Positions 1 to 48,100 of a stretch of DNA of 48,100 nt are shown in pieces. Source of the DNA: a virus. Lineage: Duplodnaviria; Caudoviricetes. Made by a program: the position numbers and the translations under genes. The stretch covers positions 1 through 48,100 of IMG/VR virus record IMGVR_UViG_3300027627_000419. One strand, given 5' to 3'. Every line of letters begins with the position of its first letter. The first letter of the stretch is position 1. Below the pieces are notes generated by a model. That model did not search any database, was not told the DNA's origin, and saw nothing but the letters and a program-made list of their open reading frames with translations.

Positions 1-2937
1 ATTATTCCCGCCTGTATTGATTACTTCAGCCCGATGAACTGTCCGCATGGAAATACTTGCCAAATTAATTTACAGAGCTTCTCTTCTAGCGCGACAAAAA
101 TACAAAATAATCCAATCTGGGGATCACATGCAGAAATTCTATCTCATAAAATTGGGGGTGGGACTAGAGACGTATACATAAGTGATACGCTTTCCTCTTC
201 GGCGATCTTTTCCTACGATTTGTGTTTAACGACGGGGCATATTCCGGATTCCATTATTTGGGAGTGGGCTCCAGTAGGGGCGGGCGTTTGGACGCAATTT
301 ACTGAAGGCTCTTATTCGTTCGGGGATGCAACTTTGGCTTCCAACGTGACGTCAACGACGTTGTCGCTTGCGAATGTGTCATTTACGACAGCAAAGAAGA
401 TAAGGGCAAAAGGGTATAGCAGTATCCATCCGTCCTGTTTTCTTTATACTCCAGAATTGATCCTAAATCCTATTTGTCAAGATGGATCTTCTACTCCCTA
501 TTATGCGTCATTAGTCACGGAAGATAATTATTATCACCAAGCTTTAGAGCCAATAACTCCGACCCTTGACGTGCTTCTCCGAGATACGATTAGCCTCTCC
601 TACCCTCTCGTCTCTGTGCCTTCCACTCTCTCCTCTACGCAATGGCAATTTTTTAATGTAACGTCAAGCGCGTGGGAGGACCTGGTTGAAAGCAGCTATC
701 CGTTTAATGATGCAGCGGGCCCCTGTTTAGGAACTTTTGCTGGAAACGTGACGTCACCGACTTTGACGCTCGCGAATGTGTCATTTACAACAACGAAGAA
801 GATAAGAGCAAAAGCTCATAACCCCGCTTATCCAAGTTGTTTTGTCTATTCTCCAGAAGTAATCCTTAATCCGATTTGCCAAGCTGGAACATTCTCTTCT
901 TATTATGTATCACTAACAACGGAGAACAATCATTACCACGACGAAACAGTCCCGATAGCTCAAACTGTAGGCGGCGTCGAAGCTTTTGACACGTTTCTCT
1001 GCGAACAGATCATTCTTACGGCCAATAGCTATTCTCCTCCAGTCGCCCTAGACTCTATTCAATGGCAATTTTTAAATAAAACTTCAAACCTTTGGGAAAA
1101 TTTAATAGAAGCATCTTTCCCGTTCAATGATGGAATAAACGGTTGCAATGGGACACAGGTATTTAATACAGCGACCCCCTCATTACTTCTTAATACTTTC
1201 TCTGCAATAAACAACACCCGAACAATTAGGCCTGTTGCTTTTCATTCTTGTCAGCCAGGATGCCAAACGGTGGGGTCTGAAGTAAATCTAGTTCCAAAAT
1301 GTCCTGACATATTTCTTGATGTTCTTTATTCCTATGGAATAGAAAGCGGCATTAATCACAATCATCCTTTCGCAAATCCAATCGCCCCGACAATAGGAGG
1401 TTTTGCTAATAGGGATTTTTTCAGGTGTCAGCAGGTTTCTTTTAATTATGTTCCGAGAGGGATGCCGTGTAGCCCAACGCATCACCGATGGGAATGGGCA
1501 GATCTTGGCTTCGATAATTGGCAGAGTTTCGTAGATGAAGATTTTCCATTTGATGATTCTATAGAATTTGTTTGCGATGGAACGAAATCCATAAACACTA
1601 CAACGCCAAATTTAACTTTAAGCACCTTTGCTCTTTTGGATACGGACCCCAAAAAAGTAAGAAGTGTTCCGCATTATTTGTGTTACAAAACGACGCCAAT
1701 TCCTACGTGTAAGGATGTTTATATAGTTATTAATTCTGATAATTGCCTTACTCTGGTCGTTGAAACAAATCTAAGGGGACCAATCAAAGCAAAGATATCC
1801 GTACCAAGCACTTTCAACGAAGCCTCGCTAGTCGGAAAATTTATAAACAACCGGCAGGGGTTATCGGTAATACTTTCCGCAACCACGACTGTTCCTCCGA
1901 CAAGTCGCCCGATTGCTAATTGGAAAATATTAAATGCTTGCAGCTTCGTGTCTAGCGTGTTCCTCGCGGACGGAGATTGTTCCGTCGCGGCTGCGGGATG
2001 CCCGCCAGGAATGACGGTCTTTAATTATGTTTTGCCTAATTGCACGCCCTGCTACTCGGCAGGAGGAGGGGGAGGAGCAGGAGGAAGCGCTGGCCAGGGC
2101 GGGATAGGGAAATCTGATTGTTTTGTTAACTCTTCGGAATTTTTTATCAATGGACTATGCCCCGAGGTTAAAATTTCAAATTTTTACAGCAGCGCAATTG
2201 AAGCGAATGAGTGTTACCTCGCGAAAGCGATAGACCATGCACCATCTCAAGGTTCAGACTTTCAAAGAAACATCTTTTTCTGTTCTTCAGTCACCGTTGT
2301 CTCTAACCCTGTAGGAAGCACATGTAATCCAGACACGACAATTTGGCAATGGGCGGAAATAAATACGAATAATTGGTTTGATTTCGTAGAATCAGAGTAT
2401 CCATTTGGTGACAATCTCGGACCCTGCCTCGGAACTCAATCTAACGGCGTTGAAGGTCAGGCGCTCTTGCTGATTCCATTCTCTACTTCAGTGCCGAAGA
2501 AAATAAGAGCAAAGCATAACTACGCATGTTATCCGGACTGTATAACTTACAGCTCTGAATTAAGATTGGATGGAATTTGTCCGCCGTTTACCGTCGTGGT
2601 TGTCGTCAACGCAGCGACAACATATGATAGCGGCGGATACTTTTACCGAAACACGCAGAAGACAGCGACCACGACCTATTCTCCTGTTTGTGCGCCAGAT
2701 TGCTATCAATGGCAGAAATTTGTAGGCGGCAATTGGGTAAATATGGTAGACCAAACTATTTACGATGGCACCCCTCCAGGACAGGGCGGTCCGTTAGTCG
2801 TCTATCAAGTGGGGGGGGCGACTAGCGCGACGTTAGTCGTCAACCAAATGGACACCGTCGGTTATCCAGTGGCAGAAACGTACAGGGTTATAGCTTCTAT
2901 ATGCTGCTCTCCGCAATGCTCGACAACCGCATCCTAA
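1..2937 (+). CDS. Cys-rich protein with tandem ~125-142 aa Ig-like/beta-sandwich repeats; probable virion surface/tail protein; 5'-truncated by the window edge
   Basis: Frame is open from position 1 (the ATG at 34 is probably internal). Six W-[EQ]-[WFK] motifs at nt 259, 643, 1063, 1489, 2344 and 2710, followed by 'W..F.E..YPF.D', 'T.TLTL' and 'KKIRAKA'. This resembles the 'YQW...W....GAT..TL' signature of phage Ig-like domains. Confidence 0.6.
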   Translation: MIPACIDYFSPMNCPHGNTCQINLQSFSSSATKIQNNPIWGSHAEILSHKIGGGTRDVYISDTLSSSAIFSYDLCLTTGHIPDSIIWEWAPVGAGVWTQFTEGSYSFGDATLASNVTSTTLSLANVSFTTAKKIRAKGYSSIHPSCFLYTPELILNPICQDGSSTPYYASLVTEDNYYHQALEPITPTLDVLLRDTISLSYPLVSVPSTLSSTQWQFFNVTSSAWEDLVESSYPFNDAAGPCLGTFAGNVTSPTLTLANVSFTTTKKIRAKAHNPAYPSCFVYSPEVILNPICQAGTFSSYYVSLTTENNHYHDETVPIAQTVGGVEAFDTFLCEQIILTANSYSPPVALDSIQWQFLNKTSNLWENLIEASFPFNDGINGCNGTQVFNTATPSLLLNTFSAINNTRTIRPVAFHSCQPGCQTVGSEVNLVPKCPDIFLDVLYSYGIESGINHNHPFANPIAPTIGGFANRDFFRCQQVSFNYVPRGMPCSPTHHRWEWADLGFDNWQSFVDEDFPFDDSIEFVCDGTKSINTTTPNLTLSTFALLDTDPKKVRSVPHYLCYKTTPIPTCKDVYIVINSDNCLTLVVETNLRGPIKAKISVPSTFNEASLVGKFINNRQGLSVILSATTTVPPTSRPIANWKILNACSFVSSVFLADGDCSVAAAGCPPGMTVFNYVLPNCTPCYSAGGGGGAGGSAGQGGIGKSDCFVNSSEFFINGLCPEVKISNFYSSAIEANECYLAKAIDHAPSQGSDFQRNIFFCSSVTVVSNPVGSTCNPDTTIWQWAEINTNNWFDFVESEYPFGDNLGPCLGTQSNGVEGQALLLIPFSTSVPKKIRAKHNYACYPDCITYSSELRLDGICPPFTVVVVVNAATTYDSGGYFYRNTQKTATTTYSPVCAPDCYQWQKFVGGNWVNMVDQTIYDGTPPGQGGPLVVYQVGGATSATLVVNQMDTVGYPVAETYRVIASICCSPQCSTTAS
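343..812 (+). repeat. Imperfect ~70-bp direct repeat (about 343-410 and 745-812) from a recent domain duplication
   Basis: aacgtgacgtcaacgacgttgtcgcttgcgaatgtgtcatttacgacagcaaagaagataagggcaaaag versus aacgtgacgtcaccgactttgacgctcgcgaatgtgtcatttacaacaacgaagaagataagagcaaaag. Confidence 0.85.
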
Positions 2938-3611
2938 AGCTTTTGTAATCTCTCTATAAGCTCAAAAATCTTAACATTAGGAATATTAGCTACAGATTCA
3001 AATCCTTCTGATTTGGGAAAATTCTCTTTCACTAATTTATTTTTAATCTGTTCAAAAGTAATCTTCTTGTCTTTCATTACCGATTCAAGAAGAGCCTTCG
3101 GATTTAATGTATTTTCAATTACTTCTTCCTGTGGGGTCTTGCCTGCACCGAGCTCCTCTTGAGAGACGATGTTAATTTTTAGGAAATTTCTAACACATCT
3201 AACAAAAGATCTATTCTCTGCAATCGGTCCAAGATAATGTCTGGCGAAGCTCTGCGTATTATTCGGTGACGCATCTCCAATCGCAGAGAAGCCAACGCCA
3301 TGTCCTTCCGTCTCGAAGTTGGGAGTCCATTGGATTTTACACGCCGCTACGACGTAATCTGGAGAAGGAGAAGTAACCGTGTACGAAACATCCGTGTATC
3401 CTCTAATCTGCGCTAGCTCTTTGATTCCACCAAGAAGGATTAGAAGGTCTTTATCTTCCAGCTTTGAAACGTCCGTCTCTTTTGTTTTTTGCTTGTTCGA
3501 AACGAGGTACTCCGTCTTAACCATCTTCCGCCAGTTGATTGAACCGTCTTCGTTGAAAACGTATTCTACACCCTCAATGAGTCCGTCGCTGTTTCTTTTG
3601 AGCTTTTTCAT
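2934..3611 (-). CDS. Putative single-strand annealing protein (Rad52/Sak-like fold)
   Basis: 'GDASP.N...AENRSFVRCVRNFLKINIVSQEEL' resembles the AETRA..RA.R....I...S.EE motif. Start moved to the ATG at 3611 because a promoter lies just upstream. Confidence 0.5.
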   Translation of the reverse strand: MKKLKRNSDGLIEGVEYVFNEDGSINWRKMVKTEYLVSNKQKTKETDVSKLEDKDLLILLGGIKELAQIRGYTDVSYTVTSPSPDYVVAACKIQWTPNFETEGHGVGFSAIGDASPNNTQSFARHYLGPIAENRSFVRCVRNFLKINIVSQEELGAGKTPQEEVIENTLNPKALLESVMKDKKITFEQIKNKLVKENFPKSEGFESVANIPNVKIFELIERLQKL

Positions 3612-3647
3612 ATAGATTAATATGCTCTCGCGCGCGCATGAGGTCAA
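3612..3647 (-). promoter_or_regulatory. Sigma70-type promoter, leaderless geometry
   Basis: TTGACC-17-CATATT-7-ATG(3611); the -35 contains the TGA stop of the upstream gene. Confidence 0.7.
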
Positions 3648-4765
3648 TCTTTTTTCTTTAAAATCCAGAAGTTCTCGATCTCGTTCCAGAAAGAATCGTT
3701 ATTAATAATGGGATTTATTTGAGTTTTAGACGATGTAGGCGCATTCTGTCTCCAAGACTCTTCGCTGGGATACACTTTAGACTCACTCAAAATAAATCTA
3801 TTACTTAAAAAATAAAGCTTACTAAAATCTAATCCATCAAACCTTTTGTTATCTTTTATGTTTATCTTATCTAGGGTCTTAATAAGGCTAAAGTCCATAT
3901 AATTAATCTTCTTCTTTTGAAGTTCTGCATCTGGCAGATTAGAATAAAGGATTAAATTTAAACCAATTTTTTGTACTTCATCGCAAAAAGAGGGGTCGTC
4001 ATTTTCTTCTATAAAGTAGACGAGATTAGGAATTTTACTTTTAAAGTTCTTAAGAATATCTAAATTTATTCTTTTGTTTGTTACTATGGACACACTGGAC
4101 GCAGATAATTGGTGAACCAAGTTGTGCTCATTAAAATGCAAATCCATTCGCACACCGACGCCACTCAAGCCTTCTCCTTTGAAGATCTGATTCGGAACGC
4201 CCTCTATAAACTCTTGTCCATCGCGATTTTTGTTACCGACGTAAACCGTTTCGAATCCAATTTTTAAATCGATATTAAAAAAGCTTAAAATAGCAGCCGC
4301 AATTTCTTCCGGTTTCGCTCCGTCATCATCTTTTATGATTTTTAAACGTTTTAACTTGGAATAACTGGGTTTATAAAGCTTGAAGAGCTTTTCGCTACAA
4401 ACGAAGACGCAGGGCTTATCGAGGGAAGAAGCTATTTGAAAAGACAGCGGGTTTGTTGTGATTAAGATCTTAGCCCTCTTTATCATGTAGGACAATTGAT
4501 TTGCAAAAAGAGCTCCGCTGAGTTGACGAGTAGAAGCTATTGCTTTTTCGTGTGTGCTGCAATTGTTGTAAACTGGGAGGTTTAATTTATTTAAATAATT
4601 ATTTACGACTCCTATTACTAACTGCCAATTTCTATATTTCCCACTCGGACCTACGGTATCCAAAAGGATAAAGTTGTCATGCTCCATCGGAAAAAATATA
4701 TCATAAATATAAGGCTTATCTATATCTAGATTACTTAATTGAGAAAAGAAAGAAAGCTTATTCAT
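3644..4765 (-). CDS. GT9/heptosyltransferase-like C-terminal domain plus an unknown domain
   Basis: 'KYRNWQLVI...QLSYMIKRAKILITTNPLSFQIASSLDKPCVFV' resembles the GT9 'K.W...LAALI..A.L.I..DS...HLA.AL.KP.V' motif. Confidence 0.5.
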   Translation of the reverse strand: MNKLSFFSQLSNLDIDKPYIYDIFFPMEHDNFILLDTVGPSGKYRNWQLVIGVVNNYLNKLNLPVYNNCSTHEKAIASTRQLSGALFANQLSYMIKRAKILITTNPLSFQIASSLDKPCVFVCSEKLFKLYKPSYSKLKRLKIIKDDDGAKPEEIAAAILSFFNIDLKIGFETVYVGNKNRDGQEFIEGVPNQIFKGEGLSGVGVRMDLHFNEHNLVHQLSASSVSIVTNKRINLDILKNFKSKIPNLVYFIEENDDPSFCDEVQKIGLNLILYSNLPDAELQKKKINYMDFSLIKTLDKINIKDNKRFDGLDFSKLYFLSNRFILSESKVYPSEESWRQNAPTSSKTQINPIINNDSFWNEIENFWILKKKD

Positions 4766-6620
4766 AGTCTTCGAAATTTAAAACGAGACCATTTGCGTGT
4801 TGAGGGGAGAATATTATATCGAAATACTTCTTGTCTTTATTCTCTGCGAAAAAGTCTGATAAATCTATTCTTTCTTTTTCTATTACCTCGTCAACGAAAG
4901 GATTAAAGGCTAAAACAATTTTATTATCCCTACTACAACAAACGGAAAGGAGGTGGTCTTTGTACTTCTTTTTTATAGACTTGAAGAAACTTGTTGTTAA
5001 ATACGCGTCTACGGCTTCGTCCGGTAGAAAATAGAGCACTCTTTTTTCGTTACTCTTTTTAGATAAAAAGCTATACCTGTCGTTTTTATTTCCAGCGTTG
5101 TCGTTGTTGGCCGCATTCCTGAAATAATTTTCTATTTGAGCTCTTGGTGCGCCATTTTTAATTTTGTCTATCCAGTGAATCAATCCTTCATCGGAATCAG
5201 AAACTTCAATTTTTAAGATGTTTCTATAAAGAGTCTTCACCCACTCTTGATCGTCCTTGCACAGCGCGACTTTTGCGTAGGGGTCTTTTTGTTGTATTAA
5301 GTCAAAAACCGAGTCTTCGACTTTCGGGCAGGAGTCAATAAAGTCTTCTATAGCTTTACCGACAACATTTATAGAGAAGTTGTCTACAACCCATTTTCTA
5401 GCTTTTTTGCCAATATCTGATCTTTCTTCCGCAGACATCTTAAACACTTTATCAATCTGCTTGTATATTGATTCGGGGTATGTCGAAGCTTTTATGAATT
5501 GACTGCCGAGTTCTCTATACTCTGACCATTCTAAAGGCAGAGAATGAGCTTCTGGATAACACATCTCTTCGCCACAGCTATAATTCGTGACAAGAGTGAC
5601 AAGCTCCGTTAACTTGGCTTCTTGGATTGGAATTTCTTGTCCACCCGACGTAAATGGATGACAATAAACATCCATAAGATTATAGACCTCATTCAGAGAA
5701 GGCTCATCTACGCCGAACCCTACTCCCGTCGTGTTCAGGGATTCCTTGCTTCCGCAAAACTTACACTCTTTATTTGGCCCGATATAAGTTTTAACTTCGT
5801 AATTTGCACAAGCAGAACATACGTGTGTTGTTAGTATGTCGGTTTTGTTTAGCCCAACTTCTTCGCAAAATTGATAGATATTCCAACCCTCGTTAAAACT
5901 CGTGTGAAGTAGGAGCTTGGTATCTAAGTCTGGATTTGCCTCTTTGAACTTTTTGAATCCATTGAGTAAATTCGGAACGCTTTTTCTGGGCTGATTTCTA
6001 AACACGAAACCAATGATAAAGCAATTCTTAGAAATTCCGTTTGCATCTCTAAGCTTTTGTCTATCTTCGTCTTTAATCTTAAAAAAGAACTTGTCATCCA
6101 ATGCTCCATGCATTGTCTTTACGTGATTCTGCCCGAGCTTATGGAGAGCTTTTGTGGCGAAATCGCTCCAAACCCAATAATTCTTGGATTTTTTCGCGGC
6201 GTTGACGGCCATAGGAAGGATGGGCAAAGAGTCTAACGTCGTCCACACGACCGAATTGATTTTATCAAACCAAGGCTTCCCTATCGAGAAATCAACACCC
6301 CAAATATCTTGAACAGCTAAATAAACGTCTGGTTTCTCTTTTTTTATGATGTCATCGATATAATAAGAGCCATAAGATACAAGGTTTTTTATTCTTGGAT
6401 CTTGATTTACTTGTGTCTGCTTTTCTTTGGAGCTAGGAACGCATCCCAAAGATTTCCAAGGAGTTTTCGCTAATTCTTGACAGTTCTCTTCTACCCCTAC
6501 GGCGTAATGAACTATTTCATATTTACCTGTTTTATACAAATAAGAAAGAATGGTTCTAGCGTTCTTGCCAAAACCACTCTTTATTAAAGAAAAATCGCTT
6601 TGAAAAAGTATTTTTTTCAC
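4758..6620 (-). CDS. GT4-family glycosyltransferase with Zn-ribbon insert, DUF4214-like helix bundle and GT9-like N-terminal segment
   Basis: SGFG, RNQPRK, 'VYNLMDVYCHPFTSGGQEIPIQEA'; CSAC...CKFC; 'WVKTLYRNIL...DEGLIHWIDKIKNG'; 'DAYLTTSFFKSIKKKY...NPFVDEVI'. Confidence 0.75.
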   Translation of the reverse strand: MKKILFQSDFSLIKSGFGKNARTILSYLYKTGKYEIVHYAVGVEENCQELAKTPWKSLGCVPSSKEKQTQVNQDPRIKNLVSYGSYYIDDIIKKEKPDVYLAVQDIWGVDFSIGKPWFDKINSVVWTTLDSLPILPMAVNAAKKSKNYWVWSDFATKALHKLGQNHVKTMHGALDDKFFFKIKDEDRQKLRDANGISKNCFIIGFVFRNQPRKSVPNLLNGFKKFKEANPDLDTKLLLHTSFNEGWNIYQFCEEVGLNKTDILTTHVCSACANYEVKTYIGPNKECKFCGSKESLNTTGVGFGVDEPSLNEVYNLMDVYCHPFTSGGQEIPIQEAKLTELVTLVTNYSCGEEMCYPEAHSLPLEWSEYRELGSQFIKASTYPESIYKQIDKVFKMSAEERSDIGKKARKWVVDNFSINVVGKAIEDFIDSCPKVEDSVFDLIQQKDPYAKVALCKDDQEWVKTLYRNILKIEVSDSDEGLIHWIDKIKNGAPRAQIENYFRNAANNDNAGNKNDRYSFLSKKSNEKRVLYFLPDEAVDAYLTTSFFKSIKKKYKDHLLSVCCSRDNKIVLAFNPFVDEVIEKERIDLSDFFAENKDKKYFDIIFSPQHANGLVLNFEDYE

Positions 6621-7204
6621 CAGCCTTCAGATTCCTCTTCTTCTATATTTGCTTGCTCCTCTTTTCGAGCGGATTTATTGGGCGAACCGCCAAGCTGCGA
6701 AGAGGGCAGACTGTCTTCTGTTTCTCGGCTATTCGTTTGAGCGTCCGCTTGAGCGAATCCAGAATCAGTAAGGATGCCCAACAGATCGTGCTTTAATAAG
6801 CGGGCTTCTGAAAATAAGAAGCCAATAACGAATCCAGTCTTCTTTGTCGAGTCATCTTTCTCCTGCTTGTTGACTGAGAGCGAATACCCTTTTTGCTTTT
6901 GAGTTTGTTTATCCATGTAAACGCAGAATTTTATCTGCAAAACTTGATTTTGACTTGAATGATACTGGCTGAACTCGACGTTTCTTTCCATCGCGTCGAT
7001 AATCCCCGCGACCTCAATACGACTAAGTTTAACGATGACTCTCTTCTGCGGGTTATCTTTATTCTTCGAGAACGTCCCCTTCTTTTTGGCTTCGTTCCAA
7101 GAGTCCTGTTTAATCATGGAAGCCATTATCGAGCCGTCCTTACTCAACCAGAAAGAGCAGGCTGTTCCGGTTACTTTGGGGTTTGGCTTGTAGAATTGAA
7201 TCAT
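6617..7204 (-). CDS. Putative ssDNA-binding protein (Whirly/PC4-like) with acidic tail
   Basis: Beta-rich N-domain with 'IVKLSRIEVAGII', disordered linker, C-terminus EEEESEGW; lies in the replication block. Confidence 0.4.
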   Translation of the reverse strand: MIQFYKPNPKVTGTACSFWLSKDGSIMASMIKQDSWNEAKKKGTFSKNKDNPQKRVIVKLSRIEVAGIIDAMERNVEFSQYHSSQNQVLQIKFCVYMDKQTQKQKGYSLSVNKQEKDDSTKKTGFVIGFLFSEARLLKHDLLGILTDSGFAQADAQTNSRETEDSLPSSQLGGSPNKSARKEEQANIEEEESEGW

Positions 7205-7206
7205 AT

Positions 7207-7548
7207 TTATGTTTTTGTTTCTGATATCTTGTTCTTCGGGAAGAACTTTTCCTGCAACTTTACCTTAGATCTATGCCTCTCCATGTTGGATTCGTCAACC
7301 TCTTTCGCGCTAATATTGCCATATCTAGCTTTTTCGACAGCGTTGAATACCGCTTGATTAGCTTTTTTAAGATTTTCATATTCTTCTGATTCAACTATCG
7401 AATTCCATAATTGATTATTCATCTGGACGCCTAGGAACTCATGACATTTTTCCCACGCCCTCATTGAGTCTTCCGAAATAAGCCCTTTAATATAAAGGAT
7501 ACTCAAATAATCAAAAGCATAAGCCTCATCGACATTAAGGTTGATCAT
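7207..7548 (-). CDS. Hypothetical helical protein
   Basis: 'DEAYAFDYLSILYIK...LKKANQAVFNAVE'; tightly packed in the operon. Confidence 0.6.
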   Translation of the reverse strand: MINLNVDEAYAFDYLSILYIKGLISEDSMRAWEKCHEFLGVQMNNQLWNSIVESEEYENLKKANQAVFNAVEKARYGNISAKEVDESNMERHRSKVKLQEKFFPKNKISETKT

Positions 7549-8143
7549 AGTCGTAAGTCTTAAGAATCTCTCTATGGTTCATGTCTTTTAAGAAGATTTT
7601 TTTATTTTCTCTGACTAAATTAGAATTAATAAACCAATCCTCAACGACTCCATGATCCTCCAGCGTAACGTTTTCAACCATCAGAGTATATCCATGCGCC
7701 GAAAACTTTTCAATCGCCTCCGCCTTTAAATCTACGTCCCTTTTCCCACCCATATAAAGATTATGTTCAAAAGTAATAAATTTAAATTTAAAATCATTCA
7801 ATGGAAAATTTTTAAAAACAAACTCCGTGGCGTCATCAATATCAAAAGATAAATAGTCTATAACTTGAGGGCAGCCATTCTCCACCATTAAGCTCTTTAA
7901 ATCCGTCTTCATCAAATCGGCGCACACAGCTTTGGTTTTCCTATTGGCCTGAAACTCTTTTATGTGGTCCGGATTAAAATCAACAGAAAGGCCGTCCCAT
8001 CCGTTCTTCTCCAGCAGAAGAGAATTATTTCCACACGGCTTATTCCATCCATTTCCGCAACCAAGATCCAAGAAAAAGCCGGGACTCTTCTTAAAGAAAT
8101 TAAGAACGAAGACGTCTTGCGAGATTTGAGAGTAAGTCGCCAT
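7535..8143 (-). CDS. FkbM-family SAM methyltransferase
   Basis: YSQ..QD, FFLDLGC, 'NNSLLLEKNGWDGLSVD', IDYLSFDID, ITFEHN, EDWF. Confidence 0.85.
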   Translation of the reverse strand: MATYSQISQDVFVLNFFKKSPGFFLDLGCGNGWNKPCGNNSLLLEKNGWDGLSVDFNPDHIKEFQANRKTKAVCADLMKTDLKSLMVENGCPQVIDYLSFDIDDATEFVFKNFPLNDFKFKFITFEHNLYMGGKRDVDLKAEAIEKFSAHGYTLMVENVTLEDHGVVEDWFINSNLVRENKKIFLKDMNHREILKTYDYDQP

Positions 8144-8160
8144 AATAAATTCTATTTGCT

Positions 8161-10698
8161 TTATGAAGTTTTCTTAATCTCTGATAACTTCGTGTATACT
8201 TTGTGGTCTTGGACGCTTATCAGATCTGCAAAGACGACGTCTTCAAATTTGCGACCTTTAACAATGACTATGTTTTTCTCTTTTGGCAAGCCGTTATTTA
8301 ACGACTCGCATTCCTCCAACTTCTTGGAGAAAATCATTACTTTCGTTGTTCCTGTCTCATCGGAGATCATACATTTTAGGTATTTAGTCTTCTTCTCTTT
8401 TGATGTTCCGGAGAAAGACTCGTCAACCACGCCAACGAAAATCATTTCGCTTTTTAGCGGAAGGTTGTCTATTTCTCTGACGTTAACAAGATCACCTCTC
8501 TTTGTGGAAAAAATATCCTTAAGCGTTTTGTTGTATGTGTAGCCAAGCAAGCTTTTCTCATAGTACCAATTAGCAAAACTTTCTGACTTCTTATTCTGCT
8601 CGAAGATTTGCTTGTACGGCTCGCTCTTCTTTTTGAGGGTAACCAATCTTGTAGGTTTAACGGACGGTTTCCCCTTCTCGTCTTTCATTGCGACCAAAGC
8701 CCTCAACGTATCAACGAGATCGTGCTCGTATTTCGTTCCTAATGCCATGCAGTGAGTCTTCTCTTTGTCGGTTAAAAGGTTCCACAACTGCGCTTCATAG
8801 ACAACCTTGCTTCTGGACTGTTTAAACCCTTCGAACGCTCCCGCCTGAATGAGCGCACAAAGAATACCTACCCCAAGGCCGGACGAACTAGCCGCTTCAA
8901 ATATCTCAAATTTGGTGGAGTATTCGTTCTTGAAATTGTTCAGCTTCTCTATGGATTTATCAGAAATACCCTTAATAGAAAGAAGACCGAAACGAATATC
9001 GTCTCCCTCGATGGAAAAATCCATGTTTGACTTCATCAAATGAGGAGGAAGGAGTTTGATATTGAAAAGGCTCATCTCTTTATTAATTTTTGAAATTTCA
9101 GAGATAGAGTCTGGTTCGTGCTTCGTCATCTTCAATAGAGACAAATAGAACTGCTTTGGATATTTAAACTTTAGATAAATCGTCGTAGCCGCCAAGGAAG
9201 CGTAACAGACGGAGTGAGACTTATTGAAAGAATAGTTCGCTGAATCCTCAAGAACCTTCCAGAGAACGTCGCCGATTTCCGTACTGAGCTTATTCTCTTT
9301 AATCTTATCGGAGATTTTTTCTTTCCACGCTTTTACTTCTTCTACTTTCTTTTTGCCGACAATGCGGCGCAGAATTTCGGCCTCGTCTAGAGTGAGTCCG
9401 ATTTTATGCGCCATTTGCATCATCTGCTCTTGGTAAAGGCATACTCCTCCGGACTTGCCGAGAATATCGTCAAAGAACGGGTGGATAGAGTTGACTGTCC
9501 CCGTGTTTGAGAACAGAGCGTACTGAGGGACGTAATCCAAAGCCCCTGGGCGCGCGAGCGCGAGAACTGCGCTTAGTTCGTCTAGATTCTTCGGTTTAAC
9601 CTTGTTACAAACTCTGAAGTTGGTATCCGCTTCAATTTGGAATAGTCCGTGCGGAGCCTTAAGCTCTTGAAGTTGCTGATAAATAAATGGGTCGTTTAGC
9701 TCTTTGTCTGTTATGGTCATGTCCAGACTCTTGCAGACGTCGTCAATGACAGAAACCGCTCTCAGCCCTAGAATGTCTAGCTTAACGTTGAAAATCGAAA
9801 CCCAGTTCATATCGTAGGAAGAAACAGAGCCTTCTTTATCTGAGGTTAGCTCGGTTGGGCATGAATCTTGAATCGGGTAATAAGAAACGGAAACCGCAGA
9901 CGGATGAACGCCCTTATTTTTAATAAGTCCCCGAAGCTTGAGTGCAGTGTGATAGACTCTATCGTTTTTGTCGCACCAAGTTCTGAAGGCTTCGACTTCT
10001 GAATACGCTTCTGTTAAGTCCTTAACTTGGCCGTGATGCTTGGGAATCAAAGAAGAAATCTCGTTCATCTCTGTTTCCGCTTTTCCGGCGACAATCTTAC
10101 CGCACTCCTTGATTAGAAGCTTCGAACTTAGAGTGTTGAGCGTTAGAATTTTGGAAGTTTTACCGTCAAACTTTTCTTCTAAATACTCAAGAACTTTATG
10201 CCGATTATAATAGCAGATGTCAAGGTCTACGTCCGCCATCAAAGAGCCATCAAGGTAAGTGATGCCATCAACAACATTCTTCTTTGACCGAATCTTTGAA
10301 ATGAATCGCTCGAAGTAAAGGCCATATTTGATGGGGTCTACCCTCGTAACGCCAACAGAATACAGAATGAGGCTTCCCGCTGCGCTCCCACGGCCAACAC
10401 CCGTTGGAATCTTATTCTCTTTGCAGAAGTTGATAACGTCCCAAACCAACAAAATATAGTCAATAAAGCCTAAGTCTTTTATGGTTGAGAATTCGTGATC
10501 AAATCGCTCTTCGTATTTCTCGTCAAGAAGATTCAAGTCTTTGAGCCCTTTTTGGCATAGAGCTTTAAGAAACTCTTCATTGCTAGCGTCCTCACTAAGT
10601 CCTAGGGCTCTTTTGTACTTATTTGCAACGGTAAACGTTGGGAGCCGAACTCCATGAAGCTTCAAATCTAGGGGTTTAAAATCAGAATCAAAACTCAT
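8161..10698 (-). CDS. dnaE: DNA polymerase III alpha-type (family C) catalytic subunit lacking the PHP domain
   Basis: GRGSAAGSL, FERF, DVDLD, HPSAV, KLDILGL, GLFQIE, LARPG, YQEQ, YSFNKSHS, IRFGLLSIKG, C-terminal OB fold. Confidence 0.95.
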   Translation of the reverse strand: MSFDSDFKPLDLKLHGVRLPTFTVANKYKRALGLSEDASNEEFLKALCQKGLKDLNLLDEKYEERFDHEFSTIKDLGFIDYILLVWDVINFCKENKIPTGVGRGSAAGSLILYSVGVTRVDPIKYGLYFERFISKIRSKKNVVDGITYLDGSLMADVDLDICYYNRHKVLEYLEEKFDGKTSKILTLNTLSSKLLIKECGKIVAGKAETEMNEISSLIPKHHGQVKDLTEAYSEVEAFRTWCDKNDRVYHTALKLRGLIKNKGVHPSAVSVSYYPIQDSCPTELTSDKEGSVSSYDMNWVSIFNVKLDILGLRAVSVIDDVCKSLDMTITDKELNDPFIYQQLQELKAPHGLFQIEADTNFRVCNKVKPKNLDELSAVLALARPGALDYVPQYALFSNTGTVNSIHPFFDDILGKSGGVCLYQEQMMQMAHKIGLTLDEAEILRRIVGKKKVEEVKAWKEKISDKIKENKLSTEIGDVLWKVLEDSANYSFNKSHSVCYASLAATTIYLKFKYPKQFYLSLLKMTKHEPDSISEISKINKEMSLFNIKLLPPHLMKSNMDFSIEGDDIRFGLLSIKGISDKSIEKLNNFKNEYSTKFEIFEAASSSGLGVGILCALIQAGAFEGFKQSRSKVVYEAQLWNLLTDKEKTHCMALGTKYEHDLVDTLRALVAMKDEKGKPSVKPTRLVTLKKKSEPYKQIFEQNKKSESFANWYYEKSLLGYTYNKTLKDIFSTKRGDLVNVREIDNLPLKSEMIFVGVVDESFSGTSKEKKTKYLKCMISDETGTTKVMIFSKKLEECESLNNGLPKEKNIVIVKGRKFEDVVFADLISVQDHKVYTKLSEIKKTS

Positions 10699-10702
10699 AT
10701 TG

Positions 10703-11341
10703 TTAAATTTCTACAGACCATTTAAGCTTATTCCAGATTTTGAGGTTTAATTCTAAGTCCGTGACTGCATCGTGCAAATTTTCGTAATTATGTTCTATTC
10801 CGTATTCCTTACCCAACACCTCCAAGCGAGTCTTTACTCCCTTTTTGATTGTATGGAGTGTCTTGTACTGGTATTCCAAAAGATTATCCTTCTGCTTGTA
10901 TGGCATCGAGAGCTTCAATCCTTTTGCAAGGCAGTTCGTATCAATAATCTTATTTACTAAATGCCTATAGCTCAGTTTGTGTTTTTTGTAAAGCTCCCTA
11001 ATGAAGAATATATCAAAGCCCAAGATGTTATGTCCAACTATGAAGTCGCAATTCTCTAACCAATCTCTGATTGTCGGAAAAACGTCTTCTTCGGCAACAC
11101 CTATTCTCTTCATCTTCAGCGGGTCGTATCTGGTTATTCTCGCTGCGTCGTCGCTAATCTTTAAGTTGGTCTCCCATTTAATGTGGAAGTCTTTCGTCGC
11201 TGTGATTCTTTCTCCGCAGACCTTTAGCATACCAACCTGCCACGGGAGATTGTGGCAGAAGTTAAGGCAAAGGTTAAACGTTTCAAAGTCAATGAACGTG
11301 TACGTCTTTGTCTTGTCAAATCTCAGAAGATGCTCGTCCAT
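10703..11341 (-). CDS. DEDDh 3'-5' exonuclease (DnaQ/epsilon-like)
   Basis: ExoI DFET, ExoII GHNILGFD, IDT, ExoIII HDAVTD. Confidence 0.9.
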   Translation of the reverse strand: MDEHLLRFDKTKTYTFIDFETFNLCLNFCHNLPWQVGMLKVCGERITATKDFHIKWETNLKISDDAARITRYDPLKMKRIGVAEEDVFPTIRDWLENCDFIVGHNILGFDIFFIRELYKKHKLSYRHLVNKIIDTNCLAKGLKLSMPYKQKDNLLEYQYKTLHTIKKGVKTRLEVLGKEYGIEHNYENLHDAVTDLELNLKIWNKLKWSVEI

Positions 11342-11343
11342 AA

Positions 11344-12111
11344 TTAAGCTCCGGCCTCCGCTTCCACCCAGCTTTCAAAACTGAACTCGTTGCTACACAT
11401 GTGTTCTTGCTGTGGTTTATCTAGCGTGGAGCGATTATTAATACATTTAAAAGTCAAATAATTAATAAAATCATTTCTCTTCTTGTAGAATATACTCTTA
11501 ACCTTATGAACAGGACAGCATCCATCTAGGATTTTCTCTAATTTAGCTTTAATTAAATCATCGAAGGGTAGGTCGTTATCTTCAACGAAGTACTCTGGAA
11601 CTGTGAAATTGAAATCCGTAATGCACTTGTATGCCAAAAGCACATTATTAAAAATGTAAGAATCGTAGAATGGAATACAGAGCTTTAAGTCTTCATCCGA
11701 CCAGAGCTTTTTTAGATTCACGTAATCAATTCTTGGCTCATAATAGAACCCAACACGAGCGGCCATAGTGTAAATTTTAATTAATCGACGATACCCTTCT
11801 TCATTCTTGCAGAAGATGACTATTTTATTATTTGATTTTAGGGACTCTTCGTTCTTTTCCTTAATATTCCCGCAGACCGTGAGACGAATTCCATAAATCA
11901 AATTCAAGCCGCTAGCCTTCGCATTCAAATGAGCCTGAAGAAAGCCGCTCATTGTATCTTCGACTAGGTAGAAAGTCTTGAGGTCCGCCTCTTTGCACAT
12001 CTTAATGATTGAGTCTGGGCCGCTTTCTTCGCTATCGCTAGCTTTGTCAAGAGTCAGAATAGACCGACCGATGCTATAATGACTCTTAAATAGTGGTAAA
12101 ACCTTATACAT
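11344..12111 (-). CDS. Stand-alone PHP domain of Pol III alpha
   Basis: SHYS, 'LIYGIRL', 'FCKNEEGYRRLIKI...GFYYEPRID' as in the DnaE N-terminus. Confidence 0.85.
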   Translation of the reverse strand: MYKVLPLFKSHYSIGRSILTLDKASDSEESGPDSIIKMCKEADLKTFYLVEDTMSGFLQAHLNAKASGLNLIYGIRLTVCGNIKEKNEESLKSNNKIVIFCKNEEGYRRLIKIYTMAARVGFYYEPRIDYVNLKKLWSDEDLKLCIPFYDSYIFNNVLLAYKCITDFNFTVPEYFVEDNDLPFDDLIKAKLEKILDGCCPVHKVKSIFYKKRNDFINYLTFKCINNRSTLDKPQQEHMCSNEFSFESWVEAEAGA

Positions 12112-12148
12112 CTTAATTAATCCTATCGTTTATTTCTTGTTTGGTCAA
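12112..12148 (-). promoter_or_regulatory. Sigma70-type promoter, leaderless geometry
   Basis: TTGACC-17-TAGGAT-8-ATG(12111); the -35 contains the upstream TGA stop. Confidence 0.75.
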
Positions 12149-13092
12149 TCCAAAAAGAAATCTTTTGTGAGATTGTTGTGGGCTGGGCAACCGTCATAGC
12201 GTTTCTTTTCTACTCTCTGCTTCTCTGTCGGTTTGAACTTATTCTCTAAAGAAGACTCCAGAATTTCATTATTCTCGTCCACAAGGGCAAAGAAGTCTAT
12301 CGCTCTGTAATAGGGGCATTCCCACGTTTTGCCAGCTTTACAAAGCCATTTATTCTTCTGTTCGTCTGCCGCGAAATTTGATTTGGCGAGCTTCTCCGTG
12401 AAGTTGTTAATGATTTTATAGATGTAGGCTAAATACGTTTCAAAGCCTTTGAGCTGCTCTTCTGTATTTTCTGGAACAGACTGGACTGGCTCTTTTGGAA
12501 ATCTTAAGAAAACGAAATCCACGATAATCTTTTTTAGGTTGGGCCATTCCTTTTTCGCAGCCAAAGTATACGTAAGAGCTTGGATGTTGGAGACGAGTTC
12601 GTCCCCTTTAAATTTGCCTTTACTAGATTTGTAATCGACGATTTTCAGAAAGCCGCTCTTCTTATAAAGCGCAATCTTGTCCATGAATCCTCTGATCTTA
12701 TATTTGGGATTCTCGCTTTCCAAGAGGAACTCTTTCTCAGGCTCTCCAAGCTTGGCTCCTTCGCAAAAGAAATCGTTATTTATCCCAACCCAAATCATGT
12801 TGCAGACCATCGTGTAATTTTCCTCGGTATGAATCTTCTCCCTATCGAGATGCTTTTTTACGAGTCTTTTGACTGCTTCGTTGGCCTCTACTCCACCGCG
12901 CTTCATCATTTGCGTGAAGTGTTTTTTATGACGCTTCTTCATGAGGAGCTCAAAAATAAGATGGCAAAGCGTCCCTCGCTTGCTTCCGTCGTTTCCTCTT
13001 TGGGGGATTTTTAAATGGTAAGAACACCAATAACTCCAAGAGCAAGTCTCAAGAGTTTTAATTCTTGAAGCGGATAGGATTCTTTCTTTCAT
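12145..13092 (-). CDS. PD-(D/E)XK exonuclease (AddB/Cas4-like)
   Basis: LSASRIKT..C, GTLCH, E...RGFMD...VDYKS, Q...Y, C-terminal Cys cluster. Confidence 0.85.
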   Translation of the reverse strand: MKERILSASRIKTLETCSWSYWCSYHLKIPQRGNDGSKRGTLCHLIFELLMKKRHKKHFTQMMKRGGVEANEAVKRLVKKHLDREKIHTEENYTMVCNMIWVGINNDFFCEGAKLGEPEKEFLLESENPKYKIRGFMDKIALYKKSGFLKIVDYKSSKGKFKGDELVSNIQALTYTLAAKKEWPNLKKIIVDFVFLRFPKEPVQSVPENTEEQLKGFETYLAYIYKIINNFTEKLAKSNFAADEQKNKWLCKAGKTWECPYYRAIDFFALVDENNEILESSLENKFKPTEKQRVEKKRYDGCPAHNNLTKDFFLD

Positions 13093-14000
13093 TTTAAATT
13101 ATTTTTCCAGACCGCAACTTCTTCGTTGGTCATTTCTCCGAAGTCTTTTTTCTTAGGAAGACGGATTTTTACTTGACTGCTATCGAAGTAGATGCTTAAT
13201 TTGTCAAACATCTTGACCGCCGCTTTGTTCCCCGCAGAGTTACCTTCCTCGTCGTTATTGAGGCTAATAAATATTTCTTTACAATCTATCTTTAATAGGA
13301 AGTTTACGATACCAGAGCCCACGTCAAGACCGAAAGTGACTAAAGTATTCGTTATCCCTTTATCGTGTAGAGAAAGCATGTCTCCCATACTTTCTACGAG
13401 AATCACTTTTTTTGATTCAGTAATCTCTTCTGCATTTAAGAAGGCGGGATAAACCCAAGAATATTTTTGACCTATATGCTTCCACTTGGGCCGCATATCT
13501 CCTTTATTGATTAAATCTCTTCCTGAAAATCCGATGATTTGACTTTTCGAATTAAAAATAGGAAAGACATACCGCTCTGTCATCTTTCCGTTTTTAGCTA
13601 CGCCTCCCCCGAACTTCTCTATCGTCTCCTTCGATACTCCCCTGTTCAACCAATACTGGTGATTCTTTTCTAAGCGATTTAAAATGTCCGCATCAAAGAT
13701 CTTTTGTTGAATGATCTCCGGCTCTTGACTCTTAAGTTTTCTTCTGTCGTAAGAGTATTTGCCGCAAAGCCATTTCTGAGCTTCTTCCAATGTTGTTAAA
13801 TTTAAAGAAAGTTTTACTAGCTCTTCAAATGAGCCGCTGATGTTTCTGGCGAAGTCGGTAAAGTAGCCGCTGTCTTTTTTTATTTTTAAGACTGAGCCAT
13901 TATCTGAATCTCTATAGATCGGTCTTGTCCTAAGCTCTTTGCCGTTTTCAACTATGTTACTGTATCCAAGGTCGAGAAGCACTTCTTTAAAATCTATCAT
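13089..14000 (-). CDS. dnaG: DnaG-type primase (TOPRIM)
   Basis: 'RYVFPIFN...IIGFSGR...PKW', ILVESMGD, NNDE..AG, KDFGE. Confidence 0.85.
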   Translation of the reverse strand: MIDFKEVLLDLGYSNIVENGKELRTRPIYRDSDNGSVLKIKKDSGYFTDFARNISGSFEELVKLSLNLTTLEEAQKWLCGKYSYDRRKLKSQEPEIIQQKIFDADILNRLEKNHQYWLNRGVSKETIEKFGGGVAKNGKMTERYVFPIFNSKSQIIGFSGRDLINKGDMRPKWKHIGQKYSWVYPAFLNAEEITESKKVILVESMGDMLSLHDKGITNTLVTFGLDVGSGIVNFLLKIDCKEIFISLNNDEEGNSAGNKAAVKMFDKLSIYFDSSQVKIRLPKKKDFGEMTNEEVAVWKNNLK

Positions 14001-15550
14001 TATAAAAGATCTCCATCCCCTACTTTTTGGTCGTTGAGGGTGTATCTCTCCTTTTGAGCTTCGACAATATCCTGCAAGCTTCCACGCTCTTCTACGGCGA
14101 AGTTAGAAACATTGAAATTTAAATAATTATTTTCAAAGGAAAAACTTCCATCTGGTAATTTTCTTCTAACTATGTCGTGGTGTCCTGGCGCACCATCACC
14201 TTGAAAACGAGACTTGTAGCAGATAAGTTTGTGCGTCCCGAATCTAAGTCCAGAACCTCCTTGACCGCTGGTGACGATTCTATCCGCTTCGTCAGCGTCA
14301 AGCCCCTCATCGAGGGCAATTTCGTCGATAGTCTTCCTTCTCCAGCCGCCGAGGAACGAAGCAATCCACTGAATCCGGTCTGACATACCAACCGTAGAAC
14401 TGTTATCGGTAAACGAGTTGGACTTCCGGTTCATAGTTTCTCCCTCTCTGTTCGCCTGTACAGCAGTAATCAGCGGAGCATTTAAGTCTTTAACCGCCTT
14501 ATGAAGAAGGTCAATCTTCTCACCCATAATTTGATACTCTGGATTGTTGCTGCCGACCTTCTCTTGGGTTCTTTTGAGGTAGTCGTAAGCAATAATGCAC
14601 TGATTGCCCCTGCCTACTTCTGAGTAGTACCAATTTCTCATTATCGCGCACACCTCTTCAACTGAGGCGTTGCCAACATCTTTGTGAAAATAGAATTCGT
14701 TCTTCTTAAGTTCCTTGATCGCGTCCCTAACAATAGGAATCATCTTCTCATTCTTGCGCCATCGCCCCGTGTCTAAATAATTTAGATTGATGCCTGTGAT
14801 TCCAGAAAGCATACGATACATCACGTCTTGAGAATTCATCTCAGTATCGAGAACTAAGACCTTAAGTTTGTACTTTTTGGCTGTCTTGAAGCAGATATCA
14901 TTAATAAAGGTAGTCTTGCCAATGCCGCCGCGAGCGGAAACACAGTACACATTCCCCGCTCTCAGACCCCCGTAGAGCTTGTTAAATAAAGGATATGGTG
15001 TCAGAAGACCGCTGGATTCAATCGGATTATTCCCGCGCTCTTCTACGAGCGTCTCGATTTCTGCGAAAAGCTGCTTCGGCTTGTTATCTTGAAGGACGTC
15101 TAAGGGGTACTTCTTGGAATATATCGCGTCTACATTCGCAATGATTTCATTTATATCTTTATTAACTCCACCCTCTGCAAAGCTGGAGATTTCACCCCCC
15201 AAATCGTGATAGAAACGACAAATCTTGTATTTAAGAAGCAGTTGAGAGGCTTGTTTCGCTCCCGATAGATTTACGGTAGTTAGGTGATTTAAAGCGTCGA
15301 GATACTCAAAAATAGAAAGGTCTCCGTGGAAAGAAATTCCCAGGTCTTCAATCTTTTTAGCAATAAAAACTGGAGCAATCTCCTCTTTTTTATCTATTGC
15401 TTCTTTTATTTTGGAGAAAATTGCGCGATGAATCGTGGAAGAAAAGTCCTCGTCCTTGATAAAGGGTTGGATTTCGTAGAAAAGTTCCGCTTTAAACTTG
15501 AGAAGACCAGACAGGAGATGTTTCTCTACTTCGAGAGACTTCAAATTCAT
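14000..15550 (-). CDS. dnaB: Replicative DNA helicase (DnaB-like)
   Basis: N-terminal 'EVEKHLLSGLL...DF...HRAIF'; Walker A ARGGIGKT, DTEM, YDYL, AVQANR. Confidence 0.9.
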   Translation of the reverse strand: MNLKSLEVEKHLLSGLLKFKAELFYEIQPFIKDEDFSSTIHRAIFSKIKEAIDKKEEIAPVFIAKKIEDLGISFHGDLSIFEYLDALNHLTTVNLSGAKQASQLLLKYKICRFYHDLGGEISSFAEGGVNKDINEIIANVDAIYSKKYPLDVLQDNKPKQLFAEIETLVEERGNNPIESSGLLTPYPLFNKLYGGLRAGNVYCVSARGGIGKTTFINDICFKTAKKYKLKVLVLDTEMNSQDVMYRMLSGITGINLNYLDTGRWRKNEKMIPIVRDAIKELKKNEFYFHKDVGNASVEEVCAIMRNWYYSEVGRGNQCIIAYDYLKRTQEKVGSNNPEYQIMGEKIDLLHKAVKDLNAPLITAVQANREGETMNRKSNSFTDNSSTVGMSDRIQWIASFLGGWRRKTIDEIALDEGLDADEADRIVTSGQGGSGLRFGTHKLICYKSRFQGDGAPGHHDIVRRKLPDGSFSFENNYLNFNVSNFAVEERGSLQDIVEAQKERYTLNDQKVGDGDLL

Positions 15551-15587
15551 ATCCCCTAACTCTAAGGGGAACTTCGCTTTATGTCAA
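15551..15587 (-). promoter_or_regulatory. Sigma70-type promoter; -10 bracketed by an inverted repeat
   Basis: TTGACA-17-TAGAGT-8-ATG(15550); TCCCCT/AGGGGA flank the -10; the -35 contains the upstream TGA stop. Confidence 0.75.
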
Positions 15588-15853
15588 CCCTTTTCTTCTC
15601 CGTCTTCGGGCTCTTCTGGGTATTCGCCCGTCATGGACTGAACTGCTCTTTCTATTCCGAGAGCTTCCATAGATTTCGCCCAAACCTCGACATAATGCTG
15701 AAGGGCTGCGGCTTCAACCCCACCGTCCGAAGAAGAATGGACTTCAAGACTCCCCTTGTCTCCCAAGTTAAATAAAATAAACCCACCAGAAGAACATTCG
15801 TTGATTTGTTGGAGTAGGGCTTTCGGAAATTGATATTTCTTTTTTCTAGCCAT
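15584..15853 (-). CDS. Hypothetical protein
   Basis: 89 aa with acidic tail; preceded by GTGTA-N9-ATG. Confidence 0.7.
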   Translation of the reverse strand: MARKKKYQFPKALLQQINECSSGGFILFNLGDKGSLEVHSSSDGGVEAAALQHYVEVWAKSMEALGIERAVQSMTGEYPEEPEDGEEKG

Positions 15854-15867
15854 ACTATATAATACAC
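15854..15867 (-). promoter_or_regulatory. GTGTA-N9-ATG motif (candidate phage late promoter)
   Basis: GTGTA TTATATAGT ATG. Confidence 0.6.
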
Positions 15868-16283
15868 TAAATTGAAATACCGAACATAGAAAGAATAAAT
15901 TCTTTAGTTAATAATTTAACTTCATTCTGTTCTATTACTATTAGTCTAAATCCATTTTTAATTAACCATTCTGATTTGGCGTAGTCTCTTTTTATTGATT
16001 TTAAATAATTCGCTCTTGAGTTATCATGGAAGAACTTATTAAACTCTGAGTGCTGATTGCCATTAACTTCTATGGCTATCTTTCTTGTGGCATTCAGAAA
16101 ATCAACCTTCATCAAAGAGCCATAAACGGGGAACTCTTCGTAGATGATCTGAGACGACCAGTAAGGCTTGAGGAACTGCTTGGTTGCGAATTGGATATTT
16201 GACCGAGACTTCTTATTCCAGTCAATCAAATACTTTGAAACGTTTTTCTTTACAAGCTTTCCGTTTATGTTAAATAACCTCAT
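15867..16283 (-). CDS. Vsr/DUF559-like endonuclease
   Basis: 'EEFPV...VDF...KIAIEVNGNQH...RD..K..W...NGFRLIVI'. Confidence 0.75.
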   Translation of the reverse strand: MRLFNINGKLVKKNVSKYLIDWNKKSRSNIQFATKQFLKPYWSSQIIYEEFPVYGSLMKVDFLNATRKIAIEVNGNQHSEFNKFFHDNSRANYLKSIKRDYAKSEWLIKNGFRLIVIEQNEVKLLTKEFILSMFGISI

Positions 16284-16326
16284 CTCTTCTGATAAAACCC
16301 TCGCCGCCAGTAACGAGGATTTTCAT
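16270..16326 (-). pseudogene. 18-codon relic of an NAD-dependent NDP-sugar epimerase/dehydratase
   Basis: Translates MKILVTGGEGFIRRDEVI*; its ATG overlaps the recA stop (TAATG). Confidence 0.6.
16291..16323 (-). terminator. Possible terminator-like hairpin after recA
   Basis: AAAAUCCUCG-N10-CGAGGGUUUU; only a short U tract. Confidence 0.35.
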
Positions 16327-17429
16327 TACTTTTTCGATAGAACGTCTTTGAACTTCTTAAATAGGTAAGAGCAGGCGTCTTTATTGTCTTCTAGGTATTT
16401 TCTGAAGTTGTCCAAACCCTGATGCTGCTTCTCTATTTTTAAGTCTTTTTTATTTAATTCTTCGATTAACTCATCGGAGACAGTGACCCAAGCTCCTTTT
16501 TGAGAAATCATCTCGAACATCAAAAGCGTATCTGTTACTTCTTGTTCTACCCAAACGCTTTGACTGTTTGTTCTCCCGTAGCGTATGGGATAACGAACCT
16601 CTTTGTTTGTCTTCTCGTTGGGGGACTTCTTGAAAACGATTTTGCAAAAATGTCCGATAATTTCATCTTTACCGTTAACCTTATTAAGAATCAAGTCGCC
16701 CTTAAATCTTTGCTGAAATTCAAGAATCCAATCGCTATAATGCAGCAGGGCGTTTCCTCCAGAGGCGTTTGTGAGTTTTGGGTCGGTCTTTGCATACGGA
16801 TTAATCGTAACGGTGCTTCTCACCTGACTAATCATAATACAAATATGCCCTTTACTGGAAAGACCGAGGGCCATCTTCCGTAAGAAGTCAGAGGAAAGCA
16901 AAGAACCGCCCGCAACTTTATTAGCCTCTTCAAACGGCTTTTCTATGTCGTTTCTTGGAACTAGTGCGTCCATGCTGTCAATGATGAACAAGTACCGCAC
17001 ATCGTTTGGGTTATTTTTTACTAAATCTCTTATCAGGGAGATGACAGACTCATACACGTTTGACGGATAGATTGTCATTCTGTCTTCGGAGACATTAAGT
17101 CCGGAACGCTCCAGTATCTCTTTCGACAGTCTTCCCTCCGACTTGATATAAACTACGAAAGAATTCTTTACTGTTTCTTGGAAGTTCTTCGCGAAGGCTA
17201 ATGCGCAACTTGTCTTGCCGCCCTCCGCTAGTCCGCAAAAACGCATTATCCCGGGCCTAATTCCTCCGCCCATTTCAATGTCAAGAAGAAGACTTCCGCT
17301 TGACACTCTGTATGTCTCCGCCTGATCGAACGCGTAATGGTCTTCCTTGTTGTTCTTGAGGTAAGCCTTAATCTGCTCCGCAGGAGAATTCCCAGAGAAC
17401 TCCACTATTTCGTCTTTTTTCTTTGCCAT
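16326..17429 (-). CDS. recA: RecA/UvsX-like recombinase
   Basis: SSGSLLLD, GLAEGGKT, IIDS, ISQVR, 'SGGNALLHYSD', KGAW. Confidence 0.9.
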   Translation of the reverse strand: MAKKKDEIVEFSGNSPAEQIKAYLKNNKEDHYAFDQAETYRVSSGSLLLDIEMGGGIRPGIMRFCGLAEGGKTSCALAFAKNFQETVKNSFVVYIKSEGRLSKEILERSGLNVSEDRMTIYPSNVYESVISLIRDLVKNNPNDVRYLFIIDSMDALVPRNDIEKPFEEANKVAGGSLLSSDFLRKMALGLSSKGHICIMISQVRSTVTINPYAKTDPKLTNASGGNALLHYSDWILEFQQRFKGDLILNKVNGKDEIIGHFCKIVFKKSPNEKTNKEVRYPIRYGRTNSQSVWVEQEVTDTLLMFEMISQKGAWVTVSDELIEELNKKDLKIEKQHQGLDNFRKYLEDNKDACSYLFKKFKDVLSKK

Positions 17430-17431
17430 AT

Positions 17432-17788
17432 TTAAAATTTCTTTTTAAGGAAGTCTTTAAGAGACAAGGGTTTACTGTCTGTTTTGACATCCTGCCCAAT
17501 CTTTTCTTCCCCTATACTTTCGCTTTGTTTCGAGAAAAGGTCAAGGACGTTTTCTTTCGATTTGTTAAACTTCAAAATCGTAAGATGGACTTTCCCTTCG
17601 TCCGTAAAGAAAAAGGCCAAAGAGTTCAGTTTAAAATCTAATTTTAATTGCGTCCAAGTGTTGAAGTCCGGATATTCTTTCAGGAGTTTCTTGGCGATCT
17701 TAATCTCTCTGGGCCAATTTAATTGGTCTTTAAGTACGAATTTTGAGACAAGGAGCTTGCATCTTGAGTGTTCTAGTTTCTTGTCCAT
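17432..17788 (-). CDS. Hypothetical protein
   Basis: 118 aa; has its own promoter and is coupled to recA. Confidence 0.7.
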   Translation of the reverse strand: MDKKLEHSRCKLLVSKFVLKDQLNWPREIKIAKKLLKEYPDFNTWTQLKLDFKLNSLAFFFTDEGKVHLTILKFNKSKENVLDLFSKQSESIGEEKIGQDVKTDSKPLSLKDFLKKKF

Positions 17789-17825
17789 TTAAACCAATCG
17801 TATATCTTCATTGCTATGCTGTCAA
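17789..17825 (-). promoter_or_regulatory. Sigma70-type promoter, leaderless geometry
   Basis: TTGACA-17-TACGAT-8-ATG(17788); the -35 contains the upstream TGA stop. Confidence 0.8.
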
Positions 17826-19075
17826 TAGATTTTAAGTTCAGGCAATGGGAAGATGAATTTAGTTCCATTTTTAATCATATCTTTTTCCCTTTCAAGGATT
17901 TCATCCTTAAAATGATATGGCCCGACCAAGTAATAATCCGGCTTCATGTGTCTGCTTTCTTTTTCGGATATAATTTTTATTCCGTCGAGAGTGGAGCATC
18001 CTTCTTTTTCGACACTTCTTTCTGCCGCGTACTCTATTAACTCTGGTCCAATACTGCAATAGCCTAATATGGTGTTGAGTTTTGTGGATGCTCCGTAAAC
18101 ATGTACGGTCTTTTTTTCCCTCTTCAGTCGAGACAAAAGAGAAACTAGTTCGCTCTTGTGTTCTTTTATTTTTTTGCCAAAATTTTTGTATGTCTCATTT
18201 TCGTCCAAAGACATGTCAAACTCTTTGAGTCTTAACGCGAATATCTGCGCTTTGGATTCCTCATTATCATAAGCTGTGTTGTTTTCGTGAGTTACGAAAC
18301 ACATAATACTTCCGCCGTTAGTCTTCGTCTCGGTAGCTCTAAACACGCGAAGACCCAACTGTTTGAACATCATTTCTAACGGAGCTAAGTGGTAATGAAC
18401 AATATGCTCGCACACAAAGCTGTCGTAAGCTAAGTTTTTAATCATCAATGGAAGATACGCTACTTCGAAAATCCAAACGCCATCCTCCTTCATTATCGCC
18501 TTAACCTCTTCAGCAAATGAAACCGGATCCTCTACATCGTAATAACAGGCTATAGAGGTAACGATGTCCGCCTTCTTTCCTCCCAGAGCAGATCTTAGCG
18601 TCTTTGTTGGAAAGACTTCGTTTATCACCGTTATGTCTTTGTCTGTTTGTTGAAGGGCGATGTCTGAAGGATCTACTCCTATTTTTTTAAATTTGTTGGG
18701 ATAATTTCTGAGTAGCGTATTATCGTTAGAAGCGATATCAACGACAAGCCCCTTCTTTTTTTTTGTTATCTCCAACGCTTTGGAAACGATTTCCGAAAGG
18801 TGGAGCCTCATCGTGTGGCTTATTCCTGATTGATACCAGTAGTTGCTGTAAAGAATATATGTTGGAACGCTGTGTCTTGTTTGTACCAAACCGCACGAGT
18901 TCTCGTTTTTCGTTGTATCGCAGCGAGTAATTACGTTGGGGATTTTTCTCTTAAACAAGTTCTCTTGTCTATTTTTGAGAAACGCCCCTTGGGAGTGGAT
19001 TAATCCTAAATCGATTACATCTGTCAGATTCGGATTGCCACAAATACGGCAGGTCTGTCTATGTTTAAGATTCAT
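17822..19075 (-). CDS. NDP-hexose C-methyltransferase (TcaB9/NovU-like, Zn-binding)
   Basis: CRIC..DLG, CGLVQ, YWYQSG, DIASND, EHIVHY, NGGS, YGASTK.NT.L, PDYYLV, FIFPLP. Confidence 0.85.
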   Translation of the reverse strand: MNLKHRQTCRICGNPNLTDVIDLGLIHSQGAFLKNRQENLFKRKIPNVITRCDTTKNENSCGLVQTRHSVPTYILYSNYWYQSGISHTMRLHLSEIVSKALEITKKKKGLVVDIASNDNTLLRNYPNKFKKIGVDPSDIALQQTDKDITVINEVFPTKTLRSALGGKKADIVTSIACYYDVEDPVSFAEEVKAIMKEDGVWIFEVAYLPLMIKNLAYDSFVCEHIVHYHLAPLEMMFKQLGLRVFRATETKTNGGSIMCFVTHENNTAYDNEESKAQIFALRLKEFDMSLDENETYKNFGKKIKEHKSELVSLLSRLKREKKTVHVYGASTKLNTILGYCSIGPELIEYAAERSVEKEGCSTLDGIKIISEKESRHMKPDYYLVGPYHFKDEILEREKDMIKNGTKFIFPLPELKIY

Positions 19076-19086
19076 TGTTTGAAAAA

Positions 19087-20136
19087 TTATTTATTGATAT
19101 CGTTCTTTACCATAAGATTAACTAGTTGGTCAAAAGATATTTCTGGAGCCCAGCCAAGCTCCGCTCTGATCTCGGAGGAGTCTCCAAGCAGCAGGTCCAC
19201 CTCTGCTGGTCTGTAGAATTTGGGATTAACTTTAATAAGGCAACTTTTTATGTTCGGAAGCTCTTCGTGGATTGCGTTAGCCAGATGATATTCCTCTTCC
19301 GCCCCTTTACCTTGCCAGAACCCCTCTATGCCAATCGATAAAAAGGCTTTTTCAACGAACTCTCTTACAGAATGAGTCTCTCCACTAGAAAGAATGTATT
19401 CCTTTGGATATTTCTGATTAAGCATTAGCCAGATGCCCCTCACGAAGTCTTTCGAGTGAGACCAATCTCTTTTCGTGTCTAAATTTCCGAGCTCAATGGG
19501 AAGAAAGTTTTCTCCCTTTCCTATCGCTTTGTTTATTCTTGCTACTCCTTTTGAGACCTTTCTCGTAACGAACTCTTCTCCTCGCCTCTCTGACTCATGA
19601 TTGTACAATATCGAGTGTATCGCATATAGATTATAAGAATCTCTATAAACTTTTGTTAAATGTCTAGCCGCAGCTTTCGCGGCTCCGTACGGAGAGCGAG
19701 GGCGAATAGGATGTTTGAGGTCTTGCGGAGAGTACATTACGTCACCCATTTCTTCACTTGAACCCGCAGAATAGAATCTACAACTTGGTGAGAATTTCCT
19801 TATCGCCTCTAGACACCTTAAAACTCCCAAGGCAGTTACGTCAAAAGTCTGCTCTGGAAGTTGCCAACTGGAGCCAACAAAAGATTGTGCCGCAAAGTTT
19901 ATAAAGTAGTCAGGGTTTATTTCTCTTATTATGTTCTCTAACGACTGAGAGTCTGAAAGATCGGCGGTGATTAGTTTAAATCTTTCGTTATTTATCGCTT
20001 CGTCCAAATTGGAGTAATTCGGACTTGAAGACCGACGAACCATTCCGTAAATCTCATAGGGCGTTTCTTTTAATAAAAAATCCGACATGTATGATCCGTC
20101 CTGTCCGGAAACACCAGTAATGATTATTTTTTTCAT
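19087..20136 (-). CDS. gmd: GDP-mannose 4,6-dehydratase
   Basis: TGVSGQDGSY, AAQSFV, SSEE, PRSPYGAAK, NHESERRGEEFVTRK, LGNLD.KRDW, YRPAEVDLLLGD. Confidence 0.95.
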   Translation of the reverse strand: MKKIIITGVSGQDGSYMSDFLLKETPYEIYGMVRRSSSPNYSNLDEAINNERFKLITADLSDSQSLENIIREINPDYFINFAAQSFVGSSWQLPEQTFDVTALGVLRCLEAIRKFSPSCRFYSAGSSEEMGDVMYSPQDLKHPIRPRSPYGAAKAAARHLTKVYRDSYNLYAIHSILYNHESERRGEEFVTRKVSKGVARINKAIGKGENFLPIELGNLDTKRDWSHSKDFVRGIWLMLNQKYPKEYILSSGETHSVREFVEKAFLSIGIEGFWQGKGAEEEYHLANAIHEELPNIKSCLIKVNPKFYRPAEVDLLLGDSSEIRAELGWAPEISFDQLVNLMVKNDINK

Positions 20137-20600
20137 ATTTCAAAAACGATGACGTCTCCCTCTCCTTCCTTTCTCTGTCGTATGTTTATTTGCGAGGTTT
20201 TCTTTTTAAAGAATAAAAAATTTTCGTTTTCTGCGTGTTTAATGAAAATGAGTTTTTCGTACAGGCTTATTGCTTCCTTGTTGGCTCTATGAGTAGACAG
20301 ACTCACCTCCCCTATCTTCATTTTTGCTGCCTCTTCGAGAAGATATACAATCATTTCCTCTCCAAAATTTTTTCTCGTGGATGAGCCGACCACGCAGACG
20401 TCTAACCCGGCATTGACTCCATCTTTTCTTAGGTGCCCATAGGCGACGGCTTGATTGCTTTCGTAAAGTATGGATGTAAGTAAATAGTCTTCGATTGAGT
20501 CTGTTTTTATCGTTTCAAAAGAGGTAAGGTTTCGAAGGGTTTCCCCCGTTTTCTCTATAAACTTTTCTATTTCGTCTTTATCGTTTATTTCTCTAATCAT
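20133..20600 (-). CDS. GNAT-family acetyltransferase
   Basis: 'V...TRKNFGEEMI..L' and 'N.EAISLYEKL.F'; start taken at the TAATG overlap (alternative ATG at 20612). Confidence 0.65.
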   Translation of the reverse strand: MIREINDKDEIEKFIEKTGETLRNLTSFETIKTDSIEDYLLTSILYESNQAVAYGHLRKDGVNAGLDVCVVGSSTRKNFGEEMIVYLLEEAAKMKIGEVSLSTHRANKEAISLYEKLIFIKHAENENFLFFKKKTSQINIRQRKEGEGDVIVFEI

Positions 20601-21523
20601 TAAGGATCGCATAAAAGTTCAAAGCAATCTTTTAAGGAGTAATGATCCCACTTTGTCGTAAAACTAGACGATTGATATGGATAGTACCCGGAAAGATCTA
20701 TGGACATCCGGGATGAGGTGATCCAGCTTATTTTTGGAAAGCAAACTATAGCTTTTTTGTTTATTAATTCAGACGGGAAGGCTGTCAAAGCGCAAGAAAT
20801 TCCAGAAGTCATTCCAAAAAAATAATCACAATATTTTTCGAAGAAAAGCTTTATCTGTTTTATTTCTAAATCTTTTAACAGAAAATCATTGTTTAGGTTA
20901 TTCCCTACGCTGACATACTTTCTTTTGTTCTTTAGCTCTTTATTTACGCGACCCTTTCTCATCCACGTTTTAAGGATTCCGTTCGTGGCCTCCTGATAAG
21001 GATTAAAGAGCGTGTGGGCTCTATCTTCGAAAAGACATATCGAAAAATCCCCAGCAACAGAATTCTTTATTTTTTTGTATAATTCGTCGGCCTTTACATA
21101 GTCTTCTCGATCGTAGTAAAAAATTGGATTCATTTCCTCCTCAGACGCTTTAATCGGGAAGCCGTGATTACCCACTAGTCGAATAATGTTTTTGCTCGGT
21201 GAAAGATCGGGTATCGATATTAAAGGGAAGCTAAACAGGCAGTGTATAAGCTTGTCGTATTTTCCTTTGAAAGTTTTTTCTATCCACTCGTTGTAATAAG
21301 CATCTTGACTTGGGATACTTTCTGTGCCGTTCCAAGGGCTGTCGTAGTCTTCTAAAATTAATAAATTTTTTAAATTAGGATTGTTCTCAAGAATGGACGC
21401 GTGAATTCTTCTGCATAAAAAATCGAACTCCACGTCGGGATATTCCACCTTTAAATGACGGAGAACTCCCGTATAAAGGATCAAATCGCCCGCAGCAAGA
21501 CATAGGTGTAAAAGAACTTTCAT
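20600..21523 (-). CDS. GT9-like glycosyltransferase
   Basis: 'GDLILYTGVLRHLKVEYPD...ILENNP' and 'FFGMTSG'. Confidence 0.7.
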   Translation of the reverse strand: MKVLLHLCLAAGDLILYTGVLRHLKVEYPDVEFDFLCRRIHASILENNPNLKNLLILEDYDSPWNGTESIPSQDAYYNEWIEKTFKGKYDKLIHCLFSFPLISIPDLSPSKNIIRLVGNHGFPIKASEEEMNPIFYYDREDYVKADELYKKIKNSVAGDFSICLFEDRAHTLFNPYQEATNGILKTWMRKGRVNKELKNKRKYVSVGNNLNNDFLLKDLEIKQIKLFFEKYCDYFFGMTSGISCALTAFPSELINKKAIVCFPKISWITSSRMSIDLSGYYPYQSSSFTTKWDHYSLKDCFELLCDP

Positions 21524-22080
21524 ACTGGGGGGATACGAGCGACCATGATATTTCCGTGTTCTTCTATAAGATAAGAGCCATTTATCTTTAGTATTTCCGA
21601 TTCAGCTTCTTCCTTCGGCAGATAGTTCCACTCTTTTGTTTCGAACTTGTTTACATTATTTATCAAAATTACATTATTTTTGTTTTCATGCTTTGCTATT
21701 TCGCCTAGGTCGTAAAGTACAGGCATGGAATAATAATTCCAAGCATCTAGCCAGAAGAATATTTTATTTTCTTTAAGAAACGGAAGAGTCAGCCTTAATA
21801 TATCATTCGCATTTCCGAGATAGATGTTTACGTTTCTGTAATCCTTGTATCTTTCAAAAGAGGTAAGGAAGAAGCTTTCACACACCTCTACGGAATGAAC
21901 GTCTTCAAATCCAGCGTTTATTGCCTGCGCGACTCCCAAGCCTTCATTTGTTCCTGTCTCGAAAAAGGTATCGCAATCCCCTCTGTATTTTTTAATTATT
22001 TCTTGAGTCAGGTCGGAAGAGAGGTGATCGTGGGGGTAATTTTGTACTTGCCATGCTTCGTGGTTGATGTAGTAATCCAT
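21520..22080 (-). CDS. Class I SAM-methyltransferase-like protein
   Basis: FFETGT..G, VHSVE, FFWLDA; start moved to the ATG at 22080 (promoter upstream). Confidence 0.65.
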   Translation of the reverse strand: MDYYINHEAWQVQNYPHDHLSSDLTQEIIKKYRGDCDTFFETGTNEGLGVAQAINAGFEDVHSVEVCESFFLTSFERYKDYRNVNIYLGNANDILRLTLPFLKENKIFFWLDAWNYYSMPVLYDLGEIAKHENKNNVILINNVNKFETKEWNYLPKEEAESEILKINGSYLIEEHGNIMVARIPPV

Positions 22081-22116
22081 GAATAAGACAATGGAGTCAA
22101 AAAGAAGAAAAGTCAA
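22081..22116 (-). promoter_or_regulatory. Sigma70-type promoter, leaderless geometry
   Basis: TTGACT-17-CATTGT-7-ATG(22080). Confidence 0.65.
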
Positions 22117-22117
22117 A

Positions 22118-22417
22118 CTACTTTTTCATGGCGTCAAGCTTTTCCTCAAGTCTGTCGAATCTGTGATGAACCACTTTAACCAAGTTATTAAAGTCGTCCT
22201 TGGAAACGTATTTTTCAGGAATGGAAAGAGCTAAGGTCGTGAGATCTTCATTAAGCTTTCTAAAGTCTTCTTTGCTTTCTGTATAAAGCTGCTTGTAATC
22301 GTCCTGCATCCTACTTAACAAAGCAAAGTTTATCTTTAGTATCCAGCCGCCGAAGAAGGTCAACACCCCGAAAAGAGCATTGATAACTAATTGCCAACTT
22401 AATGTCGAGTGGTCCAT
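22118..22417 (-). CDS. Single-TM coiled-coil membrane protein (holin/lysis-accessory-like)
   Basis: N-terminal hydrophobic helix; 'LP/IP..YV.K.DF...RFDRLEEKLD'. Confidence 0.6.
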   Translation of the reverse strand: MDHSTLSWQLVINALFGVLTFFGGWILKINFALLSRMQDDYKQLYTESKEDFRKLNEDLTTLALSIPEKYVSKDDFNNLVKVVHHRFDRLEEKLDAMKK

Positions 22418-22431
22418 GCCTACTTATACAC
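22418..22431 (-). promoter_or_regulatory. GTGTA-N9-ATG motif
   Basis: GTGTA TAAGTAGGC ATG. Confidence 0.6.
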
Positions 22432-22434
22432 CAA

Positions 22435-24798
22435 TTAGCCGCTGCAAGACTGGCAATTTTCGGGGTCGCTTACCGAGCAGGACATCAGAGAAGCGTCCTC
22501 TTTGCTCTTTGAGCTTTCTACGCCGAGAGTCTTTATCGCTTCTGATTTACCAAGAGTTCTCAGGTAGTACATCCCCGTCTTTAAACCCTTGCCCCATGCG
22601 TAAAAATGGGCAGAGTTCAATTTCCCCATATTGACGTCCTTCATGAAGATGTTCATGGACTGAGATTGACACACGAAAGCTCCTCTTTCCGCCGCTAGAT
22701 CAATAATTACTTTCTGAGGGATCTCCCACACGGTCTTGTATATGTTTCTTATATTCTCCGGAATGTCTACTATATGTTGTATGGATCCGTTCTCCTCGAA
22801 CATTCTCAGCCTAACGTGGTCGTTCCACAGATTTAGAGCAATAAGGTCCGTCACCAGATGTTTGTTAACGATGACGAATTCTCCGCTCAAAGTATTTCTT
22901 TTGTATAAGTTGCTTGTGAAAGGCTCGAAGCATTCGTTGTTCCCGAGTATTTGGGCCGTTGATGCTGTTGGCATTGGGGCGATGAGTAGGGAGTTTCTCG
23001 CTCCGTGCTTTACCACTTGCTCTCTGAGCTTGATCCAGTCATATCTGTTTGACGGAGCCGTTCCCCACAGGTCAAATTGAAACGCGCCCTTTGATAGGGG
23101 AGACCCTTTGAATGAGGCGTACGCTCCTTCTTCTTTTGCTATCTCTATTGAAGCGTTCATTGACGCGTAGTACATCGTCTCAAAAATGTCCTTATTTAAT
23201 CTTCTGGCTTCCTCCGAGTCAAAGCTATATCCCAATATTGCAAATGTGTCAGCAAGCCCCTGAACGCCAATACCGATGGGTCTGTGCTTTAGGTTGGATA
23301 CTCTTGTTTCTTCTGTGGGGTAGAAATTTACATCAATAACTTTATTAAGATTTAATGTTACCTGATGGACAACCTCCTTAAGCTTCTCAAAATTAAAGAA
23401 CTTCTTTTTGTCTTTTGTCTTTTCTATGTATTTGGGAAGAGCGATTGAGGCCAGGTTGCAAACGGCCTGTTCTTTGCCGCTACTGTACTCGATAATCTCG
23501 GCGCAAAGATTGCTGGATTTTATTGTGCCGAGGTTCTTTTGGTTAGATTTGTTGTTTGCTGCGTCCTTGTACAGAATGTACGGGGTTCCTGTCTCCATTT
23601 GAGCCTTTAGGATTTCTGACCAAAGGTGTCTAGCCTTCACGGTCTTCTTGGCCTTGTTTTCTTTTTCGTATTTCGTGTAAAGCTCTGTAAATCTCTTCTC
23701 CTCAATGGAGTCGTATACGTCAGCAAGTCCGGGAGCCTCATTCGGGCAAAAAAGAGTCCAGTCTCCGTCTTCCTTAACTCTCTGCATGAACAAGTCTGGA
23801 GTCCAAAGAGCTAGGAATAAATCTCTTGCTCTCATCTCTTCCTTCCCGTGGTTTTTGCGAAGCTCAATAAACTCGTAGATGTCCGCGTGCCAAGGCTCGA
23901 TATAAATGGCGAAGCTCCCCTTCCTTTTTCCTCCCTGATTTATCCAGCGAGCAACCTCGTTGTAAGTCTTCATCATAGGAACGAGACCATCAGAGTATCC
24001 GCCCGTCCCTTTAATGTAACTTCCTTTCGCGCGAACGTCGTGGACATGAAGCCCGATTCCTCCAGCCCACTTCGAGATGGTCGCTACGTCCTTAACCGTA
24101 TCGAAAAGACCCTCGATCGAGTCTCCTTTATTTCCTAGTAAAAAACAAGAAGCCAATTGTGCTCGTTTTGTCCCTGCGTTAAAAAGAGTGGGGGTAGCGT
24201 GCGTGAAATATCCAAGAGAAAGATAGTCGTACGTCTTTTGCACCATCTCCAAGTCGTCTCCCCATATCCCAACCGAGACGCGCATATACATGAACTGTGG
24301 AGTCTCCGCTATCCTGTTGTTCGTTTTAAGAAGGTAACTTCTTTCGAGAGTTTTGAATCCGAAGTAATCGAAATTGAAGTCTCGGTCTTCAACAATCAAA
24401 GAGTCCAGTTTCTTTGCGTGCTTCTTAATTACTCCCCAAGTTTCTTCGCTCAGGAATCCAGAATCTTCCCCAGTCGTCTCGTCCTTAAACTTATGGAGTT
24501 TTTCCATCGCTTTGCTGAAATGATCTTCTACTTCTTTATGCAAAGAGCTTACCGCTATCCTTGCCGCTAGGGTAGAATAGTCTGGGTGGATTGATGTAAG
24601 GCTGGCTGCTGTTTCCGAAACGAGACGGTCTACCTCTTTTGTCGTTACGCCATTATAAAGTCCGCCTATGGCTTTGATTGCTACCTCAGAATAATCAACG
24701 AAGCTCGAGTTGAGTCCGTAAGTCATCCTCTTTATTCTCGCAGAGACCTTATCGAACTTCATTACCTCTCTAGACCCGTCTTTTTTAATTACTTCCAT
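22435..24798 (-). CDS. nrdA: Ribonucleotide reductase class Ia alpha subunit with ATP cone
   Basis: VIKKDG ATP cone, ATPTLFNAG, SCFL, SNLCAEI, VCNLAS, APMPTAST, KTGMYYLR, C-terminal CxxC. Confidence 0.97.
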   Translation of the reverse strand: MEVIKKDGSREVMKFDKVSARIKRMTYGLNSSFVDYSEVAIKAIGGLYNGVTTKEVDRLVSETAASLTSIHPDYSTLAARIAVSSLHKEVEDHFSKAMEKLHKFKDETTGEDSGFLSEETWGVIKKHAKKLDSLIVEDRDFNFDYFGFKTLERSYLLKTNNRIAETPQFMYMRVSVGIWGDDLEMVQKTYDYLSLGYFTHATPTLFNAGTKRAQLASCFLLGNKGDSIEGLFDTVKDVATISKWAGGIGLHVHDVRAKGSYIKGTGGYSDGLVPMMKTYNEVARWINQGGKRKGSFAIYIEPWHADIYEFIELRKNHGKEEMRARDLFLALWTPDLFMQRVKEDGDWTLFCPNEAPGLADVYDSIEEKRFTELYTKYEKENKAKKTVKARHLWSEILKAQMETGTPYILYKDAANNKSNQKNLGTIKSSNLCAEIIEYSSGKEQAVCNLASIALPKYIEKTKDKKKFFNFEKLKEVVHQVTLNLNKVIDVNFYPTEETRVSNLKHRPIGIGVQGLADTFAILGYSFDSEEARRLNKDIFETMYYASMNASIEIAKEEGAYASFKGSPLSKGAFQFDLWGTAPSNRYDWIKLREQVVKHGARNSLLIAPMPTASTAQILGNNECFEPFTSNLYKRNTLSGEFVIVNKHLVTDLIALNLWNDHVRLRMFEENGSIQHIVDIPENIRNIYKTVWEIPQKVIIDLAAERGAFVCQSQSMNIFMKDVNMGKLNSAHFYAWGKGLKTGMYYLRTLGKSEAIKTLGVESSKSKEDASLMSCSVSDPENCQSCSG

Positions 24799-24809
24799 AT
24801 TTTTATCAA

Positions 24810-25775
24810 TTAAAAACTAACATCAAACGATAGTGAGTTATTTTTTTCTCCTACTCCCGCCTTAGCGTATTCTGCCACCCTCTTTTCAAAGAAGTTGGTT
24901 TTGTTTTGCAGGGCAATGTTCTGCATGAAGTCGAACGGATTTCCGCTGTTGTGGACTTTCTCGCAGTTTAAAGAGACGAGAAGCCTATCTGTAACAAATT
25001 CCAAGTAAGTTTTCATCAGTGAACCATTCATTCCAATCAAATCTACAGGAAGGGAGTCTGTGATAAACTCCTTTTCAATCGCCAGCGCAGACTGAAGGAT
25101 TTCTCTGATTCTTTCTTTCGGTAGTTTGTTTTCGATGTGGTTATTATAGATGTGACAAGCAAAATCGCAATGAAGACCCTCGTCTCTCGAAATCAGCTCA
25201 TTACTAAAGCTAAGTCCAGGCATTAGCCCCCGCTTCTTTAGCCAGAAGATAGAGCAGAAGCTTCCAGAAAAGAAAATTCCTTCAACAGCCGCAAAAGCAA
25301 TAAGTCTTTCCGCGAAGCTCGGCGAGCTAATCCATTTCAAAGCCCATTCAGCTTTCTTTTTTACGCACGGAACGGTCTCTATAGCATTAAATAGTTTATT
25401 TTGTTCTTCCGAATCTTTTACGTATGTATCGATCAGGAGGGAGTACGTTTCGCTGTGGATGTTCTCCATCATTATCTGAAACCCGTAGAAGAACTTGGCC
25501 TCTGGGTACTGCACTTCGTTTACGAAGTTCTGTGCGATGTTTTCATTTACGATCCCATCTGACGCGGCAAAAAATGCTAGAACGTTTTTAACGAAGTGCT
25601 TCTCTCCCTCGTTAAGATTATTGAAATGAGAAATGTCCTCGCTCAAATCCACCTCTTCAGCAGTCCAAAAACTAGCTTCTGCTTTTTTATAAAATTCCCA
25701 GATGTCCTGATGCTTAATCGGAAATACCACGAAACGATTCGGATTGTTTTGTAAAATATGCTCTTCGATTGACAT
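24810..25775 (-). CDS. nrdB: Ribonucleotide reductase class Ia beta subunit
   Basis: [51 protein letters not shown]. Confidence 0.97.
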
Positions 25776-25790
25776 GAACTTAAATTAGCA
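25776..25790 (-). promoter_or_regulatory. Extended -10 promoter, leaderless geometry
   Basis: TG-C-TAATTT-6-ATG(25775); no clear -35. Confidence 0.45.
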
Positions 25791-25864
25791 CGGTCTTGAG
25801 AAGAAGAAAAGGAAAAAAAAAATTTAATTACTCGGAGGCAATCAGAACCCAAATAAAGAGTTTT

Positions 25865-27130
25865 TTAAATCTCTCTTCCGCCAGGAGGTGTTTCTCCGTC
25901 TTTCAACTTTACTAAATGAGCCTTGACGTAAGAAATGTTATGAGTCTTGTGATAATCGGAAGGAAAATAATCCAAAATTCTATTTAATTTAAATTTAACA
26001 GGGGTATTTATATATGCCGCCGTCTCCCTCTTTGTGTAATACCAAAAGCTATTACTATTCCAGAAGCTTACGTGAGTCGGGTCTTGGAATGCTCCTCTTC
26101 CGTCGGTGCTCGGAACCTCAATGAGTCCCCATCCGTAATCAGCCAAGCAGCGATGCATTTCTTTCATCGTATGGATTGGATCTTTCAAATGCTCTAAAGC
26201 GTCTTGCATTCTAAAAAGACCGACTTCTCCATCTTTAAACGGCCACCCTTGATCCAAATCGCAAACTACATCTACGTTTTTGTGAGCGAACTTATCAACC
26301 GTGATAAAGCCTTTGTGTTTGCGACTAAAAGAACAGAGATCAACTTTCTTTAGATTATTTATGTCACACCATTTTATCACCATGTCTTCAATGTACTTAT
26401 CATGGAGATTTTTTGTTAGGTCCTGTATTCTTTCATTTTTCTCCTTACTGTAACACGTATTCTGACCCTTATTTACGTGGTACGTATAGAGAGCTTTATC
26501 GATCATAACGCAACTTCCTGCTATGTAAGTTCTACATACCAAGTCGAAGTCATCGCAGACATCCAAAGACTCGTCGTGTCCCCCAATTTTGTAGTAAAAT
26601 GATTTTCTCCACGCTCTTACGTGATTGGGCGCATACCAGATATAGGAAAATGACAAAGCCGAGGGCTCAAAGGCGTGAGTTGTGAATCTATTTTTCGTTT
26701 CGTCTAGGGAATATTTCCAGCCGAAATACTCCGAATAGGGTTTGCTCGGTTGGCCATCGTAGACGTGAAAACAACTAGAGTAAACAAAGTCTGTGGACTC
26801 CTGTTTGAATGCCTCAAGGAGTTCTTCTAGGCATTCTGGCTCTAATTCATCGTCGTGATCGAGCTCGACTAGGATTTCTCCAGAAGCGAACTCGCAAGCC
26901 TTCTTTTTTAAAAATCCTATATTTATGTTTTTGGAGTCGGAAGAAACTATCCTAGTCTTTTTCAGGAGTTCGTCCGAAAGATTAGTCTTTAAGACGTCGT
27001 ATGCATCCCTCGATGCTCCGTTCAAAAGGATTATCCACTCGAAATTTTTGTAGACTTGTTTCTCTAAGCTTTTCGCTGGGATTGACAACTTGGAAAATTC
27101 ATGGGAAGGAGTAAAGACGGAAAATTTCAT
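25865..27130 (-). CDS. GT2 glycosyltransferase fused to a SAM-methyltransferase-like domain
   Basis: SVFTPS, ELDHDD, 'IGGHD..L.VCDDFDL'; then 'CDLDQGWPF...DALEHL...EMHR.L...VP...AFQDPTH..FWN'. Confidence 0.85.
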   Translation of the reverse strand: MKFSVFTPSHEFSKLSIPAKSLEKQVYKNFEWIILLNGASRDAYDVLKTNLSDELLKKTRIVSSDSKNINIGFLKKKACEFASGEILVELDHDDELEPECLEELLEAFKQESTDFVYSSCFHVYDGQPSKPYSEYFGWKYSLDETKNRFTTHAFEPSALSFSYIWYAPNHVRAWRKSFYYKIGGHDESLDVCDDFDLVCRTYIAGSCVMIDKALYTYHVNKGQNTCYSKEKNERIQDLTKNLHDKYIEDMVIKWCDINNLKKVDLCSFSRKHKGFITVDKFAHKNVDVVCDLDQGWPFKDGEVGLFRMQDALEHLKDPIHTMKEMHRCLADYGWGLIEVPSTDGRGAFQDPTHVSFWNSNSFWYYTKRETAAYINTPVKFKLNRILDYFPSDYHKTHNISYVKAHLVKLKDGETPPGGREI

Positions 27131-27456
27131 TTATTCTTTTTCTTTGTCTTTTCTTTTCGGGCTTCTTGGCTTTTTTTCTTCACTGCATCAGAGCCTAGAA
27201 TTTTTTCCCTCTTCGAACTTAATTCTGCTGATTTATCCCACAAATCCCCAACCGAATAATTCTTCTTCTTCGTCTTCTCTGCGAAATCTGATTCGGAAAA
27301 AGCATTTATCTCCGTATCAATCGACGCGCTTGGTATCGTGAAGACTCTTTCCCAAGATAGTCCATTTTTGTCCACAAAGACATGCTCATCGTTCATCTTC
27401 TGTAGAACGTTCTTTATCTCTTCTGTTCTAGGATTTTTAAAAAGATAGATCGGCAT
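27127..27456 (-). CDS. FmdB-like small protein lacking the Zn cysteines
   Basis: 'MPIY.F...E...QKMND.H...WERVF..P'. Confidence 0.55.
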   Translation of the reverse strand: MPIYLFKNPRTEEIKNVLQKMNDEHVFVDKNGLSWERVFTIPSASIDTEINAFSESDFAEKTKKKNYSVGDLWDKSAELSSKREKILGSDAVKKKSQEARKEKTKKKNK

Positions 27457-27457
27457 A

Positions 27458-28537
27458 TCAAAAAGCCTTTAGCACTTCCTCGGTCATTCGATTTAAGGAA
27501 AATTCTTTCTGAAGTTTCAGCCCCTCTTCGTTTATTTTTCCAGATTCAACTCTTTTGACTGCTTCTTCGCAAGCAGTAATGAACTCGTCCGCATCAAAGT
27601 CGTGAATTTGGCCTTGATTGAATGGTTTGTTCGGATGAAAGAATATTCCATCATACGCGTCGATCTTCCCTTTGGGATTAACGAGTATGGAGTTATCCTT
27701 GTTGGCCCACTCCTTGTATCCGTGTGCGTTAAGAACGACCGCGTGCTTTCCTATTGCTGTAGAGTGAAACTCCGGTAAACCCCAGCCTTCTGCTCCAGAC
27801 ATAGCTAGAATAATATTGGCAGAATTTAGAAAATCATTATAGACCGTATTCTTTTGCAGAAAGCTTAAGAATTGGACGTTTTCGTATCTCTTAGCTTCTA
27901 CTGCTCTGACGAACAGTTCTTTATTCTGAGCTTCGGAAAGGAAGCCGTTGTAAATACAGCACTGTAGGCTGTATTTTTTGTTATTGCCAAACTTCTTCAC
28001 CCAACTTTTAATTATCTTCTCGTGATGTTTTCTCTTTTCAAACTTTCCCGTTAGGTTAAAGACTACTCTTCCGTCATCGAAATACTTTTTATCTTTTCTT
28101 TCAAAATTAAAATCATCGAAAGCCAGAGGAACTACGCGCGAACTAACTCCGTGTTTGGCAAAAATCTCTTGAGTTTCTTTATTTGTAAAAATTAATTCAT
28201 CGCAATTTTTCGCGATATTAATCTCTTCTTCGGTTGGGGAATCCAACTCGTAAAAAGTCATTAAAATATTTTTTTTACTTACCGTTTCCAGGGAGCCGTT
28301 TAAGTGCCACAATTTAAATGCTGGATTTTCTCTGCTATGCTCTTTTAGAAATTTCTGCGCCCCAGAAGCCACCCAATTTTGAAAGATTTGATCGTCTTTC
28401 TGAGTAGAAAAATCTATAGAATTTCCAATGGGGGAAACAACAACTTCGTGACCCCTGTTAAAGAGGCCACGAAGTATCATTGTTGCTACCTGCCCAAAAG
28501 AAACCGAGTTTATCGGAACGTTAAGGCAGTATTTCAT
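27458..28537 (-). CDS. GT4-family glycosyltransferase
   Basis: SFGQ, GKFEKRK, 'MSGAEGWGLPEF'. Confidence 0.8.
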   Translation of the reverse strand: MKYCLNVPINSVSFGQVATMILRGLFNRGHEVVVSPIGNSIDFSTQKDDQIFQNWVASGAQKFLKEHSRENPAFKLWHLNGSLETVSKKNILMTFYELDSPTEEEINIAKNCDELIFTNKETQEIFAKHGVSSRVVPLAFDDFNFERKDKKYFDDGRVVFNLTGKFEKRKHHEKIIKSWVKKFGNNKKYSLQCCIYNGFLSEAQNKELFVRAVEAKRYENVQFLSFLQKNTVYNDFLNSANIILAMSGAEGWGLPEFHSTAIGKHAVVLNAHGYKEWANKDNSILVNPKGKIDAYDGIFFHPNKPFNQGQIHDFDADEFITACEEAVKRVESGKINEEGLKLQKEFSLNRMTEEVLKAF

Positions 28538-28926
28538 TAAAGGATTTCTTCATCGGGCCCGCTCTGAAATTCAGAAGCTTCTGAGTCTGCGGTTTTTTGA
28601 GCGTCTGGCTCTGCTCGACGCATTGAAGGGTGTTCTCCTCTTGGGGAAACCTTAACGGTTGTTGCGGTCGGGGTCGCGCTTTCGGATGTTGCGCCTTTAG
28701 CTGGAAGAGTCGAAAGGTAGATTCTGAAATCCGGAGAATTGGGATTAGATTTGTTATCGATGGGGAAGATGACGATCTTCGTTTCGATCTTCTGCCCCAT
28801 GTCATCCTGTTGCTTGATGGTGCCAGCGAGATACTTTTGACCTTTTTGGCTCTGTCTTTTCCAGAGAGCGCCAATTTCGGTCTGATTGTTTTGCTTCGTT
28901 TGTGTTTTTGTATTATTTGTAGTCAT
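28537..28926 (-). CDS. DUF736-like (OB/SSB-like) protein with acidic tail
   Basis: 'EIGALWKR.S.KG.KYL.G.I...N.PDFRIY'. Confidence 0.6.
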   Translation of the reverse strand: MTTNNTKTQTKQNNQTEIGALWKRQSQKGQKYLAGTIKQQDDMGQKIETKIVIFPIDNKSNPNSPDFRIYLSTLPAKGATSESATPTATTVKVSPRGEHPSMRRAEPDAQKTADSEASEFQSGPDEEIL

Positions 28927-28965
28927 AGACTTCGTGGACTATGCCAGCATGAATCATTACGTCAA
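28927..28965 (-). promoter_or_regulatory. Sigma70-type promoter
   Basis: TTGACG-16-CATAGT-11-ATG(28926); the -35 is the last two codons of the upstream gene. Confidence 0.5.
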
Positions 28966-29718
28966 GAGACTTTCGAAGAATTTTTTTACTTTTTCGTTGT
29001 GAACTTGTCCGACTCTTGCTTCTTTGTTTAGTAAAATTGGATCAAATCCGCTGCCAAAGTCAAGGATAGTTATTTCTTTATTTAAAGAAAGGAGATCGCT
29101 AGTTAAGACTTTACTGCTTAATCCAAAAGAAAAGAGAAAAATAGCGTCCTTCTGAATACTCTTTACGGCGTTTTCTTTTATTTCGTTGTATTTAGAAAAG
29201 GAATTAGTCTCTGGAGTTATAATGATTTCGTCAACATTTAAAAGGTTTTTAATTCCATTTAATTTGTTTGGACCGATGAATATCTTTTTTCTTTTTGAGT
29301 TTTTTATGGATTCCAAGAGGGTTCTGAGGTTGTGATTGAGAGAATCATGAGTCAATAGAAGCGCGTAATAAAGATAATTAGGAATTAAGCCTTCACAATT
29401 AAGGTAATCATCTCTAAGTTGAGAAAATTCATCTCCCGCCCGACCCGGCCAATCACCAATAAACACATCAGCTCTTCTTGCCATTTTTTTTAGGGCGACC
29501 TTAAGAAATTCTCCTAGTTCTTTGGAAAGCGGGTGTCCGTCGCGGTTTTCTTCGCCATCACGAAAGCCAAAGATACACTCAAGTTCTTCGTCTCCGAATT
29601 TAGTAAAAGAAAAATTTTCGTTATTTTTAATCTTATAATTAAAATAATTCAAATAAAGATCCCTCTTTAAGAGATTTCTTTTGTTTCTATCGCTATCGTT
29701 GATTAATTGCTTATCCAT
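28957..29718 (-). CDS. GT-D fold (DUF1792-like) glycosyltransferase
   Basis: 'FSFTKFGDEE', 'FGLSSKVL', 'LDFGSGFD'; start taken at ATG 29718. Confidence 0.6.
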   Translation of the reverse strand: MDKQLINDSDRNKRNLLKRDLYLNYFNYKIKNNENFSFTKFGDEELECIFGFRDGEENRDGHPLSKELGEFLKVALKKMARRADVFIGDWPGRAGDEFSQLRDDYLNCEGLIPNYLYYALLLTHDSLNHNLRTLLESIKNSKRKKIFIGPNKLNGIKNLLNVDEIIITPETNSFSKYNEIKENAVKSIQKDAIFLFSFGLSSKVLTSDLLSLNKEITILDFGSGFDPILLNKEARVGQVHNEKVKKFFESLLT

Positions 29719-30314
29719 TTTATGAAATCGTCGATGATTGGGGAGATGAATTTGTTTACTTTTTCTTCGTTTCCATTGGAGTGTTCCCATTCCACCGCGT
29801 AATCAGCCTTCTTGAGTAGCTTGGGGTTCTGGGTTGCCTCTTCTGTGTTTGGCGCGGTCGTGTATATCTTTTTTCCGTCGACCATTTTAAACTTTGAAAT
29901 ATGAACAAGAACTCCATTCATCTCCTCCTTAAGCCAATGAACTTCATCTTTTTTAAACGAATCATATCTTATGTCCGTGACACAATGGAGAGAATGGGGG
30001 CAGCCATCAAGAAAATCAGAGAAGACGGAGGCTTTAATTTTGTCATTTAATTTATCCACCCAATATCTTCCATTTGTCTGATTTCTCCGTATTAATCCGT
30101 GAGAAACCAAAGCGGGCCTAAGCGTCTCCTTATCCTCTCTAGAACAAGTCAAGATATCAATACCATACAGATTCAAAAACGGAACACGAACCTCGTTCTT
30201 GAGTTCGTCTGCCAACGCGAACCTCTTGGCGTTAATCTTGGAAGATAAAGAATTAAAGAATAAGTCCTTACCGGAACCAGCCACACCGGATATGCCTATG
30301 ATTTTTGTTTTCAT
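29703..30314 (-). CDS. Deoxynucleoside monophosphate kinase (T4 gp1-like)
   Basis: IIGISGVAGSGKD, FALADELK, 'KE.LR', YWV, VTDIRY..E; start taken at ATG 30314. Confidence 0.8.
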   Translation of the reverse strand: MKTKIIGISGVAGSGKDLFFNSLSSKINAKRFALADELKNEVRVPFLNLYGIDILTCSREDKETLRPALVSHGLIRRNQTNGRYWVDKLNDKIKASVFSDFLDGCPHSLHCVTDIRYDSFKKDEVHWLKEEMNGVLVHISKFKMVDGKKIYTTAPNTEEATQNPKLLKKADYAVEWEHSNGNEEKVNKFISPIIDDFIKWISN

Positions 30315-30717
30315 ATAAAAGTTTCCCCGCAAGACCACTAGTCTTTTTAAAATTTTTCCCTGAGCGGCGGCTATAAGCAATAGCAGTCAACTCTATCTCT
30401 TGGGATAGTTAATTAATCAATCAATAGATACCCGCTTCAGTCCTTCGCATTGGCCTTATTTAGCCTAGCTGACGACTATCCATTGCTATGTTCCGTGTTC
30501 TTTGTTCTGCGGTAGGACTTGTTTTTTATGACCACTAGTCTTTTCCCTTGAGGGGGTATAAGTTTCTAGCATCCCTTTGGAACCAACCTATGAAGCCGCT
30601 TTTTCCCGAAATGGCTCCAGACTTTTTAGGTCTGTTTGGTTGATGTCTTTTTACGGGCCTGTTGTCTCTTGAGTGTTTTAGCCTAATGCTAGGCAAGCTG
30701 TTACCGCTTCAAAGAAC
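30315..30717 (-). ncRNA. Candidate ~350-400 nt structured non-coding RNA (alternatively a replication origin)
   Basis: Largest ORF-free gap; promoter upstream; many complementary segments including 5'/3' closure; internal duplication. No family recognised. Confidence 0.5.
30333..30570. repeat. 15-bp exact direct repeat GACCACTAGTCTTTT (30333 and 30530) within a longer degenerate duplication
   Basis: Both copies continue ...CCC(T)TGAG..GG.TATAAG...TAGCA; offset 197 bp. Confidence 0.85.
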
Positions 30718-30723
30718 TTTCTT

Positions 30724-30752
30724 ATTTTTGCCACCGCTTTTCAAAAAGTCAA
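30724..30752 (-). promoter_or_regulatory. Sigma70-type promoter facing the non-coding region
   Basis: TTGACT-17-AAAAAT; the -35 contains the upstream TGA stop; no ATG follows. Confidence 0.55.
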
Positions 30753-31153
30753 TCTTTTTTATCTTCCATGAGAGAGTGAATAATAACGATTAAATTCTTA
30801 ATGTCTTTTTCTCGGAGGTCTGCAAAGTCACAGAAATCAGAAGGAACATCTGCTTTTTCGCAAGCGATATTAATAATCATGGCTACTTCTTTAGCTGTTG
30901 AACTAGAAATAGTCACAGTTTGATCCATACTCTCTAGAGGCTTCTCCAAAACGAAAATAGCATCTCCATCGGCGCATCCCTGAGACACTATGTTCATTTT
31001 CTCAAGCTTTCTAAGGCCGCACAGCAGCGCCGCTTTGTCTGCTTCTCTATCTTCAGTGATGAAAACGACGTCTTTGAAATTCTTTTCCAGATAAAAGAAA
31101 TCATTCTTTTGGAACCAATCAATTAATTTTATTGAGGCTTCAATGATAGTCAC
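30749..31153 (-). CDS. Hypothetical protein
   Basis: 134 aa, GTG start; first gene of the leftward block. Confidence 0.7.
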   Translation of the reverse strand: MTIIEASIKLIDWFQKNDFFYLEKNFKDVVFITEDREADKAALLCGLRKLEKMNIVSQGCADGDAIFVLEKPLESMDQTVTISSSTAKEVAMIINIACEKADVPSDFCDFADLREKDIKNLIVIIHSLMEDKKD

Positions 31154-31194
31154 GCGTCTTTGACAGGTTAAATTTTAAAAAAATCAAAAAAAAC

Positions 31195-31231
31195 TTGCAA
31201 ACGAGCAAAAGACAGTCATCTTAATAAATAT
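31195..31231 (+). promoter_or_regulatory. Possible rightward promoter at the divergence point
   Basis: TTGCAA-16-CATCTT-9-ATG(31232), with an A-tract (UP-like) upstream. Confidence 0.4.
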
Positions 31232-31501
31232 ATGAATCCAGAAAACTCAAACAAAGAAGTAGCATCAACCACCCCAAGCGGAAAACGCGGCCGTAAACCG
31301 TTTTCCCTTCTGTGGCCGGAGGGGGAGTTTACAGCCAATCAGGTCGCGGAAATCTCAAACAACGCGATCTCAAAGGTTTCTGTCCATTCTAAAATTAACG
31401 ACGCATTAAGTCGCGGAGACTTGATTCTCGTTCGCCGAGTTAAAACAAAACTCGGTAGACCTCAAGCTGTATATACAAAAGTTTACGCAACTAACGGTTG
31501 A
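31232..31501 (+). CDS. Small winged-helix-like DNA-binding protein
   Basis: KRGRKP, 'FTANQVAE', 'GRPQAVY' wing. Confidence 0.55.
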   Translation: MNPENSNKEVASTTPSGKRGRKPFSLLWPEGEFTANQVAEISNNAISKVSVHSKINDALSRGDLILVRRVKTKLGRPQAVYTKVYATNG

Positions 31502-31512
31502 GGTCTCACGCT

Positions 31513-31845
31513 ATGACTCTTTACGACGTTTATCCTTCTTTTGTTGTTGTTTTCATTCTTATAGTTTGGTTTGAAACAAACGCAATATATGAGTATTTAG
31601 CAGTCTTTAAGACTTATAATCCGTTCGCCGCAACAGAGGAGAAGAAACAAATCATCTCTAGTTATCCTAATTATTTATTAATTAATTATCCCAATTTTTT
31701 CACAAAACTGTTAAGTTGCCCTATTTGCTTTGGGTTTTGGTTAAATATCCTTTGCTGCTCTTTGGTCTATCAATTCGGTTTCTTTTTCGTTAATTTTTAT
31801 ATTTCGCTATTGCTATACTCAATTCTTGTGAAAACGTCCAAATGA
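31513..31845 (+). CDS. DUF1360-like membrane protein
   Basis: TM helices and 'LLSCPICFGFW'. Confidence 0.6.
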   Translation: MTLYDVYPSFVVVFILIVWFETNAIYEYLAVFKTYNPFAATEEKKQIISSYPNYLLINYPNFFTKLLSCPICFGFWLNILCCSLVYQFGFFFVNFYISLLLYSILVKTSK

Positions 31846-32150
31846 AAAAATTTCCCATACAAGTTGGCCAGTTCGAAACTCTTGTTGCTATTATTAGACA
31901 GTCTCCAAGCAACTATGCGGAGATAGTGAAGAATTTCGACTCGTTTAAAGTGGTGGATAACTGTTTTAGCGTTGTCTCGTCGGCTTGCTGTCAGAAAAGA
32001 GCTCTTCTCAATAAGGACTGCTCTGAGATTTTTAAAGCTTTCGCTTTAGATAAAGAAAGCAATCAGGGGTTTTTTGATTTTTTTAAAACGAGCTACGGAT
32101 TTGAAGAAGTAAGCATCCTTGAACATGGAGTCGTTTTGGCCTCCTATTGA
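31842..32150 (+). CDS. Hypothetical protein
   Basis: ATGA overlap with the upstream gene. Confidence 0.65.
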   Translation: MKKFPIQVGQFETLVAIIRQSPSNYAEIVKNFDSFKVVDNCFSVVSSACCQKRALLNKDCSEIFKAFALDKESNQGFFDFFKTSYGFEEVSILEHGVVLASY

Positions 32151-32178
32151 TATTCTTCTTTACTTCAGAATAAATGCT

Positions 32179-32193
32179 GTGTATATACTCTAT
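32179..32193 (+). promoter_or_regulatory. GTGTA-N10-ATG motif
   Basis: GTGTA TATACTCTAT ATG. Confidence 0.55.
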
Positions 32194-32400
32194 ATGCCTC
32201 TGCCGTCTCCAGAGAAAGGGCAGCCTGAAAAAGATTTCATTTCAGATTGTATGTCCGACGAGAGAATGAACAGGGAGTTTGCAAATCAAAAGCAAAGATT
32301 TGCTGTTTGCAAAAGTCAGCATAAGATGGTAAAGAAAGCAAAAGCAAGTGAAGACATAGATTGGCTCGACGCTCTAAACTCAAACTACATAATCTGGTAA
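32194..32400 (+). CDS. Small phage protein (MPLP.P...E.DFIS.CM...EF....QR.AVC type)
   Basis: Pattern recalled from phage hypothetical proteins; start moved to ATG 32194. Confidence 0.65.
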   Translation: MPLPSPEKGQPEKDFISDCMSDERMNREFANQKQRFAVCKSQHKMVKKAKASEDIDWLDALNSNYIIW

Positions 32401-32415
32401 TAATTAATTTAATAT

Positions 32416-32769
32416 ATGAAAAACCTAATCCTGACACTCATTCTTTGTTCTTCCTCTACGTCCGCCTTTGCTGGCGAAGGCGAAAACAACCAAGTTGGCG
32501 GCGGCGAAAAGAAGGAAGGCTACAGCACCACCAAGCCCCTCGGTGTGCCGGTCAAGACGACCGTCGGCACCACCAAGGTAAGCACTCGCGGCAGCGTCAC
32601 CACCGCCGCAGTCACATCGACCGTGCGCCCGACGGCCACCCGGACTGCCTCCGTCTCCCGCGTGAATCTCCGTCGCCCCACGGCGACCGTGACCTCGACC
32701 ACTCCCACCGCCCCCGTCGGTGGCGGTCAGTCACAACCGCCGCCGCCGTCCAACGTCGGTGGCCAGTAA
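32416..32769 (+). CDS. Secreted Thr/Pro/Gly-rich low-complexity protein
   Basis: Signal peptide ending ...SAFA; GC-rich codons. Confidence 0.65.
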   Translation: MKNLILTLILCSSSTSAFAGEGENNQVGGGEKKEGYSTTKPLGVPVKTTVGTTKVSTRGSVTTAAVTSTVRPTATRTASVSRVNLRRPTATVTSTTPTAPVGGGQSQPPPPSNVGGQ

Positions 32770-32790
32770 TCTCATTCGAATCAACCACCT

Positions 32791-33444
32791 GTGAAAATTC
32801 CTCTTTTCTTAGCTGCCCTCGTGCTTGCGCTCGTCGCTCAAGACGCCGCTGCCCAAACCTTGGCTGGCACTATGGCTGCGGGCGCTATCGGGTCCTCTCT
32901 GCAAGGCGTTGGCGGAATGAACTATGGCGTCATCAAAAGCCAAGCGCGCGGCGTGTCCAACGCAAACAATAATTACCAATCCACCCTGAACGGGTTGACG
33001 ACCGACCCGAACAACACAACGACAGCGCAGCCGCAACAGCCGCAGCCGCAACAGCCGCAGCCGCAACAGCCCCCGCAACAGCCCCCGCAACCGACCGGGG
33101 TTGAAGCGGGTACTCAAACGGGTGGAGCAGGAGCTAACACCAACTTGACTAGTAGCAGTACGCGCCCCATCAGCATTTGGGGAGCGACCGGCCTCGCCTC
33201 GCTCAGAGCCAATCCGCGCAACATCATGAGCACGATCGGGAATAAAAGCGCTGGAACGAACCAGTTCAGCTCGAGGCCACGCATATCACTCCGCGTCCAA
33301 ACAATGCGCATCTCCAATCCTCGGACTTCTGCAATCTCCACTCGCGGTGGAGCGACTGGTGGCACCAACCAACTCGGTGGTGCAGGCGGTAGTCAGCAAC
33401 AGCAGGAAGTTTATGACGGCTCCGCAACAGTCCGCAGCAAATGA
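32791..33444 (+). CDS. Secreted Gln/Pro/Thr/Gly-rich low-complexity protein
   Basis: Signal peptide ending ...DAAA; QP repeat; GC-rich codons. Confidence 0.7.
   Translation: MKIPLFLAALVLALVAQDAAAQTLAGTMAAGAIGSSLQGVGGMNYGVIKSQARGVSNANNNYQSTLNGLTTDPNNTTTAQPQQPQPQQPQPQQPPQQPPQPTGVEAGTQTGGAGANTNLTSSSTRPISIWGATGLASLRANPRNIMSTIGNKSAGTNQFSSRPRISLRVQTMRISNPRTSAISTRGGATGGTNQLGGAGGSQQQQEVYDGSATVRSK
33028..33093 (+). repeat. In-frame 15/12-nt tandem repeat encoding QPQQP
   Basis: cagccgcaacagccg units followed by ccgcaacagccc units. Confidence 0.9.
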
Positions 33445-33613
33445 GGCGAAGTCCGCCGCTCCATCGGCAGCGGACGCAAGTGCAGATTCGTCGGCTTCCG
33501 CAAATTCTTCACTGCCCGAGGAAAAGTCAGCCAAGTCGTTGACGCCCGAGGAACAAATGGTGCGTTATGAGGATGAGCTCAAGGAAACGGACTGGGGCCA
33601 TCAGCCGTGTTGA
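33413..33613 (+). CDS. Small acidic protein ending in DWGHQPC
   Basis: 'LTPEEQMVRYEDELKETDWGHQPC'; I recall this C-terminus from Verrucomicrobiota small proteins (unverified); start uncertain. Confidence 0.6.
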   Translation: MTAPQQSAANEAKSAAPSAADASADSSASANSSLPEEKSAKSLTPEEQMVRYEDELKETDWGHQPC

Positions 33614-33619
33614 ATAACT

Positions 33620-33649
33620 CTTCGGCAACCCGACAAAGGATTACCGAAG
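33620..33649 (+). terminator. Imperfect hairpin at the right edge of the GC-rich island
   Basis: CTTCGGcAAcCC-gacaaa-GGaTTaCCGAAG. Confidence 0.35.
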
Positions 33650-33663
33650 GTGTATTTATATGC
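33650..33663 (+). promoter_or_regulatory. GTGTA-N9-ATG motif
   Basis: GTGTA TTTATATGC ATG. Confidence 0.6.
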
Positions 33664-33861
33664 ATGAAGAAGATGGCGATTGTGTATCAAGGTTGCGAGG
33701 TCGTAATAAAGAAGAACAAAATCACCCTTTACGACAAGAAATGCACGAAGACAGACGAAGAAGTCATTAAAATGATAGAATATCTTCATCAAGAAGGTTT
33801 TATAACCTCCAACACCGTCACGGTAGACATTATTTGTGACGAAGACTCTTCAGAAAACTAA
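33664..33861 (+). CDS. Small hypothetical protein (paralog A)
   Basis: 'EVIKMIEYLHQEGFI'; start moved to ATG 33664. Confidence 0.7.
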   Translation: MKKMAIVYQGCEVVIKKNKITLYDKKCTKTDEEVIKMIEYLHQEGFITSNTVTVDIICDEDSSEN

Positions 33862-34162
33862 TTTGGCCGAGTATATTTGGAATGTTTGTAAAATTTATTT
33901 CGTTTGTTTTTATTGTTAACGGGTAGTTGTATTCCGTATCTATCCTTATTCCTTCTTCTCTATCTTCTTCAAAGATTAAGTCTTCCACAAAGTCCATGAG
34001 ACCCTTATCCCTCAAAAGAGAGAAATAGAGGTCTCTTTTTTCTTTTTTTGATTCAAATAATACAGATAAATGCAGACTATCCCTGGCTGAAAGTGTAATT
34101 AATCTTAGAGCTAAACTCAAAGTTGGCGGCTCAGAAAGACCAGCTTTGATGATTAGGTTCAT
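33830..34162 (-). CDS. Hypothetical protein
   Basis: 110 aa; preceded by GTGTA-N9-ATG. Confidence 0.65.
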   Translation of the reverse strand: MNLIIKAGLSEPPTLSLALRLITLSARDSLHLSVLFESKKEKRDLYFSLLRDKGLMDFVEDLIFEEDREEGIRIDTEYNYPLTIKTNEINFTNIPNILGQISFLKSLRHK

Positions 34163-34176
34163 ACAGATAAATACAC
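34163..34176 (-). promoter_or_regulatory. GTGTA-N9-ATG motif
   Basis: GTGTA TTTATCTGT ATG. Confidence 0.6.
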
Positions 34177-34183
34177 TAATTGT

Positions 34184-34354
34184 ATGCTTTTAATGATAAA
34201 CGGATTGGAGATTGAGATAACCTACACCAAGGTTAGAATTCACGACCCATTCCACGACGTTTCAGAGCTCGAAGCCAAGAAGATAATGCAGTACCTCTTG
34301 GACGAAGCTATTGTTGACAATCCCGATATGGAGTGCGAGATTGTCAGGAAATAG
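34184..34354 (+). CDS. Small hypothetical protein (paralog B; absent from the ORF track)
   Basis: MLLMINGLEIEITYTKVRIHDPFHDVSELEAKKIMQYLLDEAIVDNPDMECEIVRK*; stop overlaps the next GTG. Confidence 0.7.
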   Translation: MLLMINGLEIEITYTKVRIHDPFHDVSELEAKKIMQYLLDEAIVDNPDMECEIVRK

Positions 34355-34953
34355 TGAGTATAGAAAATAAATTGATTTGTTTGAATTTGAATTCCGCATG
34401 GCAACCCATCGGATACAAAACAGTTAAAGATTCAATTTGTGATTTGGTCGGCGGAGACTTTGTCGCTCTAGACATTCAGTACGAGGGGGGAGACTTCTCA
34501 AAGCCAACAAACATTACCCCTATGGATTGGGAGAATTGGATTAGCCTCCCGATTCGGGAATTCGACTTCGAGATTTCTTCTACGAAATTGACGGTTAGAG
34601 TTCCAACTGTTTTAGTTTCTAAGAACTTCGCAACTATGCCTCTCAAGAGAATGAGGCTTTCTAAAGACAACATTTGGAAAAGAGATAACGGTATTTGCCA
34701 GTACTCAAATAAAGCGCTCAAGAAGGAGGACGCTTCCGTTGACCACGTAATGCCCAAGTGTCGCGGCGGCGGAGAAGGATGGGAGAACCTAGTATTGTGC
34801 CACAAAGACATAAACCGAATGAAGGGCAAACTCACCCCGAAAGAAGCCGGACTTAAGCTGAAAAAACTTCCCAAAGAGCCGCTCCCCGTTCCCGCTGGGT
34901 TATTAATTAAGGACTTGAATCATTTCGATTGGAAGCATTTTTTTATTAATTAA
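34354..34953 (+). CDS. HNH endonuclease (McrA-like)
   Basis: 'LN..WQPI', 'VRVPTV', 'NIWKRD..CQY', 'VDHVMP..RGG...WENLV.C....N..KG'. Confidence 0.9.
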   Translation: MSIENKLICLNLNSAWQPIGYKTVKDSICDLVGGDFVALDIQYEGGDFSKPTNITPMDWENWISLPIREFDFEISSTKLTVRVPTVLVSKNFATMPLKRMRLSKDNIWKRDNGICQYSNKALKKEDASVDHVMPKCRGGGEGWENLVLCHKDINRMKGKLTPKEAGLKLKKLPKEPLPVPAGLLIKDLNHFDWKHFFIN

Positions 34954-34955
34954 AT

Positions 34956-35114
34956 ATGAAGAACGAAAAAGCTATACGCCTCATAGATCAAATGATTGAA
35001 AAATCAATAACGGACGACAGACAAAAAGAAAACAAAAAGATAGAAGAGCTAACGGGAGAGAGCTGGATGACGTTTTATTTAAAGAGTCTAAAAGAACTCT
35101 TGTTGAAGGAATAA
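34956..35114 (+). CDS. Small hypothetical protein (absent from the ORF track)
   Basis: MKNEKAIRLIDQMIEKSITDDRQKENKKIEELTGESWMTFYLKSLKELLLKE*; fills the gap 2 nt after the HNH stop. Confidence 0.6.
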   Translation: MKNEKAIRLIDQMIEKSITDDRQKENKKIEELTGESWMTFYLKSLKELLLKE

Positions 35115-35123
35115 AAGACTCAT

Positions 35124-35161
35124 TTGACTTAGTATTAAAATAAGTTATATTCTTCGGGAAG
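35124..35161 (+). promoter_or_regulatory. Sigma70-type promoter
   Basis: TTGACT-18-TATTCT-8-ATG(35162), or 16-TATATT. Confidence 0.65.
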
Positions 35162-35449
35162 ATGAAGAGTAAAAAACGAAAAGACTCTTTCGGGACAAGG
35201 AAAGAGATGCGTTTAGGAATAAAAATGTGCAAGAGGTCTCTTCTCTGGTGTAAAAAGGCGATTCAAGAATCTCTCGTGGCGATAAACGAGGTAATAGCCA
35301 GGGGAGAGATAGATGAAGAGGATAGGGTATATTTTCAAGGAGTAAGCGTCTCCGTGAGTAAATTAAGGATTATCGTGGCGACACTTTGTCGTAGAGCGGA
35401 TTTAGATCAACGACTGCTAGAAGAGCTGCTCAAAAAATACAAAAAATAA
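35162..35449 (+). CDS. Hypothetical basic protein
   Basis: 95 aa ORF downstream of the promoter. Confidence 0.65.
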   Translation: MKSKKRKDSFGTRKEMRLGIKMCKRSLLWCKKAIQESLVAINEVIARGEIDEEDRVYFQGVSVSVSKLRIIVATLCRRADLDQRLLEELLKKYKK

Positions 35450-35462
35450 ACAAGAAAATACA

Positions 35463-35936
35463 ATGGATAATCATAAAAAAATGGTGCTAACCCATAACCT
35501 CCAGAAAGAAACCTTTTGCGAATTTGGGGTTTCAAAAGTCCACGGAATAGGATGTTTTGCCGTAAAGGATATACCGGAAAAAACGAACCCGTTCAGAAAG
35601 TGTAATCTATTTAGTTTCGAAAAATCTCATGTTTTTACAGAAGAAGAACTAACAGCTCATCTCGATGAATCGGTGATAGCTTTTATTAAAAAATTAATTT
35701 CTCCTTCCGACGAAGGCTTCTACGCGATCCCAGCAAACGGGATGAATTCTGTAAATTTATCCTTTTATTTAAACCATTCTGATTCTCCGAATATGAGGAC
35801 TGGCATCGACAACGCATCAAAAACTTCATATCTTTCTTTCTTTTCTCTAAGAGAAATAAAAAAGGGAGAAGAGCTTTTTATAGATTACAGAAAAGAATTC
35901 GGAGAAGTCATTGGGAATAAACTTTTAGCAAGATGA
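35463..35936 (+). CDS. SET-domain lysine methyltransferase
   Basis: 'SKVHGIGCFAVKDI', 'YLNHSDSPN', 'REIKKGEELFIDY'. Confidence 0.9.
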   Translation: MDNHKKMVLTHNLQKETFCEFGVSKVHGIGCFAVKDIPEKTNPFRKCNLFSFEKSHVFTEEELTAHLDESVIAFIKKLISPSDEGFYAIPANGMNSVNLSFYLNHSDSPNMRTGIDNASKTSYLSFFSLREIKKGEELFIDYRKEFGEVIGNKLLAR

Positions 35937-37105
35937 TAAACGACAAAACAATATGCTTGACCATGATAGTGAAGAACGAATCTCATATCATTCTTCAGAC
36001 TCTAAAAAATTTATGTAGCCTTATAGAGTTTGACTATTGGATTGTTGCGGATACGGGGTCGACAGATGGAACGCAAGAGCTCATCAAAGAGTTTTTTAAG
36101 AGCAAGAAGATAAACGGAGAAATCCATCAAAGAGAGTGGAGAAACTTTGGATTTAACAGGACGGAAGCTTTTAAATTGGCGGAGTTTAAGAGCGACTACG
36201 TATTCATCTTTGACGCTGATGACCTACTTCACGGGGAGATTTCTTTCCCAAAAACCCTGGATAAGAACCTTTACCTTTTCAAATTTGGAGACGAATTCGT
36301 TTATTGGAGGCCGCTTCTTTTCAAGAATAATTTAGATTGGAGATTTAGGGGGGTTCTTCACGAGTATGCAAGTTCTCCTTTTTCTGGGCCACCAGAGAAC
36401 CTAGAAGGAAACTACTCGGTAGAATCGAGAAGACTTGGGGACAGAAATAAAGATTTCAAAGCTAAGTTCGAAAAAGATGTTCGAACGCTTGAGGAGGAGC
36501 TAAAGGAAGAGCCGAACAACGAAAGGTATCTCTTTTATTTGGGGCAATCGTACAAAGATGCTGGAATTTTTGATAAGGCGGTAGAAGCTTACGATAAGAG
36601 GATAGCCGTGGGAGGATGGCCAGAGGAATGTTATTTCTCTCTTTTTCAAAAAGCAATATGTATCAAAGCGATGGGGAATTGGCCGGAAGCAGAAAAGGCT
36701 TTTTTAGCCGCCTACGCTTACCGGCCACAGAGAATAGAAGCTATATTTGAGATCGGAGAGCATTATAAATCCATTAATAATTTCTCTTTAGGTTATTTAT
36801 ATTTATCGTTAGCCGCCAAAAACAGAACGACGGAAGACTCCCTATTCATTTCCTCAGACATTTACGAATGGAGAGCGTTGGATTCGCTTTCTGTTTGCGC
36901 TTATTACATAGGTCGACAAGAAGAAGCTATGGACATAAGCTCCGAACTGCTGGAGTCTCGCAGTTTTCCAGAAGAGCAAAGGGGCAGACTTGAAGCAAAT
37001 AGGCTTTTTGGCATAGCCTCAAACGGAGGGAAACTCGAAGAGTATCCAGACAGAGAGGTTAGACTATTGAAATTAAAGTTTGAGCCTAGGGAGATTAGAG
37101 CTTAA
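35933..37105 (+). CDS. GT2 glycosyltransferase with TPR-like repeats
   Basis: ICLTMIVKNE, DTGSTD, FGFNR, FDADD, GVLHE, 'RYLFYLGQSY.D'. Confidence 0.85.
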   Translation: MINDKTICLTMIVKNESHIILQTLKNLCSLIEFDYWIVADTGSTDGTQELIKEFFKSKKINGEIHQREWRNFGFNRTEAFKLAEFKSDYVFIFDADDLLHGEISFPKTLDKNLYLFKFGDEFVYWRPLLFKNNLDWRFRGVLHEYASSPFSGPPENLEGNYSVESRRLGDRNKDFKAKFEKDVRTLEEELKEEPNNERYLFYLGQSYKDAGIFDKAVEAYDKRIAVGGWPEECYFSLFQKAICIKAMGNWPEAEKAFLAAYAYRPQRIEAIFEIGEHYKSINNFSLGYLYLSLAAKNRTTEDSLFISSDIYEWRALDSLSVCAYYIGRQEEAMDISSELLESRSFPEEQRGRLEANRLFGIASNGGKLEEYPDREVRLLKLKFEPREIRA

Positions 37106-37875
37106 TGATTACCTTTACAATTACTTCGTGCAAAAGATTAGACCTTTTCAAAAGAAGCGTTAATTCTTTCTTGAATTCGTGTCTGGACTCATCCTTAATA
37201 AGTCAGTGGATTTGCATAGATGATAATTCCTCACAGGAAGACAGGGAGGAAATGAAGCGTTTGTATCCGTTTTTTGAGTTCATATTCAAGAGTAAAGAGA
37301 ACAAGGGGCACGCCAGAAGCCTGAATCTCTTGCTTGAGAATATTAAAAATAAATACTTTTTTCAAACGGAGGACGATTGGGTATTTTTGCAAAAGAAAAC
37401 ATATCTAAGCGATTGTCTTGAAATTTTAAACGAAGACGAGAGACTTGGCCAGGTCGTTATGAACAGGAATTACGCAGAACACGCAAATAACGAAGGCTTG
37501 AATTTGGTCGGGGGGTTTCCACAAAGAACGAAGATAAGCGGTAAAAGATATATCGTGCATGAGTTTTATAATCGGGGAAGCGAAAGTGAGGGAGAATTCT
37601 GGAAAAAAAATCCCACAGCCCAAAGCTGCTGTTATTGGCCTCATTTTTCATTGAATCCGTCCTTGATAAAATTTGACATATTCAAGAAAGTCGGGACATT
37701 TAACGAAACGGCGAGTCATTTTGAAATGGAATTCGCTGGGAGATATACTAATAATAATTATCTAACAGCTTTTCAGGATGGAGTCTACGTATCTCACATC
37801 GGGAGAAGTAACAAAGACCGACAGGACACGGAAACAAAAAACGCTTACGAACTTAATGGAACAAAACAATTCTAA
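37105..37875 (+). CDS. GT-A fold glycosyltransferase
   Basis: TITSCKR, IDDNS, EDDW, FSLNPS, HIG. Confidence 0.8.
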   Translation: MITFTITSCKRLDLFKRSVNSFLNSCLDSSLISQWICIDDNSSQEDREEMKRLYPFFEFIFKSKENKGHARSLNLLLENIKNKYFFQTEDDWVFLQKKTYLSDCLEILNEDERLGQVVMNRNYAEHANNEGLNLVGGFPQRTKISGKRYIVHEFYNRGSESEGEFWKKNPTAQSCCYWPHFSLNPSLIKFDIFKKVGTFNETASHFEMEFAGRYTNNNYLTAFQDGVYVSHIGRSNKDRQDTETKNAYELNGTKQF

Positions 37876-38545
37876 GAGGAACGAAACAGTTCAGAATGCC
37901 GAAAGCTACAGAGAGGAAGATTTCTCTCTGATAAGAGCTGTCGTCTCTAGCGAAGACGAAGAAGCTTTTAGTATTTTAATTCAGAAGCATCGAGACAAAA
38001 TAAAAAAGTCTATATTTTCTTTCGGAGCAAAAGAGGAAGAGTGCGAGGAGATAGTTCAGGGGGTTTTCATCAAGCTTTGGAAAAATCTTAAACATTTTAA
38101 GTTTCAAAGCTCATTTTATACATGGTATTATCGCATAGCGTATAATGTTTTCGTTGACGAACGAAGAAGAGCCTCAAGAAGTCGGTTAGTTAACATAAGT
38201 CAGTTGGTGTCTATGGCGAACGAAAGAACCAAACAGGAGAGCGTAGATACTCTTTTTGATCTTCTGAAAAATAGATCTACGCATGACTACACGGACAATA
38301 TTTTAAATCCTTATGAAATTATAGAGAACACAGAGAAGGACCAAGAAGCGAAGAGTATAGTTAAATATGTTCTTAATCGCCTCTCTTCAAAACATAAAGA
38401 GGTCCTAGAGCTTTTTGAATTTGATGATCTTTCGTACGTTGAGATAGCTAAAAAGACTAACAGCTCGATAGGGACGGTTATGTCTAGACTATTTTATGCT
38501 AGAAAGCATGCGAAGAGGATTTTAAAGGGTAAAGTAAAGAAATGA
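37856..38545 (+). CDS. ECF-type sigma factor (RpoE-like)
   Basis: 'EEIVQGVFIKLWKNL..F..QSSFYTW.YRIAYN' and 'LSYVEIA....SIGTVMSRLFYARK'; start taken at ATG 37856. Confidence 0.9.
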   Translation: MEQNNSKRNETVQNAESYREEDFSLIRAVVSSEDEEAFSILIQKHRDKIKKSIFSFGAKEEECEEIVQGVFIKLWKNLKHFKFQSSFYTWYYRIAYNVFVDERRRASRSRLVNISQLVSMANERTKQESVDTLFDLLKNRSTHDYTDNILNPYEIIENTEKDQEAKSIVKYVLNRLSSKHKEVLELFEFDDLSYVEIAKKTNSSIGTVMSRLFYARKHAKRILKGKVKK

Positions 38546-39276
38546 GATACATCTTTGGAGGAATAGGAGACTTTCTTCAAAGCATTGATGATATCAAGGC
38601 GGGAGAAAAGGTAAGGGTTTATTCTCATTTTAAAGATATTGAGGGCTTCTTTAAACCCCTGGGAGTAGACTCCTCTTCTTTCTATTTTGAAGACTCGTCT
38701 TTCGCTCGTGATGATTATTTTATCCATTCGTCAGAAGGAGTAAAAAGAAGCATTTTTCAAAATTTTAAAATTCCAGAGAAGAGCGCAGAGATGGCAAGAA
38801 GAAACGCCACAGGCAAAGGGCGTATCATTGGAATACATCCGGTAGGGAGCAAATTTTCTAATGAATTGTATTCTCGCCTTAGCCTTCCTGTTAAATTCAT
38901 TCCGCCTTCTCTAGTAAAGAAAATAATAAATAAAGATAATTATTACTTTCTATTTGGAACAACAGAAGAACTAAAGCAGTACAAAAGAGAGATCGAGGGC
39001 GATAATATATTTTGGGTTGAATATGACAATATATGGGACAGCTTATCTCACGTCCTTTTCTGCGAGAAGATAGTCGCTATAGACAGCTCTGTTAAAACTA
39101 TGGCGAGCGTAAAGAGGATTCCAACAACCGTTCTGCTAGGAGATTTTAAGGATGACGGTAGAGATTTCAATTTTATAAATCCTTATGTAGAGGCTGGAGT
39201 AATGAAGATCTTTAAATTTAAAGACATAGCTAAAGAAGAAAACGAAATACTAAACTTTTTAAATAAAAATATATGA
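38542..39276 (+). CDS. GT9-like glycosyltransferase
   Basis: GGIGD, IGIHP.GS, AIDS. Confidence 0.65.
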   Translation: MRYIFGGIGDFLQSIDDIKAGEKVRVYSHFKDIEGFFKPLGVDSSSFYFEDSSFARDDYFIHSSEGVKRSIFQNFKIPEKSAEMARRNATGKGRIIGIHPVGSKFSNELYSRLSLPVKFIPPSLVKKIINKDNYYFLFGTTEELKQYKREIEGDNIFWVEYDNIWDSLSHVLFCEKIVAIDSSVKTMASVKRIPTTVLLGDFKDDGRDFNFINPYVEAGVMKIFKFKDIAKEENEILNFLNKNI

Positions 39277-40070
39277 AAATAATCTATCGTGCGTGCGAAA
39301 AGGTAAATAGCGTAAATGGTCTGCCTAGAGCTTGGGGATACTCGAAGAGGGAAACGATAGAGTTATGCTTCAAGAGCCTTGTTAAAGCTTTGGAGGGGAA
39401 AGAATACGAATTACATATTATTGGAGATAGTCTGTCAGATGATTTAATTGAGTTTTTTAAGAATACAGACCCGAAGACTCGGGTCGAAAACTACGAAAAC
39501 CTAGGGAATCAACAGAGCATCCTGAAGAGCTACGAGAAAGCCGACGGGTTTTCAGATGATGATGTCATTTATTTCTGTGAGGATGACTATCTTCATTTCT
39601 ATCCTGTTTTTTACGCCAAAAGCATGAGCTTTATGGAGATGATGAAGAACGGAAAATCTCATTTCTTTTTCCATCCAACAGATTATCCAGACCAATACAG
39701 CCAAAACAAAATTAAAAAAAGCTATGTTTTAGCAAACGCAATGGGGCATTTTCGAGAGGTTTCTAGCACTACGTTCACGTTCATGTGCTACGGGAAGACG
39801 TACAAGAAGTTCAGCGAGCTATTCAAGGACTGCGCTGTTCATAAACATGTTATTGACCCTGAGACTAAGAGCGTTACAATATGGGACGTTGGCGGGGACG
39901 ACGGGAGACTTTCTAAAATCTTTGGGAAAGAGGCTCTCTGTTTTAGTCCTCTTCCTGGGGTGGCATCTCATTGCCACGAAGGGACAATGAGTTTATTTAT
40001 CGATTGGGATATCGTTAAAGAGCACGTTAATCAAGGATTTCCAGATAAGCTGAAAATAAAGGTTGGCTGA
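39273..40070 (+). CDS. GT-A fold glycosyltransferase-like protein
   Basis: 'IYFCEDDYLH', 'P.DYPD.Y', 'STTFTF', 'SPLPG.A.H'. Confidence 0.65.
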   Translation: MKIIYRACEKVNSVNGLPRAWGYSKRETIELCFKSLVKALEGKEYELHIIGDSLSDDLIEFFKNTDPKTRVENYENLGNQQSILKSYEKADGFSDDDVIYFCEDDYLHFYPVFYAKSMSFMEMMKNGKSHFFFHPTDYPDQYSQNKIKKSYVLANAMGHFREVSSTTFTFMCYGKTYKKFSELFKDCAVHKHVIDPETKSVTIWDVGGDDGRLSKIFGKEALCFSPLPGVASHCHEGTMSLFIDWDIVKEHVNQGFPDKLKIKVG

Positions 40071-40071
40071 G

Positions 40072-40326
40072 ATGGACGAGTTAGATCAAGAATTACGCGT
40101 ATTAGATATGTATCTAACTACGTGTCAAAAAAAAGAATTCTTGCTAGAGGGCGTTTGGCTCGCTTTTAAACACAAAGAAAAACATCCAAGCTGGAGTATT
40201 CTAAAGTGTTTTGAGGCGGCGATTTGGGATTGGCTGCTTTCCGAAAGCAAGAGAGAGATGCTTCCTAATCTGAAGGATATAATAAAAAGAATAGAAAAAA
40301 TTAAGAAGAAAAAAGATGTTTCCTAA
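40072..40326 (+). CDS. Hypothetical protein
   Basis: Fills the operon gap; alternative TTG start at 40063. Confidence 0.6.
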   Translation: MDELDQELRVLDMYLTTCQKKEFLLEGVWLAFKHKEKHPSWSILKCFEAAIWDWLLSESKREMLPNLKDIIKRIEKIKKKKDVS

Positions 40327-40903
40327 AGTATCCATCATTGTCCCTACGCTGGGAAGACCCGAAGGACTTAAGCGGTGTCTTGATTCAATAGTCAACTTAA
40401 ATTATCCCAAAAGTAAAATAGAGATCATAGTAATAGAAGACGTCCCCCGCTTAGGAGTTCCGAAAAGAGTTAAGGAGGGGGTAGAGAAAAGCTCCGGAAG
40501 CTTTATCGTTTTTGCCTCTAATGACATGGAATTTGAAAAGAATTGTTTGCTAGAAGCTCTTCGGGAAACAAAAGCTCTTGTAGCTTTTAATTCTGGGGAA
40601 GTTTATCCAGACGGAGGAAACATCTGCGAGCACTTTATTATTAGAAAAGACTTTATAGCAAAAATAGGTGGGGAGATTTTTGATACAGAATTTAATCATC
40701 TTGGAGTAGATAATTTACTTTGGGCGAAGTGTTTGAAATTAAACGAGGCGACAAGAAGCGAGAGGGCGGTAATTCATCATCATCACTTTACAAAAGGGGC
40801 GACCTTTGACAAGGTTTATGCGATAGCTTGGGAGCAAGAGCTTGCGGGAAGAGATAGAGAGCTTCTGAGAAAAAAACTAGAACAACTGAACGAAACATTA
40901 TGA
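40316..40903 (+). CDS. GT2 glycosyltransferase
   Basis: 'VSIIVPTLGR...CLDSI..LNYP', SND, 'GVDN.L'. Confidence 0.8.
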   Translation: MFPKVSIIVPTLGRPEGLKRCLDSIVNLNYPKSKIEIIVIEDVPRLGVPKRVKEGVEKSSGSFIVFASNDMEFEKNCLLEALRETKALVAFNSGEVYPDGGNICEHFIIRKDFIAKIGGEIFDTEFNHLGVDNLLWAKCLKLNEATRSERAVIHHHHFTKGATFDKVYAIAWEQELAGRDRELLRKKLEQLNETL

Positions 40904-41442
40904 CAAAAAAAGTTTTAAAAAAAACGAGATGCTATTTAGTCGGGCACATGGAATACGCCAATGGAGAAGACTGGCGTAGAAGCGTTGAGGTAGAGTTGGA
41001 TAAAATGGGAATCATTGCTTTCAATCCCTACAAGAAGCCGTTTCTTAAAGACGTAGGAGAGGGGGAAGATTTTCGGGGCAACATGAAAGAACTGATGGCT
41101 AGAGGAGCGTTTGGAGAGGTCGGGAATCGAATGCATGAAATAAGAATATACGATTTGAATTTGGTTGACCGTTCTGATTTTATCCTTGCCCACATAATCC
41201 CAAGCGTGGCTAGTTGGGGAAGCGCGGAGGAATTAGTTACCGCCGTGAGGATGAAGAAACCTATTTTTATTTCTATTGAGGGGGGCAAGAAGAATACTCC
41301 GCTTTGGCTTCTGGGAATGCTCCCGCATAAATATTTCTATAATTCTATTTCAGAGATTTTAGAGGTACTAAAGAAGATAAACAGCGGAGAAAAAGAGATC
41401 GACTCAGATAGATGGAGACTTTTAAGAGAAGAGCTTAGATAG
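40900..41442 (+). CDS. Nucleoside 2-deoxyribosyltransferase-like / nucleotide N-hydrolase
   Basis: YLVGHM, WR, FNP, 'DLNLVDRSD', 'SWGSAEE', KP. Confidence 0.75.
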   Translation: MTKKVLKKTRCYLVGHMEYANGEDWRRSVEVELDKMGIIAFNPYKKPFLKDVGEGEDFRGNMKELMARGAFGEVGNRMHEIRIYDLNLVDRSDFILAHIIPSVASWGSAEELVTAVRMKKPIFISIEGGKKNTPLWLLGMLPHKYFYNSISEILEVLKKINSGEKEIDSDRWRLLREELR

Positions 41443-41445
41443 ATT

Positions 41446-42219
41446 ATGAATACAACAGATTTCAATAATGTTTTTGATAAAAGCGTTTCGACATACAACG
41501 CCTCCTTAGAAAGTAAGGAAAGTATTTTCGAGTCTTTCCGTTCGCAAAAGGAGATCTATGGATATATCGACAACGGAGATTATCCTCCAGACAGTGTCGC
41601 CGTTGCTATTTCTGAATACACGAATAAAGAGTTATACAATAAATACGAAGAGCATAACCGTAAAAAATTAATCCTAGGATACAAAAACAGCCCGCAAACA
41701 CACGCAGGCTATACGAATCTTGACAGCAGACACATAATGATGTCTGTATTGTTGTTCTCTTGGCTCAAGCAGGAGGTAGGAACGGTTGTAGAAATAGGCG
41801 GTGGATTCGGGAACTGGCTGCGCCTGAACACCTTTCAGTCGTTTGATAAGTGGTCTATCATAGATATGCCTCACGTCGGGTTATTACAGCGTTGGTTTTT
41901 GGCAAAAGAAAAGGTGGACGAATCTAGATACGAATTAGTGTCCGCGTTCGATTATGACGGGTGGAATTGCAAAAACTCAGGTTATGACTTGATAATTGGA
42001 AGCCATAGTCTTTCGGAGTTTGCTCTTCCTATTTTTGAAGAGTATTTCAACAAGGTTGTGTTAAAATCTAAATATTTATTTTTTTGCTACCATCTTTGGG
42101 CTTCAGACTCCATAGCGAAGAAGATGGAAACGATAGAAAAGAACTTTACGTTGGTGAATTCTGCTCTTTCTGAGAATAACGAAGTAGCGAATAGCCTCTA
42201 TAAGAATAAGTGGCCATGA
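41446..42219 (+). CDS. Putative sugar O-methyltransferase
   Basis: VEIGGGFG, IIDMP..LQ..FL, 'DLIIGSHSLSE'. Confidence 0.75.
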   Translation: MNTTDFNNVFDKSVSTYNASLESKESIFESFRSQKEIYGYIDNGDYPPDSVAVAISEYTNKELYNKYEEHNRKKLILGYKNSPQTHAGYTNLDSRHIMMSVLLFSWLKQEVGTVVEIGGGFGNWLRLNTFQSFDKWSIIDMPHVGLLQRWFLAKEKVDESRYELVSAFDYDGWNCKNSGYDLIIGSHSLSEFALPIFEEYFNKVVLKSKYLFFCYHLWASDSIAKKMETIEKNFTLVNSALSENNEVANSLYKNKWP

Positions 42220-42297
42220 ATATTCATATGCATAACGCAGAATTTGCAATTAATAAGATTAAAAAATCGAACGAAACACACAAGAAGGGACACATCA

Positions 42298-42519
42298 ATG
42301 AACGCTTCCCATGACCATTATTTTGACGTTAAACTATCCTACAAAGCGGTTAAAATCATTCGGGTAATCGCGACAAACCCGCAAGAAGCTCACAAAAAAG
42401 CCTACAATACCTTCATGGACACCCCTCCAGAAAAGACGCTTACAGACTCCCACATCGAAGACTTCTTCATAGAGACAAGCATCGCTGGAGAAGAGGGCAG
42501 CGATATGCTCCACGACTGA
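42298..42519 (+). CDS. Hypothetical protein
   Basis: 'V.A.NP.EA..KA' small phage-type fold; start taken at ATG 42298. Confidence 0.65.
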   Translation: MNASHDHYFDVKLSYKAVKIIRVIATNPQEAHKKAYNTFMDTPPEKTLTDSHIEDFFIETSIAGEEGSDMLHD

Positions 42520-42525
42520 TTTATC

Positions 42526-42560
42526 TTGACTCTCTTTGAAAAATAGTTTATAAAGGAGGT
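42526..42560 (+). promoter_or_regulatory. Sigma70-type promoter, leaderless geometry
   Basis: TTGACT-17-TATAAA-6-ATG(42561). Confidence 0.7.
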
Positions 42561-43019
42561 ATGAACATCAAAAACGTCTTGATCCTAGCAGCAGGATTAG
42601 GGGTTGGCTTCTCGTTTGTTTTAACAAACTCTTCCCCACAAAGGAAGATGCTTACGCAGAATGATATTCCTCGTCACCCTCAAGAGGTAGGGGTCGTTGA
42701 CCAAGCTAAACAGGCCGTCGCTGACAACGATAAGCTTTCAGACAACGCTCTTTCAGCGGATTTGTCTGCAACTGGGCTTTTTGATGATTTGCCGCCGAAG
42801 TTGACCCGAGAAGAGGTAGAAACAGCAAAAACCCTAAAAAGCTACACGACTATTCTCTGCTCTAAGAGGGGTTTTATTTTGGTAAATTCTCCGAGAAATA
42901 GGGCTTTAGTTAAAATAGCTGTTGACTTAAACACAAAGATAACGTTTAATGGAGGAGAGGTGAAGGTCGTGACTCTATCAGATACGATTCCGATAAGCTT
43001 CTACGACTTCATTTACTAA
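42561..43019 (+). CDS. Membrane-anchored/secreted hypothetical protein
   Basis: N-terminal hydrophobic helix. Confidence 0.7.
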   Translation: MNIKNVLILAAGLGVGFSFVLTNSSPQRKMLTQNDIPRHPQEVGVVDQAKQAVADNDKLSDNALSADLSATGLFDDLPPKLTREEVETAKTLKSYTTILCSKRGFILVNSPRNRALVKIAVDLNTKITFNGGEVKVVTLSDTIPISFYDFIY

Positions 43020-43023
43020 AAAT

Positions 43024-43275
43024 ATGAAAACATACGAAGAAATTATCAAAGAAAACCAAGAGAGAATGGCTTTTCAAAAGACGTTTTCAAACGTCATGAT
43101 TGGGTTAACCGTATTCGCGGTGACTGTCTTGGGGGTAATTTGCAATAGAGAAGATAAAATTTCACAAAATAATGCTAAATTTTTCGCTGGTGAGCCGGGA
43201 TTTTCATACAAGAATAGAGGCTGGTGGATTAAGTTCCGTGAGGAGAACGACCCAGAGAAGTATATGAATCGTTAA
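43024..43275 (+). CDS. Single-TM hypothetical protein
   Basis: 'VMIGLTVFAVTVLGVIC'. Confidence 0.65.
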   Translation: MKTYEEIIKENQERMAFQKTFSNVMIGLTVFAVTVLGVICNREDKISQNNAKFFAGEPGFSYKNRGWWIKFREENDPEKYMNR

Positions 43276-43284
43276 ATAATTTAT

Positions 43285-43413
43285 ATGGCGTCGAAATCAA
43301 AAAACGTTCTGGGAAAGGGGACAAACCCAGGAAGTGCTTCAGTAAAAGCTACAAAGAGAATTACGATTCGATTAATTGGCGAAAGAATAAAAAAATCAAA
43401 AAAAACAAAATAG
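43285..43413 (+). CDS. 42-aa Lys-rich peptide (absent from the ORF track)
   Basis: MASKSKNVLGKGTNPGSASVKATKRITIRLIGERIKKSKKTK*; abuts the next ATG exactly. Confidence 0.55.
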   Translation: MASKSKNVLGKGTNPGSASVKATKRITIRLIGERIKKSKKTK

Positions 43414-43692
43414 ATGTTACTCCTAGAAGCTTTTATTATTACTCCAAAGAAGAGCGGCAACAAACTAAAGTGCTCAGTATGCGCTATGTCGTACTCCGTT
43501 AGAGATTATCTTCTTCTTTATAAGAGTAGTAAAATCATTTACTTTAACTTTCGCGCTCCTAAAGCAAAAAGAAAGACTCGTTTTTGTCACGAGTGTTTGT
43601 ATGCGGAGGCGAGAAAGATTCTTGCGAATCAGAAAGACGGTAAGCTTGTTTTGATAAACGAAAAAGGAGAAAGCATAGTCTGCGCTTTTTGA
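43414..43692 (+). CDS. Zn-finger-like hypothetical protein
   Basis: CSVC...CHEC. Confidence 0.65.
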   Translation: MLLLEAFIITPKKSGNKLKCSVCAMSYSVRDYLLLYKSSKIIYFNFRAPKAKRKTRFCHECLYAEARKILANQKDGKLVLINEKGESIVCAF

Positions 43693-43727
43693 TTGACTTA
43701 AAAACAAAAAACGACTAAGATAAAAAT
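43693..43727 (+). promoter_or_regulatory. Sigma70-type promoter, leaderless geometry
   Basis: TTGACT-17-TAAGAT-6-ATG(43728). Confidence 0.8.
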
Positions 43728-44597
43728 ATGGAACAATACATTCAAAAAGAAGAAGACCGCGACTCGTTGAGTCTTTATTTTCGAGAGAAGGCTTTGGTTG
43801 ACCCCATTCTGGAAAAGAGCGAAGAGAAGGCGCTGTTTATCGAGCTAAGAAAGACGAAAGATGAAGAGAGAAAAAGGGAAATTACAGAGAAGTTGATTCA
43901 TCACGGTCTTCGCCTTGTCGTTCTCATCTCTAAAGATTATGAGCGGTTTGGTTTGGAAAGAGAAGACCTTATTAGCGAGGGCAACATTGGTTTGCAAATC
44001 GCCGTCGAGAGATACGACCCAACAAATGCTTGCAAATTTTCATACTATGCAGGAATCTGGATTCGCCAGAAAATGACTCGCGCTTTGACAAATAAGAGCC
44101 GAACGATTCGTTTGCCAAGCAGAGTCGTGTCGCTTAAAATTGCGATGCTAAAATATAAAACAAAGTTTTCCAAGAAATTCTCAAGAAACCCAGAGTTAGA
44201 GGATTATTGCGCCGAATTTAAGGTTTGCGAAAGGAGAGTAAAAGAAGTTTTAGACTGCGAGTTCTCTAGTCAGTCTTTGAATAGTTTTACTGTGGGAAAA
44301 AACGGAGACAAAATAGAGTTTGGTTCTACGCTATTAGACTCGTCGGCTTTTCGAGCGGACGAATCGATGATGTCTAAAGAAAAACTTAAGTTGCTTGCCG
44401 TGTTTTTAAACAGGCTAAATGATAAAGAAAAAGACATTATTTCCAGAAGATTCGGCCTAGAGAAGCACGAACCTACTACGCTAGACGCCATCGGTAAGAA
44501 TTACGACGTAACAAGAGAAAGAATCAGACAGATAGAAGCTCAAGTGATCGCCAAACTTAAAGACATGATGTCAAAAGAGATGAAGATTAATACATGA
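43728..44597 (+). CDS. RpoD/RpoS-like sigma70 factor without region 1.1
   Basis: 'LRLVV.I.K.Y', 'EDLISEGNIGL..AVERYDP', 'FSYYAGIWIRQ', RTIRLP, 'TLDAIG....VTRERIRQIE'. Confidence 0.92.
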   Translation: MEQYIQKEEDRDSLSLYFREKALVDPILEKSEEKALFIELRKTKDEERKREITEKLIHHGLRLVVLISKDYERFGLEREDLISEGNIGLQIAVERYDPTNACKFSYYAGIWIRQKMTRALTNKSRTIRLPSRVVSLKIAMLKYKTKFSKKFSRNPELEDYCAEFKVCERRVKEVLDCEFSSQSLNSFTVGKNGDKIEFGSTLLDSSAFRADESMMSKEKLKLLAVFLNRLNDKEKDIISRRFGLEKHEPTTLDAIGKNYDVTRERIRQIEAQVIAKLKDMMSKEMKINT

Positions 44598-44902
44598 GAG
44601 AAACGTGCGTAGAGTTTATTCCTGTTGGTGGCTATTTTGAAATTGTCGGGCTAGAGAAACGGTTCAAAGGCTTAAGAGTAAAAAGGGTCACGGATTGCGC
44701 TGTTTTGGTGGAGGGGTACATAAAGAACGATACCGACGAGTTTGCCTCTTTGGGTAGCTATTCAATAAGCTGTCAAAGTCCTGTTCGAAGAATTTTCCCC
44801 AATGAGGAAAAAGCAGAGAAGGAAGAAAAGAAGAATTTTAAAAAAGAAGAGTCGGTGGTTAAAAGAAAGCGCGGTCGTCCGCGCAAAAATCCGCCCCAAT
44901 AG
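44594..44902 (+). CDS. Hypothetical protein with C-terminal AT-hook
   Basis: KRKRGRPRK. Confidence 0.7.
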   Translation: MRETCVEFIPVGGYFEIVGLEKRFKGLRVKRVTDCAVLVEGYIKNDTDEFASLGSYSISCQSPVRRIFPNEEKAEKEEKKNFKKEESVVKRKRGRPRKNPPQ

Positions 44903-44905
44903 AGG

Positions 44906-45481
44906 CTAGTCTTTCTTTGGTTCTTCCGGATTCTCAGCCTCCGGCTGGGGGTCTTTTTCTTTTTGGACAAAGGGGTTTTTAGATGTTTTCTTTGCTGCGG
45001 AAAAAGCTTTCCAGATAATCCACATAACCGAGCAAAGCCAAGCGATGACAATCCAATAGAGAACTAAAGCAGACCAATCGACCTTGGCTCCAGATTTTTC
45101 TTCTGTCATTGGGGAAAGAATGACAACTTCTCCCTGTGGGATTTCATCCGAGATTCTCGTGTCGTTTTTTGCAGAGATCGAACTCTTCTTATTTACTACT
45201 TCTACTTTATAATTTAATTTTCCGATTTTAATAGAGCTAGTCTCCCCTTTGGCTGGGAGAGGAATGCTTATTTCTTTAGGGGGCTGTTGAGTCTCTAGAG
45301 CGTTACCCTTTGAAACGCTGGCGTCGTTATTTATTTCTTTTTCGGAAACGAGCTTGTATGTTCCTTGCTTCGTTTTTACGAGATTCGATACATCTATTTT
45401 TTTTGGCCTTTGGACTCCGTCGTTCGTCGCGCAACCAGAAACTACGAGACAAGCCAAGAGAATAGATGATAAAAATTTCAT
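44906..45481 (-). CDS. Lipoprotein with C-terminal TM helix (unimolecular-spanin architecture)
   Basis: MKF-hydrophobic-VVSG|C lipobox; TM 'ALVLYWIVIAWLCSVMWIIW'. Confidence 0.55.
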   Translation of the reverse strand: MKFLSSILLACLVVSGCATNDGVQRPKKIDVSNLVKTKQGTYKLVSEKEINNDASVSKGNALETQQPPKEISIPLPAKGETSSIKIGKLNYKVEVVNKKSSISAKNDTRISDEIPQGEVVILSPMTEEKSGAKVDWSALVLYWIVIAWLCSVMWIIWKAFSAAKKTSKNPFVQKEKDPQPEAENPEEPKKD

Positions 45482-45482
45482 A

Positions 45483-45917
45483 TTAATTTTTTGATGCCGC
45501 TGTTGCACTCCCGAAATAATACCCGATAATAGCCATTAGGGATTGTCTGACTTCTGGAACAAGAAGGTAGCTAGGAAGTTCTATAAATTTAGTCGTCGTG
45601 CCTCCCCCGAACATTCCAAAGAAATACGTGGACAGAGTCTCGTCGTATTCGACGATGATGCTCTTTCCAATTAAAGCCATCCAGAACGGAGCAAGGATAA
45701 CCGCAAAAAGGATAAATAGGACAATCGTTCTTCTGACGAACTTGCCTGTGTCGCCGTCTCTACAAGCCGCTGCTTCCCTAGAGGCTTCGAGGAACTTCTC
45801 TTTTTCCATGAGCATGACGAACTGCTCTTGCCGCTCTCTGGCTCTTTCGGCCATATAACGGAAGATGAAACCAGCGATGCTTCCTCCCGCCAAGGTCATT
45901 AATTCTAACGGAATCAT
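45483..45917 (-). CDS. Multi-TM membrane protein (holin-like)
   Basis: Three hydrophobic segments; C-terminal 'AIIGYYFGS'; start moved to ATG 45917. Confidence 0.55.
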   Translation of the reverse strand: MIPLELMTLAGGSIAGFIFRYMAERARERQEQFVMLMEKEKFLEASREAAACRDGDTGKFVRRTIVLFILFAVILAPFWMALIGKSIIVEYDETLSTYFFGMFGGGTTTKFIELPSYLLVPEVRQSLMAIIGYYFGSATAASKN

Positions 45918-45931
45918 ACTAATATCTACAC
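45918..45931 (-). promoter_or_regulatory. GTGTA-N9-ATG motif
   Basis: GTGTA GATATTAGT ATG. Confidence 0.6.
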
Positions 45932-45937
45932 TTTTAT

Positions 45938-45972
45938 TTGACGTACTGCGGCCTGGGCGTATTTTATTCGTG
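45938..45972 (+). promoter_or_regulatory. Sigma70-type promoter, leaderless geometry
   Basis: TTGACG-16-TATTTT-7-ATG(45973). Confidence 0.55.
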
Positions 45973-46155
45973 ATGCCGCTGAAGATTAAGATAGTTGATA
46001 AGAAAAGATTCCTACAGGACATATTGGTTATTAATTATCTTTCATTTGAAATGGAGAAGGTCGCCCCAAGAGGCTACCAGAAATATTTAATTAAGCTCAG
46101 AAAGATAAGCAGAGAGATGAGCGATAAGATGATAAAGCAAGAAAAACGAGATTAA
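45973..46155 (+). CDS. Small basic hypothetical protein
   Basis: Start moved to ATG 45973 to avoid antisense overlap and to match the promoter. Confidence 0.55.
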   Translation: MPLKIKIVDKKRFLQDILVINYLSFEMEKVAPRGYQKYLIKLRKISREMSDKMIKQEKRD

Positions 46156-46157
46156 AT

Positions 46158-46298
46158 ATGTCTATTTTTAAAAGATTTTATGTCGCTTGGAAGATTATTA
46201 GATATGGCCATATTATCAAAGACAAGAGTATAAATTTTCCACATAAAGGTGGTTCTATTTCTCCGTATCCAATAAAAGATTGTTCTATTAATTATTAA
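46158..46298 (+). CDS. 46-aa hypothetical protein (absent from the ORF track)
   Basis: MSIFKRFYVAWKIIRYGHIIKDKSINFPHKGGSISPYPIKDCSINY*; fills the gap. Confidence 0.4.
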   Translation: MSIFKRFYVAWKIIRYGHIIKDKSINFPHKGGSISPYPIKDCSINY

Positions 46299-46305
46299 TT
46301 AAAAC

Positions 46306-46518
46306 ATGACTAAAAAAGAGTTTAACTTAAAAAAAGAAATAGATGAAATAATAAATCAAATAGATTCGTTAAAGGATAAGATAAAATTTTATGAAGAACA
46401 AAACGAAGAAGACGGATACGACGCTCTGGAAAACTGTATTGTCAATCTGGACGAATTTCAAGAAATACATAAACGGGACGCCGAATATCAAAGAATCAAA
46501 AAAGTCCTCAAAGAGTAA
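46306..46518 (+). CDS. Small coiled-coil protein
   Basis: Heptad-like E/K-rich sequence. Confidence 0.65.
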   Translation: MTKKEFNLKKEIDEIINQIDSLKDKIKFYEEQNEEDGYDALENCIVNLDEFQEIHKRDAEYQRIKKVLKE

Positions 46519-46576
46519 ATGCAAGAAAGAAAAATGCTCTAGTTGTGATTGCCCGCAAGATGATTAGTTTTTATCT

Positions 46577-47305
46577 ATGGCTGCCCCAAAAAATCAAGAC
46601 CGGACGGCAGAAGAAATAAAAGCCGGAATCTCTCTTAAAGAAGCTGAAATAAAAAAAATCCAAGCAGAGACTCGGCAGATAGAAACGCAGACTTGTAAAG
46701 CCGAGATGGAGACAGAAAGACTAAGGGAGCTTCGGATAAAAGAGAAAAGCACGGACGAGGAACATCATTTATACAGATTCTCCTCGGACGTCAGCTATCT
46801 TGCTGTTGAGGCTTGCATGTCGAAGCTAACGGAGTGGCACAGAAGAGATGGCAAATGTGCGATAGAAATCGTCTTCTCATCGCCGGGGGGCAGCATTATT
46901 GACGGATTTGAACTTTTTGATTTTTTACAGGATTTAAGAAATCAAGGACACAAGCTTACAACGGGCTCTCTCGGAATGGCTGCGTCTATGGCTGGCGTTC
47001 TTCTGCAAGCCGGAGACGTTCGTTGGCTTGGTCATCAATCTTGGTTGATGATTCATCGCGCCGCCTTCGGAGCGATTGGCAAAACTTACGAAGTAGAAGA
47101 CGAGGTTCGATTTATAAAGAGGATCGAAGACAGAATCGTTGATATTTTCACCTCCCGTTCCAAGCTTACAAAGAACAAAATAAGAAGGAATTGGGACAGA
47201 AAAGATTGGTGGATAGATGCCGATGAGAGCTTGGAGTTAAAGCTCATTGACGAAATTAGATCCATAATGCCGGAACATTCAGTAAACAAGAATAGAAAGA
47301 AATAA
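46577..47305 (+). CDS. clpP: ClpP-family serine protease with N-terminal coiled coil
   Basis: SPGG, AASMA (Ser), MIH (His), 'D.W..A.E.L...LIDEI' (Asp); TAGTTT lies 6 nt before the ATG. Confidence 0.85.
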   Translation: MAAPKNQDRTAEEIKAGISLKEAEIKKIQAETRQIETQTCKAEMETERLRELRIKEKSTDEEHHLYRFSSDVSYLAVEACMSKLTEWHRRDGKCAIEIVFSSPGGSIIDGFELFDFLQDLRNQGHKLTTGSLGMAASMAGVLLQAGDVRWLGHQSWLMIHRAAFGAIGKTYEVEDEVRFIKRIEDRIVDIFTSRSKLTKNKIRRNWDRKDWWIDADESLELKLIDEIRSIMPEHSVNKNRKK

Positions 47306-47730
47306 TGAGCTTACGCGGTAGGGATAGACTCTCTTGGCCGGAAACAGCGCTTAAACTCGCTTTTAATATTGCGGAGTACAGAAGTGAAGACCCATACATT
47401 CAAGTCGGCGCAGTGGCCGTTAAACACGACGGTTCAATACTCCTAGGATACAACGGCGCACCGTCTGGAGTGGATATAGATTGGTCGGATAGAGACGAGA
47501 GAAGGAAGCGCGTTCTCCACGCGGAAGCAAATGTTCTTAATTTTGCAAAACCAGATGAAGTTAATTTTTTAGCCGTGACACATCTTCCGTGTCCGGAATG
47601 CCTCAAGACAATAAAGCAAAAAAAGATTAAAGAAGTATATTATTCTTCTGTTTTAGAAGGTTGCTCCCCAGAATTAACAATACAGCTAGCTAAAGAATTT
47701 AAAATTAACCTAAAGAAACTTAGACATTGA
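47305..47730 (+). CDS. dCMP deaminase
   Basis: RSEDP..QVGA, GYNG.P, HAEAN, PCPEC. Confidence 0.92.
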   Translation: MSLRGRDRLSWPETALKLAFNIAEYRSEDPYIQVGAVAVKHDGSILLGYNGAPSGVDIDWSDRDERRKRVLHAEANVLNFAKPDEVNFLAVTHLPCPECLKTIKQKKIKEVYYSSVLEGCSPELTIQLAKEFKINLKKLRH

Positions 47731-47755
47731 CATTTTGCCAAAGAAGCAGAATGAT
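47727..47755 (+). promoter_or_regulatory. Sigma70-type promoter
   Basis: TTGACA-17-AATGAT; the -35 contains the upstream TGA stop. Confidence 0.55.
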
Positions 47756-47781
47756 GAAGATGGTTAAGACGCCAAACGACT

Positions 47782-48024
47782 ATGAAACCAACAAAATACG
47801 CCAAATTCCTTCTAATCGCTCTGATTCTGTCCGGTTGCGCCACAAGCGGCGGCAAGAATACGACTAACGCAAGACAGATTAAAGCTCCCCGCAAGCATAT
47901 GATAACGAAAGTTTTCAATCTTGAAGCTTCTCATTGCCCAATCATCCTTCACGGAGGGGCGGTCAACGGTAACAACCACAACCCCCACCACAACCCCCAC
48001 CACCAGCCAGAAATGACGAAATAA
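47782..48024 (+). CDS. Small lipoprotein with His-rich tail
   Basis: Lipobox ILSG|C; HNPHHNPHHQP encoded by the 12-nt repeat CACAACCCCCAC x2 (47977-48000). Confidence 0.65.
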   Translation: MKPTKYAKFLLIALILSGCATSGGKNTTNARQIKAPRKHMITKVFNLEASHCPIILHGGAVNGNNHNPHHNPHHQPEMTK

Positions 48025-48100
48025 TCATGATTAAGCAGACCTACAGAGTCTTCTACAGGCAATGGCTCGATTATTTTGATTTTCTTGAGGTAAAAGTCGC

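Follow-up and report, generated by a model that had tools for sequence, protein, structure and literature searches.

Genomic context of the element

The stretch of DNA analyzed here, hereafter called the window, is a whole virus record of 48.1 kb from a large phage whose relatives reach 140–180 kb; the sequencing runs containing it were from freshwater. Its genes encode a three-part DnaE polymerase, a helicase, a primase, RecA, a ribonucleotide reductase, many glycosyltransferases, two sigma factors, and ClpP. The DnaE-type polymerase is split into three adjacent genes (8161–12111), corresponding to the PHP domain, the exonuclease and the polymerase core, and its best match among cultured phages was less than 28% identical. 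We also observed an island of 60% GC at 32416–33620 in a genome of 41% GC, with three small low-complexity ORFs; contig depth there was 60–280 in DNA and RNA runs, versus mostly less than 30 elsewhere, with indels and back-joints. Among the best 120 homologs of the 289-aa sigma factor (approximately 36–39% identity), all 15 with a taxon name carried names that we take to belong to the Verrucomicrobiota, and one homolog of the kinase described below carried a Bacteroidetes bin label. The phage host is likely a member of the Verrucomicrobiota.

The element under study is located between a gene encoding a conserved 134-aa protein (30749–31153, minus strand) and a dNMP kinase gene (29703–30314, minus strand; phrog_139, E = 2.7e-15). 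As the initial annotation had stated, this interval of 434 bp, which ends at the kinase ATG (30314), is the sole large gap between called genes of the window, the next largest being 170 bp. One ORF of at least 50 aa was found within it, a 53-aa frame starting with TTG, and the kinase could be extended by 22 aa via an in-frame TTG in the gap. The 134-aa protein was modeled with a winged-helix-like structure (AlphaFold pLDDT 93.6); Foldseek matches were weak, of the MarR/Fur/MecI type (E of at least 0.02), and sequence, Atlas and fold searches gave no significant match.

A putative sigma-70-type promoter was identified at 30724–30752 (minus strand), with a −35 box, TTGACT (30752–30747), a 17-nt spacer, and a −10 box, AAAAAT (30729–30724). 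The −35 box overlaps the stop codon of the upstream gene, as at 15587 and 17825, in line with the earlier description of a stop-overlapping promoter resembling those of protein genes. Based on the window sequence alone, the match is weak (9/12), and such sites occur at a frequency near chance (7 versus 4.2 in shuffled sequences). However, a promoter-like pattern was present upstream of 42 out of 48 homologs of the element, versus 256 out of 5236 control windows (5%), and in 35 of these 42 homologs the −10 box was located 5–7 nt ahead of a conserved 5' motif. Because of this conservation, the promoter call appears credible and the element seems to possess a promoter of its own, as previously proposed. 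The element stands at the head of a 27-kb run of same-strand genes; gene direction switches approximately 0.5 kb away, and the replication genes lie downstream.

Distribution and conservation

We searched 160 loci taken around relatives of the kinase, a set that includes duplicates between collections as well as the window's own contig. A long, conserved non-coding element was present in 127 of them and belonged to one of three types: type 1, which is that of the window (n = 50), type 2 (n = 72), or type 3 (n = 5). Among the 33 loci without an element, many were short, and in four the RNA lay at a different position of the contig. A motif scan independent of the kinase yielded 56 loci, 54 of which were confirmed by the profile, giving a total of 104 phage loci for type 1. 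A conserved, covarying element was thus recovered near dNMP kinase genes by the homolog collection that had been suggested.

From 97 full-length copies, four lacking the 5' motif were removed and the rest were reduced to 48 at 97% identity, with a mean identity of 60% and a lowest identity of 48%. Type-1 copies with a differing 5' end, at loci L177, L196, L203, and L215, were excluded from the alignment. The type-1 structured non-coding RNA is predicted to span 30331–30718 in the window (minus strand; 388 nt, both ends being estimates), and the 48 homologs ranged from 360 to 419 nt. When 185,579 prokaryote genomes were scanned with a strict motif pattern, which diverged copies would escape, three matches were obtained, all rejected by the profile. 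In blastn searches against cultured phages, the window gave only 25-nt chance matches, and a second type-1 copy and a type-2 copy gave none.

The element is a conserved gene with an upstream promoter pattern, compensatory pairing and a covarying repeat, and very probably constitutes a new structured RNA family.

Secondary structure

Helices were proposed by eye on the alignments and then counted, so the counts favor the model. Across the 48-sequence alignment, the 58 proposed pairs were standard in 91.4% of cells, versus 79.3% in shuffled alignments and 33–44% when partners were slid; one pair was out of register in this count and helix P1 was omitted on account of its poor alignment (56%). 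Two-sided changes were observed in 40 of the 58 pairs. An independent covariation test, consisting of an APC-corrected G-test against 20 tree-simulated null alignments, identified nine column pairs at E ≤ 0.05, of which seven were Watson–Crick pairs, one was of the GA/AG type, and one was an identity pair joining the repeated strands X and X' described below. The seven Watson–Crick pairs came from P5, P6, P7, and pseudoknot PK1, the last contributing two (E 0.05). No pair from PK2, PK3, or PK4 passed this test individually, and the support for these pseudoknots is provided by compensatory counts. Moreover, G-U cells outnumbered A-C cells in the type-1 alignment (254 versus 48), which agrees with the earlier remark that G-U pairs favor the minus strand.

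The following features are all on the minus strand. The 5' end (30703–30718) holds the near-invariant motif G-UCUUU, which forms the 5' strand of P1, and the 5' strand of P2. The partner of P1 (30504–30497) is poorly aligned; this helix was paired in 56% of cells and formed in the MFE fold. P2 (30707–30703 with 30513–30509) was paired in 97.8% of cells, with two-sided changes in 4 of 5 pairs. The 5' domain (30598–30698) contains PK1 (30698–30695 with 30601–30598; 99.5% paired, 4/4 pairs two-sided, two passing the tree-based null), PK3 (30657–30654 with 30608–30605; 100% paired, 1/4 pairs two-sided), a near-invariant segment (30660–30645), and the hairpin P6 (30634–30618; 100% paired). Three helices also begin there: P4 (30647–30645/30532–30530), P5 (30643–30638/30588–30583), and P7 (30617–30613/30597–30593). 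A single hairpin loop serves both PK1 and PK3. The 3' core (30422–30519) comprises PK4 (30519–30515 with 30443–30439; 95% paired, 3/5 pairs two-sided), P10/P11 (30485–30472 with 30435–30422; 82% paired), a near-invariant AGC (30470–30468), and the hairpin P12. The two domains are connected by the long-range PK2 (30664–30661 with a 3' strand at 30388–30391), paired in 85% of cells, with two-sided changes in 2 of 4 pairs (CG/AU/UA) and an E of 0.95 in the tree-based test. Positions 30659, 30611, and 30603 covaried as G-U-A or A-C-G, possibly forming a base triple beside PK3, or possibly reflecting a clade effect.

The fold drawn in the initial annotation was right for the central helices and one pseudoknot. 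Its pairings CAACC/GGUUG, CAGAC/GUCUG, and GAGCC/GGCUU were conserved with compensatory changes, as were AGUCC/GGACU and CAAUGGAUA/UAUCUAUUG, which cross each other and thus support a pseudoknot. Two helices with better support compete with the CGCA/UGCG extension. The hairpins GCCUA/UAGGC and CUAUC/GAUAG were lineage-specific, and the helix drawn between the 5' and 3' ends showed no conservation, with 32% of its cells paired; its GCGGU pairs instead with 30513–30509. The 5' end had therefore been mis-paired, and three of the four pseudoknots, the repeat and the other two RNA types had been missed.

When the window copy was folded by itself, the minimum free energy (MFE) had a z-score of −1.55 for the minus strand and −0.14 for the plus strand, and z was below −2 in only 1 of 15 homologs. 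The previously proposed comparison with shuffled sequences was thus barely above chance. Since the z-scores are weak, the case for an RNA is made by conservation and covariation, not by MFE.

In one RNA run, an identical metatranscriptome contig covered 30431–30661 at a depth of 46, versus approximately 12 in the upstream flank; a protein gene reached 44 in the same single study. RNA-run contigs covered 29 of the 30 bins of a 20-kb stretch, so the RNA was not singled out. The weak z-scores and these contigs, which rank nothing, would suit a DNA-level element or a chance structure with no functional RNA. We regard this as extremely improbable, given that 40 of the 58 pairs show compensatory changes, and given the strand-specific excess of G-U cells and the conserved promoter. 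Overall, type 1 can be described as a non-coding element, led by a promoter and conserved in large uncultured water phages, whose predicted RNA fold is organized around four pseudoknots.

Comparison with known RNA families

An Rfam scan revealed no family match, and the novelty claimed for the element stands: the minus strand carries a candidate for a new large RNA of phages, conserved and covarying, with a fitting G-U bias. ROOL, GOLLD, OLE, and ARRPOF were not found at gathering score in the window and 14 loci, at E ≤ 10 in the window stretch, or at E ≤ 1 in 12 diverse homologs. Matches to SAM-V (E 3.3; 18 bits versus a cut-off of 41) and SNORD26 (E 2.5) were attributed to chance.

The hallmarks of tmRNA were lacking, as first noted (no hit with ARAGORN, none in Rfam). 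Like tmRNA, type-1 RNA is about 390 nt long, has four pseudoknots and is found in phages; unlike tmRNA, it has neither a tRNA-like domain nor a tag frame, and a separate canonical tmRNA exists in type-1 phage G007 and in two type-2 phages. Canonical tmRNA genes were located at L228 1537–1959, G007 16002–16402, and G003 70910–71327; in G002, the gene was missed by ARAGORN and found by Rfam. The reported absence of RNase P hallmarks was also confirmed, with no Rfam match and a 5' end that pairs with the middle of the RNA, whereas the P4 pseudoknot of RNase P RNA joins its two ends. The invariant columns of type 1 are also unlike what we take to be the RNase P P4 pattern.

Few bacterial or phage RNAs are so large with several covarying pseudoknots, and the known ones are ribozymes or unusual RNA-only assemblies. 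According to the accessible part of PMC12286853, ROOL and GOLLD are phage-borne, several hundred nucleotides long, with multiple pseudoknots and variable peripheral hairpins; they form cages and have no known protein partner or function. Type 1 resembles them in being phage-borne, several hundred nucleotides long and rich in pseudoknots, with variable peripheral hairpins and no known partner. However, type 1 is smaller (360–419 nt versus approximately 600 and more than 800 nt) and has no Rfam match. Moreover, ROOL and GOLLD often lie in tRNA islands, whereas no tRNA was found in the window or in G001, and three were found in G002. Type 1 also differs in its position beside nucleotide-metabolism genes, its co-evolving internal/terminal repeat and its exchange with unrelated RNAs. 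Among smaller RNAs, ARRPOF has four pseudoknots, as does type 1, and forms a 3'-domain-swapped dimer (PMC12990946, accessible part), and EGFOA forms a strand-exchanged dimer (bioRxiv 10.64898/2026.07.01.735769, accessible part). Both are shorter than type 1 (255 nt and plasmid-borne for ARRPOF, less than 200 nt for EGFOA), and the accessible parts of these two sources describe no duplicated strand. In descriptive terms, type 1 falls within a class of ornate large RNAs, with its large size, many covarying helices, several pseudoknots, and stand-alone gene.

Our full-text literature search, which covered few subscription journals, found no description of the type-1 RNA. In the accessible part of a survey of viral RNAs (PMC10690425), no reported motif exceeds 151 nt, and three of its supplements contained no match to our motif; the survey alignments may list fragments.

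The reverse transcriptase domain PF00078 was absent from five out of five related phage records (three at least 90% complete, with G001 the only known type-1 carrier among them), which argues against a retron, a DRT, or a diversity-generating retroelement. Likewise, no nuclease or recombinase gene of the kind accompanying OMEGA or bridge RNAs was found among the neighboring families, which comprised the kinase, a sigma-like protein, a deaminase, a dUTPase, glycosyl- and sulfotransferases, and unannotated proteins.

A strand repeated at the 3' end

An internal purine-rich strand, X (30529–30553, minus strand), is repeated at the 3' end of the RNA as X' (30331–30364, minus strand), in which the first half is typically one base shorter and a short AU-rich insert is present. 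Two acceptor strands may pair with these putative donors: the "arm" (30552–30571, minus strand), which is the 5' side of an internally looped helix and pairs with X while remaining complementary to X', and M2 (30371–30388, minus strand), which can pair with X or X'.

More than a dozen sequence classes of X were observed, and X' matched the class of its own genome. The longest exact word shared by X and X' had a median length of 15 nt within a genome, versus 6 between X classes, and the identity covariation between 30538 and 30341 reached E 0.00 in the tree-based test. At 30568, the most variable pair of the arm, pairing was maintained in 47 out of 48 homologs with X and 44 out of 48 with X', with UA, CG, and UG types in both. 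Arm duplexes were stronger than shuffled controls in 45/48 (X) and 43/48 (X') homologs. M2 duplexes were stronger (means of −9.4 kcal/mol with X and −8.9 kcal/mol with X') and beat shuffled controls in 42/48 and 41/48, respectively. The two arrangements, arm:X plus M2:X' and arm:X' plus M2:X, had similar energies (−14.0 versus −14.3 kcal/mol) and were within 2 kcal of each other in 39 out of 48 homologs, which is partly trivial since X equals X'.

X' tracks X even where X is a freely varying helix strand, and the simplest reason for this would be that X' takes the place of X. Three observations argue against such an exchange: acceptor:donor pairing was not significantly genome-specific (p 0.08–0.38 over 13 X classes; p 0.08 and 0.28 for M2), arm:X' was 3 kcal weaker than arm:X once the AU-rich insert was counted, and the unpaired bases of X were likewise copied in X', which pairing alone does not explain.

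No third copy of X was found in the window or in G001 at up to three mismatches. X was therefore rejected as a phage promoter or a dispersed target, half-site matches being attributed to chance. It was also dropped, by eye, as an anticodon mimic, an SD-like sequence, a CsrA site, or a T-box, since the bases needed vary.

Two other RNAs in the same position

Type 2 was identified in 112 loci (for example, L001 at about 2545–2960 and L143 at about 3560–3950). It is approximately 420 nt long and unrelated in fold, with strongly covarying helices of its own, a pseudoknot, and a terminator-like 3' hairpin, and had no Rfam match. Type 3, identified in nine loci (L075 and L077–L080, at about 3620–3960), is approximately 340 nt long and displays a long-range pairing of 8–10 bp that competes with its 3' hairpin. 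Both types follow the same kind of promoter as type 1. In type 2, an internal purine-rich strand is repeated near the 3' end (own-copy score 10.7 versus 7.2; top rank in 22 out of 45), and, by eye, the same is true of type 3. The first half of X/X' is similar in all three types.

No locus was matched by two profiles, and thus no two types were found at one locus. The 3' core of type 1 was also run as a covariance model, built on an imperfect RNAalifold structure, against 27 sources (approximately seven of them without type 2 or 3); the best E was 1.6, and no inter-type homology was detected. When the RNA types were mapped onto a quick 99-row kinase tree, they required 12 changes, against a minimum of 2 and a mean of 34.6 after shuffling, and 2–3 changes per type were forced at well-supported branches. 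This interleaved pattern indicates that the position has been inherited mostly vertically, with several exchanges. The sigma-like gene initially appeared to track RNA type (5 versus 9 changes), but it was rejected as a partner, as well-supported exchanges occurred in both trees and the gene is absent at the window locus. No neighboring protein tracked RNA type convincingly. Overall, type 1 represents a new family, and the three types probably represent three, within a loose class of ornate phage RNAs and with an unusual duplicated-strand design. The three types differ in fold, stand in for one another, and each carry a second copy of an internal strand at the 3' end, which suggests a common function.

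One such function would be that of a bivalent decoy, in which a protein of the host or the phage, such as RNA polymerase, an RNA chaperone, or a defense nuclease, would be offered two copies of one purine-rich motif by different folds. The similar first half of X/X' in three unrelated RNAs, the copying of unpaired bases, the swapping of types between phages in the manner of arms-race cassettes, and the sigma-like gene in the same operon of many relatives are all consistent with this proposal. It is nevertheless rather unlikely, since X' also tracks the freely varying second half of X, which a protein site would not need, and no neighboring protein tracks RNA type at well-supported branches.

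Neighboring genes

In all 54 motif-found type-1 loci, the next gene was on the same strand, mostly within approximately 70 nt; it encoded the kinase in 38 loci, a sigma-70-like protein in 11, and another protein in 5. A tRNA directly followed the type-1 copy in one of the 14 loci scanned. Type 2 was followed by an opposite-strand gene in 8 out of 38 loci, and in nine type-2 loci the RNA occupied the opposite strand, behind a dUTPase gene and kilobases away from the kinase, while the 134-aa gene remained beside the kinase. Since the next gene varies, a tRNA follows one copy, and type 2 lies in another transcription unit in nine loci, we consider the element to be a stand-alone gene, although the same-strand gene after type 1 in 54 out of 54 loci argues against this reading.

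That same arrangement could also be explained by a cis-acting leader, that is, a riboswitch, attenuator, or antiterminator of the long operon for nucleotide metabolism, glycosylation, and replication, with an X/X' switch as its expression platform. The position of the element at the head of the 27-kb gene run and the terminator-like hairpin at the end of type 2 fit this explanation, but the variable downstream gene, the tRNA in one locus, the type-2 copies followed by an opposite-strand gene (8/38) or located in a different transcription unit (nine loci), and the chance nature of the SAM-V match do not. Moreover, type-1 RNA is far larger than known aptamers. We therefore consider a leader improbable. 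The kinase-specific leader put forward in the initial annotation is disfavored in particular by the 16 out of 54 loci in which the next gene is not the kinase.

The replication primer also suggested there found no support. In such a case, X, whose sequence complements the template strand of X', would guide an R-loop at the identical X' DNA, and the location of the element, approximately 0.5 kb from the switch in gene direction and upstream of replication genes, would be suitable. However, the GC-skew extremes were far from the RNA in two long relatives, the RNA occupies other positions in some phages, and three unrelated folds share the slot, which makes a primer or origin RNA highly unlikely.

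In many relatives, the sigma-70-like gene, of approximately 200 aa, comes after either the kinase or the RNA (family F5; L035 970–1578 and relatives). It has no Pfam match, its profile matches SigA/ECF structures (E 6e-8), and it is missing from the window at this locus.

Possible modes of action

The reading that we tentatively prefer, and consider quite possible, is by analogy that of a stand-alone ornate RNA, a scaffold similar to GOLLD and ROOL, which would swap its duplicated strand between two acceptors and serve as a shape switch or form an oligomer. Among the functions listed in the initial annotation, a scaffold is thus the one favored. The RNA would be transcribed early by the host sigma-70 polymerase, probably in a member of the Verrucomicrobiota. 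X would pair with the arm first; M2 and X', made later, would then allow arm:X plus M2:X' and arm:X' plus M2:X to form at nearly equal energy. More speculatively, a swap between molecules might yield a dimer or a cage used during infection. The repeat of an internal strand at the 3' end of types 2 and 3 argues for strand exchange, as do the swapped dimers and cages of ARRPOF, EGFOA, ROOL, and GOLLD, as far as described in the accessible parts of PMC12990946, bioRxiv 10.64898/2026.07.01.735769, and PMC12286853.

A duplicated strand could also provide substrates for catalysis. In a new ribozyme, the core would cleave or ligate at equivalent X and X' sites docked in turn on one guide, and thereby release, splice, or circularize RNA. 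Two equivalent sites with one strong acceptor are reminiscent of successive substrate docking, invariant unpaired bases are concentrated at pseudoknot junctions, and no terminator-like site is present at the 3' end in the window, so that this end would have to be processed. A resemblance to what we take to be the group I core was also observed, with a five-pair pseudoknot after an A-rich linker and a 3-nt joint to the next helix; PK4 and its A-rich lead-in would presumably correspond to P7 and J8-7. However, the order is reversed in type 1, PK4 is a continuous helix of 5 bp, and the element is not within a gene. The 3' core alignment lacked the P3-P4-P6-P7 core of group I introns and lariat-capping ribozymes with its bulged G-binding site, and no equivalent of P4-P5 was found. 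Rfam gave no ribozyme match at E ≤ 10. In addition, no X-X' joint, forward or backward, was found in the contigs of two RNA runs, which drop rare forms, and one RNA contig ran unspliced across both X and X'. On balance, a ribozyme appears unlikely. It is equally doubtful that a single RNA-catalyzed job is carried out in a clade of large Verrucomicrobiota phages by any of three unrelated, swappable folds of approximately 400 nt, whose core would dock the repeat copies in turn and cleave, ligate, or chain RNA. If this were true, large ribozymes or strand-exchange RNA machines of a new class would have arisen more than once in evolution.

The analysis provides one new family, represented by 48 diverse sequences and a structure model that can be tested, together with two more families in the same slot. 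The duplicated strand offers a handle that ROOL and GOLLD lack, as it can be mutated, swapped between types, and traced in vitro without a cultured host.

Other features of a related phage

In addition to its tmRNA, G002 (L228 9305–10462; L232–L234) was found to encode a tubulin/TubZ-like protein, a signal peptidase, and Hsp20. A block of approximately 40 kb containing sugar-nucleotide and glycosyltransferase genes was also observed in this phage.
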